Of a DNA stretch of 64,000 nt, positions 1-64,000 are shown piece after piece. The first letter of the stretch is position 1; every line of letters begins with the position of its first letter. Source of the DNA: Thermoanaerobaculia bacterium (GTDB lineage: Bacteria > Acidobacteriota > Thermoanaerobaculia > Multivoradales > Multivoraceae); the NCBI GenBank assembly GCA_963664405.1, contig OY761158.1:1056001-1120000 (forward strand). Reading direction: 5' to 3'. Under the pieces are notes generated by a model, which was not told the DNA's origin, made no database searches, and was given only the letters and a program-made list of their open reading frames with translations. A program made the position numbers and the translations under genes.

Positions 1-206
1 TCTTCGTTGTACTCCCGATAGAGCGGCCAAAAGACGGCCTCTTCGTCGGTACTCAAAGGCAGGCTGCCACGGATGAAGGATTCCCGATCACGCCGCATCT
101 CGGAGCGTACTCGATCCGAAACCAGAGGTTCCTGGGCAGACACGGTGGCGGCCGGAACCAGCAGCATCACGACCCAGAGAAAAATCCAAACTCGAAGTCT
201 CTTCAC
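1..206 (-). CDS. Secreted hypothetical protein, 5' part (runs off window)
   Basis: Manual translation MKRLRVWIFLWVVMLLVPAATVSAQEPL...EEAVFWPLYREYNE; GTG start with GGAGG RBS; signal-peptide-like N-terminus. Confidence 0.65.
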   Translation of the reverse strand, partial: MKRLRVWIFLWVVMLLVPAATVSAQEPLVSDRVRSEMRRDRESFIRGSLPLSTDEEAVFWPLYREYNE

Positions 207-294
207 CCATACCTCCTCGCCGTTCCACGGCACTTCAACGGCCCATCCTACCCGGGAAAAGGGTCATTCGTACATCTCGACCACGCTATCATTG

Positions 295-313
295 TGATAT
301 CATATTGAAATCA
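295..313. promoter_or_regulatory. Candidate operator TGATATCA-tat-TGAAATCA upstream of SPFH/RHH operon
   Basis: Two near-identical palindromic octamers 23 bp before the SPFH start; the operon encodes a ribbon-helix-helix protein. Confidence 0.5.
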
Positions 314-336
314 TAGATGAAGACTGGAGGTAAACG

Positions 337-1224
337 ATGACGATCACCGAAAGAGCCCACAAAGCGATGCCTGGATGGATCCCCCTACTGGTAATGCTCG
401 GACTCGTCGCTGGCGCGATCTTCGCTTTCTACACCCTCGCCAATACAGGGCGTCTGCCCCTTCTCTTCGAAGGCATCGTCCTGCTGATTGTCTTGCTGCT
501 CTTCGGCGCCTACAGAGGCTCGATAAAGAAGTCGGGATTCTTCTGGGTGAATCCCTTCTACTCCAAGAAGAAGATCTCATTGCGCGTGCGCAACTTCGAG
601 ACCAGCTCCATCAAGTCTCCCGAGACCCGCAACGATATGGGGAAAGTGGTGAAGGCAGCGGCCCGAACATCCGGAAAGCCCTCGAAGGTCAACGATCGCG
701 ACGGTAATCCGATCGAGATCTCCGCCGTTGTGGTCTGGCGGGTGGTTGACACCGCCGAGGCGCTCTTCCAAGTCGACGACTATGAGGATTTCGTCCAAGT
801 GCAGAGCGACTCTGCCTTGCGAATGCTAGCGAGTCGCCATCCCTACGACAGCGAGGACACCGAGGTCTCCCTGCGAGGCAATACCGTGGAGGTCTGCCAG
901 CAGCTTCGCCAAGACATCCAGGAGCGGCTGAGCAAGGCGGGCGTAGAGGTCATCGAAGCCCGGATCAGCCACCTCGCATACGCCCCAGAGATCGCAGCCG
1001 CCATGCTTCAGCGCCAGCAGGCCCAGGCGGTCGTCGCGGCTCGGACCAAAATCGTCGAGGGCGCGGTGGGGATGGTCCAGATGGCACTCGATCACCTCCA
1101 GCGCGATGGCATCGTAGAGCTCGACGACGAGCGCCGTGCGACCATGGTGTCGAACCTACTGGTCGTTCTCTGCAGCGATCGACACACCCAACCGGTGGTC
1201 AATGCAGGCTCGCTCTACAACTAG
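337..1224 (+). CDS. SPFH/band 7 domain membrane protein
   Basis: N-terminal TM helices; [48 protein letters not shown] motifs; GGAGG RBS. Confidence 0.9.
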
Positions 1225-1248
1225 AGTCGGCCCCCGGAACTAACTCTC

Positions 1249-1425
1249 ATGGCCCGCACTTCCTTTCTATTGCGAACCGACCCCAGAGTTCTGGAAGCCC
1301 TGCGTCGCTGGGCTCAGGACGAGCTGCGCAGTACCAACGGACAGCTGGATTTCATCCTCAGACGGGCGCTGCGGGATGCTGGCAGGGAACCGGGGGAGAG
1401 AGACGAAGTAAGAAGTAAGCAGTAA
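1249..1425 (+). CDS. Small Arc-like ribbon-helix-helix DNA-binding protein (58 aa, not in ORF track)
   Basis: MARTSFLLRTDPRVLEALRRWAQDELRSTNGQLDFILRRAL...; typical partner downstream of this SPFH subfamily. Confidence 0.8.
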   Translation: MARTSFLLRTDPRVLEALRRWAQDELRSTNGQLDFILRRALRDAGREPGERDEVRSKQ

Positions 1426-1442
1426 AGCAGTAAAGCAGTAAA
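1405..1442. repeat. Short tandem repeat (GAAGTAA)2(GCAGTAAA)3
   Basis: Read directly. Confidence 0.8.
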
Positions 1443-1458
1443 TGGTGAGCGTGCGGGT

Positions 1459-1747
1459 GGGCTCGAGGGCGCGCTCGATCCCGAGCGGTCCGACTTCAGC
1501 GGGATCACTCCCGCGCCCGAAGGTCTCGTCCTCTCCGAGGTCGTTCATCAGGCTTGGATAAAGGTGCGAGCACGGTACCGAGGCCGCCGCGGCAACGGCG
1601 ATCATGATGGCGGCAATCGGTATGCCGGAGGATCCCGAAGTGCCGAGTCCCTTTGTCCTCGATCGGCCTTTCTACTTCGTTGTCCAGAAGCGATCAACAG
1701 GAGCTGTGCTCTTCGTCGGGCGCATTCTCGATCCAACCAAGAGCTGA
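1459..1747 (+). pseudogene. Serpin C-terminal remnant with frameshift near 1567
   Basis: DFSGI..GLVLSEVVHQAWIKV / EHGTEAAAATAIMM...FVLDRPFYFVV..RSTGAVLFVGRILDP: serpin hinge and C-terminal signature; N-terminal region absent. Confidence 0.85.
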
Positions 1748-1852
1748 CAGCGAGGCGAGCGATCTCAGCCGAGAGGCCGGTTCAAGAGGGCGAGATGAGG
1801 ACGCCCGATATACTCGAGAGACAGAAAGACTCTGAAAGGGAGGCCTCGGTCA

Positions 1853-2914
1853 ATGAGTGGACCGCACCTGAGAAGCGCTACAACGAAGAGTGCAATCCTC
1901 GCGCTGGTGCTTGGAGGTCTGCTCATCGCGGCCACGAGCCCGGCTGCTGAAAGTGACCGTCCCGCCGCGCCGCGCTCCTCGGACGGTCGGCCGGATCTGG
2001 AGGGAGTCTGGGATTTCCGAACCCTGACTCCTCTCGAAAGACCGAAAGACACGGTTGAGAAGGCCCAGCTGACGGAAAATGAGGTGGTCGAGATCGAGAC
2101 CAAGGCCGCCGCCCGCACGCAAGAGCAGGATCGGCCGAGTGACCCTGATCGCGGGGCGCCGCCGGAGGGCGCCGGCGTGGGCTCCTACAACAGCTTCTGG
2201 TACGACCAGGGTGCTCTGGTCAGCGAAGATCGCCGCACTTCGCGGATCGTCGACCCTCCGAACGGTCGACTGCCCGCGGTGCATCCTGGGGTGAAGAGAC
2301 AGATGCTTGGCGACGACCTGCCGCCGGATCTGCCGGTACGACTGCGAGTCGGCGGAATCGGCTCCTATGGCCCTGAGAGTCGCGGCCTGGCGGAGCGGTG
2401 CCTACTGGGGTTCAACATCGGCCCGCCGATCATGCCCGGCGGCTACAACCAGAACATCAGGATCGTGCAAACGAAGGATCACCTGATGATCCTCAATGAA
2501 ATGGTCCACGAAGCGAGGATCGTTCCGATCGACGGTCGGGGACGTGTGCCGATGCATATCCGCCCGTGGACCGGCTCCTCGCTGGGGCACTGGGATGGCG
2601 ACACCCTGGTTGTCGACACGGTGAACTTCAAGGATGAGCTCTCGAGCTTCTCGGCAACCGTCTTCGCGGCAGTGGGCTCGGCGAAGCACATGCGCCTCAC
2701 CAAGCGCTTTCGGCGCCTCGACGAGGGCACTCTCCACTATGAGTTCACTGTCGACGACCCTGCAACCTATTCCCGACCGTTCACTGCTGTCATGCTTATG
2801 AAAGAGACCGGGCAGCGGGTCTTCGAGTACGCCTGCCACGAGGGAAACTACGGCATGCGCAACATGCTCTCCGGCGCCCGAGCGCAGGAGAAGATGACCG
2901 CAGAGAGCAACTAG
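1853..2914 (+). CDS. Secreted hypothetical protein, EYACHEGN family paralog 1
   Basis: Signal peptide; GRPDLEGVW, RTSRIVDPPNGRLP, GHWDGDTLVVDT, EYACHEGNY shared with two paralogs in the window. Confidence 0.85.
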   Translation: MSGPHLRSATTKSAILALVLGGLLIAATSPAAESDRPAAPRSSDGRPDLEGVWDFRTLTPLERPKDTVEKAQLTENEVVEIETKAAARTQEQDRPSDPDRGAPPEGAGVGSYNSFWYDQGALVSEDRRTSRIVDPPNGRLPAVHPGVKRQMLGDDLPPDLPVRLRVGGIGSYGPESRGLAERCLLGFNIGPPIMPGGYNQNIRIVQTKDHLMILNEMVHEARIVPIDGRGRVPMHIRPWTGSSLGHWDGDTLVVDTVNFKDELSSFSATVFAAVGSAKHMRLTKRFRRLDEGTLHYEFTVDDPATYSRPFTAVMLMKETGQRVFEYACHEGNYGMRNMLSGARAQEKMTAESN

Positions 2915-3070
2915 CGGTCACAAGTACGGTTACCTTCGAGCGACGATGCGCCTCGCCAGCAAGGCGCGCGACTGAGGCGTACCCGGGGGTACGTCGCAGG
3001 GAGCGCAACGCTGGTGGAGAGGATGCAGCGTCGTTCCAAACGTGGCCGTATTTGTGACCGCATGTACTAG
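2911..3070 (+). mobile_element. CTAG-bounded hairpin element (MITE-like), copy C
   Basis: Imperfect inverted arms GCGGTCACAAGTACGGTTAC / GTGGCCGTATTTGTGACCGC; core GCAAGGCGCGC...GGCGTAC-loop-GTACGTC...GCGCAACG. Confidence 0.75.
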
Positions 3071-3477
3071 GCGGGGGTGGTCGAGGGAGTCGGCTCTGCA
3101 GCGGCCGCCAGCCGAAGCTCACCTCGAGCAGGGGAGCGCTCCAGGACGAGATCGATCACCGAGCCACTGAAGGTCTCCCACCGCTGCTCGCGAGCGGAGT
3201 GGAGCCAGTAGCGGAACGATGTAGTGATCGCTCCCATCAGCGTCGTCGCCAGTAGCTTGGAATGGAGATCGGACTCGGCCTCGCGGCCGGCGTCGCGAGA
3301 CAGGTGCTCCGCCAGGACCCTCTCCCACGCTCTCTGCGTACTGAGCCACGCGGCCTCCAGCTCCGGAGTCGCGTGGATCAGCCTGAGCGACTCGAGTGCG
3401 ATCTCGATCCCGTTCTCCGAAGCGAGCCCGGCATGGTCCGAAAAGATGTCCCAGCTCAGGTAGTACTCGCGCCTACG
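3067..3477 (-). pseudogene. Probable TetR-family C-terminal domain remnant (no start, no HTH)
   Basis: Stop-to-stop frame ...SLRLIHATPELEAAWLSTQRAWERVLAEHL...DLHSKLLATTLMGAITTSFRYWL resembles TetR ligand-binding helices. Confidence 0.45.
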
Positions 3478-3504
3478 TTACGAAAAAAGGCGAGAAATAG
3501 TGGA

Positions 3505-5181
3505 TTAGGCCCCCGGGTCGCGCCCGACCGTGCCGTCAACGACGACGCTCAAGAGACTCGGCTTGCCACTGGCGATCTCCGCTTCGACAGCCGGCCCGAC
3601 CTCGTCCGGCTCGGTGATGCGCCTCGCCGACATGCCAAGGGACTGCGCAAGCTGAACGAAGTCGATCGCGGGGTTCTTGAAGTCCATACCGATGAACTCG
3701 TCGTTCTGGTGGAAGGCAAGCAGCCGCTGCTTGAGGATCCGATAGCCGCCATTGTCGGCAATCAGATAGGTCAGCGGCAGATTGTGGTGCACAGCGGTCC
3801 ACAGCGCCTGGATCGAGTACATCGCACTGCCGTCGCCGATTACAGCGAGCACCGGCCGCTCGCGATTGGCAAGCTGGATGCCGACCGCGGCCGCGATGCC
3901 CCAGCCGATGCCACCACTCACCAGCCCGTAGTAGCTACCTCGGTCGCGATAAGGCCAGAGGCTGGTGAGCGCTCGAGTCGAGGTGAGGCCCTCGTCAACC
4001 ACGACTGCATCCTTCGGCAGGGCTTCGGTGACGCGCAGCATCACGTAGTCGGGGTCGAGCGGTCTCGCCTCGCCCATCGCTAGGGCCGACTCGCGTACCC
4101 GTTCACGCTTCGCGCTCCAGTTGTGATCCGCCAAGCCTGTCAACGCCGCCCTCGCTGCCGCCGCAAGACTCTCGCCTCCCCTCGCTTCGAGTAGAGGGTT
4201 CAGAGCTCGCAGCGTTTCCCGGACGTCGCTGCGCAGCGCGATCTCGGTGGGATAGTTCTTGCCCATCTCCCAATCTCGTTGGCCGATCTGGACCACGGCC
4301 ATGCCCTCGGGCAGCGGGTCGACCTCATGCCACACCGACATGCGCAGCACATCGGCACCGAGTACGATCAAGAGATCGTGCTGTGCGAGGATATTGTGCA
4401 CCCTGGGCTGGTGACGGTCGAGGCCGCCCATGAACGCAGGGTGCTCGGAGAGATAGTGGGCGCCGTGGGCAACCGTCTGTTGATACACCGGGGCGCCGAG
4501 GATCTCAGCGAAGCGAGCGGCTTGCGCCAGGGCGTCGCTGGTCGCCACCTCGTGACCGCTGATGATCACCGGGCTCTTGGCTTGTAGGAGGCGCTCAGCG
4601 AAGCCTTCGAGTGAGGCATCGGAAGGTCGGCTTGCGGCGTCCACGCGGGTCCTGGTGCCGAGATCGATCGTCGCCTCCTGATTGAGCACATCTCCTGGGA
4701 GGGAGAGGAAGACCGGACCTGTCGGCGGCGTCGTCGCAACCTTGGCGGCGCGGCGTACGATGCGGGGAAGGTCCTCGATTCGGCTCACCTCGACCGCCCA
4801 TTTCACGAGCGGCGCGGCGATCGGCACCAAGGAGTCGTACAGGAGCGGCTCCGTGAGACCGTGGCCCTGCTCCTGTTGGCCGGCGGTGAGGATCATCGGG
4901 GTGCCGGTGAACTTGGCGTTGTAGAGGGCGCCCATGGCGTTGCCGAGCCCCGGCGCGACGTGCACGTTGCAGGCGACGAGCTGGCCCGACGCTCGAGAGA
5001 AGCCATCGGCCATTCCCAGCACCACGGACTCCTGCAAGCCTAGGACATAGGTCAAGTCCTGGTGCTCTTTGAGAGCGTGCATGATTGGCAGCTCGGTCGT
5101 GCCCGGGTTGCCGAAGAGGTGGGTGACGCCCTCGTCCTTCAGTAGGGTCAAAAAAGCCGACCGGCCATTGATGGAGATCAT
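3505..5181 (-). CDS. ThDP-dependent enzyme, benzoylformate decarboxylase-like
   Basis: FGNPGTTELP, NVHVAPGLGNA, GDGSAMYSIQALWTA...DNGGY ThDP motif. Confidence 0.9.
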   Translation of the reverse strand: MISINGRSAFLTLLKDEGVTHLFGNPGTTELPIMHALKEHQDLTYVLGLQESVVLGMADGFSRASGQLVACNVHVAPGLGNAMGALYNAKFTGTPMILTAGQQEQGHGLTEPLLYDSLVPIAAPLVKWAVEVSRIEDLPRIVRRAAKVATTPPTGPVFLSLPGDVLNQEATIDLGTRTRVDAASRPSDASLEGFAERLLQAKSPVIISGHEVATSDALAQAARFAEILGAPVYQQTVAHGAHYLSEHPAFMGGLDRHQPRVHNILAQHDLLIVLGADVLRMSVWHEVDPLPEGMAVVQIGQRDWEMGKNYPTEIALRSDVRETLRALNPLLEARGGESLAAAARAALTGLADHNWSAKRERVRESALAMGEARPLDPDYVMLRVTEALPKDAVVVDEGLTSTRALTSLWPYRDRGSYYGLVSGGIGWGIAAAVGIQLANRERPVLAVIGDGSAMYSIQALWTAVHHNLPLTYLIADNGGYRILKQRLLAFHQNDEFIGMDFKNPAIDFVQLAQSLGMSARRITEPDEVGPAVEAEIASGKPSLLSVVVDGTVGRDPGA

Positions 5182-5277
5182 CTTTGGCCGTCGAGATCAA
5201 TCGTTGAGGCTGTTTGACACCGAGAGCATCTGTTGAGAGTGTGAAACTAACATAGGGAATAGGCTCGAACCGTTCGC

Positions 5278-6333
5278 ATGCAGACAAGGATTACGATTCT
5301 TTGCGTAGCTCTCGGACTGGTCTACGTCCCGAGCTCAGGCGCCGAAGACGGCATCCCGCGCACAGAGAGCGGCAAGCCGGATCTGTCGGGCACCTACGAC
5401 ATCGCCAGTCTGACGCAGTTTGAGCGGCCGCAGGAGTACGGCGAGAGCCTCACAATGAGCGTCGAAGAGGCTCGGAGGATCGAGGCGGTAAAAGCCGACT
5501 CGACGGCTCAGGCTGACACTGCCAGCGATCCGGATCGCGGAGCACCGCCTGCGGGCGGCGACCTGCATCTGAGCCGTGTTGGCGGTCACAACCAGTGGTA
5601 CTTCGACCGTGGTACCACCGTTTTCGCCCTCGACGGGCTCTTCCGCACTTCGATCCTCACGGACCCGCCCAACGGGCGGCTGCCGGAGCTCACCGAAGCG
5701 GGCAAGGTGAATCATCCCTGGTCTCTCGGCTGCGGCAGAGGATCGTGCCGCCCCAGGGACTACCAAGGCCCGACCGGAGACGCCTGGTGGGTCGAAGCCG
5801 AAGACAACCTCTACGACAATCCCGAGGGGCAGACCCTCGGCACGCGCTGCATCTACTCAGGCGGTCCCACCGTCCCGATACGACCCGCCTCCTACAACAA
5901 CCTCAAGACGATCACCCAAACCGAGACCCATGTGGTCATCCTGGTCGAATGGATGCATTGGGCCCGCGTCGTCCGTCTCGACTCCATCCATCTACCGTCC
6001 GAGATGCGATCACTAGGAGGAGACTCGATTGGTTGGTGGGAAGGCGACACCCTGGTTGTGGACACCACCAATTTCCTCGCCTCTCCAACCGTTCCCCGAG
6101 AAGGGTTCCACGTCGTCGAGCGCTTCCGCCGCGTCGATGGCGACACCGTGCTTTACGAGTTCACGGTCGACGACCCCGACTACACGGCCCCTTTCAGCGG
6201 CTCCTTACCGTGGCCGCGGACCGACAAACGCCTCTTCGAGTACGCCTGCCACGAAGGCAACTACTCGATGGGGAATACGCTGCGCGGGGCGCGGTTATTG
6301 GAGCGAGAATGGAAAGATGAGCACGGGGGTTAA
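5278..6333 (+). CDS. Secreted hypothetical protein, EYACHEGN family paralog 2
   Basis: Signal peptide; GKPDLSGTY, RTSILTDPPNGRLP, GDSIGWWEGDTLVVDTTNF, EYACHEGNY. Confidence 0.85.
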   Translation: MQTRITILCVALGLVYVPSSGAEDGIPRTESGKPDLSGTYDIASLTQFERPQEYGESLTMSVEEARRIEAVKADSTAQADTASDPDRGAPPAGGDLHLSRVGGHNQWYFDRGTTVFALDGLFRTSILTDPPNGRLPELTEAGKVNHPWSLGCGRGSCRPRDYQGPTGDAWWVEAEDNLYDNPEGQTLGTRCIYSGGPTVPIRPASYNNLKTITQTETHVVILVEWMHWARVVRLDSIHLPSEMRSLGGDSIGWWEGDTLVVDTTNFLASPTVPREGFHVVERFRRVDGDTVLYEFTVDDPDYTAPFSGSLPWPRTDKRLFEYACHEGNYSMGNTLRGARLLEREWKDEHGG

Positions 6334-6386
6334 ACTACCTACTTCACAGCCCAAAGATCTCTACTAATCGCCAAGAGGATCCATCG

Positions 6387-7154
6387 ATGTTCAAACAGTT
6401 CCGGTTCGCAATCATGGGGGTGGCGTTGGTGATGCTGGCAGCACCAGGGTTGCTCGCTCAGAGCCTGTCACTCGAAACGGCGGAAGGTCTGACCCTGCAC
6501 AACAGCATCGCGAAGGGCTCGACCCTGCAAGGCAAAAAAGGTATCCAGCTGACCGCCGACCCGGCGGTTGCGAAGGCAACAGCCGCCAAACGAGACAAGC
6601 TACTGGCGGAGATGCAGGCGAAAGGCGAGAGGCCCTCCGGCCCCGCATCCTTCGAGAGCCTTCGCACCAACCATCTCGGGTTCATTGACGGTGTCGACTT
6701 CAGCAACGGCACAATCGAAGTCGAGCTCGCAGGCTCACCCGCACCGGGGGCTCAGGGAGGCGCGCGTGGCTTCGTAGGAGTGGCGTGGAGAGTTCAGGAA
6801 GACAATGAGCACTACGACTGCTTCTACCTCCGCCCCACCAACGGTCGTGCCGACGATCAAGAGCGCCGCAATCACAGCGCCCAGTACATCTCGCACCCCG
6901 AGTGGACCTGGTACCGCTTCCGTGAAGAGAGTCCGAGCAAGTACGAGACCTACGTCGACATCGCCCCGAGTGAGTGGATCAAAGTGAAGATCACCGTCGA
7001 AGACGAGAAAGCGCGCCTTTACGTCAACGGAGCCGAGCACCCGGCGCTAGTCATCAACGACGTCAAGTCAGGCGCCAACGCCAGCGGCAGAGTCGCCCTC
7101 TGGATCGAAGGCTCCACCATCGGCTACTTCCGCAACCTAAGAATCACAAATTGA
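6387..7154 (+). CDS. Secreted beta-sandwich protein, DUF1080/3-keto-disaccharide hydrolase-like
   Basis: Signal peptide; FSNGTIEVELAG, GFVGVAWRV, YLRPTNGR, GRVALW..YFRNLRI. Confidence 0.65.
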   Translation: MFKQFRFAIMGVALVMLAAPGLLAQSLSLETAEGLTLHNSIAKGSTLQGKKGIQLTADPAVAKATAAKRDKLLAEMQAKGERPSGPASFESLRTNHLGFIDGVDFSNGTIEVELAGSPAPGAQGGARGFVGVAWRVQEDNEHYDCFYLRPTNGRADDQERRNHSAQYISHPEWTWYRFREESPSKYETYVDIAPSEWIKVKITVEDEKARLYVNGAEHPALVINDVKSGANASGRVALWIEGSTIGYFRNLRITN

Positions 7155-7240
7155 TCGCTTTCCAAGGGTTCCACCCACTTCGCTACCAAAAACTGATCGC
7201 TCTCGATCGCTCTCCAAGAGTCCCACCCACTTGCCAACCA
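7148..7240. repeat. Degenerate tandem repeat carrying GGGTGGNACY on the minus strand (RAYT left flank)
   Basis: tgatcgctttccaagggttccacccactt and gatcgctctccaagagtcccacccactt. Confidence 0.6.
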
Positions 7241-7446
7241 AGAACCGAATCCTCCCCGAGACTTCGCCAACAATGTGGCGAGATGCCCTTGGCACACACC
7301 TCTGGATGCCTTCCGGAGTGCCTCGGCGCCGCTAGCTCCCCTATCGGGGTGAAAATCGTTGGCGCTCGACGCAGCTCCGCCGCGCGGCTCCCTCCAGGAC
7401 GAAGGGGCAACAGCGGCGAAAACGAGGTACTGCGGCAGGATCTCGG

Positions 7447-8346
7447 CTAGTCGGGACCCGCTCGAATCTCCGGCACGTAGGGCAATCCTGGTGGGAAACA
7501 CCCTGCTGGGAAGATCGCTTCTTTGTCCCCCTGCTTGAGCCTCTCCGCGGCTTCTCGGTAAGCAGAGACGAACTCCCGGAGCTCTTCTCGGAGCTCGCGC
7601 CTCGCTTGTGCAGTTGCCGCGTGAAAGGTGGGAGCCGGAGAGCTGTCGATCTCTTTGGGGCGCTCGAGGGGGTCCTGAGAGCGGATCACGTCAGGACCTA
7701 AGGGTTTGCTACGGGCCTCTCTATGACGCAGGCGAGTCTCCCGCTCAATGCGGTCCACGATTTCAGCAACCCGTCCACAGCGCTCGAGCCGCGATAGTAG
7801 TTCCCAGCGCGGCAAGGGCCATAAATGGATCGTCTCCTCGACAAGGAAGTCTTTTGGATCCAGTATTTTGCCGGACCGTCTCGCTCGGTTCTCCGCGGTC
7901 AGATCTCGCCACACGCCCCGGACCTCGGAGTAGCCACGGAGAAGCTCACTGGCACAATGAACCCCGGGCCAGTCACTCGGTCTGATCACCAGGTTCTCTT
8001 TGCTTCCCTGGGAAAGCATGTAGAAGAGACGCGAAATCTGGGCTTCCTCTTCATCCGAGACAACGATGTGCTGATACCGGCGCGACCAAAACTTATCCGT
8101 CCAATTATGAAGACGACCGACCTTGCGTGCCACGTTGCCATTGACGAACTGCATAAAGCTCGAGAGCTGCTTCGTGCTCTCTGGGAGGAGCAGCATGTGG
8201 GAGTGATTCGAGAGAAAGGCGTAGGCGCAGATCTTCATGCCAGTGTGCCGTTGGCCCCGACCCAGGACCCCACGGATCGTCGCATTGCCCTCAGGAGAAG
8301 GGCTGAGGAGATAACGACCCTGAATCGTACGGGTGGTTACTTCCAC
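7447..8346 (-). mobile_element. HUH (Y1) transposase, REP-associated tyrosine transposase (RAYT)-like
   Basis: EVTTRT, CAYAFLSNHSHML (HUH), FWSRRY, C-terminal FPAGCFPP. Confidence 0.8.
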
Positions 8347-8492
8347 CAGCCTCCCGGAGACACATCCTCATAGCTTGCGCACGTCTTGCCAACTCTCCTA
8401 ACACCCTCTATAGACGCAAGAAACCTTCGCAACCTTGCTGCTGTGTGCATTCTCGTCGTGAGCCGTACACTTGACCCACTTCGGAGTAGATT

Positions 8493-8539
8493 GGGTGGTA
8501 CCTCGGGAATGAGGTGAAAACTCGGGTGGCACCTCGGGA
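8493..8539. repeat. Direct repeat GGGTGG(T/C)ACCTCGGGA x2 (RAYT right flank)
   Basis: 16-bp copies at 8493 and 8524, 1 mismatch. Confidence 0.65.
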
Positions 8540-8659
8540 TGGGCGCAGGGGCTCTGAGGCGGCGCTCTCTGACTGCGACCGAGGTATCCTTGAGGCTGTA
8601 ACAAAAACGGACGGGGTCGCCGGCGGTAGCCTTCGACTGAATTGAGCGTGGGGGAAGAG

Positions 8660-11590
8660 ATGGAGACTGTCTCAAAGTGGATCGCATCGTGGCGCCTCAA
8701 GAGCTGGCGCACGGCGGCTGTGGCCGCTCTACTCTTCTACACACTGACCGGATTTGTAGTCGTACCCTGGGTTGTCAAGAGCCTGGTCGTCAAGACTGTG
8801 CGGGAACAAGTCGACCGCGAGGCAGGGCTCGAAAGGGTCGCGTTCAACCCTTTCACGCTCGTATTGACCATGGAGGGATTCTCGCTGCCGGACCGACCAG
8901 GCTCTACACTCCTGTCGTTCGACGAGCTCTTTGTGAATCTTCAGGCGTCGAGCCTCTTCACCTGGACCGCGACGGTCGAGGAACTGAGAGTTCAAGGGCC
9001 CTATGTGGCTCTGCGAAGGTTCGAGGACGGCAAGGTCAACATCCTCGAGCTGATGGAGAGCCTCGAAACCGACGAGGTCGACGACGAGGAGGGCGGCGGG
9101 CTTCCCAGGGCTCTGTTGAGGAAGATCCGCATCGTTGACGGTCGTGTTGAGGTCGAAAGCCTCGTTCCCGAGGAGCCGCTACTCTGGGAATTGACCCCGG
9201 TCAACCTCAGTCTGAACAACATCAGCACCCTTCCCGGCGAGGAGGGCGACAACCTCTTCACCCTCGGAACGCCGAACGGAGGGGAGATCGGCATCGACGG
9301 CACGGTCGTGGTCGAGCCCCTCGGTCTCGAAGGGTCCGTCTCAGTGGAACGGATGCCCATCGAGACGGTCTGGCGTGCTGTCAAAGACAAGTTCGAGTTC
9401 GATCTCTCCAGCGGCTCCTTCGCGACCGATCTCGATTATCGGATCGGTGTGGAGGAGGACGGCGTACACGTGGAGGTTCTCGATGCCGAGCTCCGCATTC
9501 GCGACTTCGGTTTCCAGACCCTCGACGCTGACACCGAGCTCTTGAAAGCGGATGCGATCACTATTTCCGGCGCTGACGTGCACTGGCCCGAGCAGCGAAT
9601 CAGGGTGGACTCGCTTGTCGTCGAGGGTGCTTCTGCCTTCGCCTGGATCGAGCCTGACGGAACGCCGATCTGGATGACCCTCGTTCCGGAGCCGACGCAG
9701 AAGCAAGTCGCCGATGCCTACCGCTATGTCGATGACAGAGTCGACCTCGATGCCGAGCTCGACCTTTTCGAGCTTCGCGGCGCGACCGCGGCTTTCGAGG
9801 ATCGCACTTTCTCCGAATCCGTGCGCATCGCGGTGTCGGAAGCCAACTTGAGGGTGACCGATATCGCCACGAGACCGAACAGCGTGTGGAGGTTCGAGAC
9901 CTCCGCGGTATTCGCTGGAGGGGCGCAGGCGTCGGCGGACGGCAGTTTCAGCGCGATTCCGCTGGTCCTCGACGCCGAGGTCGCGCTCGCGGACCTGGAA
10001 CTTTCTCGATTTCAACCCTACGTCGAGAAATTCGCTCCCCTCGAGGTCCGGGCCGGCGTACTGCACACCGACGGAAGTGTGCACGTGGAACCGAGCCCGG
10101 ACGCGCCTGACGTCACATTCTCCGGTGCGCTATCTGTGAACAGACTCGACCTCGACGAGACGGTCACAGACGACACCCTCATTGGGTGGGGCGAGCTCGA
10201 TGTGACCGGCATCCAGGCCGCCCTAGCGCCGACTTCTCTCGGCGTCGAGCAGGTCGAGGTCCGTGGCGCCGGACTCGAGATCACCGTCGCCGAAGACGGC
10301 ACCATCAACCTACTCGAGTTCCTCAAAGTGTTGTCCGAAGGCGATAGCACCGACGCGAGCGAGCCTAAAGCCGACGCCGAGGCCGGTGGTGGGCTACCGC
10401 CGGTCCAAATCGCGAGTCTTCGACTCCATGACTGTTACGGCCTCTACACCGACAAGACCACCGCCGATCCTTTCCGGATGAATCTCCGATCCATCAACGG
10501 GACAGTCTCCGGGATCGCGACCGAAGCTAACTCGACCGCTGATATCGACATCGACGGCGCCCTCGATGGCTACGGCCTGCTCTCTTTTCAGGGCGAGCTC
10601 GACCTCTTCAACTATGCACGGCTGACCGACTTCGACATCGACATCTACGACATGGCGCTGCCCTTCGCTTCGCCGATGTCGGTCAAGGTGATCGGCCATC
10701 CGATCGAGTCAGGCAGACTGACCCTCGACCTGGACTACAACATCACCGATCAACAGCTGCAGGCGACCAACCACATCGAGCTCTCCCATCTCCATCTCGG
10801 GGACAAGATCGAGGGCGAGGGCACTATCGACGCGCCGTTCAAGTTGGGCATCTCGATGTTGAAAGACTCCGACGGGCGAATCACCCTCGATATCCCGCTG
10901 GAGGGAAACCTCGACGACCCGGACTTCATCGCTCGCAAAGCCGTCATGGCCGCGGCAGGCGAGGTCACCAAAGAGCTGGTGAAATCTCCTTTTCGGATGC
11001 TGGGTCGGCTGGTCGGAGGGGGTGCCGAGGACCAGGAGCTCGAGTTTGTCGACTTCGAAGTCGGCAGCGCTTCGCTGGGGACGAATGCCACCGCGAACCT
11101 GGACACCCTCGCAAAGGCTCTAAAACAACGTCCGACCTTGCGTCTCGAGATCGACAGCGTTGTCGACCGGCGGGCCGACGCCGAGGTCTTGAAGCAGACC
11201 GACTTCGAGCGCGAGCTCGCGACCCGGCAGACCGCAGCTGAGCAATCGGAGGCAACCACGGATCGCACTCCGCTCGAGACGATGTTCGTCGAGCGCTTCT
11301 CCGCCGCCAATCTGGAATCGGTTCGAGCGCAGTACAGATCGGCGGAAGACTCCGAGCTCGACGACGACTCCTACACCGCGCTTCTTCGCTCACGACTCGT
11401 CGAGACCCAGCCGGTCGACGAAGCCAGGACCACGGCCCTCGGTCTGGCGCGAGCGGAAGCCATCAGCTCGTTCTTGCAAGATCAGGCCGGCATCGGCTCG
11501 ACTCGCCTCGGCATCCGCCCCCAGCCCAGCGAATCGCCAGCCATAGCGGGACGGGTACGTACCCGGCTCGAGGTCACGGCCGACGGCTAG
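8660..11590 (+). CDS. DUF748 domain protein with OmpA-like C-terminal region
   Basis: N-terminal anchor, FNPFTL, repeated beta-rich segments, LKDSDGRITLDIPLEGNLDDPDF, LAKALKQRPTLRLEI. Confidence 0.8.
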   Translation: METVSKWIASWRLKSWRTAAVAALLFYTLTGFVVVPWVVKSLVVKTVREQVDREAGLERVAFNPFTLVLTMEGFSLPDRPGSTLLSFDELFVNLQASSLFTWTATVEELRVQGPYVALRRFEDGKVNILELMESLETDEVDDEEGGGLPRALLRKIRIVDGRVEVESLVPEEPLLWELTPVNLSLNNISTLPGEEGDNLFTLGTPNGGEIGIDGTVVVEPLGLEGSVSVERMPIETVWRAVKDKFEFDLSSGSFATDLDYRIGVEEDGVHVEVLDAELRIRDFGFQTLDADTELLKADAITISGADVHWPEQRIRVDSLVVEGASAFAWIEPDGTPIWMTLVPEPTQKQVADAYRYVDDRVDLDAELDLFELRGATAAFEDRTFSESVRIAVSEANLRVTDIATRPNSVWRFETSAVFAGGAQASADGSFSAIPLVLDAEVALADLELSRFQPYVEKFAPLEVRAGVLHTDGSVHVEPSPDAPDVTFSGALSVNRLDLDETVTDDTLIGWGELDVTGIQAALAPTSLGVEQVEVRGAGLEITVAEDGTINLLEFLKVLSEGDSTDASEPKADAEAGGGLPPVQIASLRLHDCYGLYTDKTTADPFRMNLRSINGTVSGIATEANSTADIDIDGALDGYGLLSFQGELDLFNYARLTDFDIDIYDMALPFASPMSVKVIGHPIESGRLTLDLDYNITDQQLQATNHIELSHLHLGDKIEGEGTIDAPFKLGISMLKDSDGRITLDIPLEGNLDDPDFIARKAVMAAAGEVTKELVKSPFRMLGRLVGGGAEDQELEFVDFEVGSASLGTNATANLDTLAKALKQRPTLRLEIDSVVDRRADAEVLKQTDFERELATRQTAAEQSEATTDRTPLETMFVERFSAANLESVRAQYRSAEDSELDDDSYTALLRSRLVETQPVDEARTTALGLARAEAISSFLQDQAGIGSTRLGIRPQPSESPAIAGRVRTRLEVTADG

Positions 11591-11626
11591 ACGAGAAACC
11601 CTCGTCGGACTAGGAGGAGCACCAGA

Positions 11627-12556
11627 GTGAAGTTTGGCGCACAGGTAACCGTTTATCGCAACACTTGGGACACCATCCGTACGGTAGTGGAGACACTGGA
11701 GGCCGGGCCCTGGGACAGCATATGGGTTGCCGACCACTACCTTCCCCCGCCCGGGCGCAAGGAAGAAGAGCATCTCAACGCCCACGAGGGCTTCACCATC
11801 CTCGCCGCCGTCGCCGGAATGACAAAGAGGCTGCGTCTCGGTCACCTGGTGCTCGGCAACACCTACCGTAACCCCGCCCTGGTCGCCAAGATGGCCACGA
11901 CCCTCGACCAGGTCTCCCTTGGCCGCTTCACCCTCGGCATCGGTGCCTCGTGGTTCAAACGCGAGCACGAAGCCTACGGCTGGACCTTTCCGTCGATGCG
12001 AGAACGCCAGGACCGCTTCCAAGAATCTTGCGAGCTCATTCGCGCCCTCTTCACCTCCAAAGAGCCCGTGACCTTCAACGGCCAGTACTACAACCTCGAT
12101 GACGCCCCGATGGCCCCCGGCTGCTATCAAGAACCGCACATCCCGATCCTGGTCGGAGGAACCGGCGAAAAGCGAACTCTACGCACCCTCGCCATGTACG
12201 GCGACGTGATGAATCTCGACGGCTGGGCTGGCGGCCCGATGACCGCCGAGTACTTCCGCCACAAGACCGGGGTACTCGATCACCATTGTGAGACGGTCGG
12301 CCGCGATCCGAGTGAGATCCAACGCTCGGTGCTGATACCCACCCTGGTCACCGACGATCAGGAGGCGGCGGATCTCTTTCGCGCCAATCGCCGCCTCGGC
12401 GAGGGCACCGCCGCGGGAACCAAGGACTACGTGATCGACCGCATCGGCGAGATCATCGAAGCCGGCGCCGAGTACATCATGATCGGCGGCATCCCGACCG
12501 ACGACCTCGAGCAGTATCACCGCGTCGCCGAGGAAGTGATCCCCGCGTTCTCCTAA
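11627..12556 (+). CDS. LLM-class flavin (probably F420)-dependent oxidoreductase
   Basis: WVADHY, LVLGNTYRNPALVAKMATTLD, PILVGGTGEKRTL. Confidence 0.9.
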   Translation: MKFGAQVTVYRNTWDTIRTVVETLEAGPWDSIWVADHYLPPPGRKEEEHLNAHEGFTILAAVAGMTKRLRLGHLVLGNTYRNPALVAKMATTLDQVSLGRFTLGIGASWFKREHEAYGWTFPSMRERQDRFQESCELIRALFTSKEPVTFNGQYYNLDDAPMAPGCYQEPHIPILVGGTGEKRTLRTLAMYGDVMNLDGWAGGPMTAEYFRHKTGVLDHHCETVGRDPSEIQRSVLIPTLVTDDQEAADLFRANRRLGEGTAAGTKDYVIDRIGEIIEAGAEYIMIGGIPTDDLEQYHRVAEEVIPAFS

Positions 12557-12560
12557 TCGC

Positions 12561-13850
12561 CTAACGAAGGGGCCGAAAGAACTTCCGCAAGTCCCCAACG
12601 AGCAGTTCCGGCTCCTCGATCGCCGGGAAATGCCCGCCGCGGTCGAACACCGACCAGTGGCTGACATTGGAGGGTCGGTCACCGACCAGCGACTGCGGTG
12701 CGCCCGATCGCGCAGGAATGCCGACGAATTGTGCGTAACCCCGCGGCACCGTGACCGGACCGCGGCTGGTGCGACGGGGCCGCGAGCTCCCCAGCCCGTT
12801 GGCGTAGTAGTAACGCACACTGGTTCCAATCGTCGACGTGTGCCAGAAGATCGAAACGAGAGTCAGAATCTGGTCTTTAGTGAAACTCGTCTCGACATCG
12901 CCGCCGCAGTCGCTCCACGACCGCAGCTTCTCGGTGATCCAGGCAGCGACACCGACCGGCGAGTCGGTGAGGCCATAGGCAAGGGTCTGCGGTTTGGTGC
13001 CTTGAATGCGTTGATACCCGGTCTCGTCGACCGACCAGCGCTCGAGCCGCGCCCGGTAGTCGCGCTCTTCGTCGGTCGCCGGCTCACGCTGGGCACGCGG
13101 TGGAGACCCTGGGGTGTGGATGCCGACCAATCGCTCGGGAAATCTCGCGCCAAGCTCCCGCGTCACCCCCGACCCCCAGTCGCTGCCGTAAGCGCCAAAG
13201 CGCTGGTACCCCAGCTTGTCCATCAGCTGGACCCAGAGATCCGCGGTGCGCGCGATGTCAGTCCCCTCGGCCGGATCACCCGAGAAGCCGAAGCCGGGAA
13301 TCGACGGCACCACTACATTAAAAGAATCGTCCTGTTCCCCGCCTTGAACCCCCGAGTTGCTGAGAGCGCGTACCGAAGGAAGCATCTCCCAGATCGTGCC
13401 AGGCCAGCCGTGGGTCATCAGCAGCGGGAGCGACGACGCCTGCCGGCTGCGCTGGTGGACGAAGTGAAGCATCTGCCCGTCGATCGTCGTCTTGTAATGA
13501 TCAAAGGAGTTGAGCCACTCTTCGTGCGTGCGCCAGTCGTACTCGTCCTTCCAATAGGCGATCAGCTCTTCGAGGTAGTCGCGATCGGTTCCGTACCCCC
13601 AGCCTTCTCCCGGAGCATCAGGCGGCCACCGCGTTGCCGCCAGCCGCCGCTTCAGGTCGGCTAGATCGGCATCGCTGACCCGGATCTCGAAAGTTTCGAT
13701 CCCCTCGGGGCCGGGCACCGCCGCAGCTGAGCTTCCGACCGTCGCCTCGCCGACAGGACGGTTTGCCGCGGCAACCGAGCCGGAAATGCTCGCCGCGCTC
13801 ATCAACTTCACCAGCGTCCGCCGATCGATCTCGTACTGTTTCTCTGCCAC
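12561..13850 (-). CDS. Epoxide hydrolase (EHN-type) with twin-arginine signal
   Basis: IDRRTLVK; LMTHGWPG, GSDWG nucleophile, GGHFPAIEEP. Confidence 0.9.
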   Translation of the reverse strand: MAEKQYEIDRRTLVKLMSAASISGSVAAANRPVGEATVGSSAAAVPGPEGIETFEIRVSDADLADLKRRLAATRWPPDAPGEGWGYGTDRDYLEELIAYWKDEYDWRTHEEWLNSFDHYKTTIDGQMLHFVHQRSRQASSLPLLMTHGWPGTIWEMLPSVRALSNSGVQGGEQDDSFNVVVPSIPGFGFSGDPAEGTDIARTADLWVQLMDKLGYQRFGAYGSDWGSGVTRELGARFPERLVGIHTPGSPPRAQREPATDEERDYRARLERWSVDETGYQRIQGTKPQTLAYGLTDSPVGVAAWITEKLRSWSDCGGDVETSFTKDQILTLVSIFWHTSTIGTSVRYYYANGLGSSRPRRTSRGPVTVPRGYAQFVGIPARSGAPQSLVGDRPSNVSHWSVFDRGGHFPAIEEPELLVGDLRKFFRPLR

Positions 13851-14007
13851 TGCTTCACCTCAGTTCTATCGCAACCACGTTTCCGGATCTCGACTCGTAG
13901 GATGAAAATACCCTAACCGCTGCCTCCTCAGTCTGACAACACAGAACCACAGAGATAGCATCGATTTCGACGTCCAGGACGCGGCGAGAACACGATTCGC
14001 TACAAGG

Positions 14008-14706
14008 CTGAGAAGCTCGAGCTCAGCCTTGGTCGACGTCGTGCTTCGATTCGAGCAGGTGCTCGGCCGCCGCGTACTGGTCGTCGGCCCGACACCTCAA
14101 CCGGTAGCCCATATCGACATGATCGTCACACCTGTAGGCGACGGGCGGCTGGTAGTGGCGGACGCCAAGTCTGGGATTCGCATGGCCGAAGAGGCACTTT
14201 CAGCCGACCCCGACTCGGTCTCCGCCTTCGAGAGCTACTGCGAGCAACACTTCTTCGGACACCCGAGCCTTCGCGAGCTTCCAATCAAGAGCTGCGGCAC
14301 CTCGGTAGCGCCGAAAGTGGTCGGCCGGACCCAAGAGATGGTCGAGCTCAGTCGTGCCCTCTCGCCTCTTCTCGACGGCATCGCACAGTCCTTGGAGGGA
14401 GCCGGATACCAGTTCGACCGCGTGCCTTCCTCTTCGGCCGGCCCGAGAGCGAGAATGTTCACGATTCCCCGGAAGCAACCAACAGAGCAGCTTATCCGAT
14501 GCTGACCTACAACAACGTTCTCATCGAGACCGGCGAGAGCGGGAAGGTCGTGTATCTGCCGAGCTATGGCTGGCCGGCTATGGACGAAGCCGCGGTCGCG
14601 GCCTGGCAATCGATCGGCTTCGAGCCCTGCCGGGTCGAGGGATTGGCGATCAGCGCCATGTACGGGGGGGGGCCTTCGTTGCGCGGTGAAAGTGCTGGCC
14701 CGCTAG
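14008..14706 (+). pseudogene. Pentein-fold (agmatine/arginine deiminase-like) C-terminal remnant, frameshifted
   Basis: HIDMIVTP; YPMLTYNNVL..VYLPSYG; SAMYGG-GLRCAVKVLAR after correcting the G9 run at 14664-14672; second shift near 14428. Confidence 0.65.
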
Positions 14707-14897
14707 CAGCAGATTTTCAACGTAGAGTAGCGTCGTGAGCGATCGCGAGGCATGGCGCAGCCTGGCCGGCATCTTGTCGCGTTCGCCGCTCTGTAGGCGG
14801 GGAAGACGAGACAATTTGGCAACGCCGTTCTGGCTGGTCGCCCGCAAAGGTTGATCGCTAAACCATCCGAGGTCGCAAGAAAGAGAGGGAGCCCGTC

Positions 14898-15653
14898 ATG
14901 AACCATCAGTCAAAAGTGGCCATAATTACCGGCGGAGGAACCGGTATCGGCAAGGCCACCGCGCTCGCTCTGCTCGGAGAGGGCTACTCGGTGGCGATCG
15001 GTGGTCGCCGCGCCGAGCTTCTCGATGCTGTTGTCGAAGAGTCGGGCGCCTCGGATCACCTGCTGGGAGTGTCGACCGATGTCACGGACCCGGACTCGGT
15101 TGCCAATTTCTTTGCCGCGACAAGAGATCGCTTCGGGCGTCTCGATCTTCTGTTCAACAACGCCGGCACCGGTGCGCCGCCCGTGCCGCTCGAGGACCTC
15201 GATGTCGACCGCTGGCGACGGGTCGTAGATGTGAATCTGACCGGCTCCTTTCTTTGCACTCAGGAGGCGATTCGGATGATGAAGGCGCAGACACCACCGG
15301 GTGGGCGCATCATCAACAACGGCTCGATCTCGGCACAGTCACCACGACCCAACTCCGCGCCCTACACGTCGACCAAGCACGCCATCACCGGGCTCACCAA
15401 GTCGACGTCGCTGGACGGGCGCAAGTACGATATCGCCTGCGGACAGATCGATATCGGCAACGCGCTCACCGACATGACTGCGCGGATGGGTGCTGGAGTA
15501 GCGCAAGCTGACGGTTCGAAGAAGGTCGAGCCGACGATGGACGTCGACAACGTCGCTCGAGCGGTCGTCTACATGGCGAGCTTGCCGCTCGATGCTAATG
15601 TCCAGTTTCTGACCGTGATGGCGACCAAGATGCCCTTGGTCGGTCGCGGGTAG
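14898..15653 (+). CDS. SDR family oxidoreductase
   Basis: [17 protein letters not shown]. Confidence 0.92.
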
Positions 15654-15674
15654 ACCGCAAAAAGAGGATAGACC

Positions 15675-16511
15675 ATGCCGATCAATCCCGATGCCGTCGG
15701 TGCCGAGGGCGCGCCGCTCAGACACAGTTGGGTCTCCAAAGACGCGCTGCTCTACGCCGTAGGCGTGGGTGCCGGCACAGATGAATTGCAGTTCACGACC
15801 GAGAACACCAAGGACACGCTGCAGAAGGTGTTGCCCACCTTTGCGGTGATCATCGGTGGCGGAGCGCGGCCAATGGATCAGATCGGCTCGATCAACCACG
15901 CCATGATGGTGCACGGCGAGCAGGGAATCGAGCTCTTCGGCGAGATCCCGGCGGATGGCGAGATCGAGACCACGAGTCGGTGTATCGGGATCTGGGACAA
16001 GGGTGCGGCCGCCGTCCTCGAGTTCGAGTCGACGGCCGTCGACACGAAGACCGGCGGGATTCTGCTCAAGACCTACTCCAGCCTGTTCTGCCGGGGTGAA
16101 GGCGGTTTTGGCGGCGAGCGCGGACCGAGCGAGAAGGTCGAGTTTCCGGCCCGAGCGGCCGATCACGAGGTCACCTACGACACTCGCGAGGATCAAGCGC
16201 TCACCTACCGTCTTTCCGGCGACCGCAATCCTCTGCACTCGGACCCGAGCTTCGCCGCCATGGGCGGGTTCGAGCGGCCGATCTTGCACGGATTGTGCAC
16301 CTGGGGCTTCACCGGAAGGGCGCTGCTGCACACTCTCTGCGATAGCGATCCTTTGCGCTTCAGGGCGATGAAAAGCCGCTTTTCCAAGCCGGTGACCCCT
16401 GGCGATAGGCTGACCGTGTCGATGTGGGTCGACGGCGAGACCGCCCTGTTCAGAACCCGCGATCAGAACGACAACGTGGTGATCGATCAGGGCGTGTTCG
16501 AGTTCGCGTGA
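15675..16511 (+). CDS. MaoC double-hotdog (R)-enoyl-CoA hydratase
   Basis: YRLSGDRNPLHSDP..GFERPILHGLC hydratase-2 motif. Confidence 0.9.
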   Translation: MPINPDAVGAEGAPLRHSWVSKDALLYAVGVGAGTDELQFTTENTKDTLQKVLPTFAVIIGGGARPMDQIGSINHAMMVHGEQGIELFGEIPADGEIETTSRCIGIWDKGAAAVLEFESTAVDTKTGGILLKTYSSLFCRGEGGFGGERGPSEKVEFPARAADHEVTYDTREDQALTYRLSGDRNPLHSDPSFAAMGGFERPILHGLCTWGFTGRALLHTLCDSDPLRFRAMKSRFSKPVTPGDRLTVSMWVDGETALFRTRDQNDNVVIDQGVFEFA

Positions 16512-16606
16512 GCCTCTCAGTGAGCTGTCGGAGGCGGCGTCCGGGGGCGCCACAACCTTGCATGAGGTGCCTCTTCGGTTCATTATGGGCTACTTGGAGG
16601 TCGAAA

Positions 16607-17629
16607 ATGAGCCAACGAAGCCGCCTGCTGGCACTGGGGGGCGCGGCAACCGTGGTGATACTGACGGCGCCTCTCGCACTCGCAGAGTCGAAGGACCTGC
16701 CCTCGGCACGGACACCGTGGGGTGATCCCAACCTGGGTGGGATCTGGGCCAGCTCCACCTACACGCCCCTCGAGCGTCCCGACCATTTCGCCGGTCGTGC
16801 GCTCCTCTCCGAAGAGGAGCTCGCCAAGTTGAACGAATTGGTGATGGCGGAGGGTGTCGATCCACTGCGAGCAGGGGGTGTCCTCGCCGCCGCGGACGAG
16901 GAGGAGCGACTCGCACGGACACAGCAGTCAAAAGACAACATCCATTACGACAACGCGGTTTGGCTGACCGAAGGACGGCGGAAGAAGTTCTCGAGCCTCC
17001 GAACCTCTCTGATCGTCGACCCCCCGGACGGCAAGGTGCCTCCCCTCACCCCTGCGGCCGCTGAGCGCGCCGCCGAGCGCAAGAAGATGGCGTCCTTCGA
17101 CAGCTACGAGAATCGTCCACTGAATGAACGCTGCCTGGTCTGGCGGCACGAAGGGCCGCCGATGATGCCCCCTGTCTACAACGACCTGCTACAGATTATC
17201 CAGACCGAGGATCACATCGTTCTATTGCCAGAGATGAACGACAACGGTCCCAGAATCGTACCAATCGATGGTCCCCAACAGCTCAGTGCGCAGCCGCGAG
17301 GCTGGCGCGGCTACTCGCGCGGGCACTGGGAAGGCGACACTCTGGTCGTCGAAACGGCCGGCTTCAACGCTAAGAACCCCTTCTACGGCTCGAGCGAATC
17401 GTTGCACGTGGTCGAGCGCTTCACCCCTCTTGGCGGCGGGTCGATGCGCTACGAATTCACGGTCGACGACCCCGAGACCTGGACACGGCCGTGGAGTGTC
17501 GAGTTCCCGCTAACCAAACGAGACGGTCCTCTCTATGAGTATGCCTGTCACGAGGGCAACCGCGACCTCGCCTACATTCTCGCGGCGGCACGCAAGCTCG
17601 AGAAGGAGGCGGCGGAGAGCTCGGAGTAG
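16607..17629 (+). CDS. Secreted hypothetical protein, EYACHEGN family paralog 3
   Basis: ATG 16607 after GGAGG; RTPWGDPNLGGIW, RTSLIVDPPDG, GHWEGDTLVVET, EYACHEGN. Confidence 0.85.
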   Translation: MSQRSRLLALGGAATVVILTAPLALAESKDLPSARTPWGDPNLGGIWASSTYTPLERPDHFAGRALLSEEELAKLNELVMAEGVDPLRAGGVLAAADEEERLARTQQSKDNIHYDNAVWLTEGRRKKFSSLRTSLIVDPPDGKVPPLTPAAAERAAERKKMASFDSYENRPLNERCLVWRHEGPPMMPPVYNDLLQIIQTEDHIVLLPEMNDNGPRIVPIDGPQQLSAQPRGWRGYSRGHWEGDTLVVETAGFNAKNPFYGSSESLHVVERFTPLGGGSMRYEFTVDDPETWTRPWSVEFPLTKRDGPLYEYACHEGNRDLAYILAAARKLEKEAAESSE

Positions 17630-17680
17630 GGAGCAGGCGTGATCGTGCTCAAGGCTGCCGGTGCCTCCGATTCCTGAGTC

Positions 17681-19285
17681 CTACTTGGGAAGCTTTACTC
17701 CTGCGGCAACCCTGTCCCAACAGTGATCGCCAACTCCGGTGGCGCGGATCTCCGCCTTTTGGATGCGCTGCGTCGCTTGCGTCTTGGGAAGCTCCTCGAC
17801 CTGCTCGATGTAGCGAGGAATCGCGAAACGCGGCATCCGTGGGATCAGGAATTCGACGATCGACTGGGGGTCGATCTCCATACCTGGCTTCATGACGACC
17901 GCGATCTTGACCTCGTCCTCCCCTACTTCGGAGGGCACCGAGACGGCGGCGCTCTCGACGATGTCGGGGTGAGCGTTTACACAATTCTCCACTTCGAAGC
18001 TCGAAATGTTCTCGCCGCGCCGGCGAATGTAGTCCTTCGCTCGGTCGACGAAATAGAGATTGCCCTCTTGATCGCATGTGAAGGTATCGCCGGTGTGGAA
18101 CCAGCCGTTGCGCCAGGCCTCCGCCGTCTCATCGGGCATGCCCCAGTAGCCGGCATTCAGAGTCCATGGCTCACCACGCACGATCAGCTCACCCGGGGTG
18201 TCGACAGGAACCTCCATATCGTGCTCATCGACGATTCGCACCTCGACGCCGGCCCTGGGGCGGCCGCAACTGCGGAAGGTCTCGTTCGAGACCGGGCGGT
18301 CGCCACTGGTTACCGGGCTGTTGATCTCGGTCATATTGAAGACCGTGTTCACCTCGACCCCGAATCTCCGGCAGAAGGCGTCGACGTCCGGGAGAACCGG
18401 CACCATGAGAACGTATTTCAGAGGGTTGTCACGATCGTCCTCGGCCGGCGGCTGAGACGCAAGGAACTGGGCCATCGGCCCTAGAATGACTCCCTCGGTG
18501 CATCCGTAGCTCCTGACATCTTGCCAGTAGTCCCGGGTCGAGAAGACCTCCCGAACCACCACGCTGCCGCGAGTCTTGGCGGCCCGGCATAGAGGGCCCT
18601 TGCCGGTGATGTGGTACGGCGGGTACGGCGCATAGTGCACTCCCCTCGGCCGATCCGAGCCGAACTCGACACTCATCAGGCTCTCGAGCTGCCCCCACGG
18701 CACCATCACCGCTTTCGAGGCGCCGGTGGTCCCTGAAGTGAAGATCAGGGCAGCGATATCCCACCGCTGCGGGCCCGGGCGGGGAAGCGCCTCGGCCCCG
18801 TCCAGAAACTCTTCGCCAGTCATCGTCCGACAAGGCAGCTGCGGCAACCGCTGCGCGTCACCGTTGAACACGACCACCAGCTCGACGTCGCCCAGGGCAT
18901 CCGCGATCTCGACGAGTGGATCGACGAATCGAGCGTCGACCAGAAGATGGCGGGTGCCCGTCAGCTTGATCGGGTGAGTCAGCCAGGTTCCCTTATAGGA
19001 AGTATTGATCGGTGCTTCGATCGCACCGAGCCAGCCGCAGCCGATCCACGACAGCGTAGCTTCGAAGCCGTTCGGGAACATGGTGACGACAGGTTCGCCG
19101 GCGACGACACCTTGCCGCTCCAGGGCGTTCGCCCATCTCAGAGATTCAGTAGCCAGCTCCTCCCAGTTCATCGACCTGCCATCGACGTGCTGCACCGCCA
19201 CCGCCTCCGGTGACGCAGCAGCGTTCTGAGCGACGAGCTGTGGAAGGAAGGTCTCTTCGGTCATGACGGATTCTCCCACTGCCAC
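17681..19285 (-). CDS. AMP-dependent CoA ligase, CaiC-like
   Basis: FTSGTTGASK, GWFHTGD, DYIRRRGENISSFEVE. Confidence 0.9.
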   Translation of the reverse strand: MAVGESVMTEETFLPQLVAQNAAASPEAVAVQHVDGRSMNWEELATESLRWANALERQGVVAGEPVVTMFPNGFEATLSWIGCGWLGAIEAPINTSYKGTWLTHPIKLTGTRHLLVDARFVDPLVEIADALGDVELVVVFNGDAQRLPQLPCRTMTGEEFLDGAEALPRPGPQRWDIAALIFTSGTTGASKAVMVPWGQLESLMSVEFGSDRPRGVHYAPYPPYHITGKGPLCRAAKTRGSVVVREVFSTRDYWQDVRSYGCTEGVILGPMAQFLASQPPAEDDRDNPLKYVLMVPVLPDVDAFCRRFGVEVNTVFNMTEINSPVTSGDRPVSNETFRSCGRPRAGVEVRIVDEHDMEVPVDTPGELIVRGEPWTLNAGYWGMPDETAEAWRNGWFHTGDTFTCDQEGNLYFVDRAKDYIRRRGENISSFEVENCVNAHPDIVESAAVSVPSEVGEDEVKIAVVMKPGMEIDPQSIVEFLIPRMPRFAIPRYIEQVEELPKTQATQRIQKAEIRATGVGDHCWDRVAAGVKLPK

Positions 19286-19313
19286 CCTTTCAAGTTCGGC
19301 ATCCTATCTGTAA

Positions 19314-19480
19314 CTAGACCAGCGTTTCCAAAGTCGCGCTACAATAGCTCGCGGTCATTCTGTTCGCTGGCAAGGCGCGCCGACGTAGGCATATTGGGGA
19401 ATATGTCGAGGAGGCGCAACGCCGCCAGCGGGGCAGAACGGGCCGAGATATGTAGCGCTACTTTGGAAACGCTGGTCTAG
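19314..19480 (+). mobile_element. 167-bp CTAG-bounded hairpin element (MITE-like), copy A
   Basis: 30-bp terminal inverted repeats with 1 mismatch (CTAGACCAGCGTTTCCAAAGT.GCGCTACA); inner stems and AAGGCG...CAACG core. Confidence 0.85.
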
Positions 19481-19524
19481 CCCCAGCCCGAACCTCGTCT
19501 CCCTCCGCTTCTACATGTTTCAGT

Positions 19525-19977
19525 ATGATGCAACGGACCCTGATGTTGATCCTCGTTCTCATCGGTGCGTTGATGATCGCTGTGACGGTCGTCCTCCACG
19601 CCGTTGGCACCACCGCCTGGGTGCGCCACCTGGTTCGACGACACGGCCGTTCAGACGGTTCCTGGCGGCCGGCGGCCATCTATTGGGTCATGATCTCGAC
19701 CGCCCTTGTGATGCTGCTACTGCACATTGCCGAGGTCGTGCTCTGGGCCACGGCCTATTGGACCTTTGTTCCCGATGAGTTGGAGAGCTTCGAAGAAGCG
19801 ACCTACTTCTCCTTTGTGACCTTTACCAGCCTCGGCTACGGCGACATCACGCTCAGCTCAAAGTGGCGGTTGCTCAGCGGTATCGAGGCTCTAAACGGGA
19901 TCTTGCTCGCGGGGTTCAGCACCGCGCTTCTCTTCGGGGTTCTGGCGCGCGCCTGGGACACCAAGAAAGAGGGATAG
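19525..19977 (+). CDS. Two-TM potassium channel-family protein
   Basis: YFSFVTFTSLGYGD selectivity filter. Confidence 0.85.
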   Translation: MMQRTLMLILVLIGALMIAVTVVLHAVGTTAWVRHLVRRHGRSDGSWRPAAIYWVMISTALVMLLLHIAEVVLWATAYWTFVPDELESFEEATYFSFVTFTSLGYGDITLSSKWRLLSGIEALNGILLAGFSTALLFGVLARAWDTKKEG

Positions 19978-20008
19978 CATGACCGCCCGAGAGTAGAGGA
20001 GCACGACC

Positions 20009-21094
20009 ATGACCGAGAACCGAACCACCGCCGACCCGCAGTTCCTGAACAACGCCATGACGTCGTTCATCCAGATCGGCAGTGTGCTGCTGCTACTGAG
20101 CTGGTGCTTCAGGATCATTTCCCCCTTCGTCAACGTAGTCGCCTGGGGTCTCATCATCTCGGTCGCCATCTACCCCTTGCACCTCAAGCTCGGCGGAGCT
20201 CTGGGCGGCCGCATGAAGACATCGGCCGCGATCATCGTCCTGATCGGACTGGCGAGTCTACTGATCCCGGCCTGGGCTGTGGCCGGCTCGACCGTCGACT
20301 CTCTCTCGAACGTCGTCGACGATCTCAAGGATGGGAGTGTCTCTGTGCCACCGCCATCGGAGAAGGTCAAGGACTGGCCAGTGTTGGGAGACCGTGCTTT
20401 CGAGCTATGGAGCGACGCAGCCACCAACCTACAAACAGTGCTGAATCGATTCAAAGAGCCGCTCATCGCCATCGGCGGACTGATATTTGGTTTGGTGGCA
20501 CACGGGGCGACCACCGTACTGCAATTCGTCCTCTCGATCCTGATTGCCGGTGCCTTCCTTCTCAATGCCGAGAATGGCTACAAAGCTACCTGCAGGGTCG
20601 CGAAACGTCTTGCCGGTGGAAAAGGTCAGGCACTCACCGACCTCAGTGTTGCGACCGTTCGCAGTGTTGCCAAGGGCGTACTCGGGGTCGCTATCATTCA
20701 GTGTGTCCTCGCACTGCTCTTGCTGATGCTCTGGAAAGTGCCGGCGGCCGGAGTCTGGGCCGGACTGGTGCTGGTCGTGGCCATTGTTCAGCTACCCCCG
20801 ATCGTGATCCTCGGACCGGTGGCGATCTACGTCTTCTCGACGGCTGAGCCACTCTCGGGGACGGTCTTTCTGGTCCTCGCGTTTGTCGTCAGCTTCTCCG
20901 ACACGGTTCTCAAGCCGCTCTTTCTCGGTCGCGGCATGGAAACGCCGATGCTGGTGATCCTCATCGGCGCCATCGGCGGCGCCATCGTCTCCGGCATCAT
21001 CGGCCTTTTCGTCGGCGCCATAATCCTCGCCCTGGGGTATGAGATTTTCAGGGCCTGGATCGAGCTCGACGAGCCCCCCGCGATGACGGACTAG
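20009..21094 (+). CDS. AI-2E family transporter
   Basis: Multi-TM; DTVLKPLFLGRG..PMLVILIGAIGG..GIIGLFVG. Confidence 0.9.
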   Translation: MTENRTTADPQFLNNAMTSFIQIGSVLLLLSWCFRIISPFVNVVAWGLIISVAIYPLHLKLGGALGGRMKTSAAIIVLIGLASLLIPAWAVAGSTVDSLSNVVDDLKDGSVSVPPPSEKVKDWPVLGDRAFELWSDAATNLQTVLNRFKEPLIAIGGLIFGLVAHGATTVLQFVLSILIAGAFLLNAENGYKATCRVAKRLAGGKGQALTDLSVATVRSVAKGVLGVAIIQCVLALLLLMLWKVPAAGVWAGLVLVVAIVQLPPIVILGPVAIYVFSTAEPLSGTVFLVLAFVVSFSDTVLKPLFLGRGMETPMLVILIGAIGGAIVSGIIGLFVGAIILALGYEIFRAWIELDEPPAMTD

Positions 21095-21146
21095 TTAGAG
21101 CCGATCCGAGAGAGACGAAGCCGGCGTTGAACAGAAGGATCGACGA

Positions 21147-22689
21147 GTGAGATCGACGGTCGTCGCCCTCTCTGTCTTGGCCCTGACCGCCTGCGCGACG
21201 GTGGGACCGGACTTCGTGTCGCCGACAGCAGACCTGAGCCCGGAGTGGCTCGAAGCGGACGCGGGATTCGAGGCCACTCCCGAGGAGCTCGTCGAGTGGT
21301 GGCGCATCTTCGAGGACCCGATTCTCGACAACCTCATCGATATTGCCCGCCGAGAGAACAACGACATCAAGATCGCCGGCCTGCGAGTCCTCGAGGCCCA
21401 GGCGCAGCTCGGGGTCGCCATCGGAGGGAAGTACCCCCAACAGCAATTCGTCGCCGCTGACGCCACCGCACTTCAATCGAGCGAGAACAACGCCAACACC
21501 GGCGGCGGCGGCGGCGACCTGGTCTTCACTCAGTACAACCTGGGTGCCGGCGTGGCATGGGAGATCGACTTCTGGGGCCGCTATCGCCGCGGCGTCGAGT
21601 CCGCCGACGCGAGCCTGCTGTCCTCGATCGCGACCTTCAACGATGCCCTGGTGCTCGTCACAGCTCTTGTCGCTGACATCTACACGGTCATCCGCACCAC
21701 CGAAGAGCAGCTTCACATCACCCAAGACAACGTGAGCTTGCAGCAACGAAGCTATGACATGGTCGAGGTGCTCTATCGGAACGGCGAGGCTTCCGAGCTC
21801 GATGCCCTCCAGGCACGCACTCTCCTTCTTGGCACGGAGGCGAGCATCCCGGCGCTCAAGATCACCCTGCGCCAGGCCAAGCACTCGCTCGCGACGCTCC
21901 TCGGTCGCTCCAATATGAATGTCGACGAGTTGCTCGGCGGCGACGGCCTGCTGCCGGAAGTGCCACCGCACATCGCCGTCGGCATCCCAGCCGACCTGCT
22001 GCGCCAACGACCGGACGTGCGCCAGGCAGAGGCAGGCGATGGCGCTCAACGCTTTGGTGGGTGTGGCGCAGGCCGATCTCTATCCCAGCTTCAGTCTCTT
22101 CGGATCCCTCGGCCTATCGGCCTCCGACGGCACCAGTAGCCGCCGTGGCGACGGCGGCTTCTTCAGCACCGACAGCCTGACCTACTCCGTGGGCCCTTCT
22201 TTCGTCTGGCCCTTCTTCAACTACGGCCGAATCCGCAACAACATCCGGGTCCAGGACGCACGTCTGCAGCAGGCACTGGTGAATTATGTCGAGACCGTAA
22301 ACCAGGGGGTCAGAGAGGTCGAGGACGCACTCGTTGCCTTCGAGGGTAGCGAAGACCAAGACCTGATCCTGAGGGAGGCCGTCGAGGTGGCCCAGCGCTC
22401 CGCCGACCTCTCTGTGCTGCGCTATACCGAGGGCTTCGCTGACTACCAGCGCGTCCTCGACTCCCAGCAGCGGCTGTTCTCTCAGCAGCAGCGCTTCGCT
22501 TCGAACCGTGGCGCGGCGATCAGAAGTCTGATTCTGCTCTATCGCGCCCTTGGGGGTGGCTGGCAGACGCGCACCGACGAGGATTTCGTCGACGAAGGTG
22601 CACGGCGCACCATGACGGAACGTACCAACTGGGGCGACCTCCTCGAGGAGAAAGAGCCGGACCCGCAAGATAGCCCCCAGGCCAAATGA
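21147..22689 (+). pseudogene. NodT/TolC efflux outer-membrane lipoprotein, frameshift near 22035
   Basis: Lipobox LTAC, WEIDFWG, PADLLRQRPDVRQAE continues in another frame with ADLYPSFSL...LYRALGGGW. Confidence 0.85.
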
Positions 22690-22715
22690 ACAACCTCTGA
22701 TCGACGGAAGACGAC

Positions 22716-23933
22716 ATGAGCGAAGAACAAAACGACGGTGCCGAGACTCCAACCGCGCAGGACTCGGAGGCTCCAACGAGCCCCAGCGACGAGGAACCCG
22801 GGACGGACACTTCGGGAGAGTCGGAGTCAGAGGCCCCCGCCGCCGCCAAAGAGACCAAAAAGCCAGCAGACCCGGTTCGACGATGGACCTTGCTCGTGCT
22901 CCTCCTTGCCGTCGTCCTACTCACCTGGTACGTCGCATCGGACCGCCTGACGCCTTTTACCTCCCAAGCCCGAGTCCACGCACTCGTCGTGCCCGTAGCC
23001 TCTGAGGTCTCCGGCACCATCATCGACGTCTCGGTCTCCAACAACCAAGCGGTCGAACCTGGGCAGGAGCTCTTTCGGATCGACACCAGCCGCTATCAAC
23101 TCGCCGTCGAGACCGCCGAGGCCAACCTGCAGAAGGCCCGTCAAACAACCGGCGCCTCGACAGAATCAGTCAACGCTGCGCCCGCCAATGTCGGTGCCGC
23201 CGAAGCGAGCCTCCACCGCGCGGAACAGGACGCTCTCCGAATGCGGCGTATCAAGGAGGAAGACGCCGGCGCGATCTCCGAGCGGCGCATTCAATCAGCC
23301 GAAGCAACCTGGGAGATCGCCAAGGCGCAAGTGGAAGCGGCCGAGGCCAATCTCAAAAAAGCGATCGCCGACCTCGGCTCGGCGGGAGAAGACAACGCAG
23401 CCATTCTCCAAGCCCAGGCGGCGCTAGACCAGGAGCAGGTCAATCTGGATCGTACGGTCATCGTTGCTCCGGCCCGCGGGGTCGTGACCGACGTACGCCT
23501 CGACCGCGGTAGCTTCGCTGCCGCCGGGGCACCGCAGCTCACCTTTGTGGCCACCCACGATCTGTGGATCCAGGCCGACTTCACCGAGAACAACCTCGGC
23601 CACATCAAACCAGGCAACACCGTCGAGATCGTTTTCGACGCTCTCCCGGGTAAAGTCTTTGCCGGGACGGTACGAAGCCAGGGGTACGGAGTCGAGGTGC
23701 AGTCGACTCCACTCGGGAGCCTCCCCACCGTCGACAACGACCGTAGCTGGCTGCGGACGGCGCAGCGCTTTCCAGTGCTCGTCGACTTCGAGGTCTCGGA
23801 CAGCGCCGAGCGCTCGGGGATGCGAATCGGTGCGCAAGCCTCGGTGCGGGTCTACGCCAGTGACAGCGAGCTCCTCAACAGCATCGGCCGTTTCTACATG
23901 AAGGCTCTCAGCTACATGACCTATGCCTACTGA
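22716..23933 (+). CDS. HlyD family membrane-fusion protein
   Basis: VASEVSG, IVAPARGVV, WIQADFTENNL, AQRFPV. Confidence 0.9.
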   Translation: MSEEQNDGAETPTAQDSEAPTSPSDEEPGTDTSGESESEAPAAAKETKKPADPVRRWTLLVLLLAVVLLTWYVASDRLTPFTSQARVHALVVPVASEVSGTIIDVSVSNNQAVEPGQELFRIDTSRYQLAVETAEANLQKARQTTGASTESVNAAPANVGAAEASLHRAEQDALRMRRIKEEDAGAISERRIQSAEATWEIAKAQVEAAEANLKKAIADLGSAGEDNAAILQAQAALDQEQVNLDRTVIVAPARGVVTDVRLDRGSFAAAGAPQLTFVATHDLWIQADFTENNLGHIKPGNTVEIVFDALPGKVFAGTVRSQGYGVEVQSTPLGSLPTVDNDRSWLRTAQRFPVLVDFEVSDSAERSGMRIGAQASVRVYASDSELLNSIGRFYMKALSYMTYAY

Positions 23934-25014
23934 GGTCGGCTTCGCGACGCTCATGTCGGCGCCGGCCACGGATCGGCGCAAGGACATCGCCAGCGTCCGT
24001 ATCCTTCGACTTGCCCTCGGCACCGGGCTCTGTCTTTGGTTCAGCCAGGCCTTCGCCTGGGATCTCTCTTTCGTCGCTCCGGTCTTCACCATGATGGTCC
24101 TTTCTCTACCCCTCCCGCCTCTGCCGCTGCAGGCGAATCTCAAGTTCGTCGTCGTCCTGATGCTGACGGCGTTTGCCGGGGTTGCGCTGCTCCCTCTGCT
24201 CATGCACGCCAGGGCGGCGGGCGTCCTAGTTCTGGCACTGGCGCTCTTCGCGAGCTTCTATTACACCGCTCGCGGCGGCTCGATGCTCGTCGGCACTTTC
24301 GCCACGGTCGGGCTCGGTCTTTCGACCGCCATCGGCTCGGTTTCGGTGGATGCTGTTTTCATCATCATCAAAGCTCTCTTCATTGCCTGCGTCGTCGGAT
24401 TGACCTTCGCGCGACTGGCCCACGCCTTCCTGCCAGACTCCTCGGCCAGGCCGCCAGCTCTGGCAGCGGCCGCAGCACCGCCCACTCCCCCGCCGCCTCT
24501 GTCTCTCAAAGCCGCTCGCAGTAGCGCTCTGCGCTCGCTTTGCATCGTACTGCCGATCTCGCTCTGGTTTTTGTTCTCCGCAGCCAGTGCCAGCTTCTTC
24601 GTCGTCATGATCAAGGTTGCGCAGATGGGCCAACAATCGTCGGTTGCCGACGCGCGGCAGGCGGCCAAGTCCTTTCTCGCTTCTACCCTCATCGGCGGCA
24701 TTGCAGCTACGATCGCCTGGCAGGTGCTCAGGATCTGGCCGAATGTGGTTCTCTACAGTCTGCTCGTCGCCCTGGCAGGCCTGGTGATGGGACCCAGAAT
24801 CTTCGCGGGTCGAGCCATGCACCCGATGGCCGCCACCTGGTCCTACGGCTACGTGACCATGCTCATCGTCTTAGCTCCGGCGGTGCTCGACAATTCGGGC
24901 GACGACGCCGGCTCCCTTTTCACCACTCGTCTGCTGATCTTTGTTGGAGCGACGATTTACGGAGTTGTCGCCGTCCGGGTCTACGACGCATTCCGCCCGC
25001 CGAGCGCAGGGTGA
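23923..25014 (+). CDS. DUF2955/FUSC-like inner-membrane protein
   Basis: RILRLALGT N-terminus, many TM segments, overlaps HlyD stop. Confidence 0.75.
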   Translation: MPTEVGFATLMSAPATDRRKDIASVRILRLALGTGLCLWFSQAFAWDLSFVAPVFTMMVLSLPLPPLPLQANLKFVVVLMLTAFAGVALLPLLMHARAAGVLVLALALFASFYYTARGGSMLVGTFATVGLGLSTAIGSVSVDAVFIIIKALFIACVVGLTFARLAHAFLPDSSARPPALAAAAAPPTPPPPLSLKAARSSALRSLCIVLPISLWFLFSAASASFFVVMIKVAQMGQQSSVADARQAAKSFLASTLIGGIAATIAWQVLRIWPNVVLYSLLVALAGLVMGPRIFAGRAMHPMAATWSYGYVTMLIVLAPAVLDNSGDDAGSLFTTRLLIFVGATIYGVVAVRVYDAFRPPSAG

Positions 25015-25045
25015 AGTCCCGGCGACCGAGCTCGCGCGCAGACCC

Positions 25046-25081
25046 AAAAAAAACGGGGAGAGATCTCCTGATCCCTCCCCG
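25046..25081 (-). terminator. Intrinsic terminator of the cysteine hydrolase gene
   Basis: Minus strand CGGGGAGGGATC-AGGA-GATCTCTCCCCG followed by T8. Confidence 0.8.
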
Positions 25082-25126
25082 CCGGACCTCAGTGCTTTCG
25101 CACCCGAGGCGCTAAGCTGAACGCCC

Positions 25127-25870
25127 TTAGGGTGCTGCCTTGATATTCGCGGTTGCTTCGGCCGTCGACCAAGTAGCGTTGGCGAGGAAGCGGAAATTGG
25201 TGAGCGCGGCGGCGTAGCCGTCGAGCTCAGGTGTCTGCGCAGCCGCTGTGGCATCGGTCACCACCGCAATCTCGAAGCCCTGCTCGAGAAGCTCGCGAAG
25301 ATGCGACTCGGTGCAGAGGTTTGCCGACATGCCACCGAGAATGACCTTGTCTATTCCGCGCTTGCGCAACTGCAGGACGAGGTCGTTGGTCTCAGGCCCG
25401 TAAACCTTGTGTGGGCTCACCACCACCGTCTTGCCGTCTTCGATCAAGGGCCGGTAGCGCTCGAGCCAGTCGGCGCCGGATCCCTTGAAGCCGTCCATGC
25501 TGAGAGCGCCGGTCCGATCAAACATGTTGACGGCATGCATCATGGTCTCGACCGCTCCACCGAACTTCCACCCGTCATCGGTCGGAAAGTAGTAATGGGG
25601 CGAAATGAAGACCGGGATGCCGACACTCTTCGCCGTCGTCATCAGACTCTCGATGTTCTCGACCGTCTTGTTAGCAGTCACACTAGCGCCGACCAGGCCC
25701 CAGGTTACGCCTTCGGGACTGAGAAAATCGTTCTGCGGATCGGTGATCACGACTGCCGTGTGTGCTCTGTCGACCGCCATACCGGGGTCGGGAAGCTGCG
25801 CGTGAGCACTCATTGCCACCACGAAGCCTCCGATGAGGGCCACGTTCCAAATTGTCCTTGTTCTTCTCAT
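25127..25870 (-). CDS. Isochorismatase-family cysteine hydrolase, secreted
   Basis: VITDPQNDF, PHKVYGP, GMSANLCTESH; AAGGAGG RBS; signal peptide. Confidence 0.88.
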   Translation of the reverse strand: MRRTRTIWNVALIGGFVVAMSAHAQLPDPGMAVDRAHTAVVITDPQNDFLSPEGVTWGLVGASVTANKTVENIESLMTTAKSVGIPVFISPHYYFPTDDGWKFGGAVETMMHAVNMFDRTGALSMDGFKGSGADWLERYRPLIEDGKTVVVSPHKVYGPETNDLVLQLRKRGIDKVILGGMSANLCTESHLRELLEQGFEIAVVTDATAAAQTPELDGYAAALTNFRFLANATWSTAEATANIKAAP

Positions 25871-25928
25871 CTCTTCTATCTCCTCCTTGAGGGTTTTCTG
25901 TCGCTTTCTGACGGCGACCGTTGCCGAC

Positions 25929-25957
25929 AACTAACTCTCACCGAATGCATGTGTCAA
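25929..25957 (-). promoter_or_regulatory. Candidate sigma70 promoter TTGACA-N17-TTAGTT
   Basis: Perfect -35, weak -10, upstream of the hydrolase. Confidence 0.35.
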
Positions 25958-25964
25958 GTGATCT

Positions 25965-26013
25965 CTAAAGTGGGTAGTGGCTCAGTTTCAAACTGAGCCA
26001 CTACCCTAAAGTG
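25965..26013. mobile_element. 33-bp TIR-only palindrome flanked by 8-bp direct repeat CTAAAGTG
   Basis: CTAAAGTG-GGTAGTGGCTCAGTTT-C-AAACTGAGCCACTACC-CTAAAGTG. Confidence 0.75.
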
Positions 26014-26070
26014 TGCTTTTTCGTCCAGACACGGTTGATCGCCGACTCCGGCGAAGATACGATCCCGCGA

Positions 26071-26979
26071 GTGCTACTCGACAAGCTTCTCTCGAGCCTG
26101 GATATCCATGTCGACCCCTTCTCTCTCTGCGAGGTGAGCCCTCACCTGAGACTCTCCCTCCCGGCAGCGGATCGGGTCATGCTCCACTTCGTGCTCAGCG
26201 GCTCAGGCATCCTTCGATCGGCCGCCGGAGCTGAGCAGCGGCTGCAGCGCTGCACTCTCGCCGTGGTGCCCAAAGGAGTGCAGCACTCGCTCGAGTCGAC
26301 AAAGGAGATTACGCAGGTATGCATCGTCGATCCAGAAGCGGAGATCATGCCGATCGCCCCAGTGATCTCCTCCGGATCGAAACATCCTCCCGAGATGATC
26401 GCCGCTTGTGGTCTGGTGAAAGTACGCTTCGGCACCGCGGTCGGATTGTTCGACGAGCTCAAAGATGTCCTGATCGAGGACCTCTCCGAGATCCCACAAG
26501 TGCGGTCCGCCTTCAAAGACATCCTCGCCGAACAATGCGACCCGGGGCCAGGTAGTGAGGCGATGAAGGCGGCTTTGATGAGTCAATGCCTCGTTTATCT
26601 ATTCCGTCGCATCTGCGAGACCGGCACCTGCTCTTTGCCGTGGCTGGCAGCCTTGGAAGACGAGCGCCTGGCCAGGGCGCTGGATCGAGTTCTGCTGAAT
26701 CCCGGAGCTCCACACACCGTAGAGTCCTTGGCCGAGGTCGCATCGATGAGCCGTTCGGCCTTTGCCGAAGCCTTCACCCACTCTTTCGGCCTACCCCCGA
26801 TGGGCATGGTGCGTCGGATCCGTTTGGAGCGGGCCTGGAAGCTCTTGGAGCAACAAGCTGGGTTGCCGATACGGACCGTCGCCAGAAGGGTGGGCTTCTC
26901 TAGCCGCAGCCACTTCTCCAGGCTCTTCAAGAGCCACTTCGGTGTCTCCCCCGGTGCGAGACAGGCGATGCTGAGCTGA
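26071..26979 (+). CDS. AraC family regulator with cupin domain
   Basis: HTVESLAEVASMSRSAFA, VARRVGFSSRSHFSRLFK; start uncertain (26011 or 26071). Confidence 0.9.
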   Translation: MLLDKLLSSLDIHVDPFSLCEVSPHLRLSLPAADRVMLHFVLSGSGILRSAAGAEQRLQRCTLAVVPKGVQHSLESTKEITQVCIVDPEAEIMPIAPVISSGSKHPPEMIAACGLVKVRFGTAVGLFDELKDVLIEDLSEIPQVRSAFKDILAEQCDPGPGSEAMKAALMSQCLVYLFRRICETGTCSLPWLAALEDERLARALDRVLLNPGAPHTVESLAEVASMSRSAFAEAFTHSFGLPPMGMVRRIRLERAWKLLEQQAGLPIRTVARRVGFSSRSHFSRLFKSHFGVSPGARQAMLS

Positions 26980-27001
26980 CGGTCTCGGAACCGAGTTCCT
27001 C

Positions 27002-28624
27002 TTGATGAACGACCACACCAAGAGCTCAGGCTCGCATACTCAGGAGCTCCTCTCCAAGGTCTCTCGTTACGAGGCCCTTTTCGAGCTCACAGGCGTGATC
27101 AACACAGCCGGCGACATCGACGCAGTCAGCGAGGTTCTGGCCCGCCGTCTCAAGTACGTTGCCGACGTGTACTCATGGCGCTACATCTGCTTCGACGGCG
27201 ATCCGCAGGACAGCGAAGGACCGGAGCCGACTGCCATCGTGGTCGACGGGTATCGAGGGAACGCGGTCGTCATGCACTCGGTCCCTGGCGCGCTCTCGGA
27301 TCTTGAAGTAGAACTGTGGAAGGACCACAAGACGCGCATACTCTCCGGCGAGTCGATGAGGGAGGCTTTAGAGCAACTCCCTTCTCATTTTCAGAAAGAC
27401 GATCTCGAGCAGATCTCGGCCAACACTCTAGTAGAGAGCGGTAAGACCCAAGCGCTCTATCTCTTTTGCAAACGGCGCCAGCCCTTCTCCGAGCTCGACA
27501 TCAAGTGCCTCAGCATGGTCTGCAGCTTCTTCCACCGCAAGCTCCACAGGCTTTGGGAACAACAAAAGCTACGAGACCTCGAGCTGGCCTACCTCCAGCA
27601 GGAAGTCTTGTTACGGCAGAGTGAGAGGCTCGCGACTCTGGGTCGGTTGAGCGCGGGCATGGCGCACGAGCTGAACAACCCGGCGGCGGCGGCGAGACAA
27701 GGCGCCGAGCAGCTCAGAACCTCGATTGCCCGGCTCGAGCGCGCTCAATTCGCCCTCGGCGCCGCCGGCCTCTCGAGCGAACAGCAGGAGCTGGTCGCAG
27801 CCCTCGAGCAAGAGGCAGAAGCACGGGTCAAGAAGCCGAGCTCACTCGACCCCATTGCTCGCAGCGATCTCGAGCAAGAGGTCGAAGACTGGCTCGAACA
27901 GAATGGTATAGAGGAGCCCTGGGAACATGCTTCGACGCTGGTGGACATGGGACTCTGCGGCGCCGAGCTTGGCGAGCTGACCAAGAGCTTCGAGCCCTCG
28001 CTCACGCCTGTGGTCGTCGCCTACTTCAGCACCACTTTCACCGCCCTCTCCCTTCTCGAGGAGATCGGGCACGGAGCCCGTCGTATCGCCGACATCGTCA
28101 AGGCCCTCAAGGGTTACTCCTATATGGATCAGGCCCCGCTACAGTCTGTCGACGTGCGCGAGGGACTCGATGACACTCTCGTCATGCTGAGCAGCAAGCT
28201 TCGAGACGGGATCAGTGTCGAGCTCGACTACGCAGAGGACCTGCCTCGCATTCAAGGCTACGGCAGCGAGCTCAACCAGGTCTGGACCAACCTCATCGAC
28301 AACGCGATCGGCGCCATGGACGGCAAAGGCGCACTCGAGCTCAAGGCCTACCGGGACGAAGACTGGGTCATCATCGAAGTTGCGGATACTGGGCCGGGGA
28401 TCGCGATCGAGGCACAAGGCAAGATCTTCGACCCCTTCTTCACCACCAAGGCCCCTGGCGAAGGCACCGGACTCGGTCTCAACATCAGTCACGGCATCAT
28501 CGTCGAGAAGCACCTGGGGCAGATCTCGGTCGACTCGAAACCGGGCGCGACGCGCTTCAGAGTCAAGCTTCCGATCACCATTTCGACCCCTTCCAACGAC
28601 ACTTCCTCAGCTGACACTTCATAG
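27002..28624 (+). CDS. Sensor histidine kinase with GAF-like N-terminus
   Basis: AHELNNP H-box, [30 protein letters not shown]. Confidence 0.92.
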
Positions 28625-28628
28625 GACA

Positions 28629-30287
28629 ATGGCCAGACCCATCATCCTCACCGTCGACGACGAAGAACAGGTGCGCAACGCGGTCGATCGCGACCTGAGA
28701 CGGCACTTCCGCGGCGACTTTCGGATCCTCAAGGCAAGCTCGGGCGCCGAGGGGCTCGAGACCCTGCATCGCCTCAAACAGCGAAACGACGCCGTGGCGC
28801 TCTTTCTGGTCGATCAGCGAATGCCCGAGATGAGTGGTACCGAGTTCCTCTCCGAAGCCTGCGAGATCTATCCCGAGGCGCGCAAGGTCCTGCTCACCGC
28901 CTACGCGGATACCGACGCGGCAATCGCGGCCATCAACGAGGTGGGGCTCGACCACTACCTGATGAAGCCTTGGACACCGGCCGAGGAGCACCTCTATCCG
29001 ATCCTCGACGACCTCATCAACGACTGGCAGGCAACCGCTTCGATCCCCTACGAAGGAATCCGAGTAGCCGGAACGCTGTGGTCGGCCAGCTCCCACAGCA
29101 TCAAAGACTTCTTAGCCCGCAGCCAGATCCCCTACCAGTTCCTCGACATCGAGCGAGACGCGGAGGCGCGCGCCCTGGTTGAACAGACCGACAATGAAAG
29201 CTATCGACTGCCGGTGATCTTCTTTCCGGACGGAACGGTGCTGATCGAGCCCAGCTTGACCGAAGTCGCCGAGAAGGCGGGGCTTCAGACGCAGGCCACC
29301 AAGCCTTTCTACGACCTGATCGTGGTCGGCGCCGGTCCGGCGGGTTTGGCTGCGGCTGTCTACGGCTCATCCGAGGGCGTAAACACCCTACTCGTCGAAC
29401 GAGAAACACCAGGAGGCCAAGCGGGAACGAGTGCGAAAATCGAGAACTACCTCGGGTTCCCCAATGGGTTGAGCGGAGCCGACCTCGCCCGGCGAGCCAC
29501 CGCGCAGGCATCCCGTTTCGGCACCGAGATTCTCACCACTCAAGAGGTCTTGAGCATAGATGTTCGTGATCCCTATCGTGTCGTGACGCTTGCCGACGGG
29601 TCCGAGATCGCCTGCCGAGCGTTGGTCATCGCCACCGGGGTCTCGGTCCGTAAGCTCGACGTTCCCGGAGTCGACAAGGTCACAGGCGCCGGCGTTTACT
29701 ATGGGGCCGCGCGAACCGAAGCCGCCAGCTACCAAGGCAAGCACGTCTTCGTCGTCGGAGGAGCGAATTCCGCCGGCCAGGGAGCGGTCTTCTTGTCGCG
29801 ATACGCAGAGCGGGTGTCGATACTGGTTCGCGGCTCCCTCGACAAGAGCATGTCGAGGTATCTGATCGAGCAGATCGAGCGACGCGACAACATCGACGTT
29901 GAGCTGGGAGCCGAGATCGTCGAGGTTCACGGCGGCGACCGCCTCGAAGCGATTACGATTCGCAATCGTGAGACCGGCGAGACTCGAGAGCAGCCGGCAC
30001 CTGCGATATTCGTCTACATCGGTGCGTCACCCCATACCGAGATGCTCGGGGATCTCATCGCAATGAGCCCAACCGGCTTCGTTCTGACCGGGCCGGATCT
30101 CTCGATCGACGGCCAGCGGCCCGCCGGGTGGAAGCTCAAGAGGAATCCCTATCTAATGGAAACCAACGTGCCTGGCATTTTTGCCGCCGGCGACGTGCGC
30201 CACGGAGTCATTCGTCGAGTCGCCTCGGCAGTCGGACAGGGATCGGCAGCCATTAGCTTCGTGCACGAATACTTGAAGACAGTCTAA
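28629..30287 (+). CDS. Receiver domain-thioredoxin reductase-like fusion
   Basis: ILTVDD, DQRMP, YLMKPW receiver; GAGPAG, IENYLGFP, GGANSAG, AAGDVR. Confidence 0.9.
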   Translation: MARPIILTVDDEEQVRNAVDRDLRRHFRGDFRILKASSGAEGLETLHRLKQRNDAVALFLVDQRMPEMSGTEFLSEACEIYPEARKVLLTAYADTDAAIAAINEVGLDHYLMKPWTPAEEHLYPILDDLINDWQATASIPYEGIRVAGTLWSASSHSIKDFLARSQIPYQFLDIERDAEARALVEQTDNESYRLPVIFFPDGTVLIEPSLTEVAEKAGLQTQATKPFYDLIVVGAGPAGLAAAVYGSSEGVNTLLVERETPGGQAGTSAKIENYLGFPNGLSGADLARRATAQASRFGTEILTTQEVLSIDVRDPYRVVTLADGSEIACRALVIATGVSVRKLDVPGVDKVTGAGVYYGAARTEAASYQGKHVFVVGGANSAGQGAVFLSRYAERVSILVRGSLDKSMSRYLIEQIERRDNIDVELGAEIVEVHGGDRLEAITIRNRETGETREQPAPAIFVYIGASPHTEMLGDLIAMSPTGFVLTGPDLSIDGQRPAGWKLKRNPYLMETNVPGIFAAGDVRHGVIRRVASAVGQGSAAISFVHEYLKTV

Positions 30288-30350
30288 GAAGCGAACACCC
30301 ACGAATCGACCCCGTCCGGTCCACATCTGGACCGTGGCACGAGGAGAGCC

Positions 30351-30920
30351 ATGAAACGTAAAACCCAGGTTGAGTATGACGACGCGTCACCCGAGGTTCG
30401 CGCCCTCTACGACGAGATTATGGACACGATGGGCGTACCCACAGTACTCAACTCTCTCAAAGCCCTCGGCCACAATGGGCACGCACTTCGTGCGGTCTGG
30501 TCGATGCTCAAGGAGACGCTGATCGAAGGTGAGATTCCGGCGCTGTTGAAACAGCTGATCCTGTTCAAGATCTCGATCGTCGCCGGCAACGAGTACTGTA
30601 CGGCACTCCACGGCCATGCGGCGTTGAATCTCGACCCCACCCTGACCTACGACGATCTGGTCGCCCTCTCCGGAGGTGCCTGTAGCGCGAATCTCCCGCC
30701 TTCGTTCCCAGTGGCGATCGACATCGTCTTTCGCGCTTCGCTCGAGTCCAAGAGCGTCGAGGATGCGGACTGGGATTTCGAGGATCAGCTCAGAGACGAG
30801 GGCTTCTCAGAGAGCGAGATCGACGAGCTCCTTGCCATAGGGTTCTTGAGCGTTATGTTGAACATGCTTACCGACACCTACGACGTGCCCTGGGAGAATC
30901 CCTTTCCACCTTCGGACTGA
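30351..30920 (+). CDS. AhpD/carboxymuconolactone decarboxylase-like protein
   Basis: LKQLI..ISIVAGNEYCTALHG, LRDEGFSESEI. Confidence 0.75.
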   Translation: MKRKTQVEYDDASPEVRALYDEIMDTMGVPTVLNSLKALGHNGHALRAVWSMLKETLIEGEIPALLKQLILFKISIVAGNEYCTALHGHAALNLDPTLTYDDLVALSGGACSANLPPSFPVAIDIVFRASLESKSVEDADWDFEDQLRDEGFSESEIDELLAIGFLSVMLNMLTDTYDVPWENPFPPSD

Positions 30921-30926
30921 GACTTC

Positions 30927-33900
30927 GTGAGCACGCTCAGACGCATCCTGATCAGCAACCGCGGCGAGATCGCGATAAGGATCGCCAAGGCCGCATCCGC
31001 CCTTGGATTGGACTCGGTCGGCGTCTACGCCCCTGTCGACTCTCTCTCCCTCCACACTCGCTTCACCACGGAGGCCCACAGAATCGGCGGATCGCAGGCT
31101 AAAGACGGAAACTCCGTTGGCGCCTACCTGAACGCCGAAGCGCTCATTGAGACCGCTAAGGCGAGCGGATGTGACGCGGTCCATCCCGGCTATGGTTTCC
31201 TCGCAGAGAACGCCGAATTCGCAGAGCGATGCGCCTCGGCAGGCCTGACCTTCATCGGGCCACTACCAGCGGCGCTCCGCCTCTTCGGCGACAAAGTTCG
31301 AGCCCGCATGCTCGCGCAATCGCTCGGCATTCCGGTCGTCACGGGAAGCGATCAGGCCCTGACATCGGCAAGCGAGGCCGCCGACCTCGGGCGCGAGCTT
31401 GGTTACCCGGTCATGCTCAAGGCGTCGGCTGGTGGAGGTGGCCGCGGAATGCGCGAGGTGGCCAGGGCCGAAGAGATGGCCGAGGCCTTCGAGCGCTGTC
31501 GCAGCGAAGCGGAGGCTGCTTTCGGAAACGGCGCTCTGTTCGTGGAGAAGCTCATCGCTCGGCCCCGCCACATCGAGGTGCAGATCCTGGCGGACTCACT
31601 GGGTAACGTGATCCACCTTCACGAACGGGACTGTTCGATTCAGCTACGAAACCAGAAGGTCGTTGAAGTGGCCCCGGCGCCGGAGCTCGAGACCGGCCTC
31701 CGAGAGAAGATCCTGGCCGACGCGATCAAGCTCGTCCAGGCCGCAGACTACGCCAATGCAGGAACCGTCGAGTTCCTCGTCTCTCCTGAAACCGGCGAGC
31801 ACTTCTTCATCGAGTGCAACCCGCGGATCCAGGTCGAGCACACAGTCACCGAGCAGGTCACCGGCATCGACATCGTCGAGGCGCAGATCCAAATCGCGTC
31901 AGGAGCCTCACTGGCGTCCTTGGGCCTCGGCGACCAGCATTCCGTAGGCGACCCGCTGGGCTTCGCCGTGCAGGCCAGAGTCGTCGCTCGAGGTCCCGGC
32001 ACCATATCGGCCTACAAGGAGCCGTCCGGGCCGGGAGTGAGAGTCGACGCCTGTGCCTACCTCGGCTACACTCCGCCGCCTCAGTTCGACCCCCTGCTCG
32101 CCAAGGTAATCGGCTCGTCTTACTCGCGGATCGGCTCGGCGGACTCATCGTCATCTTTCACCTCGGCCATCGATCGGACCCTCCGCGCGCTTGGGGAGTT
32201 TCATCTCGGGGGCCTGCCGACCAATCTGCCGCAACTACGAGCCATCCTCTCTCACCCCACCGTGCGCGCCGGCGACGCCAGGACCTCCTTGCTCGCGGAG
32301 GATCCTGAGATGCTGGATGCCCCCTCGTCTTCCCCCGGCAACGGCTCCAACCCTGGAAGCGCCGCGTTGGACCTGCTCGAGCAGCAGGCACCCGCTCAGA
32401 AAACGGGAGTAGGTGGGAGCCCCGCATCTAGTCCCCAGCCCTCGCTCCCACCCCTGAAGGCGGAGCCAGGCCAGCGTGCCGTGTGCTGCCCTCTGGAGGG
32501 CTCGGTGGTGGAGCTTCGAGTGAGTCGAGGCGACGCCGTCGCCGCGGGCGACACCGTGCTCGTGGTCACTGCCATGAAGATGGAGACCGATGTAGCGGCG
32601 CCCTGCTCCGGGGTCGTGGCCGCGGTCCAAGCTCTCATGCCAGGCGACTTCGTCGCAGCCGAACAAGTAGTCGCAGTGGTTACGCCGGCCGAGGATGCTG
32701 AAGAGGTCTCACCAAAACAAGAGGACCAGACCTGGGCCCCGGTCTTGGAAGAAGTCCGTACCCTGCAAGAGATCGCGCACGCTCGCCTGGCCCCGGGCTC
32801 GGAAGACCCCGGGGTCGTTCGGCAGCGGAGTCGAGGCAAGCTCACCTGTCGGGAGCGCATAGCGTTACTGCTCGACGAGGGTTCCTTCCGCGAGGTCGGA
32901 AGCGCCGCCGGCTTCCCCTCCTATGACGAAGAAGGCCGCGTCATCGCCTTCACCGCCGCAAGTCATGTCGGCGGTTGGGGCAAGATCGACGGCCGCACCG
33001 CCGTACTATGCGCGGACGACTTCACCTCCCGTGGCGGCCACTCGGACGGAGCGATCGGCGCCAAGAGCTCCTATCTCGATCGTCTCTCGCTGGAGCTCCG
33101 CGCCCCCACTGTCCGCCTGCTCGACGGGTCGTCGGGTGGCGGCAGCGTGGCGAGCATGGTGCCGAAACAGGAGACCGAGGGCGAGAGCAGCGCAAAGGAG
33201 AGCTCGGGTGCGATCAAGGCAGGCCGACCACGGGTCGCCGGCGGCGGCGGATCGTTCCTGCCTCCTCACCTCGGCAGCACCTACTACGCCGAGCACCTCT
33301 CGACCGTGCCTGTCGTCAACATGTTACTCGGTAGCGTGGTCGGCATCGGCGCCGCCAAGGCGGTGCTCGGACACTTCTCGGTCATGGTGCGTGACATCGC
33401 ACAACTCTTCGTGGCGGGGCCGCCAGTGGTCACCCACGCCATGGGCTACGACATCACCAAAGAAGACCTCGGAGACTGGCGCATCCACTGCCGCAACGGC
33501 TCGGTCGACAATCTCGCCGAGACCGAAGTCGAGGCGACCGCGATGGCCAAGCGATTCCTTTCCTATCTGCCATCGAGCGTCTACGAGGCGCCCCCGGTTC
33601 TGCCTCCGACGGCGAGTGACCCGCCCGAGCGCCGCGAGGAAGAGCTCTTCACTCTGATCCCGCGCAAGCGCACCACGACCTTCGACATACGGAAGGCGAT
33701 CCGCTTGTTGGCGGATGCCGATTCCTTCTTCGAGATCGGCTCGCTGTGGGGAACCGACCAGGTAACCGGTCTGGTGAGATTCAACGGCCACCCTCTGGGA
33801 GTGGTCGCCTCCGACAGCCGCCACGCCAACGGCGGTGCGCTGACCGCGGACGGCTGCGGCAAGCTCATCCGCCTACTCGACATCTGCGACCTCTTCCACA

Positions 33901-34391
33901 TCCCGGTTCTCAATCTGGTCGACAGCCCCGGCTTCGCCGTCGGCTTGGAGCACGAGATCGCCGGCACCATTCGGCGCGGCGGCGAGTGGATGATCGCCTT
34001 CGCCCAGGTCGGAGTGCCGATCTTCACCGTACTGATGCGCCGAAGCTTCGGCGTCGCGGGAAACAACTTCGCGGCACCCCAGGCGCAGCCGTCGGTTCGG
34101 GTGACCTGGCCCGCCGCTGACGTTGGCGGCATTCCCCCCGAGGGTGGCATCGAAGCGGCGTACAAGCGTCAGCTGGCCGAATCGGACGACCCCGAGGCGC
34201 TGCGGGCGGAGCTGATGGAGCGTATCGAGAGCGCGCGCGGACCGGTTGGCCCGCTGTCGCGCTTTCAGATCGAAGAGATGATCGACCCCAGAGACACGCG
34301 ACGCTTTATCTGCGAGTGGGTGAGCACGGCCTACAAAGTGATCGCTCAACCGGCGCGCTTGGTTCCACGAGCGCTGAAGTTCAGGCCTTAG
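30927..34391 (+). CDS. Single-chain acyl-CoA carboxylase (BC-BCCP-CT)
   Basis: NRGEIA, HPGYGFLAEN, ECNPRIQVEH; AMKM biotin site; carboxyltransferase ending IDPRDTR. Confidence 0.9.
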   Translation: MSTLRRILISNRGEIAIRIAKAASALGLDSVGVYAPVDSLSLHTRFTTEAHRIGGSQAKDGNSVGAYLNAEALIETAKASGCDAVHPGYGFLAENAEFAERCASAGLTFIGPLPAALRLFGDKVRARMLAQSLGIPVVTGSDQALTSASEAADLGRELGYPVMLKASAGGGGRGMREVARAEEMAEAFERCRSEAEAAFGNGALFVEKLIARPRHIEVQILADSLGNVIHLHERDCSIQLRNQKVVEVAPAPELETGLREKILADAIKLVQAADYANAGTVEFLVSPETGEHFFIECNPRIQVEHTVTEQVTGIDIVEAQIQIASGASLASLGLGDQHSVGDPLGFAVQARVVARGPGTISAYKEPSGPGVRVDACAYLGYTPPPQFDPLLAKVIGSSYSRIGSADSSSSFTSAIDRTLRALGEFHLGGLPTNLPQLRAILSHPTVRAGDARTSLLAEDPEMLDAPSSSPGNGSNPGSAALDLLEQQAPAQKTGVGGSPASSPQPSLPPLKAEPGQRAVCCPLEGSVVELRVSRGDAVAAGDTVLVVTAMKMETDVAAPCSGVVAAVQALMPGDFVAAEQVVAVVTPAEDAEEVSPKQEDQTWAPVLEEVRTLQEIAHARLAPGSEDPGVVRQRSRGKLTCRERIALLLDEGSFREVGSAAGFPSYDEEGRVIAFTAASHVGGWGKIDGRTAVLCADDFTSRGGHSDGAIGAKSSYLDRLSLELRAPTVRLLDGSSGGGSVASMVPKQETEGESSAKESSGAIKAGRPRVAGGGGSFLPPHLGSTYYAEHLSTVPVVNMLLGSVVGIGAAKAVLGHFSVMVRDIAQLFVAGPPVVTHAMGYDITKEDLGDWRIHCRNGSVDNLAETEVEATAMAKRFLSYLPSSVYEAPPVLPPTASDPPERREEELFTLIPRKRTTTFDIRKAIRLLADADSFFEIGSLWGTDQVTGLVRFNGHPLGVVASDSRHANGGALTADGCGKLIRLLDICDLFHIPVLNLVDSPGFAVGLEHEIAGTIRRGGEWMIAFAQVGVPIFTVLMRRSFGVAGNNFAAPQAQPSVRVTWPAADVGGIPPEGGIEAAYKRQLAESDDPEALRAELMERIESARGPVGPLSRFQIEEMIDPRDTRRFICEWVSTAYKVIAQPARLVPRALKFRP

Positions 34392-34554
34392 ACGCAGGCC
34401 GTCGTGGTCATCGAAGGTCGGAGAGCGCAATGTCAAGGCTTCACCTCGGGTCAACCTGGGCAAGCCACCTTCGTGGACACCGCTAGGGGCTGCACGCCGA
34501 CGGCGCGCGGCGTTGGGACATCTTCGAGCTACTCTGCGCTACACTTCGCGCCTT

Positions 34555-34947
34555 ATGATCATCCTTCGCGCCATCCGAGAGGTGCTCGGCCGTATCCTCA
34601 TCTTCTTCGACTGGATCACTCGCCCTGAGAAGGCTTCACGCTCAGCCACTGAGCTCGCGCAGCTGTCGAAGGAGACGAGCAACCTGTCGATCTACCAGTT
34701 CTACGCCTGCCCTTTCTGCTTGAAGACGCGACGTGCACTTCATCGCCTCAACCTTCCGATCGAGCTGCGTGACGCGCAGAAGGAAGGCGAGCACCGCACG
34801 GCTCTGCTCGAGGGCGGGGGTCGGGTGAAGGTGCCATGCCTTCGTATCGACGGTGCCGACGGTGAGGGCAGTCAGCAGTGGCTCTACCAATCGAAGGAGA
34901 TCATCTCGTATCTGGAACAGCGCTTCGGAGCACCTGCCCAGGTCTAG
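34555..34947 (+). CDS. Glutaredoxin-like protein
   Basis: YQFYACPFC, KVPCLRI. Confidence 0.85.
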   Translation: MIILRAIREVLGRILIFFDWITRPEKASRSATELAQLSKETSNLSIYQFYACPFCLKTRRALHRLNLPIELRDAQKEGEHRTALLEGGGRVKVPCLRIDGADGEGSQQWLYQSKEIISYLEQRFGAPAQV

Positions 34948-35700
34948 TAGGACTCAATCGAGTTGACGAAATCGAAACCCTCTTTCGCCATGACCAGGCG
35001 ATGGCGTTCACCGGTAGCATCGGCATCGGACTGCTCATAACCGGCATCACCCGTCCACATACACACGCGCACGCCATCGTCGCGTACCCCGACGTGCGTA
35101 TGGTAGAACTTGGGCTTCCGCGACCGGAACTGCTCGAGCACGGCTGCGGTCGGGCTATAGCGTGAAAGGTGGTAGAGAGTCACCCATGTCGGTGGCGCGA
35201 GGTCGATCTCCCCCGCCCGGTGGCTATCGAGAGCCTTCGCCGGGGCTATCCACGAATGGTCGTCGATCTCGCCACCATCGATTTCGACCGCGTGCTCGCT
35301 TGCCTCTGCCGCGAAGAACCAGGTCGAAAACCGCTTGGGGGTCGATGTCGGTGGCTGCCAATGGGCGAACCAAACAAAGTCATCGGGGAGAGCTTGGATA
35401 CCGGCCTCCTCATGGGTCTCTCTGGCCGCAGCCGTTCGAGCCGCGGTCTCGAGGTCGCGGTCCTGGGGATAGTCTTCGCCGTCGATTCGCCCCCCGGGGA
35501 ACACCCACATACCGCCGAAATGGATTTTCGAAGTCTTGCGCAACATCAACACCTCAGGGCCCGAGACGGCGTCACGTGTCAACGGCGCTTAAGAAGCGCG
35601 CGATCCCGGCTTTCTGACCGCGTTTCCTGCTGAGAGTCTCTTCAGCATCATCGTCGCGCGCGAGCGCGCGAGCAGCGTGGCAGGTGGGAGTATGGGGAGA

Positions 35701-35766
35701 CCGGCGGGGGCGACTCCAAGCAAGGTGACCGCCCACCGCCGGAAGGCCTGGGGTATGACGCCCCAG
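35701..35766 (+). ncRNA. Candidate structured leader inside the IS21 left end
   Basis: CCGGCGG/CCGCCGG with nested GGGCG/CGCCC, then CTGGGG/CCCCAG hairpin. Confidence 0.35.
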
Positions 35767-35789
35767 AAGAGGGAGTATTCCGCCTGCGG

Positions 35790-36314
35790 GTGGCGAAGTC
35801 CAGGCCGAAGGAGGCCTGGGCCGTGCGCCGCCGTCCCGATTGTCGCCGTTTCGTTTGCGATCGTTGCCGGCAAGCTGTCTACATTTGCTCTTGGTGCGAT
35901 CGCGGCCATCGTTATTGCACGCCGGAGTGCCGGGATGAGGCTCGGCGCCACAGCCTTCGCGGGGCCGGGCGTCGCTATCAGCAGACGCCGCGAGGGCGCC
36001 GCTTGCATGCTCGTCGTCAGCAGGCCTATCGAGATCGCAAGCAGCAAGGCTCAAAGAAAGTGACGCATCACAGTTGCCGCACCGGGGGCTGCCCTGCGAC
36101 GGTGGCGTCATGGCCCACCGCGCCGCTTCCGTTGTTTTTGCAAGGCTTGTCCGTTGGAGGTCGGAACGAGGAGCTTCTCTGCAGGCTGTGCCGCCATCCT
36201 TGCGAGCCGATTGTCCGCCACGACTTCTTGCGATCGCGCCGAGTACGCCCGGTGCGCAGGCGGGCGCGGGATGATCTCTCCCGAGCTCGCCGCCGAGATC
36301 CGCCGTCTCTATGA
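35790..36314 (+). CDS. IS-borne Cys-rich, basic putative zinc-finger protein
   Basis: CDRC..ICSWCDRGHRYCTPEC and CRLCRHPC; overlaps istA start; start uncertain. Confidence 0.65.
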   Translation: MAKSRPKEAWAVRRRPDCRRFVCDRCRQAVYICSWCDRGHRYCTPECRDEARRHSLRGAGRRYQQTPRGRRLHARRQQAYRDRKQQGSKKVTHHSCRTGGCPATVASWPTAPLPLFLQGLSVGGRNEELLCRLCRHPCEPIVRHDFLRSRRVRPVRRRARDDLSRARRRDPPSL

Positions 36315-37770
36315 GTCGGAGGGCTGGCGGCGCAACACGATCGCCCGCCATCTGGGAATCCATCACTCGACGGTCACTCGAGTCCTTCGACGCGAAGGGC
36401 TGAGCCGGCCTCGATCGCCGCGACGAGCGTCCATGGTCGATCGCTTCGTCCCCTTCATCCAGGAAGTCTTTGAGCGCTACCCGGAGCTGCCGGCGAGCGT
36501 GCTCTACGAGATGGTCAAGAAGCGTGACTATCCCGGTGGGGAGGATCACTTCCGCCACTGCATTGCCGAGCTCGGCCTGCGCCCCCGCAAGGCGCCTGAG
36601 GCTTTCTTTGTGCTCCGTACGCTTGCCGGCGAACAGGCCCAGGTGGACTGGGCTCACTTCGGCACCCGAAAGGTCGATGGCGGAGAGCGCCGTCTCTACG
36701 CCTTCGTCATGGTGCTGAGCTACTCGCGAGCTCTCTTTCTGCACTTCTTCTACGACGCTCGTCTGCCGAGCTTCCTGACCGGGCATGTCCTCGCCTTCTC
36801 CTTCTTTGAGGGTCTGGCCAAGATCCACCTCTACGACAATCTGCGCAGCGCTGTGCTCGAGCGGCGCCGCAGCGCCATTCGCTTTCATCCACGGCTTCTC
36901 GAGCTCGCCGACTTCTACGGCTTTGATCCAAGACCCGTTGCTCCCAGACGAGGAAATGAAAAAGGTCGCGTCGAACGAGCCATTCGTTTTGTCAGAACTT
37001 CCTTCTTTCCGCTGCGTCGCACCTGGGACAGAGAAGCGCTGAACCGGGACGCTCTGGAGTGGTGTCGCGACCGAGCGATGAAGCGCCCGTGGCCCCAGGA
37101 CCGGCGTCGCACCGTCGAGCAGGCCTATCTCGAGGAGCGCTCTCATCTCGTGAGCCTTCCGGCGCAGCCTTTCCCCTGCCACGAATGGGTCGAGCGGATC
37201 ACGCGGCGCACTCCTTACCTGAGCTTCGATGCGAATCGCTACTCGATCCCGCATGATCGCATCGCCCGCTCGCTACAGATCGCCGCAGACCCGGAGCGTG
37301 TGCGCATCTTCGATCGCGAGCAGCTCATCGCCGAGCACACAAGGTCCTGGGACAAGGGCCAGATCATCGAAGACCCCCGTCACCTAGAAGAGCTGGAACG
37401 ACAGAAACGCGAGGCACGTACACAGCGCGGCCAGGACTACCTGCTGCGTACGGTGCCCCAGGCCGAAGAGCTCCTGCGGGAGCTGGCCCGACGGCAGAGA
37501 CGACTCTCGAGTGCCGTCGCCAGACTCCTCGAGCTCCTTGCCGAGAGTGGACCCAGGGAGCTTGCAGTGGCGATCGACGAGGCCCTCGAAAAAGGATCCC
37601 CGCATCCCGAAGCGGTGCGACTCATCCTCGATCGTCGGCGCCACGAGCGGGGACTCCTACCCGCGCTGCCTGTCCAGCTCCCCGACGATCCCAGGATCCG
37701 GGAGCTCACGGTCACTCCCCATGCACTGGCCGACTACGACAACCCCAACGACGAGGAGGACGACGAATGA
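36271..37770 (+). CDS. istA: IS21 transposase IstA
   Basis: HTH; QAQVDWAHF, YDNLRSAV, NEKGRVER DDE; FDANRYSIP. Confidence 0.93.
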   Translation: MISPELAAEIRRLYESEGWRRNTIARHLGIHHSTVTRVLRREGLSRPRSPRRASMVDRFVPFIQEVFERYPELPASVLYEMVKKRDYPGGEDHFRHCIAELGLRPRKAPEAFFVLRTLAGEQAQVDWAHFGTRKVDGGERRLYAFVMVLSYSRALFLHFFYDARLPSFLTGHVLAFSFFEGLAKIHLYDNLRSAVLERRRSAIRFHPRLLELADFYGFDPRPVAPRRGNEKGRVERAIRFVRTSFFPLRRTWDREALNRDALEWCRDRAMKRPWPQDRRRTVEQAYLEERSHLVSLPAQPFPCHEWVERITRRTPYLSFDANRYSIPHDRIARSLQIAADPERVRIFDREQLIAEHTRSWDKGQIIEDPRHLEELERQKREARTQRGQDYLLRTVPQAEELLRELARRQRRLSSAVARLLELLAESGPRELAVAIDEALEKGSPHPEAVRLILDRRRHERGLLPALPVQLPDDPRIRELTVTPHALADYDNPNDEEDDE

Positions 37771-38540
37771 ACAACACCGACCAAGAGCGTGCCACAGCCC
37801 TGAAACTCCATGGCCTCCTAGCCCACTGGGATGAGGTCGCCAACCAACCCTGGCTCCCCGACCTGCTCGACTGGGAAGAGCAGGAGCGAGCCCGTCGCGG
37901 ACTGGAGCGACGCCTGGGTCGGGCCCGGCTCGGCACCTTCAAGCCGCTGGCCGACTTCGACTGGAATTGGCCCAAGAAGATCGACCGCGAGCAGATCGAA
38001 GATCTCTTTCGGCTCGAGTGGCTCGCCCGAGGGCACAACGCTGTCTTGATAGGGCCAAACGGCATCGGCAAGACGCTCATTGCCAAGAATCTCGCCCATC
38101 AAGCCGTACTACGTGGAGCCACCGCCCGATTCCTCACCGCCTCGGAGCTGCTCAACACCCTCGCCGAACAAGACTCCTCGACCAGCCTTCAGCGCAAGCT
38201 CGCGCTCTTTGCGCGCCCATCCCTGCTCTGCATTGACGAGCTCGGATATCTGTCCTACGACACGCGCCACGCCGATCTACTTTTCGAGGTCGTTTCCCGC
38301 AGGTACGAAAATAAGTCCCTTCTCATCACCACAAACAAGTCCTTTGGAGAATGGGGAGAGGTCTTCCCCAACGCTACTACCGTCGTCACCATCGTCGATC
38401 GCCTCGTCCATCGCTGCGAGCTCGTCAACATCGAGGGCGATTCCTATCGGCTCAAGGAGTCCAAGGAGCACGCCAAGAAGCGCGCTTCGGCCCGCCGAAG
38501 CGGCACTCGCCCTCGACGGCGCAGTGCGAAGACCTCGTGA
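37767..38540 (+). CDS. istB: IS21 helper ATPase IstB
   Basis: GPNGIGKT, LCIDELGY, DRLVH, GDSYR. Confidence 0.95.
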   Translation: MNNTDQERATALKLHGLLAHWDEVANQPWLPDLLDWEEQERARRGLERRLGRARLGTFKPLADFDWNWPKKIDREQIEDLFRLEWLARGHNAVLIGPNGIGKTLIAKNLAHQAVLRGATARFLTASELLNTLAEQDSSTSLQRKLALFARPSLLCIDELGYLSYDTRHADLLFEVVSRRYENKSLLITTNKSFGEWGEVFPNATTVVTIVDRLVHRCELVNIEGDSYRLKESKEHAKKRASARRSGTRPRRRSAKTS

Positions 38541-38890
38541 TCCGACAGGAGTATCGCGCCGAGCTCATCCGCCTCTACCTCGACGCTCCTAAAACCCCGC
38601 CTAGACCTCGGCGCCGAGACTGGGCCATCGCCGACAAGCTCTATCAAGCCAACGTCCCCCTCGAAGAGCTTGCCCATGCCATTCGACTCGCCACCTTGCG
38701 ACGGCGCCTCAGCACCGATCCGCTGCCGCAGATTCACTCACTTGCCTACTACCGCTCCGTACATCGAGCCCTGACCAACGACGAGCTCGACCCTCAATAC
38801 GTCCGCTACATCCTCCTTCGGCACCGGTCCCTTCTCGAGGAGGATGAAACCAAAAGCGCCACTACACAGCCGGAATCCCGCACTTTATGA
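38537..38890 (+). CDS. IS-borne hypothetical protein (117 aa) coupled to istB
   Basis: GTGA overlap; YLDAPKTP..R..D..A..L, IHSLAYY; stop lies in the right IR. Confidence 0.65.
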   Translation: MIRQEYRAELIRLYLDAPKTPPRPRRRDWAIADKLYQANVPLEELAHAIRLATLRRRLSTDPLPQIHSLAYYRSVHRALTNDELDPQYVRYILLRHRSLLEEDETKSATTQPESRTL

Positions 38891-39067
38891 CCGCCGATAA
38901 CATCACGCAACAGCACCACGGTCGCGGCGGGTATCGGCGGCGCGGCCCCCTTTTCGGCGTTGAGATCGCCGTAGATATCGTTCCTATGTTGCTCAGTGCT
39001 CTTTTCACCCATGAACCAGCCTCCTTGGTCGGCGCCGTAGCTTGACACAAAGCCTGCCCGTGAGAGC

Positions 39068-40327
39068 ATGGCGCCGATCATGAGCAGCGACACCACCCAC
39101 TCCCCCTTCCACGGACTCAAAGTCATCGATGCCGCCTCCTTCATCGCCGCCCCGACAGCGGCAATGATCCTCGGCGACCTCGGGGCCGACGTCATCAAGA
39201 TCGAGCCACCCGACGGCGACCCCTACCGCGGCAGTATCAACAACCCGGTGCAGCCACAGAGCGGTGTCGGCCACCAGTGGATCATGGATTCCCGCTGCAA
39301 GCGCAGCCTGACGCTGAATCTCAAGACCGAAGCCGGACGCGACATCCTGCTCCGCTTGGTCGCCGACTCTGACGTCTACATCACCAACCAACCCTTCCCG
39401 GTGAGACGCCGTTTCCGCCTCGAATACGAGGATCTCGCGCCCCTGAACCCACGACTGATCTATGCCTCGCTGACCGCCTATGGCGAGCACGGTCCCGAGC
39501 GCGACCGCGCCGCCTTCGACGGCGTGGCCTACTGGGGCCGCTCCGGCCTCGAAGACCTGGTGCGCGCTCGCGGGGCGAGACCCGCGCCCTCGGTCGGCGG
39601 CCAGGGAGACCACCCCACCGGCGTCTCGCTCTATGCCGCCATCGTGACCGCGCTGTACCGCCGCCAGACCACTGGATCCGGAGGTCTGGTGCACACATCT
39701 CTGCTGGCCAACGGATATTGGGCAAACGGTTGTATGGGATCAGCGGCTCTCGCCGGCGCCGACTTCGAAGAGTGGCGCAACCGAAGCGCGGGCCATCCCG
39801 GACTTTTCACCCGGGCGCTCTATGAGACCTCAGACGAGCGCTATCTGCAGTTCATCATGGCGCGCTCGGACGAGGAGCAGGACCGCGCGTTTCGCGTCGC
39901 CGGTCTCGGCGACCTTCTCGACGATGAGAGATTCGCGACTCGTGAGGCCCGCTTGGAAAACGTGACACAGGTTGTCGAGCGACTCACTAAGGCGATTGCC
40001 AAGCGACCCGCAGCGGAGTGGCTCGAGCTTTTCCACGCCGAGGCGGTGCCGGTCAGCCTCGTTGCTCGCACCGAAGAGATGGTCGACGACGAGCAGGCGA
40101 AGATCAACGACATCCTGATCGAGCCGGAAGACCCCGCCGAGGTAGGGGTTCCATGGGTGATCAACCATCCTGTGCGTCTGGAGGGCGTCAAAGAGGTCGG
40201 GTCGGTTCGCCCCCCGGAGATCGGAGAGCACAGCGACGACATCCTCACCGAGCATGGCTTCGGGCCAGACGAGATCGAGGCACTGCGTCGCGACGGCGTG
40301 CTCGAATCTGCACAAGAAGTCGAGTGA
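39068..40327 (+). CDS. CaiB/BaiF family III CoA transferase
   Basis: LGADVIKIEPPDGDPYR, KRSLTLNLK, NPRLIYAS. Confidence 0.92.
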   Translation: MAPIMSSDTTHSPFHGLKVIDAASFIAAPTAAMILGDLGADVIKIEPPDGDPYRGSINNPVQPQSGVGHQWIMDSRCKRSLTLNLKTEAGRDILLRLVADSDVYITNQPFPVRRRFRLEYEDLAPLNPRLIYASLTAYGEHGPERDRAAFDGVAYWGRSGLEDLVRARGARPAPSVGGQGDHPTGVSLYAAIVTALYRRQTTGSGGLVHTSLLANGYWANGCMGSAALAGADFEEWRNRSAGHPGLFTRALYETSDERYLQFIMARSDEEQDRAFRVAGLGDLLDDERFATREARLENVTQVVERLTKAIAKRPAAEWLELFHAEAVPVSLVARTEEMVDDEQAKINDILIEPEDPAEVGVPWVINHPVRLEGVKEVGSVRPPEIGEHSDDILTEHGFGPDEIEALRRDGVLESAQEVE

Positions 40328-40343
40328 GAGGTGTGGCGATGCG

Positions 40344-41675
40344 TCAGGGAGCTGCGGGAAGAGCGTAGTAGCGGATCCCGTAGGCTTCCAAGAAGCGCGC
40401 GAGCTGCTCACTCGGATTCCGTCGCTGTTGATCGAGGAGTAGGGCGTGGCGGAAGCGACCGAGCTCGACGAACAGCGAGTAGCCCGGCAGGCTCGGTTGG
40501 TAAGCCACGGGAACTCCGTCGAGCGCGACGAGATCCTTGCTGAGATTCTGCTTGCCGGCCGAGATCGCGTCGAGGATCTGGCGTTGGCGCGGTGTGACGA
40601 GCTCGATCCGGCCCATCATCACCCGCTCGACTTCGGCATCGACCGAGATCTCGAGAGGTAGGACATGGTCGACCCAAGTACGGGGCGCAATGAAGAAATA
40701 GCGCAACCCGGGGCTGTCGAAGTACGACAGCTCCCAAGTACGAAGCATCGCCGTGGCCTCGTCCTTACAGAGTCCGGCAGCATGCAGGGCGTCATACATC
40801 TCGGCCTTCAGCGCCTCCTTGCGAGCAGCGCTGTACTCTTCCTCCGCGAAAGATGCCGCGGTCACAATCCCTCCCCCCTGCTCGCCTCCGACCCACGGCG
40901 GCAGGCTATGGAACGCAGCAGTACCGTCATCGCGTATGTCGACTAGCCATTGTGATTCGACGTTGATGAAACCCACTTCGTCGAGCGCCTCCGCCTGCGC
41001 GCTCAGGTGCAGGAGCTCGCCACTCGGCTCACGAACAATCCGAACAGGAGCCTCTCGATGCGCAACTCCCCTGTAGAAGAGGAAGCGCTCACCCTCGCCA
41101 CTCGTCGCCAGGATGTCCGCCGCGTCGACCTTTCGCGGTGCCAACCAAACCGGGGCCTCGGTCACCGGTGGCGTCACCTCGGCGCCAACCCGCAGCCCGT
41201 TCCAGGAGAGAGTGCTAATGGCATCGTTCAGCAGCGGTCCGAAGAGGGTGTCGGCGGTGCCACCTTCGACGCGCAAGCCCGGTGCCACCGCTTGGCCCTT
41301 GGGAAAGAACTCCGTCAGCCAGCCACCAACAAAAGCAACGCTGACATCAAGCTCCATCGGCTCGTCGCCGCCTTCCGGTAGATGGAAGTACAGCACCGGT
41401 GTTTCCAGACGCATCGTGACGTGGGGATGGGCACGGGGGGCTCCCTGCACCAGTGAGGGGACGACTCGAGGATCGAAGAGGAGCTGCCCAGCTATACGGT
41501 GGACGAAGAGCGGCACGGGCTCGTCGTCGACGTTGATGCCGCGAACTGCTCTGCCGCGCTCGTCCTGGAAGGAGGTGAAAGTTCCCCATTCGTGAGCTTG
41601 CAGACTTCCCTCCCGCGCCGCCAGAGCAACCGACACCAACAGAGCGGGGAGGGCGATAACAAACAGACTCTTCAT
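40344..41675 (-). CDS. Secreted hypothetical protein with HEWGTFTS motif
   Basis: Signal peptide; HEWGTFTS, RLETPVLYF, FLFYRG, RVMMGRIE. Confidence 0.8.
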   Translation of the reverse strand: MKSLFVIALPALLVSVALAAREGSLQAHEWGTFTSFQDERGRAVRGINVDDEPVPLFVHRIAGQLLFDPRVVPSLVQGAPRAHPHVTMRLETPVLYFHLPEGGDEPMELDVSVAFVGGWLTEFFPKGQAVAPGLRVEGGTADTLFGPLLNDAISTLSWNGLRVGAEVTPPVTEAPVWLAPRKVDAADILATSGEGERFLFYRGVAHREAPVRIVREPSGELLHLSAQAEALDEVGFINVESQWLVDIRDDGTAAFHSLPPWVGGEQGGGIVTAASFAEEEYSAARKEALKAEMYDALHAAGLCKDEATAMLRTWELSYFDSPGLRYFFIAPRTWVDHVLPLEISVDAEVERVMMGRIELVTPRQRQILDAISAGKQNLSKDLVALDGVPVAYQPSLPGYSLFVELGRFRHALLLDQQRRNPSEQLARFLEAYGIRYYALPAAP

Positions 41676-42020
41676 GGCATAGCGCTTGTCAGCGGACCCA
41701 CCTCTCTTAGTTGGACTAGGGCCGACGCATCTGAGTTCCGAGATCAATCCATCCATCTGAGCTCCGCAGCAAGGCGTTGACCCTCTCCTTGGGCCGTTTC
41801 TGGCCCTTCTTCGAAGAGTACACCGCCTCGCGTGGCGGTCCTGACTTCGAGAAATCCTGTTCACCCGCTCTCCCTCGAGCTCGCTTCTGCCACTCAGTGA
41901 CGCGACTACTTTGCGCTATGGGACAGTCCCGGGGGGCCTCTCGGCCTTGCGCTTGGCAGCTGATGAACTGAAGCGGTAAGGTCAGCGCTCTCGCTCACAA
42001 CCGGCCAGACAAAGGATCGC

Positions 42021-43133
42021 ATGATCAAGACGGCAATCGTTGGTCTCGGCTTCGGCGCAGAGTTCATCCCCATCTACCAAAGTCATCCGGACGCAGATGT
42101 CCACGCCATTTGCCGACGAAACGAGGTCGAGCTGAATCGCGTCGGCGATCAATTCGGAATCGAGCGGAGATACACCAAGTACGAGGATGTGCTGGCAGAC
42201 CCGGATGTGGACTTCGTTCATATCAATAGTCCGATTCCGGACCATGCTTCGATGTCGATCGCCGCTCTCGATGCGGGAAAGCATGTGATGTGCACGGTTC
42301 CGATGGCGACGACGGTCGAGGAGTGCCGACGGCTCGTCGAAAAGGTGAAGGCAACGGGTCTCAAGTACATGATGGCTGAAACTGTCGTCTACAGCCGCGA
42401 GTTCCTCTTCATCAAGGAGCTCTACGAGAAGGGCGAGCTCGGCGAGATTCAGCATCTGGCAGCCTCCCATCCCCAAGACATGGACGGCTGGCCGGACTAC
42501 TGGGAGCAGATGATCCCTATGCACTACGCCACTCATGTGGTCAGTCCATGCCTGGGACTGATCGATGGACTGGCTGAATACGTCAGCTGTTTCGGCTCGG
42601 GCAGGGTGCGAGACGACATCGCACAGAAGTCAGGCAATCGCTTCGCCGTCGAGACCTGCCACATCAAAGTCAAAGACAGCGACCTGACCGCTCACATCTG
42701 GCGGTGCCTCTACGATGTGGCGCGGCAGTATCGCGAGAGCTTCGACGTTTACGGTACGAAGAAGAGCTTTGAATGGACGCTGGTCGAGAATGAGCCCCAT
42801 ATTCTCCACACCGCCAAGAAGCCCGAGCAGGAGATCCCAGAGGAGATCGGGGTCCCGGACTACGCTCACCTTCTGCCCGAGCCCATTCGCAAGTTCACGT
42901 TGCCGCAGGAGATTCATGACGCGGAGCACCTCTCCTTCCTCCAGGGAGGCGGCCATGGCGGCTCGCATCCGCACCTGGTCAACGAATTCGTCAGTGCCCT
43001 GCTCGAAGACCGCGATCCGAGGCCGAACGCAGTCACCGGCGCCAATTGGACATGCGTTGGGATCTGCGCCCACATCTCAGCGACAAAGGGCGGCGAGATC
43101 GTGCACTTGCCGGAGTTCACCTTGTCGTCATGA
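42021..43133 (+). CDS. Gfo/Idh/MocA oxidoreductase
   Basis: VGLGFGAEF, AGKHVMCTVP, GHGGSH. Confidence 0.9.
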   Translation: MIKTAIVGLGFGAEFIPIYQSHPDADVHAICRRNEVELNRVGDQFGIERRYTKYEDVLADPDVDFVHINSPIPDHASMSIAALDAGKHVMCTVPMATTVEECRRLVEKVKATGLKYMMAETVVYSREFLFIKELYEKGELGEIQHLAASHPQDMDGWPDYWEQMIPMHYATHVVSPCLGLIDGLAEYVSCFGSGRVRDDIAQKSGNRFAVETCHIKVKDSDLTAHIWRCLYDVARQYRESFDVYGTKKSFEWTLVENEPHILHTAKKPEQEIPEEIGVPDYAHLLPEPIRKFTLPQEIHDAEHLSFLQGGGHGGSHPHLVNEFVSALLEDRDPRPNAVTGANWTCVGICAHISATKGGEIVHLPEFTLSS

Positions 43134-44023
43134 AGCGGTACTGCCCTCTAATCGGCACGACCGTACTTCTGCTCGCGCTAGCGCTCGGCGCCCCTTCATC
43201 CGCGCAAACCAAGATCGTCTTTGTTGCGGGTATACAAAGTCATGGATGGGGTGCCCACGAACACAAAGCGGGAAGCATGCTGCTGGCGGAGCGACTGAAT
43301 CGGAATGTGCCAGGCGTGAAGGCCGAGGTGGCAAGTGAGGGGTGGCCGGAGGACCCTGGCATCTTCGACGCTGCTGCTGCCGTCGTGATCTATAGCGATG
43401 GGCACTCTCGCCATGTCTTGAAACCACATCTCGAGCTCTTCGATCGGCTGGCCAAAAAGGGTGTGGGGCTGGTTACGCTCCACTGGGCTACGGAAGTAGA
43501 GCGAGGTGAGATGGCGGAAAAATTTCTCGAATGGCAAGGCGGCTATTGTGATGTCAATTGGTCCGTGAACCCCCATTGGGATGCCGACTATTCGACATTG
43601 CCCGGACACCCAATTACCCGCGGGGTGCGCCCATTCAGAGTGAACGACGAGTGGTATTACCACATGCGCTTCGTAGAAGAGATGAAGGGGGTCACACCGA
43701 TCCTAACCGCGCTACCGCCGATCGAGACCCTGGTGCGTCCCGACGGGCCGCGTAGCGGCAATCCGGACGTGCGCAGAGCCATCGCCAATGGGGAGGCGCA
43801 GCACACGGCCTGGGCTTTTGAACGCCCTGATGGTGGACGTGGCTTTGGATTCACAGGAGGGCATTTTCACGACAATTGGGGCCACGACGATTTTCGGAAG
43901 CTGGTGTTGAACGCCATTGTTTGGGCCGCCAAGATCGAGATTCCGGAGGGCGGAGTTCCTTCCGAGACACCGACGCGAGAAGAGCTTGACGCAAATCAAG
44001 ATGAGGCGAAACCGGGCGACTAG
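43130..44023 (+). CDS. Secreted ThuA-domain protein
   Basis: SHGWGAHEH, GLVTLHWA, HPITRGV, DEWYY, GFTGGHFH; ATGA coupling. Confidence 0.85.
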   Translation: MKRYCPLIGTTVLLLALALGAPSSAQTKIVFVAGIQSHGWGAHEHKAGSMLLAERLNRNVPGVKAEVASEGWPEDPGIFDAAAAVVIYSDGHSRHVLKPHLELFDRLAKKGVGLVTLHWATEVERGEMAEKFLEWQGGYCDVNWSVNPHWDADYSTLPGHPITRGVRPFRVNDEWYYHMRFVEEMKGVTPILTALPPIETLVRPDGPRSGNPDVRRAIANGEAQHTAWAFERPDGGRGFGFTGGHFHDNWGHDDFRKLVLNAIVWAAKIEIPEGGVPSETPTREELDANQDEAKPGD

Positions 44024-44061
44024 ATCGCTGGGAGTTGGTCGCACCTGATTCAGAGAGGCTA

Positions 44062-45519
44062 ATGAACAACACAAAACTATTGGTGGCAAGTTTCCTGACC
44101 ATCCTCGTTGCGGGGCTCGGGTTCGCGGTTCGTGGCGGATTGCTACTCGAGTGGGGAAACGCCTTCGGTTTCACCCAAACGGAACTGGGTCAGATCACCG
44201 GCGGCGGCTTAGCCGGGTTCGGCATCGTCATCCTCATCGCCAGTCTCTTCCTGGATCGCTTCGGGTATCGGCCCTTTCTGCTGCTAGCAGGCGTGTTGCA
44301 CGTGGGTTCAGTGATCCTCACCGTTTCCGCGACCTATGTGTACGGCGCCGCTGTCGATGCCGACCCCGAGGCAGCCAAGTCGGCCGCCTACTTCGCTCTC
44401 TTCTGGGGCATCTTCATGTTTTCTGTAGCGAACGGCATCTGTGAAGCAGTGGTCAACCCGCTGATCGCGACGGTCTACTCGAAGCAGAAGACCCACTACC
44501 TCAACATCCTCCACGCGGGGTGGCCGGGCGGAATGATCATCGGAGCCCTTCTTGGTGTCGCGCTCATCGGCCGGGTGCGCTGGGAGATCGTCCTCTCGCT
44601 GTATCTCGTCCCAACGCTGGTGTATCTACTGATGATCGCCAAAGAGAAGTTCCCTGCGTCCGAGGCCACTGCGGCAGGAGTCTCTTTCGGCGAGATGCTC
44701 AAAGAATTCGCGGCGCCGATGTTGTTGCTCCTTCTCGTTCTCCACGCCTGCATCGGATACGTCGAGCTCGGCACCGACAGCTGGATCGTCAACATCATGG
44801 ACATCGCGCTAGGCGGAAAAGGCCTCTTCATCCTGCTCTACACGTCTATTCTGATGTTCACCCTGCGTTTTTTCGCCGGGCCCATCGTCCATCGCATCAA
44901 CCCCCTGGGGCTGCTCTTCGTCAGCGCGGTCCTGGCCGTTATCGGGCTTTACTCGCTGGGGTCCTTCTCGACCGGAGTCGCCATCATGGTCGCCGCCACG
45001 GTGTACGGTCTGGGGAAGACCTTCTTCTGGCCGACCATGCTTGGTGTCGTCTCCGAGCGCTTTCCCCGTGGCGGAGCGCTTACCCTTGGCGCTATCGGCG
45101 CAGTCGGAATGCTCTCGGCCGGTTTTCTCGGGGGGCCCGGCATCGGCTACACCCAAGACCGCTTTGCTTCGCAGCATCTTCGAGAGACCTCTGCCGACCT
45201 CTACCAACAGTATGCAGCCGAAGGCACGAACCGCTTTCTCTTCTTGGCCCCTGTGCAGGGGCTGGACGGTTCCAAGGCCGGAGCAGTCTTAGAAAAAGCC
45301 AGGGACTCTACCCAGATCTTGAACGAGGAAGAGCAGGCGGTGAAGGACGCCTCCTTTTACGGAGGTCAGATGGCACTCAAGGTCACCTCCATCGTTCCGG
45401 CAATCATGGCACTCGGTTTCTTGCTCCTGATCGTCTATTTCAGAATGAAGGGCGGATATACACAGATCGTTCTCTCTTCGGCAGGCGAGTCAGAGCCACC
45501 AGCTATGGAGGAGGTGTGA
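44062..45519 (+). CDS. MFS transporter
   Basis: About 12 TM; DRFGYR, EAVVNPL, LHAGWPGG, FFWPTMLG. Confidence 0.9.
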   Translation: MNNTKLLVASFLTILVAGLGFAVRGGLLLEWGNAFGFTQTELGQITGGGLAGFGIVILIASLFLDRFGYRPFLLLAGVLHVGSVILTVSATYVYGAAVDADPEAAKSAAYFALFWGIFMFSVANGICEAVVNPLIATVYSKQKTHYLNILHAGWPGGMIIGALLGVALIGRVRWEIVLSLYLVPTLVYLLMIAKEKFPASEATAAGVSFGEMLKEFAAPMLLLLLVLHACIGYVELGTDSWIVNIMDIALGGKGLFILLYTSILMFTLRFFAGPIVHRINPLGLLFVSAVLAVIGLYSLGSFSTGVAIMVAATVYGLGKTFFWPTMLGVVSERFPRGGALTLGAIGAVGMLSAGFLGGPGIGYTQDRFASQHLRETSADLYQQYAAEGTNRFLFLAPVQGLDGSKAGAVLEKARDSTQILNEEEQAVKDASFYGGQMALKVTSIVPAIMALGFLLLIVYFRMKGGYTQIVLSSAGESEPPAMEEV

Positions 45520-45538
45520 GGAAGCCAGGGGACTGGCT

Positions 45539-47017
45539 ATGAAGCGCACCCGCCGCGAGTTCTTGAGCTCTGCTGTGGCCACGATTGGCGCTGCCGCGGC
45601 AAGCGGTCGAGCGCAGACGGCGCGCGAGCGGCCGAATATTCTCTTCTGCATCTCCGACGACCAGTCGTGGCTGCACAACGGCGCCGGCGGCGACCCGGTC
45701 ATCAAGACCCCGGCCTTCGATCGAGTCGCGCGCGAGGGCGTTCGCTTCACCCGCGCCTTCTGCGACGCGCCCACCTGCGGACCCTCACGCAGCGCCCTTC
45801 TGACCGGGCAGTCGATCTGGCGGCTGGAGGAGGCCGGCAACATCCACAGCACTCTGCCGGCCAAGTTCGCCACCTACACCGAGATGCTCGAGTCGTCCGG
45901 CTACTCGATCGGTTACACCAGCAAGGGCTGGAGCCCAGGCAGGCTCGAGCCGGGGGGTCGGACCCGCAATCCCGCCGGCGACGAATTCGAGAGCTTCGAA
46001 GAATTTCATCAGCAGCAGAGAGCGGGGCAGCCCTTCTGCTTCTGGCTGGGAAGCTATGACCCGCACAGGCCTTACGAATTGGGCTCGGGGGAGGAATCCG
46101 GGAAGGACCCGGGAAAGGTCAACGTTCCGCCCCATCTACCCGACCACCCGATCGTCCGTAACGACATCCTCGATTACTACGTCGAAGTGGAGCGCTTCGA
46201 CCGCTCTGTCGAGGTGGCACTGGAAATACTCGAACGCGCCGGGGAGCTCGCCAACACCTTGGTTGTCGTCACCAGCGATCACGGTATGCCCTTTCCCCGC
46301 GCCAAGGCCAGTCTCTACGATTACGGTAGTCGGGTTCCATTGGCGATCCGTTGGGAGGAAGCGATCCCCGCCGGACGCGTCGTCGACGACTTCAGCAGCT
46401 TGAGCGATCTGGCCCCGACCTTCCTCGAGGCGGCGGGCCTGGAGCCGCATCCCGAAATGACCGCTCACAGTCTGCTGCCGCTGCTGACGTCTTCGGCAAG
46501 CGGTCGATTGGACCCGTCTCGTGACGCCGCCTACATCGCCATGGAACGCCACGACGGCTGCCGCCGCGGAGGCAAGGGGTATCCGTGCCGCGCCATCCGT
46601 ACCGACGATTACCTCTACATTCGCAACTTCGAGCCCACGCGCTGGCCGTCCGGATCGCCGAACCGGGAAGACTGTGCCCGTTACATCCCGTACGGAGAAA
46701 TCGACTCCTCGCCGACGAAAACATTGATGATGGACGGTCGCGGCGATGCCGAGGTGGACCGCTTGGCCGAGCTCGCCTTCGGGACCAGACCTGAAAACGA
46801 GCTCTACGATCTTCGCAGCGACCCCGGTCAACTCCACAACATCGCCGGCCAACCCGCAGCCGCCAGGCAGGTGAAAGCGATGCGCGACCGCCTCATGCAG
46901 CACCTCGCCGATACGGGTGATCCACGCGCCCTGGGGCAGCCTGCCAACTGGGACTATTACCCCTATTACGGTAGAAAGGTCAACGAGAACTGGGCGGTGG
47001 ATATGCGGGTCGAGTGA
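45539..47017 (+). CDS. Sulfatase (Cys-type) with Tat signal
   Basis: TRREFL; SDD, CGPSRSALLTG, SDHG. Confidence 0.92.
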   Translation: MKRTRREFLSSAVATIGAAAASGRAQTARERPNILFCISDDQSWLHNGAGGDPVIKTPAFDRVAREGVRFTRAFCDAPTCGPSRSALLTGQSIWRLEEAGNIHSTLPAKFATYTEMLESSGYSIGYTSKGWSPGRLEPGGRTRNPAGDEFESFEEFHQQQRAGQPFCFWLGSYDPHRPYELGSGEESGKDPGKVNVPPHLPDHPIVRNDILDYYVEVERFDRSVEVALEILERAGELANTLVVVTSDHGMPFPRAKASLYDYGSRVPLAIRWEEAIPAGRVVDDFSSLSDLAPTFLEAAGLEPHPEMTAHSLLPLLTSSASGRLDPSRDAAYIAMERHDGCRRGGKGYPCRAIRTDDYLYIRNFEPTRWPSGSPNREDCARYIPYGEIDSSPTKTLMMDGRGDAEVDRLAELAFGTRPENELYDLRSDPGQLHNIAGQPAAARQVKAMRDRLMQHLADTGDPRALGQPANWDYYPYYGRKVNENWAVDMRVE

Positions 47018-47036
47018 GCAGAGGGGGGGCTATAGA

Positions 47037-47792
47037 TTGGGTATTGAATTCGCGGAACGACACCACGCTTTCGAGGGTTGCTTCAACTTTCGAGACATCG
47101 GTGGTTACGAGGGTCTCGACGGCCGAACCGTGATGTGGGGGCGATACTTTCGCGCCGGGCGCCAGGACCGAATGACCGAGACCGATCTCGAGCGAGCCCG
47201 CGACCTCTCCGTCACGACCCAGATCGACCTGCGGCGGCCCGACGAGATTCACGAGCACGGCCGAGGCCCTTTCGAGCAGCTCGGTACCCGATACGTTGCG
47301 CACCCGGTCATCCCGCCGGGTGGCTCGCAGATCCTCGACGAGACCGCGGGGGCCGGCATATCCGGCGATCGTTACCTTGGCTACCTCGATTTCGACTCCA
47401 CGCCGATACGCGGCATCTTCGAGATCATCGCCGATGCCGCGCGCCTCCCCGTACTCGTCCACTGCACCTCCGGAAAAGATCGCACGGGTGTCATTACCGC
47501 GCTGACCCTCTCGATCCTCGGGGTCGACCGTAGTGTGATCGAAGAAGACTATGGGCTAACGAATCGCGACGTTCCCCGTCACCTCGGCTTCATGGAGCAA
47601 GGCCCTGGACTGCCTCCCGGCCTCACACGCGAGGCGATCACGCACTTGGCCGGTGTGCCGGAGGAGGCGATCGGTGTCTTCCTGGATGGACTCGGGCGCA
47701 AGCACGGTGGCCCGCTGGAATACCTGCGGAGCATCGGTGTGAACGACGAGACACAAGGGGCGGTTCGAGAGGCCCTCCTGGAGCCGGCCTAG
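47037..47792 (+). CDS. Protein-tyrosine phosphatase (IphP/MptpB-like)
   Basis: NFRDIGGY, IDLR, HCTSGKDRTG; start uncertain. Confidence 0.85.
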   Translation: MGIEFAERHHAFEGCFNFRDIGGYEGLDGRTVMWGRYFRAGRQDRMTETDLERARDLSVTTQIDLRRPDEIHEHGRGPFEQLGTRYVAHPVIPPGGSQILDETAGAGISGDRYLGYLDFDSTPIRGIFEIIADAARLPVLVHCTSGKDRTGVITALTLSILGVDRSVIEEDYGLTNRDVPRHLGFMEQGPGLPPGLTREAITHLAGVPEEAIGVFLDGLGRKHGGPLEYLRSIGVNDETQGAVREALLEPA

Positions 47793-47842
47793 CGTGGCCA
47801 TTTGATGGCGTTGAAGAAAGGCTTCCATCTTTCTCCTCGACG

Positions 47843-48793
47843 TCAGTCGGTCACCACCTTGTCAACGGCCCAGGCTTTGATGAGATGATGCGCGATCGCG
47901 ATTTTCCCCGGAAGCTTCAGTGTGGGGTGCTGCTGAAGGATCGCTTGGGCTACCTCGTCTCTTGGAAACCAACGCACGTCCGACATCTCGGTGCTGTCCA
48001 TATTGATCTCGCGGGAGAGGGCTTGGCCGTGACAGCCGATCATCAGCGATGAAGGAAAGGGCCAGGGCTGCGAGGAGTGGTAGTGGACAGCGCCGACGTC
48101 GATTCCAGATTCCTCTTTGACTTCTCTTCGAACCGCTTCTTCGATCGATTCACCCTGGTCGATGAAACCGGCCAACGCCGAGTACATACGAGCCTTGGCC
48201 AACCGACCGGCAGATTGACCCAGCAGGCAGTTCTCACCGTCGACGATCAGCATGATCGCAACGGGATCGGTGCGAGGAAAGTGCTCGGCGCCGCAGTCGC
48301 TGCAGGATCGAATATGACCGCCCCGCCGCTGCTCGGTTCGGTTGCCGCAAACGCTGCAGAACTGATGACGTCGATGCCAGTCGATCTGCGAACGCGATTG
48401 AGCAACGAGCCCCGTTTCCACGGCCGGCAATGCCATGGCCGCCATTCGGGCGTCTTCGAATCGCAGGTGGTCGGGCAAGCTCAGCTCATGCACCGGGTCG
48501 TGGAGCTCTGAGATGTCGATGGCAAAATGTGGCACACCACCACCGAAGCCCAGGAACACTTCGGGTTCATGGATTTCCAGGCCGGCGATATCTGAGTGCG
48601 TCAACCACGCCAGGCGTTTCCCATCGGCGCTGTTGGTGAGGACGTTCAGGTTCCACAGCGGCAGGTAACGGCTGTGCGGATCCTCAGCGTATCTGGCCAG
48701 AACCGCAGGATCACGTCGAGCCGCGTCGCCGCGATCGAGCGGGTTTCCGGCAAATGTGTGAATCAGCTCGCCGTGCCGGCTCTTCTCGTTCAG
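47843..48793 (-). CDS. nudC: NADH pyrophosphatase, probable CTG start
   Basis: FAGNPLDR N-terminus, CSVC/CSDC zinc ribbon, FPRTDP, REVKEESG, SQPWPFPSS. Confidence 0.85.
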   Translation of the reverse strand: MNEKSRHGELIHTFAGNPLDRGDAARRDPAVLARYAEDPHSRYLPLWNLNVLTNSADGKRLAWLTHSDIAGLEIHEPEVFLGFGGGVPHFAIDISELHDPVHELSLPDHLRFEDARMAAMALPAVETGLVAQSRSQIDWHRRHQFCSVCGNRTEQRRGGHIRSCSDCGAEHFPRTDPVAIMLIVDGENCLLGQSAGRLAKARMYSALAGFIDQGESIEEAVRREVKEESGIDVGAVHYHSSQPWPFPSSLMIGCHGQALSREINMDSTEMSDVRWFPRDEVAQAILQQHPTLKLPGKIAIAHHLIKAWAVDKVVTD

Positions 48794-48894
48794 GGGAGGC
48801 TCCTCAATCTGATGCGGTGCGTGACCGCTGCCTGGGAGGCACGGACGGTCGACTTTTTGACCGCAGGGAACCCGCCCCCCGGTCGACGCGCACT

Positions 48895-49533
48895 CTACCC
48901 GACGCCTTGCTCTTCGGCGGCCTTCTTCTGGGCTTCCTGGGCACGTTGAAAACCGGGCCGTGCTTTCATGCGCTCGAGATAGGCACTCGTCTGCGGTTTG
49001 TAGTGCTGTGCAACGTCGATACTCTCACCGAGAAACAATGCGTAGGCAACGGCAATATCCGCCACGGTGAACTTATCGGCAGCCAAGAACTCGTGATCCT
49101 GAACGCGAGCATTGACGAGCTTCAATCGCGACAAGTACCAGGTTTTGTAGTCTTCTGCGGCTTGCGGCACTCGTCGCTCTTCCGGTTCCAGTTGCGTGTA
49201 ACGCAGCACGATCGTCTGCGGGAATGTAAGCGTGGCGTCGCTGTGGAACAACCAATTGAGGTAAGTGGCGTATTCGGGATGATCGGGACGCAAACCGAAT
49301 TCGTACTTTTTGTATCTCTCAACCAGATACTGGCAGATGCCGGACGATTCGGTCATGTAGGCATCGCCATCGGTAAAGTAGGGCACGGTACCGATTGGGT
49401 TTAACTTGGTGTAGTCCTCGAACCGGAACCGGGGCGGGAACTGCATCATGACGAGTTCGTACTCGAGCTCCATCTCTTCGAGCGCCCAGAGCGCTCGGAG
49501 CGACCGTGCGTTATTGCAATGCCAGAGCTTCAT
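48895..49533 (-). CDS. Glutathione S-transferase family protein
   Basis: NPIGTVP, ESSGICQYL, FTVADI. Confidence 0.9.
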   Translation of the reverse strand: MKLWHCNNARSLRALWALEEMELEYELVMMQFPPRFRFEDYTKLNPIGTVPYFTDGDAYMTESSGICQYLVERYKKYEFGLRPDHPEYATYLNWLFHSDATLTFPQTIVLRYTQLEPEERRVPQAAEDYKTWYLSRLKLVNARVQDHEFLAADKFTVADIAVAYALFLGESIDVAQHYKPQTSAYLERMKARPGFQRAQEAQKKAAEEQGVG

Positions 49534-49683
49534 CGATCGGTTTCGTGAGGTGGTTTAGCCGGGCGACTATATAGCAGGCGTTCAGCGAGCCCCGTACTTT
49601 GCGAAGCTCCGCTTGAGTGTGTAGGAATAGAGAGTTCCAATCTGCTCGTAGCCGAGAACGGGGTCCACCTCTGCCGTCAAGCT

Positions 49684-50385
49684 TCAGGTTTGGCGAGTCG
49701 GGAACGCGATGGTGTTGGCCAACCCCACCTCTCGGTGTTGTTTGTTCGCCTGCTGCCACTCCTCGCTGCTCGTCATACTCCGCAGGGCCTCGATCGAGGG
49801 ATAGCGCACCAGGATGAAGTTCTGCCAGTCATCATCCGTGACCATCGCCTGCTCGGCATCCAGGTACAGCACCATTTTCCCACCGAGATCCTGGATCAGC
49901 TTTGAGGCTACCGCTCCGTATTCCATGTATTCGTCCCTACCGGACTGACCGTTGAATCGGAGTAGATTCACGACAAAGATCTCGTCGCTAGCTTTCTTGA
50001 CCACATCATCCAATGGCGTACCACGCGACCCCTCTTTGAAGGCAAACAGCAGTCGCTTGGACAGTCCGGCGGTTCGATCCGGTATCGCGTTTCTATAAGC
50101 CTCGCTGTTCTGCATGTCGAGATAAGCGGCACGGCGTGGATAGAAAACCAGCGCAACGTGATCCCAATCGCTGCCGGCGATCGACCGGCCGCCATAGATA
50201 ACCCGACCGCCGCGAGAGGCGATCTCCTTGCCGGCCACTGCCCCGTACTTCATGTAGCGTTCTCGACCTGCAGGTTCGCTGAACTTCAGCAAGTTGACCA
50301 TGATGATCGGACCGTCGTCGGGCAGCGCCGAGAGTTGAGCGATGCTCTCGTCGCTGGGGTTTACAGCAGAGGTTGGATTGGTCAT
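49684..50385 (-). CDS. Tandem DUF1330 protein
   Basis: Two repeats of VNLLxF...RxxYMxYGAVA...GG...W..LV.YP. Confidence 0.75.
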   Translation of the reverse strand: MTNPTSAVNPSDESIAQLSALPDDGPIIMVNLLKFSEPAGRERYMKYGAVAGKEIASRGGRVIYGGRSIAGSDWDHVALVFYPRRAAYLDMQNSEAYRNAIPDRTAGLSKRLLFAFKEGSRGTPLDDVVKKASDEIFVVNLLRFNGQSGRDEYMEYGAVASKLIQDLGGKMVLYLDAEQAMVTDDDWQNFILVRYPSIEALRSMTSSEEWQQANKQHREVGLANTIAFPTRQT

Positions 50386-50392
50386 CGTCTTG

Positions 50393-50805
50393 TCAATCGA
50401 TGATCGCCTGTCGAATCGCGTTCTCGAAGTCGACCTGCGTTCCGTTGTGGAACTGCTGAAGCATGATAACCGCCGTGAGCTCCTCGGCGGGGTCGGTCCA
50501 CGACATCGTTCCGTATGCGCCGAGCCATCCGAAGGCGCCCTTACTTCGGCTACTCTTGGCAGCCGCGGGTTCGCGCATGACCGCTATCGTATACCCGAAG
50601 CCCAGGCCGCCTTGCCGCGCCGGGCCACGACCGTGACCGCCCCCTGAATCTCCCCCGCTTCGATGCGCCGCTGCATTGCAGTACCGATGTGAAGCAGGCC
50701 CTCGCTGGACATGCCCACTTCTTCGGGTTTGGCGCTTGGAATCTCTCCCGCCCCCGCCATGGCGGAGACAGCTATCGCAACGGCGACAAACACGAAGCTC
50801 CTCAT
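50393..50805 (-). pseudogene. Beta-lactamase-like serine hydrolase with large internal deletion
   Basis: N-terminus PEEVGMSSE...GAVTVVARRGK joined out of frame to C-terminus GLGFG...GAFGWLGAYGT..WTDPAEEL; SxxK core missing. Confidence 0.8.
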
Positions 50806-50886
50806 GCCGCTGTGGAGTGTCAACATCCCAATTCCCCTCCTCTGGCGCGCTGCGAGTCTACGCGTCTCACACAATAGCTTTCCGCG

Positions 50887-52806
50887 TCAGCCCGCCTTCT
50901 TCCGTCTCCGGCCCGGGCGCCGTTCGCTCAGTTTACGATCGGCGTAGGCCGCCACTTCTACCAGCTGCTCGAGCGGTCCTTCGAATCGCGGATCCTGGCT
51001 ACTGCGCAGCACGATCTCCTTGGCAAACAGCAGGGCCAAGTAGCGTAGCTTGAGCGACGGGCGATCGGCGATCTCGCGATACTCGGGATGGCCGCTGTTG
51101 ACCTGCCAGCGCTCCTCGACGATGCGCGATCGCCAGGAGGCCGAGGGCTGATCGACGAGCTCGGGCTCGGGGATGCCCTCCGAGGAGCCGGCCGCCGGAA
51201 GCTGCTCCATTACCTCGACGGCTGCGGTCCCCCTGGCGGAATGATCGCCGAGGGCGGCCACCACCTCGAGCTCGCCCTCACCGGGTCGATCACCCGCCAC
51301 GAGTCGGCAGCGGCCGGCCTCTTGCTCGTCGCTCTCGACCCGACCCACCGGGCCGGAGAGCTGCCACTGGAAGCTCACGTCTTCCGTGATCTTGTGACGC
51401 GACGCGTCGTAGGCCCGTGCCCACACCTGCCGCTCGCCGCCGCACTCCACCCGGATCGAGCCCGGTGAGATGCGAAGCTCGGCCAGCGGACCGGGAGGGA
51501 AGAGGTCAGAGGCGTCAGCCAGGGGCTCCGACGGCGCCAGCGCGTCGGAATCAGCCTCGCCTCCCGCCGCCCCTTCGCCCGCGTCGGCGGCGCTTCCCGT
51601 CAGCCCGGTGCCCACCGGCCCTGGCCCCACGCCCGCACTCCGCTCGACCGGCAGCAGGGTATAGCGGGGGCGTTGCCGGTAAAAATCCTTGAAGGCGCGC
51701 TGCAAATCCTTGACCAGGGCCTGGTCGAGCTCCTCGGCGCGTCGCCGATCGAACTCGGCCAGAGCGGCGGTCACTTCGGGCTCGATCTCTTGGATGGCTC
51801 GAGCGAAGGCCGCCGAGCCCGAGTCGAGCAGCACACCTCGCCGGCTGCCCGGCGCGACGGCCAGCGCCGGAAAGTCGACCAGGCCGGTGAGTCGCGGGTC
51901 GGTCCAGGGAGCACGATCGAGGTTCATAGGCGCGAGGTCCTCGAAGCTTTCGCACACCCGGGTACCCGCTGCATAGACGGCGACGCCTCGCGCCTCGGCT
52001 ACGGGGTCTTGCCCGACCAGGTAGAGCTCGATTTGAAGCGGCGGTTGATCGCCCATGTCCCACCTTTCGGGTAGCTGAAGGCGCTCTCCCAGAAAACGCT
52101 TGGGGCGCACGTGGACAAGCTTGAGCGAGCGGCCGCGCGAGATGCGGTCACGCACCACGAGGTCTACTTCCCGGGCCAGAAGCTGGCCGCGCAGCTCGGA
52201 GGCCAGGTACTCAGAGGCCCTGCGAGCGCCGAGGGCGGGGAGCGCCTCGCGGTGAAGCCCGGCCACCACGACTTCGGTCCAGCGCTCGTCGAACGGGAGC
52301 CGGCCGCGTAGGGGCTCGACGACGTAGTCGGGGCGGTCACGAGTGAAGATCAGCCGATAAGCCTTCTGGCCCGGTAGGCAGCTGCGCAGCTCGAGGGTCT
52401 CGCCCAGGCTCCAGAAGCCAAGCAGACCAATGCCGTACTGGCCCTGGGTCATGAGCTCGAGGCGCTCCTGGGGTGTGAGCGACCGCTTGCGGCTGTGGCC
52501 GATGTGAGTGGCGATGTATTTGAGGGCCTCGGGCCGATCGAGCTCGGGGATCACGCCCTCTCCGTCGTCCCAGATACGTAGGCACGGCGTACCCTTGAGG
52601 CGGACGCGGGTGACCTCGACCCGGGTGGCACCTGCGTCGAGGCTGTTCTGGACCAGCTCGGCCATGGCCTTGCGCGAATCGGCCTGGCTCAGCGCGAGCC
52701 AGCGGATGAGCTCGAATGGGTCGTGGACCTTGAGGCGGCCCCTCTGCAGGAGGGGGGTCGACCCGCGTGGCTTAGCCTTCGATCGGCGGCCGGTTCCTGA
52801 CCTCAT
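50887..52806 (-). CDS. GHKL (HATPase) ATPase with Ig-like C-terminal region
   Basis: ELVQNSLDA, DDGEG, GQYGIG; start may be 52854 or 52806. Confidence 0.75.
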   Translation of the reverse strand: MRSGTGRRSKAKPRGSTPLLQRGRLKVHDPFELIRWLALSQADSRKAMAELVQNSLDAGATRVEVTRVRLKGTPCLRIWDDGEGVIPELDRPEALKYIATHIGHSRKRSLTPQERLELMTQGQYGIGLLGFWSLGETLELRSCLPGQKAYRLIFTRDRPDYVVEPLRGRLPFDERWTEVVVAGLHREALPALGARRASEYLASELRGQLLAREVDLVVRDRISRGRSLKLVHVRPKRFLGERLQLPERWDMGDQPPLQIELYLVGQDPVAEARGVAVYAAGTRVCESFEDLAPMNLDRAPWTDPRLTGLVDFPALAVAPGSRRGVLLDSGSAAFARAIQEIEPEVTAALAEFDRRRAEELDQALVKDLQRAFKDFYRQRPRYTLLPVERSAGVGPGPVGTGLTGSAADAGEGAAGGEADSDALAPSEPLADASDLFPPGPLAELRISPGSIRVECGGERQVWARAYDASRHKITEDVSFQWQLSGPVGRVESDEQEAGRCRLVAGDRPGEGELEVVAALGDHSARGTAAVEVMEQLPAAGSSEGIPEPELVDQPSASWRSRIVEERWQVNSGHPEYREIADRPSLKLRYLALLFAKEIVLRSSQDPRFEGPLEQLVEVAAYADRKLSERRPGRRRKKAG

Positions 52807-52908
52807 GGCGGCTCGTGAGTGGGCATCGGACGAGGCGACTCTAGCAGTCGACACTCGGTCTGTAGAGCCTCTCCGTGGTCTGCCCTAGGTGCAGCGCTTC
52901 AGTTGGGC

Positions 52909-53322
52909 TCAGCGGAGGATCTCGAAGGCAACACGGCCGCCGCTCCCGAAGCGAACCACGCTGAAGTCGGCGTCGAAGCTAGCCGCTCGCCGAATCCCCA
53001 GTCTCCGCATTACGGCGAAGCTGGTTCGATCGACGAGCGAGAAGTCCTGGTCGCGGAAGGCCTCGCCGATCGCCCACGCCGATTCCAGGTCCGCCGCACC
53101 CACAGGCTCGATCACTGCGACGCCCCGACGGAGTCCGTCCCAAAACCTCTCAGCCGCATGACGATGGATACGATGGCGGAGCAGGAGCCAAGTCTCGACG
53201 AGTATGTGATCAGAAGTGACGAGATCTTCGCCGGCACCGAGAATCTCAGTCGCCCTATGATGGCTGCGATCCCCGCGATCAGCAGCCGCATACCACGCGG
53301 AGCTGTCAACGAAGACGCTCAA
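52909..53322 (-). CDS. vapC: PIN-domain toxin (VapC family)
   Basis: FVDSSAW, ILVET, SLVDRTSF, SFDADF. Confidence 0.9.
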   Translation of the reverse strand: MSVFVDSSAWYAAADRGDRSHHRATEILGAGEDLVTSDHILVETWLLLRHRIHRHAAERFWDGLRRGVAVIEPVGAADLESAWAIGEAFRDQDFSLVDRTSFAVMRRLGIRRAASFDADFSVVRFGSGGRVAFEILR

Positions 53323-53567
53323 CCGCTCGAGCTCTCCGCGACCTGAGCCGCGGTGATCATTTCGTCCTTCTCGCGAGCAATGTCAGAGCCGCCGGAATCC
53401 CCGAGATCGAAAACCAGCGAAACGTCCGCGTCAGGCCCCTTACCGCCCAGATCACGGGCAACCAGCCGGCGGATGTACTCAGCCAAGGACAGGCCAAGCT
53501 CGCCGGCCCTACGCCGAGCCAGCTTCTGTTGTTCAGAATCCAGCGACACCTGCATTCGTACCATCAT
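53319..53567 (-). CDS. RHH antitoxin (VapB-like)
   Basis: RMQVSL..ARRRAGELGLSLAEYIRRLV; 4-bp overlap with the PIN gene. Confidence 0.8.
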   Translation of the reverse strand: MMVRMQVSLDSEQQKLARRRAGELGLSLAEYIRRLVARDLGGKGPDADVSLVFDLGDSGGSDIAREKDEMITAAQVAESSSG

Positions 53568-53587
53568 GATGGCAACATCATACCATC
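53559..53587. promoter_or_regulatory. Probable TA autoregulatory operator
   Basis: TACCATCATGATGGCAACATCATACCATC: palindrome CCATCATGATGG and repeated TACCATC over the antitoxin start. Confidence 0.5.
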
Positions 53588-53651
53588 GGTCTGATGAATC
53601 AGCTCTTTCTCGAAGCGAGCTCCTGCCGGGCGTTCTGGGAGATTGCCCGGC

Positions 53652-55343
53652 CTAGGAGCCAAGACCTTCAGCCTGCAGCGCCGCCACCGCGTCCGCCCTG
53701 ATCTTGCGCTTGAAGATCTTGCCGGAAGCGATGCGAGGGAGCGGAGCGGTCGTGATGTCGAGGTAGCGAGGAATCTCGAACCTAGCCAGACGGTCGAGAA
53801 GAAAAGTGCGCAGCTCTTCCTCGCCGACGTTGGAGTTGGTGTAGACAGTGGCACCAACCTCTTCGCCCAGCCGCTCGTCGGGCACGGCATAGACCGACGC
53901 CTCCAAGACGTCGGGGTGCTCGACCAAGGCAGCCTCGACCTGCCCGCAGCCGATGTTCTCGCCGCCGCGAATTACCAGGTCCTTGATGCGGTCGACGATG
54001 AACACGAACTCCTCGTCGTCGATGTAGGCCACATCCCCAGTGCGCAACCACCCATCTTCCGCAAAAGCCTCTGCGTCGGCGTCGGGACGGTTCCAATAGC
54101 CACGGATCACGGTCGTGCCGCGTATCTGCAGCTCGCCGCGCTCCCCCACCGGAACTTCGCTGCCATGCTCGTCAACGACGCGAATCTCCAGAATCGGAGC
54201 ACAGCGCCCGGAGCTGGCGGGCCGCTCGAGGTAGTCCGGGCCGCCGATGCCGGTGCCGATGGCGTTGGTCTCGGTCATGCCCCAGCCGGTTCCGGGCATC
54301 GCATTGGCGAACGACTTCTCGATCTCTCTGACCTGCTCCGGTGCGCGCGGGGCGCCACCGCCACCGACTCCCAAGAGCGAGCTCAGATCGCGCTTGGTCA
54401 CCTTCGCGGTCTGCACCAGATCGCCGGTCATCGCCGCCGGTGCGACGAACGAAGAGATCTGCTCGCGCTCGATGAGCTCTGCGCCGAGCTCCGGGTCCCA
54501 TTTGTACATACATACGATCTTGCGCTGACTTCGGTACGAGGCCAGGTAGACGGCATGGGACCCGGTGGCGTGAAAGAGGGGGACCGCGAGGAGGGTGGCA
54601 GCTTGATGCTCGAGCTCCGGAGGTTCCTGTTCAGTGACGAGGAGACCCACCTGCAAGCCCAGCTCCCAGCCCAAGAGTGCGCTGATGACGTTGCGGTGAC
54701 AACTCACCGCCCCCTTGGGATGGCCGGTCGAGCCCGAGGTGTAGACGATCATCGCATCGTCGACCGGCCCGAAATCGACCACCGGCATCGGCTGCGGTTC
54801 CCGATCGCCGAGCAGCGCAGCCAGATCAGGAATCCCAGGAGGCAGTGCCTCCAACGGACGTACCGCAATCACTTTCACGGACAGGGCGTCGGAGCACCCA
54901 GTGAGGCGATCCAAGCGCTCCTGGTCGGCAAAGAGCACCTTTGCGCCGCTGTCGATGAGCCCGTACTCCATCTCCTCGGACTGCCACAGAGCGTTCATCG
55001 CCACCGCGATGCCGCCGATCGAGGTCACCGCCATGAAGGCGAAGATCCACTCCGGAAAGTTGCGCATCGAGATCGCGACGCGGTCCCCTTTGACGATGCC
55101 GTAGTCGTTTACCAACAACCCACCAATACTGGAGGCGATCTGATACGTCTCCTCGAAGGTGTAGCGCTCGTTGTCATAGACCAGGAAGGTCTCATGGCTA
55201 CGATTCTCCTCGAAGAACTCGCGGAAGGTGGGAGGAGCGTTCTTGAAGGTGCGACACGGACGGCCGTAGAGCTCTTGCAATTCGAGCTCGAAGGGCTCGC
55301 CAGGAGCCGTCAACTGGGCGATCGCTTCAGATCTAGTCGGCAT
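53652..55343 (-). CDS. Long-chain fatty acid-CoA ligase-like AMP-binding enzyme
   Basis: YTSGSTGHPKG, GWGMTET, GWLRTGD, IRGGENI. Confidence 0.92.
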   Translation of the reverse strand: MPTRSEAIAQLTAPGEPFELELQELYGRPCRTFKNAPPTFREFFEENRSHETFLVYDNERYTFEETYQIASSIGGLLVNDYGIVKGDRVAISMRNFPEWIFAFMAVTSIGGIAVAMNALWQSEEMEYGLIDSGAKVLFADQERLDRLTGCSDALSVKVIAVRPLEALPPGIPDLAALLGDREPQPMPVVDFGPVDDAMIVYTSGSTGHPKGAVSCHRNVISALLGWELGLQVGLLVTEQEPPELEHQAATLLAVPLFHATGSHAVYLASYRSQRKIVCMYKWDPELGAELIEREQISSFVAPAAMTGDLVQTAKVTKRDLSSLLGVGGGGAPRAPEQVREIEKSFANAMPGTGWGMTETNAIGTGIGGPDYLERPASSGRCAPILEIRVVDEHGSEVPVGERGELQIRGTTVIRGYWNRPDADAEAFAEDGWLRTGDVAYIDDEEFVFIVDRIKDLVIRGGENIGCGQVEAALVEHPDVLEASVYAVPDERLGEEVGATVYTNSNVGEEELRTFLLDRLARFEIPRYLDITTAPLPRIASGKIFKRKIRADAVAALQAEGLGS

Positions 55344-55445
55344 GGCTCCTCATCTCGGTTCGGCGAAACTTACCAGATCGCTAACGAGCACCGCCACGAG
55401 TAAGATGCCGACTGCTGCGAGACTGCCGGCGAGCGTAACCCTCGA

Positions 55446-56663
55446 ATGAACACCTTCCCCCCCATCGAAGAGCAGATGGCTCTACTGCGGCGAGGCTCGG
55501 TCGACCTGGTCGACGAAGATCAGCTGCGTGCGAAACTGGTGCGTGCCGAAGAAACCGGCAAGCCACTGGTGGTGAAAACCGGTTTCGACCCCACCTCGCC
55601 GGACCTGCACCTCGGCCACACCGTTCTGCTGCGCAAGATGAGGCACTTTCAGGAGCTCGGACACCGGGTCATCTTCCTCATCGGCGACTTCACCGCCATG
55701 ATCGGTGACCCTTCGGGAAAGAAGGCGACTCGCCCTCAGCTCTCCGCCGAACAGATCGAAGCAAACTCGGAGACCTACAAGCGGCAGGCCTTTCACCTCC
55801 TCGACCCCGAGACCACCGAGGTCCTCTACAACGGCAGCTGGATGAAAGAGCTCGGCGCCGAAGGCATGATCCGCCTGGCGGGGCGCTACACCCTGGCGCG
55901 GATGCTGGAGAGAGACGACTTTCGTACCCGCCTGGAGAACAATCAGCCGATCGGCATTCACGAGCTGCTCTACCCCCTGACCCAGGGCTACGACTCGGTG
56001 GCACTCGAGGCCGATGTCGAGCTCGGCGGGCACGACCAGATCTTCAACCTGTTGGTCGGGCGTCAGCTGATGAAAGAGCACGGGCTCGAGCCGCAGGTGG
56101 TCTTGACCATTCCCCTCCTGGTGGGTACCGACGGTGTCGACAAGATGTCCAAGAGCCTCGGCAACGCCATCGCGGTCGAGGATCCACCGAAGGAGATCTA
56201 TGGCAAGACCATGTCGATCGCCGATGAGCTGATGTGGGACTGGTACGCGCATCTCTCCGAACTGCCCGAGGCCGAGATCGAGGCAAAGCAACGGGCCGTC
56301 GCCGCGGGCGATCTGCACCCGAAGCGGGTCAAGATGGATCTCGCCCGCCACCTGGTAACCGAGTTCCACGACTCGAGCAAGGCCCGCGCCGCAGAGGAAG
56401 AGTTCGAGACCGTCTTCCACTCCGGGGGCCAACCCGACGAGATCGATATTCACCAGGCGGAGGACGGCTCGGAGCTCGTAGATCTTCTGGTCGAGGCTGG
56501 CCTGACCGCAAGCAAGAACGAGGCGAGGCGCCTGGTGCAGCAGGGAGCGGTGTCGCTCGACGGCGACAGGATCGAGGACCCTTTCTTCCAGCCACCCAAG
56601 CAAGACGAGCCGCACCTGGTAAAGGTGGGCAAGAGGCGCTTCCTCAAAGTGAGGATTCAGTAG
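55446..56663 (+). CDS. tyrS: Tyrosine-tRNA ligase
   Basis: GFDPTSPDLHLGH, YPLTQGYD, KMSKS, S4 domain ending VGKRRF. Confidence 0.97.
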   Translation: MNTFPPIEEQMALLRRGSVDLVDEDQLRAKLVRAEETGKPLVVKTGFDPTSPDLHLGHTVLLRKMRHFQELGHRVIFLIGDFTAMIGDPSGKKATRPQLSAEQIEANSETYKRQAFHLLDPETTEVLYNGSWMKELGAEGMIRLAGRYTLARMLERDDFRTRLENNQPIGIHELLYPLTQGYDSVALEADVELGGHDQIFNLLVGRQLMKEHGLEPQVVLTIPLLVGTDGVDKMSKSLGNAIAVEDPPKEIYGKTMSIADELMWDWYAHLSELPEAEIEAKQRAVAAGDLHPKRVKMDLARHLVTEFHDSSKARAAEEEFETVFHSGGQPDEIDIHQAEDGSELVDLLVEAGLTASKNEARRLVQQGAVSLDGDRIEDPFFQPPKQDEPHLVKVGKRRFLKVRIQ

Positions 56664-56744
56664 CGTAAGCCTCACCTCAGCTTGCACCGGTGCTGAGCCG
56701 GAAGTAGGATCGGCCGACTTTCAATTCAGCTCTGGGAGGGTTCA

Positions 56745-57515
56745 ATGAACCTCGGCCGTTTTTGTCTTCTCGCCCTTGTCTGCGTCGCGTTTCTCTGTGC
56801 ACCGGTGGCCGCGGAGGCGCCCTACCACCATCTACATCTGACCGCCACCGACGCAGCCGAGGCCGCCGCCTGGTATGCCGAGCACATGGGGGGCGAGCTC
56901 GTGCGAGCCGGCCAGGGCGTCGACTACGACGGTGTGGCGGTGATCTTCTTCGTCAAGGAGGACTTCCCTGGCAGCGACGGCAGCTCGGTCGCCCACATCG
57001 GTTTTTCCTTCCAGGATCTGGCGGCGAAGATGAGCAGCTACGAGACCGCTGGGGTCAAGATCCTGAGCGAGGTCCGCGACGTGCAGGGGAAATTCAAGTT
57101 CGCCTTCGTCGAGGATCCGTGGGGTACGAAGATCGAGGTCATGGAGGATCCCAACCAGGTCGGCTTTCACCACATCCACCTCAAGAGCTCCGACCCTGAC
57201 GCGACTTTCGACTGGTACGAAGCGGCCTTCGGCGGGACTCGCGAGCGCTTCGCGGGAATGCTACCGGCGCTGCGCTACGGCAGTGTCTGGCTGCTGGTCC
57301 AGAACAGCCGCGGAGCCAAAGTGGCGGGTACCAAGGGTCGGGCCATCGACCACCTGGGTTGGAGCTTCCCCGACCTCGACGCCGCGGCCGTCGACCTCAA
57401 AGCGAAAGGTGTCAAGTTCACGATGGAGCCACGCCCCTTCCGCAACCTCAGGATCGCCTTCATCGAGGGCCCCGACGGCGTAAGCATCGAGCTCGTCCAG
57501 CCCGCTACCGAATAG
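56745..57515 (+). CDS. Secreted double-VOC (glyoxalase-like) protein
   Basis: HHLHL/HHIHL, FVEDPWG..IE and FIEGPDG..IEL. Confidence 0.85.
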   Translation: MNLGRFCLLALVCVAFLCAPVAAEAPYHHLHLTATDAAEAAAWYAEHMGGELVRAGQGVDYDGVAVIFFVKEDFPGSDGSSVAHIGFSFQDLAAKMSSYETAGVKILSEVRDVQGKFKFAFVEDPWGTKIEVMEDPNQVGFHHIHLKSSDPDATFDWYEAAFGGTRERFAGMLPALRYGSVWLLVQNSRGAKVAGTKGRAIDHLGWSFPDLDAAAVDLKAKGVKFTMEPRPFRNLRIAFIEGPDGVSIELVQPATE

Positions 57516-57590
57516 TGCACGCGGCCACAAATACGGCCACGTTTGGAACGCCGCTGCATCCTCTCCAGCGGCGTTGCGCTCCCTGCGACG
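57512..57590 (-). mobile_element. Half copy (D) of the hairpin element
   Basis: 72/79 identical to the reverse complement of the right half of copy C (2992-3070). Confidence 0.85.
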
Positions 57591-59744
57591 CTCGGGCAGA
57601 CCACCGTCGACCCTTTGGGGTCTGGCATCTTTTCGAGATCGAAGGTTTTCGCTCCGGTCTCCGGATTGAGCGCAATCGTGCAATTGGTGTAGAGCGCGTC
57701 GTTGGTGATGCCCTCTTCGTCGCTCGCTTCGAGCAGAGGACCGGTGTCGTAGGTGGGCGCTACGCCGTAGTAGACGAGGTTGAGCTCGGAGTCGTAGGTC
57801 CCCTGGTGCCACACCGAGCCGCCGCTACGCTTGTCGTAAGGCACTCCGTTCCAGCTGTTGCCGCCCGGCTCGCCCGGCTTGGCGATGGTGTCGAAGCGCC
57901 AGGCCTCCTTGCCGGTCTCGAGATCGAGGGCGACGAGAAAACCGCCGCGTGAGGCAAAGCTCGCCGTTACGCCCTGAATGACTTTGCCGCCCGCAATCAG
58001 TGGCGCACTCCGCAGCACATGACCACCCCGTCCTCCTTCCGGAACAACGATATCGATCGCCTGATCCCAAACCAGCTTGCCGGTCTTCGCTTCGAGCGCC
58101 ACGACATGGAGGTCGGAGGTGGGCACAAAGACCTTGTCGCCGAACAGTGCGATGCCCATCTTCTGACTCGAGCGTCCGCCCATCTCGCGCTGATAGCGCC
58201 AGAGCACATCACCGTTCTGGGCGTCGAGAGCGATCGTGGTGTCGGGATAGGCGTGCAGGAACATGATGCCTCCATGCACCAGCGGCATCGACATGCTCGA
58301 GCCCGGCCGTAGCGCGGTCCGCCACGCCGGAGCAAGCTGGGCCACGTTTTCGGTGTTGATCTCTTCGAGCGGGCTGTAGCTCAGACCATCGGAGCCGCGC
58401 CCCCAGGAAAGCCAATCGTGCGCTTGAGGATTGGCCAGCATTTCGGCGCTAACCGGAGTGAGATTGTCGAGCCTGGACGCCTGCACTCGCGACGCTTCGA
58501 CGGGCGCGTCAGGATCGAAGGTGGCGCCTTCGAGGAGCGGAATCTCGAGCTTTTCGAGCGCTTCGAGATCGGAGGATAAAGCCCCTCCGGCCGCAAACGC
58601 GTTCGCCTGCAGGAGGAATGCGATCAGGTTGGTGTGGGTCTCGTCGTCGAGAGTCACCGCCTCGTCGGGCGGCATGCGACGAATGTGGAACGACAGAACA
58701 TCCACCGTCTTGCCGCGCCAGTTCTGATCGAAGCGGTCACCCACCAGGCTCGGTGAGATGTGCGTCCCTCGCAGCTTGACGCCGTGACACTCTGCGCAGT
58801 GCTCGGTGTAGGCGACCTGACCCGCCGAGGCCTGCGACTCCGAGTAGGTGATCTCCGAGCCGGTCTCCTGAGCGTTCCCCTTCTCCGCCGGTTTCTCGAA
58901 CTGGGACCCGTCGAGATCACCGTTGAAGAGTGTTGTCGCGTCGTACTCGTAGCTCACAGTGAGGCCGGCGATCGGGATTGAAGTGACCGTTGTGTGAGGA
59001 AGGTTTATCCCCTCGACGACTTTGTAGTCTGCGAAAGCGATCTCGAGGATGTTGGGAAGCGCCATCCCCTGGAGGAGATGAGTCTCCTTGTCGAGGAAGT
59101 AATCCAAGGGGCTGCCGGTGATCTTCAACAGATCACACGCCACACCGCCGAAGTTGCCGTCGCCGGCTTCCTGGAACACGGCAGCGCCGTACTGTCGGTA
59201 GACCGAGGCAAGGATGCTCGGGGTGGCCGTGACCTTGGCGATACCTAGTGTCGTGTCCCGGAAATGCCTGCCTAATAGATCGAGGTCATTTCGTTCGCTG
59301 CCAAGGCGCGGCGAGGCAGGCATATTGGGAAATCTGTCGGCGAGGCGTAACGAAGGCAGCGAGCGAAAGGGGCCGAGCTATTGGGTAGGCATTTCTGGGA
59401 CACGACACTAGCTCGCCCGCATCCATGTCGCTGAGCCCCTCGAGTGAGCTGTCCTTCCAGCCTCTTTCGCCAATCCAGCCGGTCCGCTGCGAGAGCTCAG
59501 CCGTCGTCAGGGCGACAAAGCCTCTGTCGTTCTCGAGGTCGTAGGCCTCCTGGAACAGTCCACTCCAACGGCCTGCCGCGCTGTCGATGTCGACTCTTCC
59601 AGATCGCTGCATCGATTTCAGAGCAGCCAACATCTCCACTCCACCCACTGCAGTCATGTGCTGCTCGACCCGTTGTTGAGCCTCGGCTGATGGCAGAAAG
59701 AGACTCGCAGATAGGGCGACAGTCCCAAGAACGCTTCGAAACAT
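57591..59744 (-). pseudogene. Secreted cytochrome c / PQQ-dependent dehydrogenase fusion, disrupted
   Basis: Signal peptide; CAECH; WLSWGR..YSPL..IN..NV..L, ALDxxTG..W repeats; frameshifted by copy B, 3' end replaced by copy D. Confidence 0.85.
59245..59411 (+). mobile_element. 167-bp CTAG-bounded hairpin element, copy B, inserted in a CDS
   Basis: 34-bp IRs with 3 mismatches; removing 163 bp restores GAG-CTA-GGT (E-L-G) frame. Confidence 0.9.
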
Positions 59745-60005
59745 TGCGCAGACTCCTGACTCTTCGGATGATTCGAGCGCGAGTCGATGAACCCTCGCGA
59801 ACAAAACCGCGCTCAGATACGACGGTTCACTCTAACCACTATGAGTAGGCAGAACCATCACGACTAAGAAACCTACCTCCCAACTACCCTACGCTTTGCC
59901 GTCCGAATTGTTCGAAACACTCCATCGATCCCGTCCCACCGCCGCTAGGAGAAGTCGTTCGTGGAATAATGCTCTCGATCCCTGAACATCGAGAGGAGGC
60001 TCCAC

Positions 60006-60173
60006 ATGCGCCGCGCCACACTTCTTCTGATAGTCGCGCTCGTCGCCGCTCTGCCCGCGCTGGCTGCCGACCCTGGCGCCGAGGTTTTAGACGCCAGATC
60101 AGCGCTGGAGGCTCTAAAGGCACTCGAAGGCGACTGTGACCCAATCCAGATAATTTCGAGATTCAAGAGGTAA
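60006..60173 (+). pseudogene. N-terminal remnant of a secreted protein
   Basis: GAGGAGG RBS; MRRATLLLIVALVAALPALAADP...ALEALKALEGD then stops at 55 aa. Confidence 0.45.
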
Positions 60174-60175
60174 GT

Positions 60176-61576
60176 ATGACGAAACGAAGCGTCCCCAAGC
60201 TCCTGCTGGCCTTGGTCGTGACCGCAACACCGATGTCAGCACAGTCGGCGAAGAAGCCGAACATCATCGTTCTCCTCGCCGACGATCTCGGTTATGCAGA
60301 TCTGGGAGTGCAGGGCAATACCGACATCCCGACGCCACACATCGACTCGATCGCTCAGGCGGGAGTGCGCTTCACCGACGGATACGCGAACCACCCCTAC
60401 TGCAGCCCCTCCCGCGCGGGGCTGCTGACCGGCATGTACCAGCACCGCTTCGGATTCGAGCAAAACTCGGGGCCGGAAGAGTACTCGTCGAAGGAGTTTG
60501 GGATACCGCGGGATGTTCCGATCCTTTCGGAGAGCCTGAAAGCGGCGGGCTATCGAACCGCCTGGCTGGGGAAATGGCACGTCGGCTTCGAAAAAGGGCT
60601 GCGGCCTCACGAGCGGGGTTTCGACTATACCTACGGCTTCCACGCGGGGGCGATGAACTACAACCCCTCGCCTCGCAGCGACGGAAAGATCTTCCGCAAC
60701 GGCAAGAAAGTGAAGCACGAGGGCTACCTCACCGACGTCTTCGGCGAGGAGGCGGCCGCCTTCATCAAAGGCACGCCGCGCACGACTCCCTTCTTCGTCT
60801 ACCTCGCCTTCAACGCAGTGCACCTACCGCTCGAGGCTACACCTCCCCACGAAGCCGCCTTCGAGGCGATCGCGGACAGCGACCGCCGGACCTACGCGGG
60901 AATGCTCAAAGCCATGGACGACGCCGTCGGCAGAGTGCTCCAGACCCTGCGCGAAGAGGGGATCGAAGAAGACACGCTGGTCTTCTTCTACAGTGACAAC
61001 GGCGGTCCCACCGATCGCACCACGTCGCGCAACGATCCTCTCCGCGGCGTCAAGGGTCAGACGCTCGAGGGCGGCATCCGCATCCCGTTCATGATCCAGT
61101 GGAAGGACCGACTGCCACGGGGCGAAGTGCGCCACGACATGGTGATGGGCTTCGATGTCCACGCCACTGCGCTTGCCGCCGCGGGAATCGATTTCTCGAA
61201 CCGCTCCAAGCCGCTAGACGGAGTGAATCTGCTGCCTTATATGCTGGGCGAGAGCGACGAAGCCCCGCATACAGAGCTGTTCTGGCGTGACCCTTCGAAC
61301 TATGCCGCACGGGTCGGCAAGTACAAGCTCGTCCGTTCCAGGGCCGCCGGCGCAGACCAGCAATCCTCCAGCACCTTCAGCAGCGCCGCCGATCAGCTCT
61401 ACGACCTCGACGCCGACATCGGAGAAACGAAGGATCTGGCCGCTTCGCACCCCGAGGTGCTGAAGCGCCTTCAAGCAGCCTACGCCCGCTGGAGCAGCCA
61501 GATGATGGCTCCGCGTTGGGTCCGTCAGGACCGCCGCAACGCCGAGATCGGTGGACGACTGAGGAAGAGCAACTGA
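60176..61576 (+). CDS. Sulfatase (Cys-type), secreted
   Basis: LADDLGY, CSPSRAGLLTG, GKWH, SDNGG. Confidence 0.93.
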   Translation: MTKRSVPKLLLALVVTATPMSAQSAKKPNIIVLLADDLGYADLGVQGNTDIPTPHIDSIAQAGVRFTDGYANHPYCSPSRAGLLTGMYQHRFGFEQNSGPEEYSSKEFGIPRDVPILSESLKAAGYRTAWLGKWHVGFEKGLRPHERGFDYTYGFHAGAMNYNPSPRSDGKIFRNGKKVKHEGYLTDVFGEEAAAFIKGTPRTTPFFVYLAFNAVHLPLEATPPHEAAFEAIADSDRRTYAGMLKAMDDAVGRVLQTLREEGIEEDTLVFFYSDNGGPTDRTTSRNDPLRGVKGQTLEGGIRIPFMIQWKDRLPRGEVRHDMVMGFDVHATALAAAGIDFSNRSKPLDGVNLLPYMLGESDEAPHTELFWRDPSNYAARVGKYKLVRSRAAGADQQSSSTFSSAADQLYDLDADIGETKDLAASHPEVLKRLQAAYARWSSQMMAPRWVRQDRRNAEIGGRLRKSN

Positions 61577-61589
61577 GAAGGAAGACAAG

Positions 61590-63458
61590 ATGAAGAGAGC
61601 GCACACAGTAATCTGTCTCGCCCTGGCGCTCCTGCCGTTGCCGCTGGTGGCCGAGGACGACTACTACTCCCCTCCCGCCGACCGCACTCACCCGATCAAC
61701 GTCTACTGGGGCGACACCCATCTCCACACCTACATGTCGGTCGACGCCAATGGCATGGGGAACCGCTCGCTCTCACCCGACGTGGCCTACCGCTTTGCCA
61801 AGGGCGAGGCCGTCCGGGCCCACAACGGACAGCTGGTGCGCCTACGTCGTCCGCTCGACTTCCTGGTGGTCGCCGACCACGCCGTCAATCTGGGGGTGAT
61901 GCCGCGCGTCCAGGCTCTCGACCCGCTGATCCTCAAGACCGAGGTCGGTAAGCGATGGCTCCAGATCCTGAGGGAAAACCCCATCCACACCGGTGAGCTC
62001 TTGAACGCGGATTCGCCGGAGCCGCGCAGAGCGGCTATCGCCGCCACCAGCACCAGCAGCGACCAGCCGGAGCGATTCTTCTGGCGCGCGTGGTCTACGG
62101 ACGGTGTCACCGACCCGGCCTTCAGGCGCTCGGTCTGGGAAGAAGTCTGCGCCAATGCCGAGCGCCACAACGATCCCGGAAACTTCACTGCCTTCATCGG
62201 CTACGAGTGGACACCGTCGACCCAGGACCCCAAATCCCCCAACCTCCATCGCAACATGATCTTCGAAGGCGGCGCCGAAGAGGCGTGCCAGGTTCTGCCT
62301 TTCTCCATTCACGACAGCAAGAACGTTGAAGACCTCTGGGCCTACCTCGAGGATTACGAAGAGCGTATCGGCGGCAAGGTCCTGGCCATCCCGCATAACG
62401 GGAACTTGTCGAGCGGGGCGATGTTCGCGCTCACCGACTATGACGGTAACCCGATCGACGCCGACTACGCACGCACCCGCGCGCGCTGGGAGCCTCTCTA
62501 CGAGGTCACCCAATACAAGGGCGACGGCGAGACCCACCCGCTGCTCTCCCCCACCGACGAGTTCGCCGACTATGAGACCTGGCGTCCCGACACTCCGGTG
62601 GAACAGAAGAGGACCGAGTACGCCCGCAGCGCCCTCAAGCTGGGACTGGCGAAGAAGGTCGAGCTCGGGATCAATCCCTTCAAGTTCGGCATGATCGGCA
62701 GCACTGACGCGCACACATCGCTTTCGACCGCGGAAGAGAACAACTTCTGGGGGAAGACCTCGCTGATGGAGCCCAGCCCCTACAGGACCAGCAGCTGGAT
62801 ATACAGCGCCTCGGGAATGGCGGCAGTGTGGGCGACAGACAACACCAGAAACGCTCTCTTCACCGCGATGAGGCGCAAGGAGACCTACGCCACCACCGGG
62901 ACGCGGATGATCGTGCGTCTCTTCGGCGGTTGGGACTTCGAGGCCACGGAGGCCCAGCGACACGACCTGGCCGAGATCGGCTACGCCAAAGGTGTACCGA
63001 TGGGTGGAGATCTGACCCAGGCTCCCCGAGGAGGGGCGCCCACTCTTCTGATGCGTGCCGCAAAGAGCCCTGACGGGGCGAATCTCGACCGGATGCAGGT
63101 GATCAAGGGCTGGCGGGACAAGCAGGGCGAGCTCCACGAGAAGATCTACGACGTAGCCCTCTCCGACGGGCGCACTCCGGACCGAAGCGGCGCCGTTGCT
63201 CCAGTCGGCAACACCGTCGACGTCGAGAACGCCACCTACACCAACAGCATCGGTGATCCCGAGCTGGCCAGGGTGTGGAAGGACCCGGACTTCGACCGTG
63301 ACGAGCTGGCCTTCTACTACGTCCGTGTGATCGAGATCCCGACCCCGCGCTGGACCGCCTACGACGCCAAATACTACGGCCTGGACCTCCCCGACGAGAT
63401 TCCGGTGATCACCCAGGAGCGCGCCTACACCTCGCCCATCTGGTACGTCCCCGAGTAG
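61590..63458 (+). CDS. DUF3604 domain protein (PHP-like metal motifs)
   Basis: WGDTHLHT, DFLVVADHA, GYEWT, IPHNGN, GSTDAH, QERAYTSPIWY. Confidence 0.88.
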   Translation: MKRAHTVICLALALLPLPLVAEDDYYSPPADRTHPINVYWGDTHLHTYMSVDANGMGNRSLSPDVAYRFAKGEAVRAHNGQLVRLRRPLDFLVVADHAVNLGVMPRVQALDPLILKTEVGKRWLQILRENPIHTGELLNADSPEPRRAAIAATSTSSDQPERFFWRAWSTDGVTDPAFRRSVWEEVCANAERHNDPGNFTAFIGYEWTPSTQDPKSPNLHRNMIFEGGAEEACQVLPFSIHDSKNVEDLWAYLEDYEERIGGKVLAIPHNGNLSSGAMFALTDYDGNPIDADYARTRARWEPLYEVTQYKGDGETHPLLSPTDEFADYETWRPDTPVEQKRTEYARSALKLGLAKKVELGINPFKFGMIGSTDAHTSLSTAEENNFWGKTSLMEPSPYRTSSWIYSASGMAAVWATDNTRNALFTAMRRKETYATTGTRMIVRLFGGWDFEATEAQRHDLAEIGYAKGVPMGGDLTQAPRGGAPTLLMRAAKSPDGANLDRMQVIKGWRDKQGELHEKIYDVALSDGRTPDRSGAVAPVGNTVDVENATYTNSIGDPELARVWKDPDFDRDELAFYYVRVIEIPTPRWTAYDAKYYGLDLPDEIPVITQERAYTSPIWYVPE

Positions 63459-63496
63459 CCTGTGTGGCGCGAGAAGCCTGGCAGCAAGAGGTCTGA

Positions 63497-63620
63497 ATGC
63501 GCCGTCCTCGGCGCCATGTTCCGCAGCCGGAGGAAGTGATACCGATCACTTCCGTAGGATGCACCGTCCTCGGCGCCATGTTGTATAGCCGTAAAAAATG
63601 ATAGCCATCATTTCCGAAGG
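63497..63620. repeat. Two tandem 62-bp units, each with a hairpin
   Basis: ATGCRCCGTCCTCGGCGCCATGTT shared; GGAAGTGAT-ACCG-ATCACTTCC versus AAATGAT-AGCC-ATCATTT. Confidence 0.8.
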
Positions 63621-63649
63621 TTGACGGCAAGCCCCGACGCTGCTACCTT
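63621..63649 (+). promoter_or_regulatory. Candidate sigma70 promoter TTGACG-N17-TACCTT
   Basis: 17-bp spacer with TG extension, upstream of the thiolase RBS. Confidence 0.35.
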
Positions 63650-63688
63650 CCCTAGCGCTCGACACAAGGTAAAAAAGGAGTTTCCCCA

Positions 63689-64000
63689 ATGAGAGAAGCA
63701 GTTGTAGTTGCCAGCTCACGCACCCCCCTAGCCAAATCTTTCCGCGGATCTTTCAATATGACCCGTCCCGACGATCTTCTGGCCCACGTGCTCAAAGATG
63801 TGCTCGCCAAGACCCCAGAGCTCGACCCCTCCGAGGTCGAGGACGTGATCGCCGGCTGCGCCAATCCGGAGCGTGCCTCGGGCTCGAATGTGGCTCGCAT
63901 CGCCGCAGTGATGGCCGGTATGCCGGTCACTACTCCCGGTACCACCGTCAACCGCTTCTGCTCCTCGGGACTGCAGTCGATCGCGATGGCGGCAAACCAG
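63689..64000 (+). CDS. Thiolase (acetyl-CoA C-acyltransferase), partial
   Basis: MREAVVVASSRTPLAK...EDVIAGC...TVNRFCSSGLQ; AAGGAG RBS. Confidence 0.92.
   Translation, partial: MREAVVVASSRTPLAKSFRGSFNMTRPDDLLAHVLKDVLAKTPELDPSEVEDVIAGCANPERASGSNVARIAAVMAGMPVTTPGTTVNRFCSSGLQSIAMAANQ

Follow-up and report, generated by a model that had tools for sequence, protein, structure and literature searches.

The window analysed here, meaning the whole stretch of 64,000 nucleotides, corresponds to G000:C1:1056001-1120000, where G000 is a genome consisting of a single 6.78-Mb contig with a G+C content of 62.6 %. It contains three hairpin elements, referred to as copies A, B and C, and the remnant of a further one. 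Their positions in the window, together with those of the core found in each of the three, are as follows.

2911-3070, + strand: copy C, a 160-bp C-type MITE, left end minus 6 nt (from the sequence)
2952-3019, + strand: core of copy C (from the core alignment)
19314-19480, + strand: copy A, a 167-bp hairpin with CTAG termini that belongs to the young 'A-167' MITE subfamily (from the sequence, the fold and an empty site)
19363-19430, + strand: core of copy A, 68 nt with three helices, internal loops whose purines are nearly invariant and an apical-stem G.U pair (from alignment A2, the consensus fold and model R1)
57513-57589, - strand: decayed C-type copy, right half only (from nhmmer and BLAST)
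59245-59411, + strand: copy B, a 167-bp CTAG-bounded hairpin from the B subfamily of MITEs, which has 'TGT' ends (from the sequence and BLAST)
59294-59361, + strand: core of copy B (from the core alignment)

The original prediction had described copies A and B as being exactly 167 bp long with CTAG at both ends, and this was confirmed on the sequence. The numbers given for their similarity were also reproduced, namely 72/88 identical positions in the core, where the best ungapped 88-nt window lies at positions 30-117, and 8/25 in the outer arm, at positions 5-29 and again without gaps; over the full length 104/167 positions are identical. The arms are self-complementary, as had been claimed, with the outer 29 nt pairing at 28/29 positions in A and at 26/29 in B. 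The left arm of copy C, which had been judged to be about 6 nt short, lacks TACATG when compared to 14 other C-type copies in the genome (copies of the C-type family start with CTAGTACATGCGG), and the other features that had been listed were all found, namely internal loops common to the copies, an apical GGC...GTC stem containing a G.T wobble, and compensatory changes. The + strand of copy A folds at -108.3 kcal/mol, versus -57.4 +/- 4.1 kcal/mol for 200 shuffled sequences (z -12.4), and the - strand at -95.1 kcal/mol. The partial copy at 57513-57589 shares 92 % identity in BLAST with positions 82-159 of C (G000:C1:1113513-1113590).

Copy A is flanked by a - strand ORF starting at 19285 and by + strand ORFs starting at 19515/19525, and the left CTAG of copy C provides the TAG stop codon of the ORF at 1853-2914. 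The longest - strand ORF, at 57275-59323, begins within copy B, and a second - strand ORF, at 59286-59804, terminates within it; insertion of this copy may have changed a gene start or a C-terminus.

A family with many ends and one centre

Iterated nhmmer searches found 284 related loci in the genome, and the observation of copies A, B and C as real hairpins is far beyond chance. The elements are short (about 165 bp), non-coding and dispersed. A core was found at 258 of the loci, and terminal inverted repeats, already seen in the arms of A and B, allowed 200/258 to be delimited by complementary ends, using a threshold of at least 14/19. When the 200 delimited elements were clustered by their ends, the groups obtained were A (113 elements), S2 (24), B/S3 (22), D (21), C (12) and E (4), with 4 singletons. 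Hence, the subfamilies in this single genome number at least eight, each with its own ends and all with a common 68-nt core, and the centre that the subfamilies have in common approximates to CAAGGCGCG-CGAC-NAGGC...GTCGAGGAGGCGCAACGC. Within group A, the A-167 and A-166 copies differ by a 1-nt frame shift, and 11 B-type copies with at least 97 % identity are present in the genome.

The original prediction had also proposed that terminal sequence is not conserved among these elements. Within subfamilies this was not the case, as the ends are well conserved there, with the first 16 nt identical in 92/147 delimited copies, and they also show IS630-like features. Self-complementary arms that differ between subfamilies are what TIRs matched to different transposases give and are not evidence for RNA structure. 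What is truly unusual is seen only at the level of the superfamily, where the core is kept and the ends are replaced.

A number of variant copies were found. A 13-nt insertion following GAGGAG in the core occurs in elements of both the A type (e.g. G000 135396-135574) and the D type (e.g. G000 1755291-1755388), giving variants of about 179 bp, and its presence in both suggests recombination or conversion between subfamilies. A-type variants of 242 and 255 bp carry an unrelated 82-bp repeat nested in an internal CTAG, which arose in A-type copies by a change of GGCAAGG to GGCTAGG. This repeat (e.g. G000:C1:481163-481244) gives about 75 BLAST matches, none of them in the window, and is without terminal inverted repeats. 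A further insert, a 2.5-kb unit, occupies precisely the apical loop in two A-type MITEs (G000:C1:6272417-6275122 on the - strand and 6758844-6761549 on the + strand) and encodes a 308-aa tyrosine recombinase and a 399-aa ORF that by eye resembles an IS91-type transposase. The two units are 97.3 % alike, and a third A copy has a remnant in its loop (2170873-2171083), in the opposite orientation. This unit looks like an IS that targets the apex of the MITE. It was considered as the parent element and rejected, both on account of the reversed remnant and because the two full copies have diverged by 2.7 % and the MITE halves around them show no difference from copy A.

Target site, mobility and the candidate transposases

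The outer tetranucleotides of the 200 delimited elements were CTAG..CTAG in 182, CTAG..CTAA in nine, TTAG..CTAG in four and TTAG..CTAA in two. The inner TAG...CTA was constant among them and variation was confined to the outermost base. These end variants fit the duplication of a TA in a YTAR target by an element that, judged from its ends, would start with G and end with C. Where elements adjoin they share one CTAG, and some elements are nested in a CTAG.

Twelve copies in the genome are within two mismatches of copy A, and every one of them lies in different flanks. A 1098-nt contig from run X10 covers positions 19163-19313 of the window and resumes at 19477, skipping 163 nt (19314-19476), with 4 letters at the junction that fit either side, and a 9941-nt contig from run X8, which belongs to a different study, is also without copy A. 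The flanks in both are about 97-98 % identical to the window. Since the X10 and X8 contigs join the flanks of copy A over one CTAG, related populations possess the unoccupied site, with only one CTAG, and presence/absence polymorphism with precise borders is found for this copy. One CTAG in the empty site and two in the filled site are compatible with duplication of TA, duplication of the 4-bp CTAG or zero duplication. The proposal that the elements are mobile and non-autonomous was thus upheld by the empty site, by the near-identical A copies in different flanks and by their zero coding capacity, and the family has been active recently in the lineage.

In PMC2170065, IS630-family elements are described as inserting at TA and duplicating it, and a preference of IS630 for TA within CTAG is given in the title of a paper cited there (Tenzen & Ohtsubo 1991). 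The genome contains two IS630-family copies (PF13358; NCBIfam NF033545 at 113.7 bits versus a cut-off of 100). One is a complete, CTAG-bounded IS of about 1.25 kb with the HTH and DDE parts in different frames, and the other is 5'-truncated. Two IS types of a second genome, G034, also score above the NF033545 cut-off, and both are CTAG-bounded. When the ends of the MITEs were compared to those of the resident IS630-family IS, the C-type ends matched its left end at 19/30 positions beyond the CTAG, a score that none of 500 shuffles reached (maximum 18). The best match of an A-type end to an IS630 end was 16/30, which reaches only the 95th percentile of the shuffle maxima, and B-type ends are absent from the 12 best end pairs listed in this comparison. 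Transposases with matching termini had been suggested as a check, and in this genome such a resemblance was seen for the C type, while an IS with A- or B-type ends was not found.

A search of G000 for inverted pairs of ends 200-6000 bp apart found no autonomous IS whose ends are of type A, B, S2, S3, S5 or C; it yielded only nested-insert variants, one chance pair in a host gene and the two copies with the 2.5-kb foreign IS. Three pairs of whole MITEs in +/- orientation about 1.65 kb apart were also considered as an autonomous element and rejected, as the genes they enclose are unrelated host genes. Among other DDE transposases, DDE_Tnp_4 gave zero matches in the genome and IS4/IS5-type DDE_Tnp_1 genes gave 26. 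No core was found inside an IS630 copy, only beside such copies. Among 151 genomes of the order, 32 had both the core and an IS630 match, 34 the core only, 33 IS630 only and 52 neither, a co-occurrence that is not significant (odds ratio 1.48, p 0.25); 34/66 core-bearing genomes of the order, and 5/10 of those with the highest copy numbers, were without an IS630 match.

In genomes G034 and G080 the ends of IS630-family ISs lie about 50-60 nt from MITE cores (in G034, L198:642-866 and L205:1263-1378). The ISs and the MITEs adjoin as if both use rare CTAG sites that the MITEs supply.

From the YTAR target, the structure of the ends and the similarity of the terminal repeats, it appears probable that IS630/Tc1-mariner-type transposases cut and paste these elements in trans, and that the terminal repeats of each subfamily match a different transposase. 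That the arms differ between subfamilies yet are complementary within each element would then be due to the terminal repeats matching different transposases.

The 68-nt core: fold, strand and distribution

An alignment of 19 core sequences from this and eight other genomes (A2) gave a three-helix fold, with compensatory changes in 11/17 pairs and a G.U pair in 17/19 sequences. In a larger set of 104 distinct cores, 95.1 % of cells are paired versus 72.9 % after shuffling, 15/17 pairs have changed on both sides, and the covariation score is 0.524 versus no more than 0.075 with the partners slid. The position of the G.U pair is occupied by G.U in 83 of these, by G-C in 13 and by A-U in two. The unpaired A, G and GA positions of the core are nearly invariant in the 104 cores, though the A3 alignment was made by fitting to the model, and a pattern that fixes 24 positions supplied about half of its sequences, so that invariance at those positions is partly built in. 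Covariation of the central structure, as claimed in the original prediction, is thus found in both sets. A mini-ORF is not conserved, with the ATG column in the apical stem (column 61) being T in 45 and C in 51 of the 104 cores.

The covariance model of the core (R1) scores 94.9 bits on the core of copy A (G000:C1:1075363-1075430). The search of relatives that had been recommended was run with it, and the core was recovered in 66/151 genomes of the order, representing 45/64 genera and 12/12 families, and in 42/151 genomes sampled across the phylum, both tallies including the unpublished genomes G157 and G210. Several of the order genomes have at least 34 scored matches. An exact degenerate pattern with 24 fixed bases gave at least 116 matches in genome_contigs, for which about 0.1 would be expected by chance according to our estimate. 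Among the 80 pattern matches listed, 48 are labelled as Acidobacteriota or its classes, 30 as other phyla and two as 'bacterium' only. The other labels among those 80 are Planctomycetota, Gemmatimonadota, Myxococcota, Thermodesulfobacteriota and Bdellovibrionota as well as Omnitrophota (including the complete genome NZ_CP019384.1), Binatia, Eisenbacteria and one Oscillospiraceae. Some of these may be due to mis-binning, but not the multi-megabase contigs or the complete genome. PLSDB plasmids gave no match to copy A in blastn, viral contigs had zero matches to the exact core pattern, and a comparison of the window with Rfam 15 gave zero matches at the gathering score, while around A, at E up to 10, the only match was one of 12.9 bits (E 4.5).

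Several of the records found with the pattern contain a hairpin of the same kind, about 165 bp long and CTAG-bounded, but with different arms. Only 30/104 non-redundant elements from other genomes have repeats bounded by TAG..CTA at a distance of 70 nt or less from the core and, hence, other architectures exist. In one of these, two cores in opposite orientation lie about 45 nt apart in a single TIR-bounded element of about 300 bp for which a three-way junction is predicted (L079:1450-1730, L076:1440-1740, L091:7290-7600 and L198:580-865). In view of the two-core elements and the variable bounding repeats, the core behaves as a module in several vehicles. Single-copy cores (L071 and L080) are found at ordinary intergenic sites beside response-regulator and tRNA-synthetase genes.

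That one strand folds better than the other had been part of the original prediction, and this was the case for 200/200 delimited copies in the genome, always with the core + strand as the better one and with a mean difference of 7-37 kcal/mol depending on the subfamily. Among elements from elsewhere, made non-redundant by their arms, 98/104 fold better on the core + strand. The bias is also seen in the arms alone, where G.U pairs make up 315/3567 on the + strand versus 171/3344 on the - strand; per element, the arms have more on the + strand in 66 cases, fewer in 20 and the same number in 18 (Wilcoxon p 9e-8). This strand bias fits selection on the fold of one strand, whether as RNA or as DNA. 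With the origin and terminus taken from cumulative GC skew (2.75 and 6.77 Mb), the better-folding strand is on the leading-strand-template side at 154/258 loci (154:104, p 0.002), possibly as a result of selection against stable hairpins on the lagging-strand template.

A stronger form of the original prediction would make the core a free-standing structured RNA gene or riboregulator, with a host-level function explaining its conservation and the MITE being its vehicle. In that case covariation, conservation of unpaired purines, a G.U pair and a bias towards one strand would all be expected, and its wide occurrence outside one lineage would also fit. The gene context was examined with a crude GC3-based caller, which called 5372 genes. 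By the type of gap they occupy, the 200 delimited elements fall into tandem (89), convergent (64) and divergent (26) gaps, with 21 inside called genes, compared to 3213 tandem, 1079 convergent and 1079 divergent gaps genome-wide. An end of the element coincides with a called stop codon, supplied by the TAG of CTAG, in 87 cases; it is because CTAG contains TAG that many surviving copies lie exactly on gene stop codons. However, the orientation of the elements is unbiased relative to the flanking genes, with 39 in the same and 50 in the opposite direction to neighbouring transcription in tandem gaps (p 0.29) and 36 versus 51 relative to the gene at stop codons (p 0.13). No promoter or terminator was identified, there are hundreds of copies per genome in random contexts, including those 21/200 inside called genes, and elsewhere two opposite cores are found within one element. 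Contigs from metatranscriptome-library runs X19 and X20 contain the right half of an A-167-type copy (window positions 19363-19482) with 100 % identity, joined to flanks other than those of the copy A locus, and from these neither transcription nor strand is deducible. An RNA gene carried by the MITE thus appears unlikely.

Alternatively, the core might have no function of its own and reflect common descent and recent horizontal spread, with its pairing kept by palindrome correction through template switching or arm conversion. The whole element is palindromic and pairing alone is therefore expected, related sequences can beat shuffled ones without any structure, a fixed pattern was used to collect some of the aligned sequences, and the 13-nt insertion seen in both A and D subfamilies suggests exchange between elements. 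However, correction of one arm by the other would erase asymmetry, and the asymmetric loops (AAG versus AAC, and the tandem GA) are kept across families with unrelated arms, as is the asymmetric G.U pair in 83/104 distinct cores. In addition, conservation is far higher in the core than in the ends, which are needed for mobility, and the excess of G.U pairs on one strand extends to unrelated arms. On this evidence, a core without function is quite improbable.

Relation to described elements and interpretation

MITEs known to be associated with IS630/Tc1-mariner transposases include the pneumococcal RUP, with IS630-Spn1, and the plant Stowaway elements. Like these, the elements described here are short and non-coding, with TIRs, a TA target, the potential to form a long hairpin and, as we infer here, mobilisation in trans. 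However, families of IS630-type MITEs are defined by conserved ends with a drifting interior, while ours is defined by a covarying 68-nt centre that crosses phylum labels, and this one centre is combined with no fewer than eight types of end in a single genome and with many others in further genomes. The Correia elements (CREE) of Neisseria are TA-flanked hairpin MITEs present in hundreds of copies, with subtypes distinguished by their ends and a functional central site. They resemble our elements in being hairpin MITEs with TA flanks, hundreds of copies and subtypes that differ in their ends. They are unlike them in being limited to one genus and in having as their centre a DNA site bound by IHF rather than a strand-biased, covarying fold, and there is no sequence relation between the two.

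The name and size of the Correia elements are tabulated in PMC3184786, which also describes Chunjie of Geobacter, an A+T-rich MITE with 9-bp direct repeats and a very stable hairpin, and the cyanobacterial Nezha, a MITE with a very stable hairpin and ends in common with ISNpu3. Very stable hairpins are shared with our elements, but neither family is reported with a core that crosses phyla. A further IS630-type MITE, MITEEc1_IS630, is named in PMC11602168. In kind, the elements are IS630/Tc1-mariner MITEs, and they are distinct from RUP, Stowaway, Correia, ERIC, Nezha and Chunjie because the conserved unit is the covarying central fold while the ends are replaced. The original prediction could not name a described family, and none was found in the literature covered, though supplements on MITEs (such as that of PMC11602168) might contain one; Rfam likewise has no match.

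REPs, in the definitions given in PMC3733652 and PMC2817692, are high-copy palindromes of 20-40 bp with a GTAG or CGTC tag at one end, and what is described there for REPs and REPINs, namely a high copy number, a terminal tetranucleotide, a location mostly at gene 3' ends and the importance of single-strand folding, is shared by our elements. It is nonetheless very unlikely that the latter are REPIN/REP-like hairpins moved as ssDNA by HUH (Y1, RAYT or IS200-like) transposases, with CTAG in place of the GTAG tag, for although a strand-specific fold would follow naturally from an ssDNA mechanism, 13 ORFs with a Y1_Tnp domain (about 300-440 aa) are present in G000, the orientation is biased by replichore (154:104) and the single CTAG of the empty site also fits insertion without duplication, an element lies within 1 kb of only 1/13 Y1_Tnp ORFs and within 4 kb of three versus about 4.4 by chance, the inverted repeats are terminal and full-length, the elements measure about 165 bp and carry CTAG at either end rather than having 20-40 bp and one tag (PMC3733652), variation at both outer bases follows YTAR, the same kind of CTAG-bounded end is found on IS630-family ISs within the phylum, and the better-folding strand is commoner on the template of the leading strand than on that of the lagging strand. 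As Y1_Tnp ORFs are rarely near elements, there is no REPtron-like pairing of the kind found in the portrayed REP/REPIN-RAYT systems, where the transposase gene is flanked by its repeats. The Y1_Tnp ORFs in G000 are diverged and IS200/RAYT-like, with one in the window at 8032-8274 on the - strand and 12 elsewhere.

We conclude, with a probability of about 0.78, that copies A, B and C represent three subfamilies of one MITE superfamily that is mobilised by IS630-type transposases and shares one folded core. The mobile-element part of this is ordinary and well supported, and the strand-biased core is real and widespread. Each element is an imperfect palindrome of about 165 bp that has inserted at the TA within (C/T)TA(G/A), usually CTAG, whereby the single CTAG of the empty site becomes CTAG-element-CTAG. 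In the mechanism proposed, transposases of the IS630/Tc1-mariner type would act in trans, a different one on the terminal repeats of each subfamily, and the core would persist through successive exchanges of the ends.

As to why it persists, the odds are about even that selection acts on the fold of one strand, either as RNA or in the form of single-stranded DNA, and so maintains the core while the ends exchange. A bolder version, in which the core is an undescribed, structured and strand-specific payload under selection (RNA or ssDNA) that has repeatedly swapped its ends and rides IS630-type transposases through many phyla, is put forward tentatively, with the balance somewhat against it. A role in cis for the spread or the tolerance of the element, for example as a folded site for a conserved host factor, in place of a free regulatory RNA, is more doubtful.

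At hundreds of sites in each genome, stop codons and intergenic regions have been rewritten by the elements, which also break metagenome assemblies, with many matches located at contig ends, and for these reasons a model of the elements would help annotation. MITEs are usually defined by their ends, with interiors that are thought to be neutral, and here a short folded module is the most conserved part, whether subfamilies of one genome or records of many phyla are compared. If the payload reading were true, the structure and not the terminal repeat would be the heritable unit of the family. Should the module be needed for transposition, this would be a cis requirement new to Tc1-mariner/IS630 elements and, if it works as RNA, it would represent an abundant and widespread class of structured RNA that is missing from Rfam.
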